Source: Thraustochytrium aureum
Taxonomy: Eukaryota
Reading direction: 5' to 3'
Assembly: GCA_012862495.1 (NCBI GenBank)
Contig: BLSG01000370.1
Span: forward strand, 96,039-116,038
DNA length: 20,000 nt
The position numbers and the translations under genes are program-made. Positions 1 to 20,000 of this stretch are shown one piece after another (the first letter of the stretch is position 1; each line of letters opens with the position of its first letter). The notes under the pieces were generated by a model. The model saw only the letters and a list, made by a program, of their open reading frames with translations, had not been told where the DNA came from and made no database searches.

Positions 1-1879
1 CTTGGTCTTGAGCTCCACGGACGCTTGCTCGGTGGCCGCAATCTTGCGCGCTGCCTCCTCCTGCTTGGCGGCCATCTCCTGCTTGAGGACTTGGAGTTTT
101 TGCTGGGCCTCTTGGCGGGCTCGCTGCTCGAGGACGTGCTTTTTGCGTCAGCTGCTGAAGCGTCTGCTTTGTCTGCGTGATCTCCAGCTCGGCCTGCGAG
201 ACCTGAGACTTTAGCTTCTCGGCGACCTTCTTGGCGAGGTCGAGTTCCTGCGCGTGCTTTTGCTCGGTCTCGGTCAAGGTCGCCTTGAGCGTGTCGATTT
301 GCGAGATCTGCCGCTTGTTGAGCTTGATCGCGTCGAATAGGGTGCGCTCCTTGTCTTCGAGCACGCTGCTCATTTCGGTCACCTTGGCCTGGAGCGACGC
401 GGCCTGCCTTTCCTGCTCCTCGGCGCGCGCTTTGGCGGCGCTCAGGGCCTGCTCGCTCTCCTTGAACGTCTTCATCATTTCCTCGTCCACGTAGACGGAC
501 CCATCCGAGTCGTCCATGTCGGCTGCTAGCCGCGCCGCGTCAATCTCGACGACCGTCTCGTTTACTTTGGCGTCCACCTCGACGCACATGGCGCGCGAGG
601 CGAACTCGAGCGTGGAGAGCGTCTCGCTCGTGCTCGTCTCTGCGGGCGAGACGCAGACCAGCAGCGCCGTTTTGCAGTTGCCGCCGACAGAGCCCTCCAA
701 GATGCGGGTCAGCTTCGAGTCGCGAAAGGGAACGTGCTTGCGCTTGTCTGCGAGCGCCTGGATCACGTTGCCAAGCGCCAAGAGGCTGCCGTTGATGTTG
801 GTGGCCTCCTTAAAGTTCGAGCCGGTCACGCCGCTACGCTTGACGCGCTCGCTTCCCGCCAAGTCGACCACGCTGAGCTGCCCACACGTGGCCTGGATCT
901 TGCGCAGCTGCCCCTCGCCTTCGCCGCCCTGCGCTCGCGCACGCCTCGTCACGCGGACCTGGAACACCGCGTGCGAGCGACTCGAGGACTTGTTCATTTT
1001 GGTCTCGGCGTAAAAGAGCCCGGAGCGGGCGCGCTTAAACGTCTCCAGCATCGATGCTGGCGACTTGCAGTCTACCCAGCACAGCTCGGGGATGCCGCCG
1101 CCCTTTTGAACGTTCAGGTTTTGGCCCTCGCCCTTCTTGTAGCCGGGGTGGAGGAGGTCGTCCACCTGCTCGTTGTACACTTGGAAACCGGCGGCTTGTA
1201 CCGTGTACACGTTGCTCTTGTCCATGGCGGCGCGCGCATACAGCGTGGCTACGAGGCGCGGAAGGATGCCGACTTCCTCCATGTCGCTCACCTCCGTGTT
1301 GAGCAGCGAGTAGGTCTTGCCGGACCCGGTCTGCCCGTACGCAAAGATGCAGCCGTTGAATCCCTTCATCACCTCGACGAGGACGGGCAGGCCCACGCGC
1401 TGAAACACCTCCTTCTGACTAGCGCTCTCCGGGAAGGCGCCGTCTAGCTTGTACGCCTTTTCCTTGCGGTCCATGTGCACCTCTTTGGTCTCGTTCAGGC
1501 AGCTCATCACGTCGGGGCCTGTGCTCACCGCGACCCGCTCATTCTCGGTGNNNNNNNNNNNNNNNNNNNNNNNNNNNNNNNNNNNNNNNNNNNNNNNNNN
1601 NNNNNNNNNNNNNNNNNNNNNNNNNNNNNNNNNNNNNNNNNNNNNNNNNNNNNNNNNNNNNNNNNNNNNNNNNNNNNNNNNNNNNNNNNNNNNNNNNNNN
1701 NNNNNNNNNNNNNNNNNNNNNNNNNNNNNNNNNNNNNNNTCGGTGTCCATCTCTACGGCAGGTAGGTCGCCCGACTCGCGATCCAAGAACGGTCTCGACC
1801 GAGCAAACACCAGCACGCGCCCCGCGGCTGCCGTGGCAGGGGCCGCCTTGCCCCCGACGCTCCCCTTCCTGCTCGCCAT
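1..1879 (-). CDS. Kinesin motor protein (N-terminal motor domain plus coiled-coil stalk), 3' end beyond the window
   Basis: Manual minus-strand translation from ATG at 1879 gives MASRKGSVGG...RVLVFARSRPF, P-loop FAYGQTGSGKT (~1312-1345), QVYNEQVDDLL, switch I NKSSSRSHAVF, switch II VVDLAGSER, INGSLLALGNVIQAL, HVPFRDSKLTRIL and ETLSTLEFASRA. An E/K/A/Q-rich coiled-coil follows with no stop before position 1. The frame is preserved across the 1551-1739 gap. Confidence 0.95.
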   Translation of the reverse strand, partial: MASRKGSVGGKAAPATAAAGRVLVFARSRPFLDRESGDLPAVEMDTXXXXXXXXXXXXXXXXXXXXXXXXXXXXXXXXXXXXXXXXXXXXXXXXXXXXXXXXXXXXXXXXTENERVAVSTGPDVMSCLNETKEVHMDRKEKAYKLDGAFPESASQKEVFQRVGLPVLVEVMKGFNGCIFAYGQTGSGKTYSLLNTEVSDMEEVGILPRLVATLYARAAMDKSNVYTVQAAGFQVYNEQVDDLLHPGYKKGEGQNLNVQKGGGIPELCWVDCKSPASMLETFKRARSGLFYAETKMNKSSSRSHAVFQVRVTRRARAQGGEGEGQLRKIQATCGQLSVVDLAGSERVKRSGVTGSNFKEATNINGSLLALGNVIQALADKRKHVPFRDSKLTRILEGSVGGNCKTALLVCVSPAETSTSETLSTLEFASRAMCVEVDAKVNETVVEIDAARLAADMDDSDGSVYVDEEMMKTFKESEQALSAAKARAEEQERQAASLQAKVTEMSSVLEDKERTLFDAIKLNKRQISQIDTLKATLTETEQKHAQELDLAKKVAEKLKSQVSQAELEITQTKQTLQQLTQKARPRAASPPRGPAKTPSPQAGDGRQAGGGSAQDCGHRASVRGAQDQ

Positions 1880-2175
1880 CTTCCCAGTCTCAGCGCGCCC
1901 CGAGCAAGCCAACAGAGGGCGGCGTGTAAGTCCGCGACCCGCTTCCACCCAAGCCCGTCAGCCGAGCGCGCGTCAGAGGCCGCCGAGCCGCAAGCCTCGA
2001 CTGCCGCCGCCAACCTCGCCAGCGGGGTCGGTNACCCAGGCAGGTCCACGAGCATAAAGCGCCGTCGGCCACGCACACGAGCGAGCGTCAAGAGCACACA
2101 GCCCGTCGCGCCCCAATCCAACACAAGCCTGCGTGCAGGTCGCAGCGCGCTGGAGCTCTAGAGCAGCGCTCCTCG

Positions 2176-2580
2176 ATGGCGGGCGGTAGCGAGCGAGGCT
2201 GCCGTGCCCGATCGAAACGAATGACCACTGCCCCCGATTGGAGTCTACCGAGCGAATCCCGCGGCGCGCTCGAGCCAAATCCGCGGCGCAGCAGCTCGAT
2301 GCGAGCGGCGCGCAGTTTAGCCGATATCGTCGCGGAGGCAGCCGCGTCTTGGACAACCACGCAGGTGTCCGTTGGAAATGGATACGTTGGAGCCGTTCGG
2401 CGTTGGCTGTTGCGGACTCGAGATCGGACGCGGCGCGGTTGTCGTGGACTTGGCCTGCTCGTTGTCTTCGTTGCCGCGGTTTCATTTCACTTCAACGGCC
2501 TTTGGTTTAGTTTGGTGCTGTTTCTGGTGCTGCTGTGGCTTGGCGCGCCGCAGTCGCGCGCAGCGGAGGCCGCGCAGTAG
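2176..2580 (+). CDS. Hypothetical small protein with a C-terminal hydrophobic (possible transmembrane hairpin) segment
   Basis: 134-aa ATG-initiated ORF between kinesin and Rab28. The C-terminus GLGLLVVFVAAVSFHFNGLWFSLVLFLVLLWLGA is strongly hydrophobic. No family recognised. Confidence 0.3.
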   Translation: MAGGSERGCRARSKRMTTAPDWSLPSESRGALEPNPRRSSSMRAARSLADIVAEAAASWTTTQVSVGNGYVGAVRRWLLRTRDRTRRGCRGLGLLVVFVAAVSFHFNGLWFSLVLFLVLLWLGAPQSRAAEAAQ

Positions 2581-2784
2581 TCGCGCGCAGTCGATCCAAG
2601 CTGGACGATTTTTGCACGGGAAGCCCGCAACGCAAGTGCGCAGGCCAAGTCGAAGCCGCGCTGTCTGTCGAGGCGAGCGCGGCTCTCGGTGGCAGCTGCT
2701 CCTAGCAGGGCCAATAATAAAATAGCCCGTGGGCGACCGCAAACGCGTTGAGGCGCGCGGGCCGCAGCGTGAGCGTTTGACAGG

Positions 2785-3601
2785 ATGGAGTCGAAACGCG
2801 AGGGAAAGGAGGACGAGTTTCGCAGCCTCGGCAACTCGAGGAGCAACTTGACAGGCCCAGCGCTTTTTGGAGCAAGGGGCAAGCGGAACAGCTTCGGCCC
2901 GACGCCGGCTTCTGAAGCCAAGCTCGTCGATGAGAGCGACGAGGAAGACGAGCCCACGCAGGTGCAAGTACAAAGTGATCTTGTGCGGCGATGGCGCAGT
3001 GGGCAAGACCTCGATCGCAACGCGATTCACACAAGACCACTTTCAAAAGTCGTACAAGCAGACAATCGGGCTCGACTTTTTCATCAAAAGGCTCGTGCTC
3101 CCAGGCGAAGTCAACGTCGCGTTGCAGATCTGGGACATTGGTGGCCAGTCGATCGGGTCGCGAATGCTGCAAAACTACATTTTCGGCGCCGACGCGGTCC
3201 TGCTCTGCTATGACGTCACCAACTACCAGAGCTTCCAAAACCTGGAGGACTGGTTCCGCCTCGTCAAGCGCACCTTTGCAGATCGTACCATGCCCTACGT
3301 CGCACTCGTTGCAAACAAAGTAGACCTCAACCACCTGCGCGCCGTGACCGAGGACAAGCACAACGAGTTTGCAGACGAGAACGACTTTTACTCGTACAGC
3401 ATGTCGGCCAAAAGCGGCGACAACGTCAGGGGCTGCTTCCACCGCATCGCAGCAGACCTTGCAGATGTCGTGCTCACGCGCCCAGAGTTTCAAGTCGCCC
3501 ACCAGGTTGTCAAGGCCGAGATCGTCGAGCACGAGAAGGACGACCCCAATGTTGTTGCACCAAATGTTGCGCTTCAGGGCAGCAAGTGCTTGATCTCGTA
3601 G
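2785..3601 (+). CDS. RAB28: Rab28 small GTPase (apparent 1-nt frameshift near 2965-2968)
   Basis: Motifs YKVILCGDGAVGKTS, YKQTIGLDFF, LQIWDIGGQSIG (the DIGGQ variant is typical of Rab28), YDVTNYQSFQNLEDW, NKVDL, SAK and C-terminal CaaX CLIS. The acidic DESDEEDE N-terminus typical of Rab28 lies in the upstream frame (ATG 2785) and joins if one A in 'gtgcaagtac' is removed. Confidence 0.9.
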
Positions 3602-5208
3602 CCGCCATGCCGCGATCATGATAGGCAGGCCGAGAGTGTGCGCTCGGCTGCCGCATTTTCGGCAAAGTGTGGTTGGGCTCGAGAGGCCTGCACAGAATTG
3701 GAATCCTGTGCGCTAACGTATTTTCAATCACTCCTGGAAGCTTTTTCGGTTTGGCTGCCACGGACGACAGCTTTGCGAGCTGCCAAGGCTTGGGCAGCAA
3801 CGATGGGCGCACCGCTGCTAGCCAGATGTGCCCCATGCAAGGCCGGTAGTTTCCTCGCGTGGGCGCTGCAGTTGATCGAAATGGCAGCGGTGCGGTGTTC
3901 GCGCCAGAGTCGCTCAAACACCATCGCAGAGCAACGTACTCTAGTATAGCCAGCTTCACCAAGCGTCGGTCGGCAGTCCTCGCACCAGCGAAAGCTGCGC
4001 AAAAGGCGGGGTTGCCAAGGGTGGCTCAAGGTGCTGCGCTCACTCGCCGCGCGTTGTCCAAGGTCGATCAGCAAAACNCGAAGCGCGGCGCCGCGTCCGC
4101 CCCGCCCGCANNNNNNNNNNNNNNNNNNNNNNNNNNNNNNNNNNNNNNNNNNNNNNNNNNNNNNNNNNNNNNNNNNNNNNNNNNNNNNNNNNNNNNNNNN
4201 NNNNNNNNNNNNNNNNNNNNNNNNNNNNNNNNNNNNNNNNNNNNNNNNNNNNNNNNNNNNNNNNNNNNNNNNNNNNNNNNNNNNNNNNNNNNNNNNNNNN
4301 NNNNNNNNNNNNNNNNNNNNNNNNNNNNNNNNNNNNNNNNNNNNNNNNNNNNNNNNNNNNNNNNNNNNNNNNNNNNNNNNNNNNNNNNNNNNNNNNNNNN
4401 NNNNNNNNNNNNNNNNNNNNNNNNNNNNNNNNNNNNNNNNNNNNNNNNNNNNNNNNNNNNNNNNNNNNNNNNNNNNNNNNNNNNNNNNNNNNNNNNNNNN
4501 NNNNNNNNNNNNNNNNNNNNNNNNNNNNNNNNNNNNNNNNNNNNNNNNNNNNNNNNNNNNNNNNNNNNNNNNNNNNNNNNNNNNNNNNNNNNNNNNNNNN
4601 NNNNNNNNNNNNNNNNNNNNNNNNNNNNNNNNNNNNNNNNNNNNNNNNNNNNNNNNNNNNNNNNNNNNNNNNNNNNNNNNNNNNNNNNNNNNNNNNNNNN
4701 NNNNNNNNNNNNNNNNNNNNNNNNNNNNNNNNNNNNNNNNNNNNNNNNNNNNNNNNNNNNNNNNNNNNNNNNNNNNNNNNNNNNNNNNNNNNNNNNNNNN
4801 NNNNNNNNNNNNNNNNNNNNNNNNNNNNNNNNNNNNNNNNNNNNNNNNNNNNNNNNNNNNNNNNNNNNNNNNNNNNNNNNNNNNNNNNNNNNNNNNNNNN
4901 NNNNNNNNNNNNNNNNNNNNNNNNNNNNNNNNNNNNNNNNNNNNNNNNNNNNNNNNNNNNNNTTTGCGGGTGGAGGCGCGCGAGGCCGGTCAACGGCGCA
5001 CCCCGACGTGTGGACGACGGCGTTATCTGCGCGCGTACGTGCGTGCGCATCCGTGGCCGCCAAAGGTCGGCGCGGAGAACGAGAAGGACCGGGTTACGCG
5101 ACGCGCGGCCTCACGCTCGCGCTCTGCTGCTGCCGACAGTCAAAGACGACGACGGACCCGGGCCAACCTGAGCCTGTCCCCCCGTCTCTGCCCCGGACCG
5201 CACCGCGT

Positions 5209-6582
5209 ATGTGGATGAATCAATATCGCAGAGACAGCGGCGAAATCATGGAAAACAAACTGGACACACTTCCACACGACATTTCAACCCGGCGAAAGCA
5301 CGAGGCCGAGGCCGGCGACTGCGTGCGCGCAGACCTGCAACAAACACAAACCGTTAGCGGGGCTTTCGCCCAGGCTGGCCACGGCAAGCAGCGCAGCAAC
5401 GAACTTGCACCCGATGGCGGCCCCGGAGCAGGCCACGGCCAAGGCGAAACACTCGTAAATGGCGCGAGCTCGGCCCGGTTGGACGCGCGCAGCGCCTTTA
5501 TCTCGGTCTCGACTGGGGTGCAGCTGGCGCCGCCGCAGGCTCAAGAATTAACACAAGTACACGCAAACGGTTTTGGGGAAGACGGCTCAGCAACATCGAG
5601 CGGGATCCCGTTCATGGCAGGGTTTCCCGGCGAGTCGGGCCCAGAGCATGCCGGCAGTCAGGGGGGGGGAGGGCCCCGAGGTGGCCACCGTGGAGGACGG
5701 CAAAAGGGCTTCCACAGCGGTGTCGGGCGATCGCACGGACGTCGGGGAAACGGTGGGTCTGGCCATCAAGGCAGCAGGCCCGAGATCGCATCTCCCAACG
5801 GCGGCCAGCCTCGAGGGCGCAGACAAAGCCAGCACGGTGGCGGAGAAGGCTGGACATCAGAAAAGGCCAAGCCAACAGCTGGCTACACGTGCAAGATCTG
5901 CGGCAAGCAGGGCGGGGCGGTCGACTCGCATTGGTTTCAGCTTTGCCCGAGCAGCAGCGCGCAGCAGTCGAGCGGGCCGCGGACCTTCAAACCGCCACGT
6001 GAAGGATACGTATGCAAGCTGTGCGGTCAGGTTGGGGGCAAGCCAAACTCGCACTGGTTTCAGCAGTGCCCGTCAAGGGCTCCCGACTTCAGCGCGATGC
6101 AGGTTCCTGGATACGGCCCGCGGCCGGCGATGGGCCCGGCCCTGCTGCCTGGCATGCTGATGCAACCGCCGCCCTTTGGCGAGTACCATCAAGTCATGTA
6201 CTTGCCATCAAACCAGCTCTACTTTATGCAGGCGCTGCCACAGCAGATCCCGGGCGGGGGGGCGCCACCGGCGCACTCGCCAACCAGCCAAGCGCCCCCG
6301 ATGCACGCCCTGATGCAGCACTCGCCTGGGACACCGATCGCGCAGCACTCGTTCGGGTATTCTCCGCAAGTCCTCTACCCGACATCAGCTGCGGGAAGCC
6401 CTGTCGGCTCCCACCCCGCGTTGGGCGGCGTGCCAGGGTCGCCACCATTTGCCTTGCAGCGCCACGAGTATGCCGTCTACCAGGCAGGTCAGCGCCAGCC
6501 CGAGATGGACGTCCCGCGGTCCAGTGCTTCCAGCGGTTTGGACGGGACTGCGGCGGGGGAGCAGGGATATGCATCTCAGTAA
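5209..6582 (+). CDS. Low-complexity putative RNA-binding protein with two CCHC-type zinc knuckles
   Basis: Long open frame with an RGG/GR-rich segment, two repeats (KPTAGYTCKICGKQGGAVDSHWFQLCP and KPPREGYVCKLCGQVGGKPNSHWFQQCP) and a P/Q/S-rich C-terminus. The start is uncertain and may lie upstream or in the gap. Confidence 0.7.
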   Translation: MWMNQYRRDSGEIMENKLDTLPHDISTRRKHEAEAGDCVRADLQQTQTVSGAFAQAGHGKQRSNELAPDGGPGAGHGQGETLVNGASSARLDARSAFISVSTGVQLAPPQAQELTQVHANGFGEDGSATSSGIPFMAGFPGESGPEHAGSQGGGGPRGGHRGGRQKGFHSGVGRSHGRRGNGGSGHQGSRPEIASPNGGQPRGRRQSQHGGGEGWTSEKAKPTAGYTCKICGKQGGAVDSHWFQLCPSSSAQQSSGPRTFKPPREGYVCKLCGQVGGKPNSHWFQQCPSRAPDFSAMQVPGYGPRPAMGPALLPGMLMQPPPFGEYHQVMYLPSNQLYFMQALPQQIPGGGAPPAHSPTSQAPPMHALMQHSPGTPIAQHSFGYSPQVLYPTSAAGSPVGSHPALGGVPGSPPFALQRHEYAVYQAGQRQPEMDVPRSSASSGLDGTAAGEQGYASQ

Positions 6583-6866
6583 GGTCTCGCCTTCCGTGCT
6601 GGCGCTGATCAACACACGCCGCTTCGTAAGGGGACCATCCCTGCAAGGAGAATGGCGCGTCCGCTACGTTCTCCATAGAAAGCGAAGATACAGTAACTAG
6701 CTTTGTTGAGAGCAGACAGACGGCCAGCACTCGGGCAGCGCAATCGGCCTGCCAGCTCCAGAGAGAGCATTCCGAACGACGGAAAGAAAAACGTAAAACG
6801 TTTGCAGGTCGTCTGAGGTTGCGAGCGATCGTCAGAAGGTAAATTAGACGCACAAGCGGGCGATCG

Positions 6867-7726
6867 TCAGCAGGTAAAATAGACGCACAAGATGTCGCTC
6901 ATGTTGCACTCTTGTCGGCACAGCGGGCACTCGCCCTTCACAGCGACCGCCTCCATCACATGCTCAAAGCAAAACATGTGGCCGCATGGTGGGCAGGCGC
7001 CGTCCGTCACAGGGCAGAGGCAAATCCCGCACTTGACGTCTTCCATGCCCCTCTCGTGGCGGTCGTCCCTCGCCAGCGCTGAAAGTGCGGCCTCTCCGTC
7101 GTCGTCAGCGAGGTCCTCGTCCGCCCCACTTGCCAGCGCAGGAACTACAGCTTGTGGGGAGCTCGTTCCCGCCCTTCTGCCTCGCGAGCCTTCGTCGGGC
7201 GAATCGTGAACGAGACCCCACGCGCGCGCGACCGCGCCCAAGCCGTCACGAACAGACGCAGCCGACTCTATCGCGAGCTGCGTAAGGAGAAACCAACCAA
7301 GAATCGAGTACGAGGGACGCTCTACTTGAGGCTCGCGCGTAAACGCGTACCGCGCGCCTGCGAGGCGCTTCGACCAGTCGTAAAACTCGCCACGCAAGTA
7401 GAAAACTGCGAGGTGAGCTCGGTACAAAAAGCTAGACCAGCTCAGCAGCCAGGGCACGACCGCGCGCCGCCCGAAGAGCGACGCGGCAAAGCTCCAGGTC
7501 GACCTCGCTGCGTTGTCTGACCGGTTTCGTCCCTTCTGCGGCGCCCTCCAGTTGCCTCCGGGTCCGTTCAATCATCTGCTGCCGGATTGCATCAGCGCGC
7601 TCGCGCGCTGTTAAGGGCTTGCGAAACAGGGCCAGGAGCGGCTTCCAGCCCCCACTCTGCAGCCGCTTGCTCATGTAACGGCGCAACCACAGCGATAAAA
7701 GCAGCGCCAAGCGGTTGCGCAGGCGC
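6867..7726 (-). CDS. PEX10: Peroxisome biogenesis factor 10 (RING peroxin); 5' part in gap, apparent frameshift ~7500-7570
   Basis: The Pex2/Pex12-domain motif RAHLAVFYLRGEFYDWSKRLAGARY...RPSYSILG is characteristic of PEX10. It is followed by the C-terminal RING CGICLCPVTDGACPPCGHMFCFEHVMEAVAVKGECPLCRQ. Confidence 0.85.
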
Positions 7727-8470
7727 NNNNNNNNNNNNNNNNNNNNNNNNNNNNNNNNNNNNNNNNNNNNNNNNNNNNNNNNNNNNNNNNNNNNNNNNNN
7801 NNNNNNNNNNNNNNNNNNNNNNNNNNNNNNNNNNNNNNNNNNNNNNNNNNNNNNNNNNNNNNNNNNNNNNNNNNNNNNNNNNNNNNNNNNNNNNNNNNNN
7901 NNNNNNNNNNNNNNNNNNNNNNNNNNNNNNNNNNNNNNNNNNNNNNNNNNNNNNNNNNNNNNNNNNNNNNNNNNNNNNNNNNNNNNNNNNNNNNNNNNNN
8001 NNNNNNNNNNNNNNNNNNNNNNNNNNNNNNNNNNNNNNNNNNNNNNNNNNNNNNNNNNNNNNNNNNNNNNNNNNNNNNNNNNNNNNNNNNNNNNNNNNNN
8101 NNNNNNNNNNNNNNNNNNNNNNNNNNNNNNNNNNNNNNNNNNNNNNNNNNNNNNNNNNNNNNNNNNNNNNNNNNNNNNNNNNNNNNNNNNNNNNNNNNNN
8201 NNNNNNNNNNNNNNNNNNNNNNNNNNNNNNNNNNNNNNNNNNNNNNNNNNNNNNNNNNNNNNNNNNNNNNNNNNNNNNNNNNNNNNNNNNNNNNNNNNNN
8301 NNNNNNNNNNNNNNNNNNNNNNNNNNNNNNNNNNNNNNNNNNNNNNNNNNNNNNNNNNNNNNNNNNNNNNNNNNNNNNNNNNNNNNNNNNNNNNNNNNNN
8401 NNNNNNNNNNNNNNNNNNNNNNNNNNNNNNNNNNNNNNNNNNNNNNNNNNNNNNNNNNNNNNNNNNNNNC

Positions 8471-8516
8471 GCCGCGCAGGTCAAAGTCGCCGCGCAGGTC
8501 AAAGTCGCCGCGCAGG
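8471..8516 (+). repeat. 18-bp tandem repeat (gccgcgcaggtcaaagtc), about 2.5 visible copies, abutting a gap
   Basis: Direct reading: gccgcgcaggtcaaagtc gccgcgcaggtcaaagtc gccgcgcagg. The array may continue into the N-run. Confidence 0.8.
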
Positions 8517-9477
8517 TTTGCAGTTGGCGAAGTTTACGCACCCGCGGGCGCGCTTCTTTCTTCGGCAAAAGGCGTGCTTTCATTGCTGTCGCGACTCGTC
8601 ACAGTGGACAAGAAAACGCAAATCTGAACAGCTTCGAGTTCACATTTGACTATGTCAACATGCAGCTGTGTTGCTGTGTTGATGTTGTGCTTGTGTCACT
8701 CGCCTCGGTTGTCAGGCTTTTGAGAAGCGACAGGCTTGGAAAATCAGCGCAGGGTCGTTTGCCGACTAACCCACAAGGCTACAAGCCACAAGCAGCGACG
8801 CCGGCCATCGCTGCTCCTGAAGCTGAGCGCGACCAGGCCCGGCTCTGCGCCGCAAGTTGCCGCGCTCGCCGTAAAATTTCGGAAGAGCAAGCCATAGGCT
8901 AGTTAGAGTACCTTCTCGAGCAGAGCGGGTGATGGATCCGTTACGCCCTCGCACTTGCACACCAAGCACATCTGCTCTGAAAGGAAGCTGGTCGCCGAAC
9001 CAACAAGCAACACCTCAGGGCACTTGTTTGAGGTGGCGTAAAAGCCAGTGCAGGCTGCTTGAGGATTGCTTTTTTTATGATGCTCCATGCAAGTGTGAAC
9101 CTCTGCCATTCTCCTGCTGAGCAGGCAGCGTGTTGTTAGATCCTATCGGCGCGGAGCAGCCTATGCATCCATCAAAGCCGACGCAGACGAAACGTAGAAA
9201 AGCGCCGACAAAAACAACAGATTGGTCAGAATTGGAAGAAATGAGTCTCCGCCCGTCGCGGGCAGAGGCCCTCCAGTTTTAAGGAATGCTAGGCCGACGA
9301 AGAAGCGAGGCTGCAGCCAGCCCAGTTTTGGCCACGCTGCAAACTCGATTCGCGCCAAACCTCGAAGCGCAGGTTCGTGCCTGTATTTTAAAGCCTAATT
9401 CGAGCGTGGCTTCGGCTTCGAGCCAGGGTTGCTCCCGACCGCTGTAGAAGGCTGCTCTCAACGCTGCAAAGAAGAAA

Positions 9478-11817
9478 ATGACGGCTGGTCTGGGATTCGA
9501 GCCAACGAGGCTCCGAGCACTGTCCGAGGTGGTCCCAAAGGACGGATTGAGCATCCACGCGATCGACCCCTTCGAATTTGGCGCACAGCTGTGCACCGCG
9601 GTTACGAGCATGTTTCTTGTGGGGTTCTATTCGTTTCAGATGTACAACGGGCGCTGCAACTTTCACCCGTTGTACGTTCAGTCCGTGACCGCGCTTGTGT
9701 ACTCTTTGTCCGCGTTTGGGCTGGCCGGATCCCTCCAAGTGCACATGATTAACAGCGACCAGTCCAAAACCGTCGTTAATCTCGGTCGGTACCTCTTTTG
9801 GACCATGACGTGTCCCGTCGTCCTCGCCAACCTTACTGGGCTTCTTAGCAGACTCAACCCCGAGGGGACGCCGCTGTCGTTCACGATCTGGATCATGTGC
9901 AAGGACATCATCCTGACCAGCTGCGGAATCATCGCAGCGTTTCAAGAGGACATGACCATCAAGACCTTCTTCATCGTGGCTGCAGTCTTGCTCTACGTGT
10001 GGATGCTTTGGGCACTGTACAAGCTTGGGGAGGAGAATCGGCCGCTTTTCCCTCCGCGCATATGGAACTGGGTCGTCCTTGTCGGAGGGATGATCGTCGT
10101 TACCTGGAGCTCTTTCCCAGTGCTCTACGTCCTTGGGACGCCTGTTCTTGGCCTCACCTCGACAACCGTCGACAACATCCTTCACGCTTTCAGCGACCTG
10201 TTTGCCAAAAACCTCACCGGGTTTGCCATCTGGTACACCCGATTCTTCATCATCGAGCCGTACTTTGAGACCGAGCAAAGGAAGGCTATGGCGCTTGGTC
10301 CTCAAGGCTACGTCTCTTCCTACCATGCTCTCGGACTCGACCACGCTCGCAGCATCAAGCGGCGGATCATCAAGCAGAAGAACGACAACGACCGCTACGT
10401 CATTGTTGTTGAGGCTCGGGTGGAGCTGCAACGACTCTTCCAACTCCTTCTTGAGAAGGAAAACGTGCATCCTGTTTTCGCTTTCACGCTTGAGGAGGCA
10501 GCTGGTGCCCTCAACCGCGACAACGTAGGGCACTATGATGCCGTGCTGCTTTCGTTGGCCGACCACCTAGCCTCGGTTGACCGCGTCGTGACTTTCCGCA
10601 ACACGTTCTCGCACAGCCCATTCTACATTCCCGTTCTCGGCTACACGTTTGAGGGCCAAAATCGAATCGAAATAGACGACGGCACAGGCATCATGCTCTG
10701 CGACGGGTTTGTTCATCACGTTCTTGACGGGAACCATATCTCCGACACAATCGACTACTGGAAACAAGCGACAGTGCAGTGGCGAACCTCCGACAAAGCG
10801 CTCGAAGCGCAGGAGGAGCTATTTGCGCGCGACTCGCGGAAGCAGCGCGAGGCAAAAGCCACCTCGCCAAATTCTGCAACACTTCGACGCAACTCGTATA
10901 GCGCACGAGCGGCATGGGAAAGCTCACCGAAGTCAGGATCGGGAAGTGTCTCGCCGGCCTCACCCAGCGGGTCTAGCGTTGTGCCAGATAGGGGCGCCAA
11001 GTCGAGCCTTCACGTTCTCACCACAAGTTTGCTGGGAAACGCTGCAATGCAACCCGCCCAGCAGGGTTTCCCTGCGCCAAAACCCGTCAAGCTCCGTCGG
11101 GACTCGTGTAGCAGCAGGATGTCGTGGGAGAGTGCGCACACTGTGGACAGTTCGCTGCAGCCCGTGCAAGCTAGCAAGGCCAGTGGNNNNNNNNNNNNNN
11201 NNNNNNNNNNNNNNNNNNNNNNNNNNNNNNNNNNNNNNNNNNNNNNNNNNNNNNNNNNNNNNNNNNNNNNNNNNNNNNNNNNNNNNNNNNNNNNNNNNNN
11301 NNNNNNNNNNNNNNNNNNNNNNNNNCTAGCAAGGCCAGTGGCGCTCCAGTCAAGCGGGCCAAGTCGAACCTCTCCGTTTTCACTGGCGCACAGAGTCCAA
11401 TGCTCTCTAAAGACGTTGCGTCTCAAGGCAGATCCTCCACGCCAAACTCTGCGAGGCTGCGTCGCGACTCGTACGGCAGTCGAACGTCATGGGAGAGCAC
11501 GAATAGCGCAAACAGTTTGCAGTCGGCGGCGGCCATCGGAGACATGGAGCCCGTCGTCGTTCTCAGCGCGCCGAAAACGACTACTAGTGATGACGCACGA
11601 TCGCAGCCCGCGCAACACCAGTCACCGCAGGCGCCATGGGACGAGGAAGCACGTCACCCAAACTCGCCAGCATCCCCCGCAACTGCAGAGAGCAGCCAGA
11701 CTGAACCCCAGATCGTGCTACAGCCTTGGCAGCGTCTTGCACGAGATTTGTCGCTGGTCGACTCGCTACTTGGCCAACAACCGCACCACCACCACCACCA
11801 ACAACAACAACAACCGC

Positions 11818-11849
<32 letters not shown>

Positions 11850-11936
11850 CAACAACAACAACGGCCGATACTCGGGAACCACAGCAGAGTCGACCAGCTC
11901 CACAACAACGACAATAACTCGTTCGGATTCCTGTAG
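9478..11936 (+). CDS. Anion channelrhodopsin-like microbial rhodopsin (labyrinthulid ACR/RubyACR-like) with receiver-like domain and long cytoplasmic tail
   Basis: Seven hydrophobic helices in aa ~32-260. TM3 RYLFWTMTCPVVLAN has the channelrhodopsin TCP motif; TM4 has D143 (DC-pair Asp); TM6 is TWSSFPVLYVLG; TM7 HAFSDLFAKN contains the retinal-binding Lys244 (10207-10209). The post-gap frame (11400-11936) is the natural continuation. Confidence 0.92.
11775..11862 (+). repeat. (CAC)n/(CAA)n trinucleotide tracts encoding poly-His/poly-Gln in the rhodopsin tail
   Basis: Translates as QQPHHHHHQQQQQPHHHHHQQQQQQQQQQ in the 11400-11936 frame. Confidence 0.85.
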
Positions 11937-12505
11937 GCCAGAGTCCGTCCGCGAGAGTGTCCACCAGCCCGCGCTCGGCAATAAACAAATCAATCATCAA
12001 AACCTTCCTACTCTTCGTGATCGAGGCCACTAGTGGCCGGGACTCGCAGGCTTCGTCTGCTTGTTCGAACGGCGCGCAAGTCTGTCACGGTCCGGGCAAC
12101 AACTGTGATGGCACCTGGCGTGACGGCCGCAGTCCTAGCGGCAGCAGAGCCCAGCCGAACGGCGCTTTCCAGCTCATCATTGTCAGGGCAAAAGCCGCGA
12201 GTCGCAAGCCGAGCTTTCGTTGCATAAGATCAAAGAAGCTTCTATTTTGTTTCGTTCGCTTTGATCTTCGTCCGAACAGAACAGGAAGAATTGTTCTTGT
12301 TGAAAAGTAGTACATGGAGGAGGACGACCAGACCACCGACCCGACGAGCAGCAGGAGAGCAGCCGTCTCGCAGCTCGCAGGACGAGCACCAGGAGAGCAG
12401 CGGTGGCGAAAGTGCGCCTCGCAGCTGGTTTCTGCTTCGCTGGCGTCTTGGGCTCTGTTTGGCGGGTTGTCGTGGACGAGCGAGTCGGAGACCAGCAAAA
12501 CAGGA

Positions 12506-13739
12506 ATGATGCTCGCGGCCACGGTCGCCTACCGAGGTGCCGCGGCTGGGCAGAGGGCCGCCGCGGCGGCAGGGAGGCGCGCCATGTCGTCGAGCGTGTT
12601 CTCCTGGGGCAACGGAGACGACGGGCAGCTTGGACAGCCTCAGGTGGAGAAGTCCGGGATCACGCAGTCCTACGTCGAGGCCACGCCGTTGGTTGTTCCA
12701 GGACTCAACGACCAGGGCGTGAGCGACATCTCGTGCGGGTTCAAGCACTCGGCCGCCGTAACTGAGGACGGTCGAGTGCTGACCTGGGGAAAGGCTGACG
12801 AGAGCCTGCTGGGGCACGCTGCGGGCGATGGCAAATACTGCCTGCGGCCGACGCTTGTCGAGGGGTTTGGCGGTGCGCGCGCCAAGTCGGTGGTGTGCGG
12901 CGAGAAACACACCGTTGTCGTCACCGACGAGGGCAACGTGTTCTCGTGGGGCTGGGGCGGGAGCTTCTTTTCCGGCGCCGGGGGGGCTCGGCCTCGGCGA
13001 CACTAACGAGCGCACGCGACCCGCGCAAGTCATGTTTGGCGGCACCGACGAGGTCAAGATCAAAAAGGTGGCTTGCGGCCGCCTGCACACAATTGCGCTC
13101 GGCGTTGACGGCGAGGTCTGGACTTGGGGCCGCGGCGAAAACGGCCGGCTTGGCAACGGCGGCAACGGGGACCAGCTCGAGCCGTTCCCGGTCGAGTTTT
13201 TCCTGGACATTGAGGAAAAGTGCATCGACGTCGCCAGTGGCAATTCGTTCTGTTTGGCGCTCACCGAGAGCGGGCAGATTTACGGCTGGGGCAAAAACGA
13301 CCAGAGCCAGCTCGGCCTCGGTGGCGGCATCGCGATGGACATGTACGCGATGGAGGACATGCCGCGTCACGTAGAAAACCTGGCGCACGAGAAGATCGAG
13401 TCGCTGGGGGCGGGTGGGTCACACGCGCTCGCCGTGACAGACAAGGGCGAGGTCTACTTTTGGGGCATGCGGCTGTGGATGGAGCCGCACAAAATGACCG
13501 CGCTGAGTGAGCACCGAGTTGTGCAGGCCGACTGTGGCAACGGGTTTTCCGCGGTGCTTTGCAACGAGGGTAACCTGTTCACCTGGGGCAAGGGCCTCGC
13601 AACGCGTCAGTCGGGCGTTCTTGGGCACGGCGACAAACGGCGCCACGCCCAGCCCGAGCTCGTGGAGAGCCTGAAAGGCGTCTCACTGAAAAAGGTCTCG
13701 TGCGGGAACCGCCACGCGGCGGCCTTGACTGCCGCCTGA
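12506..13739 (+). CDS. RCC1-repeat (beta-propeller) protein with probable mitochondrial targeting peptide; frameshift in G7 run at 12980-12986
   Basis: Repeated RCC1 motifs: VFSWGNGDDGQLG, ISCGFKHSAAVTEDGRVLTWG, VVCGEKHTVVVTDEGNVFSWG, VACGRLHTIALGVDGEVWTWGRGENGRLG, IYGWGKNDQSQLG and VSCGNRHAAAL. The N-terminus MMLAATVAYRGAAAGQRAAAAAGRRAMSS is Arg/Ala-rich and acid-free. Confidence 0.88.
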
Positions 13740-13910
13740 GCTCCACGGTTGGTTTCTTGAAAGTAGAATGAACTGATTCGAGTCATTCAGGTCCCGTTTC
13801 GAATCTGCGCGCTTGGGGATTCCCTGGCAGCCTTGCTTGCGCCCCCGCGCTGCCTTGCTTCCGCCCCCAAGCGCACTCTCGCTCGCCCGCTTGCTCGCTC
13901 CTTGCTCGCG

Positions 13911-13932
13911 GAGAGAGAGAGAGAGAGAGAGA
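13911..13932 (+). repeat. (GA)n microsatellite
   Basis: About 11 GA units read directly. Confidence 0.9.
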
Positions 13933-14755
13933 GTCAGCGGGAAGGCCGCACGTCAGTCGTCCACTGGCAGTGCCCCAACNNNNNNNNNNNNNNNNNNNNN
14001 NNNNNNNNNNNNNNNNNNNNNNNNNNNNNNNNNNNNNNNNNNNNNNNNNNNNNNNNNNNNNNNNNNNNNNNNNNNNNNNNNNNNNNNNNNNNNNNNNNNN
14101 NNNNNNNNNNNNNNNNNNNNNNNNNNNNNNNNNNNNNNNNNNNNNNNNNNNNNNNNNNNNNNNNNNNNNNNNNNNNNNNNNNNNNNNNNNNNNNNNNNNN
14201 NNNNNNNNNNNNNNNNNNNNNNNNNNNNNNNNNNNNNNNNNNNNNNNNNNNNNNNNNNNNNNNNNNNNNNNNNNNNNNNNNNNNNNNNNNNNNNNNNNNN
14301 NNNNNNNNNNNNNNNNNNNNNNNNNNNNNNNNNNNNNNNNNNNNNNNNNNNNNNNNNNNNNNNNNNNNNNNNNNNNNNNNNNNNNNNNNNNNNNNNNNNN
14401 NNNNNNNNNNNNNNNNNNNNNNNNNNNNNNNNNNNNNNNNNNNNNNNNNNNNNNNNNNNNNNNNNNNNNNNNNNNNNNNNNNNNNNNNNNNNNNNNNNNN
14501 NNNNNNNNNNNNNNNNNNNNNNNNNNNNNNNNNNNNNNNNNNNNNNNNNNNNNNNNNNNNNNNNNNNNNNNNNNNNNNNNNNNNNNNNNNNNNNNNNNNN
14601 NNNNNNNNNNNNNNNNNNNNNNNNNNNNNNNNNNNNNNNNNNNNNNNNNNNNNNNNNNNNNNNNNNNNNNNNNNNNNNNNNNNNNNNNNNNNNNNNNNNN
14701 NNNNNNNNNNNNNNNNNNNNNNNNNNNNNNNNNNNNNNNNNNNNNNNNNNNNNNN

Positions 14756-15390
14756 AGGTCCGCGAAGCGAAACGGCCAATAGTCATTCTCGCCGCCAAAT
14801 AGTGGCACCGATAGCGAAGCAAACATCTCAAGAGCGTTGCATAGCCCGTAGGCCCGTTTGTCTGGCCCGAACCGCGTCCGAACGGACTCGTACAGCTTGC
14901 CCTTGACGGCATACTCGTACAGGTCGTCTACTTGCGAGCAATCGCGCCCAATTTCGCCGTTATAGACATGCGCAAGCTCGTGAAGAAGCGCGTCGCGCTT
15001 TGACAGGCAGTTCGAGTTGTGGTCTCCCCACGAATTGATCTCGATCGTGTTCGGCCTCGCAGCCCACGGAGGGGCCCTCGCCCCTGTGGGCAGTTTCGGC
15101 ACCCAATGCACCTCGGCGCCACGCCTACCACTCTCACGGTTGACGAAAATGTTGCAACGAGCGGCGCACTTCAGTAAGGCCCGAGTGGGCAAGGCCGCGG
15201 TGAGCTGCTGAAGCTCGCCCTGAAGCTGCTCGACCGCCTGGCCGGATCGCTCCTCAAACTTGACGTCCACGAGGAGTTGCCAATGAAGGGCGAGCCCCCT
15301 CGAGGCGTCAGCAGTCCCTACGTCGTAGGCCCGGTACTCTCCCTGCGCCCACCAGCCCTCAGGGTGAGCCGCGAAGCTCCAACGGTCTTC
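14756..15390 (-). CDS. HEXXH zinc metallopeptidase-like protein (ATLF/MtfA-like fold); 3' end in gap, start unresolved
   Basis: LLHELAHVYN is followed by YEYAVKGKLYESV...RAYGLCNALEMFASLSVPLFGGENDYWPF, matching the HExxH...YaxtNxxExFA...NDfyPF pattern. The frame stays open upstream of 15270, but I found no nearby in-frame ATG. Confidence 0.65.
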
Positions 15391-15682
15391 TCGTGACTGC
15401 GCACGGCTTCTCGTCCCCCTTGCTCGCCTGCCTGTTCGCGCGACTCTGCGCCGCAGCGCAGACAGGCGCGCAGCATGCCGCAGGGTTGCATCGCGATCGG
15501 GCGCGGCGTCGCAGCTGCGCCGCGAGCCGGCAGGCCCTCCGCCCGAAGGGCTCGGGGACTACTGGCTGACGCGACGCCGTGGAGGCCTGCCTCTAGAGAC
15601 GGACCATTGCGGCGATCCCCTAGCTCCTAGAGAGCGTGGTCGCGCGGCCGGCGCGCGGCTTGCTTTGCAGCCTGTCGCCGAT

Positions 15683-15739
15683 CGCTGCGCGAGCAACCGC
15701 TATGCGAGCAGGCGCTTCGCGAGCAACCGCTGCGCGAGC
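15683..15739 (+). repeat. Degenerate 15-bp tandem repeat x4 (cgctgcgcgagcaac)
   Basis: cgctgcgcgagcaac cgctatgcgagcagg cgcttcgcgagcaac cgctgcgcgagc, located in an intergenic region. Confidence 0.7.
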
Positions 15740-16021
15740 GTTTTTCCGGAGTTGATGGCATGTGTTTTCACTTTGGGGTTCTCAGCAAGTGTCCTTCCTG
15801 CTCAACGTCACACGGAGAGTGCTCGAGAAGAAGAACGAGGGCGACGGTCGGATGTACGATGGCAGGGACGCGATCACTTGATCGCGTGGCCGAAGTGCGA
15901 GCGCCAATGGCAGCTGCGCTGCTCGTGTCGCCGCCTTTGTTGCCTCTATCGTGTGTGCTTGTTCGTGCCACCGCTCGTTCGTGTCGCCGCTCGCGTCGCG
16001 CGCTGTCTTAGCTCTATCTGT

Positions 16022-17660
16022 TTACTGGACCACGTGGTCAAAGGGCCGAGTGCCCTTGAGTGAGGTCCAGTCGCGGTCCGTGTTGGCATCGACGAGGGCA
16101 AGCATCTCGCGGAGGGCCTCAGCATGCGCAGGGTCGTCGACGAGGTTTATGCGCTCGATGTTGCCCGGGTCAGCGTACTTGTACAGCTGGACCTCGCGCC
16201 GCGGCGAGGGGGCGTAGGCAAGCGCACGGGAAAGGGACGTTGCCTTGCGGTGGCGCTTGACGTAAAAGATGAGGCGGTGTTGCGCGGTTCGCAGAGAGTA
16301 ACCAATCCACCCCCTGGACTTGTGAGACTGGTACTGCGAGACTGCCGCGCCACGCACCGCCCCTGCCGGGTCGACGAGCAGAGGCACGAGGCTGACCCCA
16401 GCGAGGGCCCCCGTGGGAACGATGCCGCAAATAGCCGCCACAGTGGGAAAGATGTCCACCGAGTCGACTGGGCAGCCTGCGCTCTTGCCAACGCCTGCGC
16501 GCGCCTCCGGGTGCTCGTCGAGGTAGTTGGGCGGGGGGAGTGACAGCTAGCGGGACCCGCGTCGACTGCTCGAGCTGCGTCTTCTTGGCCCACAGGCCGT
16601 TGTCCCCAAGGTGAAAGCCGTGGTCGCCCCAAACGACCACGAGCGTGTCGCGCCGAACCGCCTCGCGCGCCTCGAGCGCCGAGACAAGACGACCGACCTG
16701 TGAATCTACGTAGGTCACACTCGCATAGTACGCGCGCGCGCGCTGGGCGGCCGACACGGACCGCCAGCCCTTGTACGACTCTACCTCCTTGGAATTGTAT
16801 CGTGTCCAGGCAGAGCTCTGGTCGCGCCAGAACCGGCTGTCGTTGTCGTCGAGCGCAGCGGTGAAGGCCTCGTCCGAAATATTTTGGTACGGCTCCCACG
16901 CGCTATTCGGCGCAACCCATGGCAAGTGGGGAAGCGAAAACCCAACAGCCAGGAAGAAAGGCTCGCCCGAGTCTGCGAGCGCACTGAGACGGCCGATGGC
17001 GTGCGAGGCGATGCAGTAGTCGAGCGAGAGGTGGAGTAGCGCGTCGTCAAAGCTGTGCACGAGCTTTTGGTGCCTTTCGAGGGGTTTGAGTCCAGCGCCG
17101 GGAAAGAACTCGACTTGCACGTTGCCACACGCTGGAGTCGGGCCGAACAGGAGCGCTTTGATCGGGTAGCTGGTGTCCCAGGAACACTGCGCCTTGCTTG
17201 CGGAGCAAGTTTCGGGTGAGCGGAGGTCGCTGGCTCGGGTCCGCCTTTTTCTGGGGCGAGGAAAGCTGCGAAGGTCGAAAAGCTTGCCCACTGACTCTGC
17301 CCTGTACCCGTTTGCTCGAAAGAGGCCGGGCAGGGTGACAAGATTGGCGTTGAACCTGCGAAAGCTGGGCTCGAACCCCCATATCCGCAGGGCATCGGGG
17401 CGACGCCCTGCCAGCATGCTCGCTCGCGATGGGGCGCACTCGCTCTTCGCCGAGTGCGCGTTTGACAGGATCAAGCCTTGGCCGAAGAGTTTGTCAAGGT
17501 GAGGTGTGTGAGCGAGCTCGTCGCCCATCGCGCCCAGGTTGGCGTTCAGGTCGTCAATCGCGATCAGGAGCACGTTGTGCTTGGCCGCCTTGGCGCAGAC
17601 CGCAAGGCCCGCTGCCGCCGTGGCCAGGCCGACCAGTACATAACGCGCCCTCGCTTGCAT
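16022..17660 (-). CDS. Secreted/lysosomal formylglycine-dependent sulfatase, iduronate-2-sulfatase-like; frameshift in G6 run at 16533-16538
   Basis: Signal-peptide-like N-terminus, NVLLIAIDDL, CxPSR motif ECAPSRASMLAGR, GKLFD, VGFSLPHLPW, AYYASVTYVDSQVGRL and WGDHGFHLGDNGLWAK. After removing one base the frame continues as VDSVDIFPT...GYSLRT...QLY...DPGNIERINL. Confidence 0.9.
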
Positions 17661-18120
17661 CGTGCTTGCAGCTCCGACCCGCCGTCGTTCCCTCCACGTT
17701 TCGCGTCGCAGAGCCTTGTGCTCCGGGAGAGGCAGCCCTCTCCCAGCGCTGCTCTGGCTTGTTCTGCCTCGCTCTGCCTCGGTTGTTTGTCGGCGTCGCA
17801 GCGCTCTGCCTCAGGCTGCTCGCTGGTCGTTTGTGCGTTTGGTTGGGTCTTTCAGACTCTTTGTCTTGTCTGAAAGAAAGATGCGAGCACGATGTGGACA
17901 CATCAGCATGATCATGGGCCAACGTGAAGTTGATCGTGAACAAGACCGCTGCTGGCTTCGCTGCGCAGGACGCCCGCCAAGCGCGTGAAAGGCTTGCGAA
18001 GCGTAATTACAATAGTAGTTGTAGCTAGCGCTGGCCTGCTCGTCGGCCATGGATCGAGTTGGGGTAGAGTACTTGCTACAGTCAGGGCCAGAGGACGACG
18101 CACGTGCGCGAGTGGCCGAG

Positions 18121-19216
18121 TTAATGCCCTCGGCGAGCGGCGAGCGTGGCTCGGACGTGCGCGGCAAAGTCCAAGGGCTCGCCAGCTGTTNNNNNNNNNN
18201 NNNNNNNNNNNNNNNNNNNNNNNNNNNNNNNNNNNNNNNNNNNNNNNNNNNNNNNNNNNNNNNNNNNNNNNNNNNNNNNNNNNNNNNNNNNNNNNNNNNN
18301 NNNNNNNNNNNNNNNNNNNNNNNNNNNNNNNNNNNNNNNNNNNNNNNNNNNNNNNNNNNNNNNNNNNNNNNNNNNNNNNNNNNNNNNNNNNNNNNNNNNN
18401 NNNNNNNNNNNNNNNNNNNNNNNNNNNNNNNNNNNNNNNNNNNNNNNNNNNNNNNNNNNNNNNNNNNNNNNNNNNNNNNNNNNNNNNNNNNNNNNNNNNN
18501 NNNNNNNNNNNNNNNNNNNNNNNNNNNNNNNNNNNNNNNNNNNNNNNNNNNNNNNNNNNNNNNNNNNNNNNNNNNNNNNNNNNNNNNNNNNNNNNNNNNN
18601 NNNNNNNNNNNNNNNNNNNNNNNNNNNNNNNNNNNNNNNNNNNNNNNNNNNNNNNNNNNNNNNNNNNNNNNNNNNNNNNNNNNNNNNNNNNNNNNNNNNN
18701 NNNNNNNNNNNNNNNNNNNNNNNNNNNNNNNNNNNNNNNNNNNNNNNNNNNNNNNNNNNNNNNNNNNNNNNNNNNNNNNNNNNNNNNNNNNNNNNNNNNN
18801 NNNNNNNNNNNNNNNNNNNNNNNNNNNNNNNNNNNNNNNNNNNNNNNNNNNNNNNNNNNNNNNNNNNNNNNNNNNNNGACCCCGACGTGCTCGACGTGCT
18901 CAAACTGGTACGGCATGCTGATTTCCAGCTGGCCCAGCTCGCCCTCCCCGTCGGCAGCGGGCTTCTTCTTGAACTTTTTCCCAAGCAGCGACCTCGACGG
19001 TTTCGGCGGGGCCACGTGCGCCCCAATCACGCTCATCGCTCGCGTGTTGGTCTCGTTCTGCGAGGCGCCCTTCGGAACCAGGTTGGCCCACACGTCCGGC
19101 AGCCCGCGAAAGGTCTGGCTCGTCGGGTCCCACTCCACGTGCACGCACCGCAGCACGTTGGTGGGCTGCCCGATCGTGTCATCCTCCCCGGCGTGCCTCT
19201 TCTCCAGCTTGACCAT
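18121..19216 (-). CDS. Protein with two CRIB/PBD motifs, probably a PAK/STE20-family kinase (central part in gap)
   Basis: From ATG 19216: CRIB1 IGQPTNVLRCVHVEWDPTSQTFRGLPDVW and CRIB2 EISMPYQFEHVEHVGV. The gap covers 18191-18877, so no kinase domain is visible. The post-gap frame TAGEPLDFAAHVRATLAARRGH* is a plausible C-terminus, but this is inferred. Confidence 0.6.
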
Positions 19217-19310
19217 CGCTCCTCGCCCCTCTTGCGCGCCAGCCCACGAGCACCGCACCGCAGCCGCCACACCCCCGCCGAGCGCGCCCTTTCGGACTCT
19301 GCCTGCCGCG

Positions 19311-19852
19311 CTCTCCTCGCTCTCCTCGCTCTCCTCGCTCTCCTCGCTCTCCTCTCTGAATTCTGACTCACGACCGACCCAGCAGCACTTGCGCCAGCCC
19401 AGCAGCGGCCGCCAATGCGAGAGAGGCGGGGAAACCCACAGACCGACCGACCGACCCAGGGCGCGATGGCCCGGCCGGCGTGCCTGCCTGCCAGCTCGCC
19501 TGCCTGCCTGCCTGCCTGCCTGCCTGCCCGTTCTGTCGCACTCAGCACTGTCAGCAGCCAGCCCTGCCACGCGGACCGGCCAGAACGCCGCTGAGCGAAA
19601 GAACGAACGCCTGCCACGCCTGCCACGCCTGCCAGCACAGAATCGCACAGATTCGCCAGACTCGCTGTACGGTAGAGAGAGGGTTCTTTATTCTTTGTAT
19701 TCTTTGTATTCTTTGTATTCTTTGTGTTCTTTGTTGAACCGCCAAGTCCCCGAAGGAAGGGAAGGGAAGGGAAGGGAAGAAAGGGAGGGGACCAGCCCAT
19801 CATGATTTGATTGATTGATTTGATCAAGAGCAAGAGCAAGAGCAAGAGCAAG
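19311..19852. repeat. Cluster of simple repeats upstream of the CRIB gene: (ctctcctcg)n, (gcct)n, (ttctttgta)n, (gaagg)n, (agagca)n
   Basis: Read directly at ~19311-19350, ~19482-19527, ~19691-19733, ~19756-19780 and ~19827-19852. Confidence 0.85.
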
Positions 19853-20000
19853 AGAGTGAGTGAGAGTCGTCTTGATCTTGAAAGTAAAGTTAATAGCGGG
19901 GCACAACGATGGAGGGAGGCACGACGTGTTACATAGAAGGTTTCATGAACAGAGGGTTGGTTAGGTCGCGGCCGCGGCGCGAGGCGGGCGGATGATTTTG

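Follow-up and report, generated by a model that had tools for sequence, protein, structure and literature searches.

The window analysed here, a stretch of 20,000 nucleotides from the marine, fungus-like protist Thraustochytrium aureum, carries a gene for a microbial rhodopsin, and the question it raises is whether this protein is a new, red-shifted anion channelrhodopsin (ACR) comparable to the RubyACRs, as the initial annotation had proposed, or a known protein with another colour. The coordinates of its features are collected in Table 1.

The gene and its catalogued counterpart

The reading frame starts at position 9478 of the forward strand and has no introns. The span first assigned to it, 9478..10260, corresponds to aa 1-261, and the protein continues beyond this. 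Its GC3 is 0.72, compared to 0.69-0.78 in three other frames of the window, i.e. its codon use resembles that of the neighbouring ORFs. Contigs of a public DNA run, possibly not independent of the window, agreed with it without any substitution over 9202-9748 and with two substitutions over 9888-11186. The coding sequence is then interrupted by an N gap of 139 bases (11187..11325), whose flanks share an overlap of 16 bases vs 0-6 at the other five gaps, and which is likely a scaffolding artefact. A single contig of run X2 (depth 3.1) bridges 11170 to 11326 and extends 117 letters on one side and 155 on the other. Closing the gap gives a protein of 767 aa that ends at 11936 and has the third copy of a repeated tail motif in frame, so that the likely full length of the gene (~767 aa) can now be given across the assembly gap. 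The literal ORF of 851 aa, which runs to 12033 across the N run, was rejected because its tail is out of frame and the X2 contig joins the flanks. Near the C terminus there is also a His/Gln homopolymer tract (11775-11870, forward strand) outside the cover of the public contigs.

Two short motifs of the window protein match only one row, number 335, in Data Set S1 of PMC8406140. This row is ACR3 of T. aureum ATCC 34304, and its 300 residues correspond by eye to aa 1-300 of our protein, with no difference seen; the identity is a by-eye reading plus the two motif matches. In the part of the data set consulted, TaACR3 is credited to Govorunova et al. 2020 and marked 'Tested? N'; the name cell reads 'T ACR3' and the alignment file of the same paper has TaACR1-3. 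As judged from its sequence, the window protein is thus the already known, catalogued TaACR3, and the novelty left open in the initial annotation is refuted. The row ends at 300 aa, and the receiver-like domain and tail of the gene lie outside it. Absence from the databases was misleading about novelty because the match showed only in the supplement of a paper: word-index searches (1, 3 and 4 matches) and HMMER (133) found no protein more than 46% identical, and an exact look-up of the gap-cut window protein in a protein collection gave no match, as expected for a gap-cut sequence. Searches of the full-text literature, of PMC11473104 with its supplements and of the part of the PMC12448745 supplement consulted turned up no functional study of TaACR3, though they may miss tests published in subscription journals.

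Table 1 Features of the rhodopsin gene in the window
Feature	Position	Strand	Basis or remark
Whole gene, intronless	9478..11936	+	~767 aa with N gap closed; stop 11934-11936
Seven-helix rhodopsin domain, aa 31-256	9568..10245	+	Pfam PF01036; AlphaFold model; best fold matches are channelrhodopsins
T71 (GtACR1 E68, AlACR1 T72)	9688..9690	+	Thr in 13/13 rows; family-wide, not Ruby-specific
F107 (BR D85, AlACR1 F108)	9796..9798	+	Phe in 8/13 rows; sole shared Ruby pocket residue
T111-C112-P113 (TCP)	9808..9816	+	Aligns to C1C2 TCP
D143, DC-pair partner of C112	9904-9906	+	Aligns to C1C2 Asp
V170 (Tyr in RubyACRs: AlACR1 Y171, HfACR1 Y167)	9985..9987	+	13-row alignment
Y173, putative BR M145 ring-pocket place	9994..9996	+	13-row alignment; Gly in C1C2
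W210 and P214, canonical BR W182/P186	10105..10119	+	Gln, Ile in RubyACRs
D240 (BR D212) to Schiff-base K244	10195..10209	+	Residue read; alignment to C1C2
Receiver (response-regulator)-like domain, aa ~306-437	10393..10788	+	VIA-align; structure-atlas lead
Ser-rich tail, three LRRxSxxxRxxWE motifs (10882, 11092, 11457)	10882..11495	+	Sequence read
N gap, 139 bases	11187..11325	.	Flanks share 16-base overlap

The rhodopsin core, its relatives and the C-terminal part

Pfam recognises Bac_rhodopsin (PF01036) at aa 64-255 with an E of 1.5e-18, and the best 8 of 93 matches in a PDB sequence search were all channelrhodopsins (C1C2, E 1e-12). The AlphaFold model built with 46 sequences has a mean pLDDT of 87 and seven long helices, and its Foldseek matches include ChR2, KnChR, C1C2, Chrimson and GtACR1. 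VIA-align placed KnChR at the top (Z 26.5, rmsd 2.5 Å, 237 residues), with several pumps within 1 Z. An earlier model from 4 sequences was too poor (pLDDT 54) and its matches to Slo1 were noise, absent among the matches listed for the 46-sequence model. The seven helices with the Schiff-base lysine K244 in TM7 make the protein a microbial (type 1) rhodopsin, and the TCP motif, the Cys/Asp pair of TM3-TM4 and its nearest solved relatives identify it as a channelrhodopsin. The columns of D240 and K244 are the only two invariant ones in the 46-row alignment.

The residues that had been read initially (T71, R104, Y105, F107, W108, T111-C112-P113, N118, D143, D240 and K244) are all present with that numbering, and the pattern that they form is far beyond chance. 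The register of TM2 to GtACR1, set by eye, is borne out by a second reading by eye (Y66 = Y63, T71 = E68, H63 = E60), and TM2 does lack glutamate: residues 60-100 hold no Glu and a single Asp (D94, in a loop hairpin). Thr at the GtACR1 E68 place in such a TM2, and the non-carboxylate F107 at the BR D85 place with D240 kept, are both as in labyrinthulean ACRs.

Scanning 1.84 billion representatives with HMMER yielded 133 hits, the best one being 45% identical. The top 12 of them were aligned with the window protein (13 rows), and a phylogeny was built from the window protein and 41 of the 133, omitting fragments and most weaker hits. In this tree the window protein falls within a labyrinthulean clade of 12 rows (100/98) and, inside it, in a subclade of 8 rows (96/94). 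By eye, the named members of the 12-row clade are P0010 (Hondaea fermentalgiana GBG24568.1, which reads as the RubyACR HfACR1), P0009 (SaACR2), P0013 (SaACR3) and P0006 (AlACR2-like). The branch of the window protein is long (1.03) and lies apart from a 7-row group of weak support to which HfACR1 belongs; over the 7TM the protein is only 38-43% identical to tested members. Its sequence makes the protein an anion channelrhodopsin of the labyrinthulean type, and the proposed ACR type in a non-photosynthetic protist is supported both by this clade and by the listing as T. aureum ACR3. All seven labyrinthulean homologs tested gave photocurrents, and the reversal potential tracked Cl- where it was measured (10.1101/2020.04.15.043158). 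Among the labyrinthulean rows consulted of PMC8406140 Data Set S1, selectivity is confirmed only for AlACR1 and HfACR1, and the portion of that paper available states that a neutral D85 place alone is no proof of anion selectivity. The low identity (38-43%) and the long branch also count against the reading as a chloride channel of this family.

AlACR2 and SaACR2 resemble the window protein in TM3 (F/T/C), in TM6 (W and P), in the Thr at the E68 place and in having the receiver-like domain; its 7TM identity is 43% to P0006 (AlACR2-like) and 39% to P0009 (SaACR2). They differ in having Ser-Phe instead of Ala169-Val170 and small residues at 173, and SaACR2 ends with a MYND finger, which the window protein lacks. 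MYND zinc fingers (E 8.2e-08 at best) terminate three of the 13 aligned ACRs (P0009, P0011 and P0013), and the tail of the window protein is of low complexity. The closest other row seen in the catalogue is, by eye, P1ACR2 of Parietichytrium sp. I65-24A (PMC8406140 Data Set S1, row 323), which shares the start of TM1-TM2, the Phe at the counterion place, the TM3-TM4 loop motif and the Tyr at the 173 place but has Val where the window protein has P214. This likeness was read by eye, and P1ACR2 is outside the tree. P1ACR2 is a better candidate for a red shift than the window protein, with its Val at BR P186, where Ile is worth 15 nm in AlACR1.

Other members of the clade deserve mention. The best database match, P0004 (CAK9108303.1), is labelled as the dinoflagellate Durusdinium trenchii and comes from a 12-kb contig, yet it nests within the labyrinthulean ACRs; it likely stems from thraustochytrid contamination of that assembly, the alternative being a transfer to the dinoflagellate. 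P0007 and P0008 (JGI/IMG) pair at 100/100 within the labyrinthulean clade and have Asn at the D85 place, found in none of the labyrinthulean catalogue rows read. For P0003, P0005 and P0008 the longest contig of each is 136,917, which suggests clustered paralogs.

Behind the seven helices, aa 306-437 superpose in VIA-align on the receivers of HupR, NtrX, KdpE and VanR (Z 12.7-13.3, rmsd 2.7-3.9 Å, 116-136 residues). Pfam gives no match for this domain in the window protein, and Response_reg appears in one of the 13 members with an E of 0.24. In CheY numbering, with placement by eye, the canonical Asp57 and Lys109 are replaced: Ser359 occupies the place of the phospho-Asp (10 Asn and 2 Asp or Ser in the other 12 rows) and His414, by motif position, about that of Lys109. 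The repeated motifs of the Ser-rich tail contain RRxS, the consensus of protein kinase A. A C-terminal receiver-like domain devoid of the phospho-Asp is a further labyrinthulean ACR character, and such domains without the phospho-site are described in labyrinthulean channelrhodopsins in the parts consulted of two reports (10.1101/2020.04.15.042127; 10.1101/2020.04.15.043158).

The retinal pocket and the predicted colour

The RubyACR pocket consists of F108, Y171, Q213 and I217 in AlACR1 and is conserved in all RubyACRs, which are 76-80% identical to AlACR1; reversion at F108, Y171 and I217 shifts AlACR1 by 10, 20 and 15 nm, in an additive way (10.1101/2020.04.15.043158; two mutant names are printed there as F108W and Y217P, though the text has Ile217 and AlACR3 carries Val at position 108). 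The RubyACRs (AlACR1, A1ACR1, HfACR1 and T1ACR1; 590-610 nm) share with the window protein the family, the Phe at the D85 place, the Thr at the E68 place and the DC pair. The window protein lacks, however, all three of the remaining residues: in the 13-row alignment its pocket is F107/V170/W210/P214, one of four Ruby residues, vs F104/Y167/Q209/I213 in HfACR1, with V170 at the place of AlACR1 Tyr171, W210 at that of Gln213 (BR W182) and P214 at that of Ile217 (BR P186). The combination of Tyr, Gln and Ile is found in one of the 13 rows. The protein is also only 38% identical to HfACR1, the sole RubyACR compared, and is not its sister. The two markers on which a Ruby-like colour had been proposed are real, but Thr at E68 is found in 13/13 rows and Phe at D85 in 8/13, the tested, non-red AlACR2 and SaACR2 types among them, and since they are family-wide or common they are not diagnostic of RubyACRs. 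The proposed RubyACR-like red shift is therefore not supported.

AlACR2, with Phe at the D85 place and W and P in TM6 as in the window protein, absorbs in the green at 525 nm (10.1101/2020.04.15.043158). SaACR2, also F/W/P, has been tested and is listed as functional, being green or blue by exclusion according to the parts consulted of two sources (10.1101/2020.04.15.043158; PMC8406140). By eye, Ala169-Val170 resembles the Ala-Ile of the blue AlACR3 (485 nm). For Ser replaced by Ala at the position of GtACR1 S156 the prediction is a blue shift of 11-12 nm, seen in two of four cryptophyte cases in the portion available of PMC8406140. Starting from the 525 nm of AlACR2 and applying Ser to Ala would give about 515 nm, and starting from the 485 nm of AlACR3 and adding 10 nm for the Phe would give about 495 nm. 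We thus predict an absorption of ~495-530 nm, blue-green to green and not red, although a colour prediction from few residues is context-dependent. The most unusual pocket residue is Tyr173, with Gly, Ala, Ser or Cys in all the other 12 rows, Gly in C1C2 and no counterpart in tested members. By offset it would be the ring contact M145 of BR, and its effect on the colour could go in either direction.

Function, alternatives and genomic setting

Taking all together, we consider that the gene encodes TaACR3, a labyrinthulean-family protein that is likely a chloride channel gated by light, with a predicted absorption at ~495-530 nm rather than in the red, with a probability of about three in four for this reading. 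Retinal bound to K244 would isomerise in light and would open a pore between TM1, 2, 3 and 7, where PMC8406140, in the part consulted, places the channelrhodopsin pore, allowing a passive flow of Cl-. Of the carboxylates, D240 alone would lie at the Schiff base, and the C112/D143 pair would set the rate of closing; in AlACR1, C113A and D144A slow closing (10.1101/2020.04.15.043158). More tentatively, the protein may be one of three colour-tuned paralogs (TaACR1-3) in the flagellated zoospore, shifting the membrane potential to steer swimming, and the Asp-less receiver-like domain may serve for targeting or scaffolding and not in a phosphorelay. In the part of PMC12221091 consulted, AlACR1 protein is higher in zoospores than in vegetative cells and falls significantly after settlement, the fall of AlACR2 and AlACR3 being not significant, and Ulkenia zoospores are phototactic according to the portion available of PMC8818676. 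The literature consulted in part also reports such genes in Aplanochytrium stocchinoi, which lacks zoospores, and this weakens the phototaxis step.

Among the alternatives, it is unlikely that this is an AlACR2-like ACR that conducts little or not at all, signalling mainly via its cytoplasmic domains or needing native partners. What was recorded from AlACR2, which is F/W/P as well, was mainly an isomerisation current of ~100 pA with only a residual Cl- conductance (10.1101/2020.04.15.043158), and the long branch, the odd pocket residue and the large cytoplasmic part with its three repeated RRxS motifs could be understood in this way, but all the gating residues (R104, C112, D143, D240 and K244) are intact, most tested homologs gave currents in the nA range (10.1101/2020.04.15.043158) and SaACR2 is listed as functional with the same three residues in the part consulted of PMC8406140. 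That the protein conducts cations or pumps ions seems extremely improbable. The best solved-structure matches are indeed chlorophyte cation channels, and the D85 carboxylate is also absent in some cation channelrhodopsins (PMC8406140, as far as available), but identity to these channels is 20-23%, and the matches listed include no labyrinthulean ACR; TM2 has no glutamate, the protein falls within a clade in which the members tested are anion conductors, and the D85 and D96 carboxylates for proton pumping are both missing.

A red-shifted anion channel, be it RubyACR-like or brought to at least 570 nm in a different way, via Tyr173 near the ionone ring, is very unlikely. The Phe at the counterion place is worth ~10 nm in AlACR1 (10.1101/2020.04.15.043158) and with Tyr173 an aromatic and polar side chain lies one turn away from the place of the Ruby Tyr171. 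Against this, V170, W210 and P214 are non-Ruby states (reversion at Y171 and I217 cost AlACR1 20 and 15 nm), the identity to HfACR1 is 38% vs 76-80% among RubyACRs, the tree does not pair the two as sisters, and only 13 of 22 putative pocket positions are in common with HfACR1, the second lowest value of 12 rows. A more speculative version, a long shot to our judgement, is that TaACR3 and P1ACR2 form a long-branch subgroup in which Tyr173 gives an orange-absorbing silencer, perhaps without the long-lasting desensitisation of RubyACRs.

As it stands, the importance of the locus is modest, with a catalogued sequence in a described family, and some 200 natural ACRs exist, mostly blue or green, so that optogenetic anion channels of this type are plentiful. 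The protein is nevertheless a divergent member (at most 46% identical to any database protein found) and possibly a natural control for RubyACR tuning, having the Phe at the counterion place without the other three residues and an unusual Tyr173. If orange or red absorption were true, it would offer a second route to red-shifted silencers.

No functional link of the rhodopsin to the neighbouring genes of the window is apparent. On the forward strand, 2930-3601 codes for a Ras-family small GTPase (Pfam E 1.8e-41), which looks like Rab28, a cilium-linked Rab, and 5209-6582 for a zinc-knuckle protein (Pfam E 5.9e-07). An RCC1-repeat protein follows at 12314-13739 and is divided between two frames that overlap (ORF 12314-13006 and ORF 12828-13739, with the Pfam match on the second), a split that points to an intron or to an erroneous frameshift. 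The reverse strand contains a sulfatase at 16170-17660 (Pfam E 1e-34) and, at 17912-19216, a P21-Rho-binding (CRIB) domain protein (Pfam E 3.3e-09) that is cut by an N gap.
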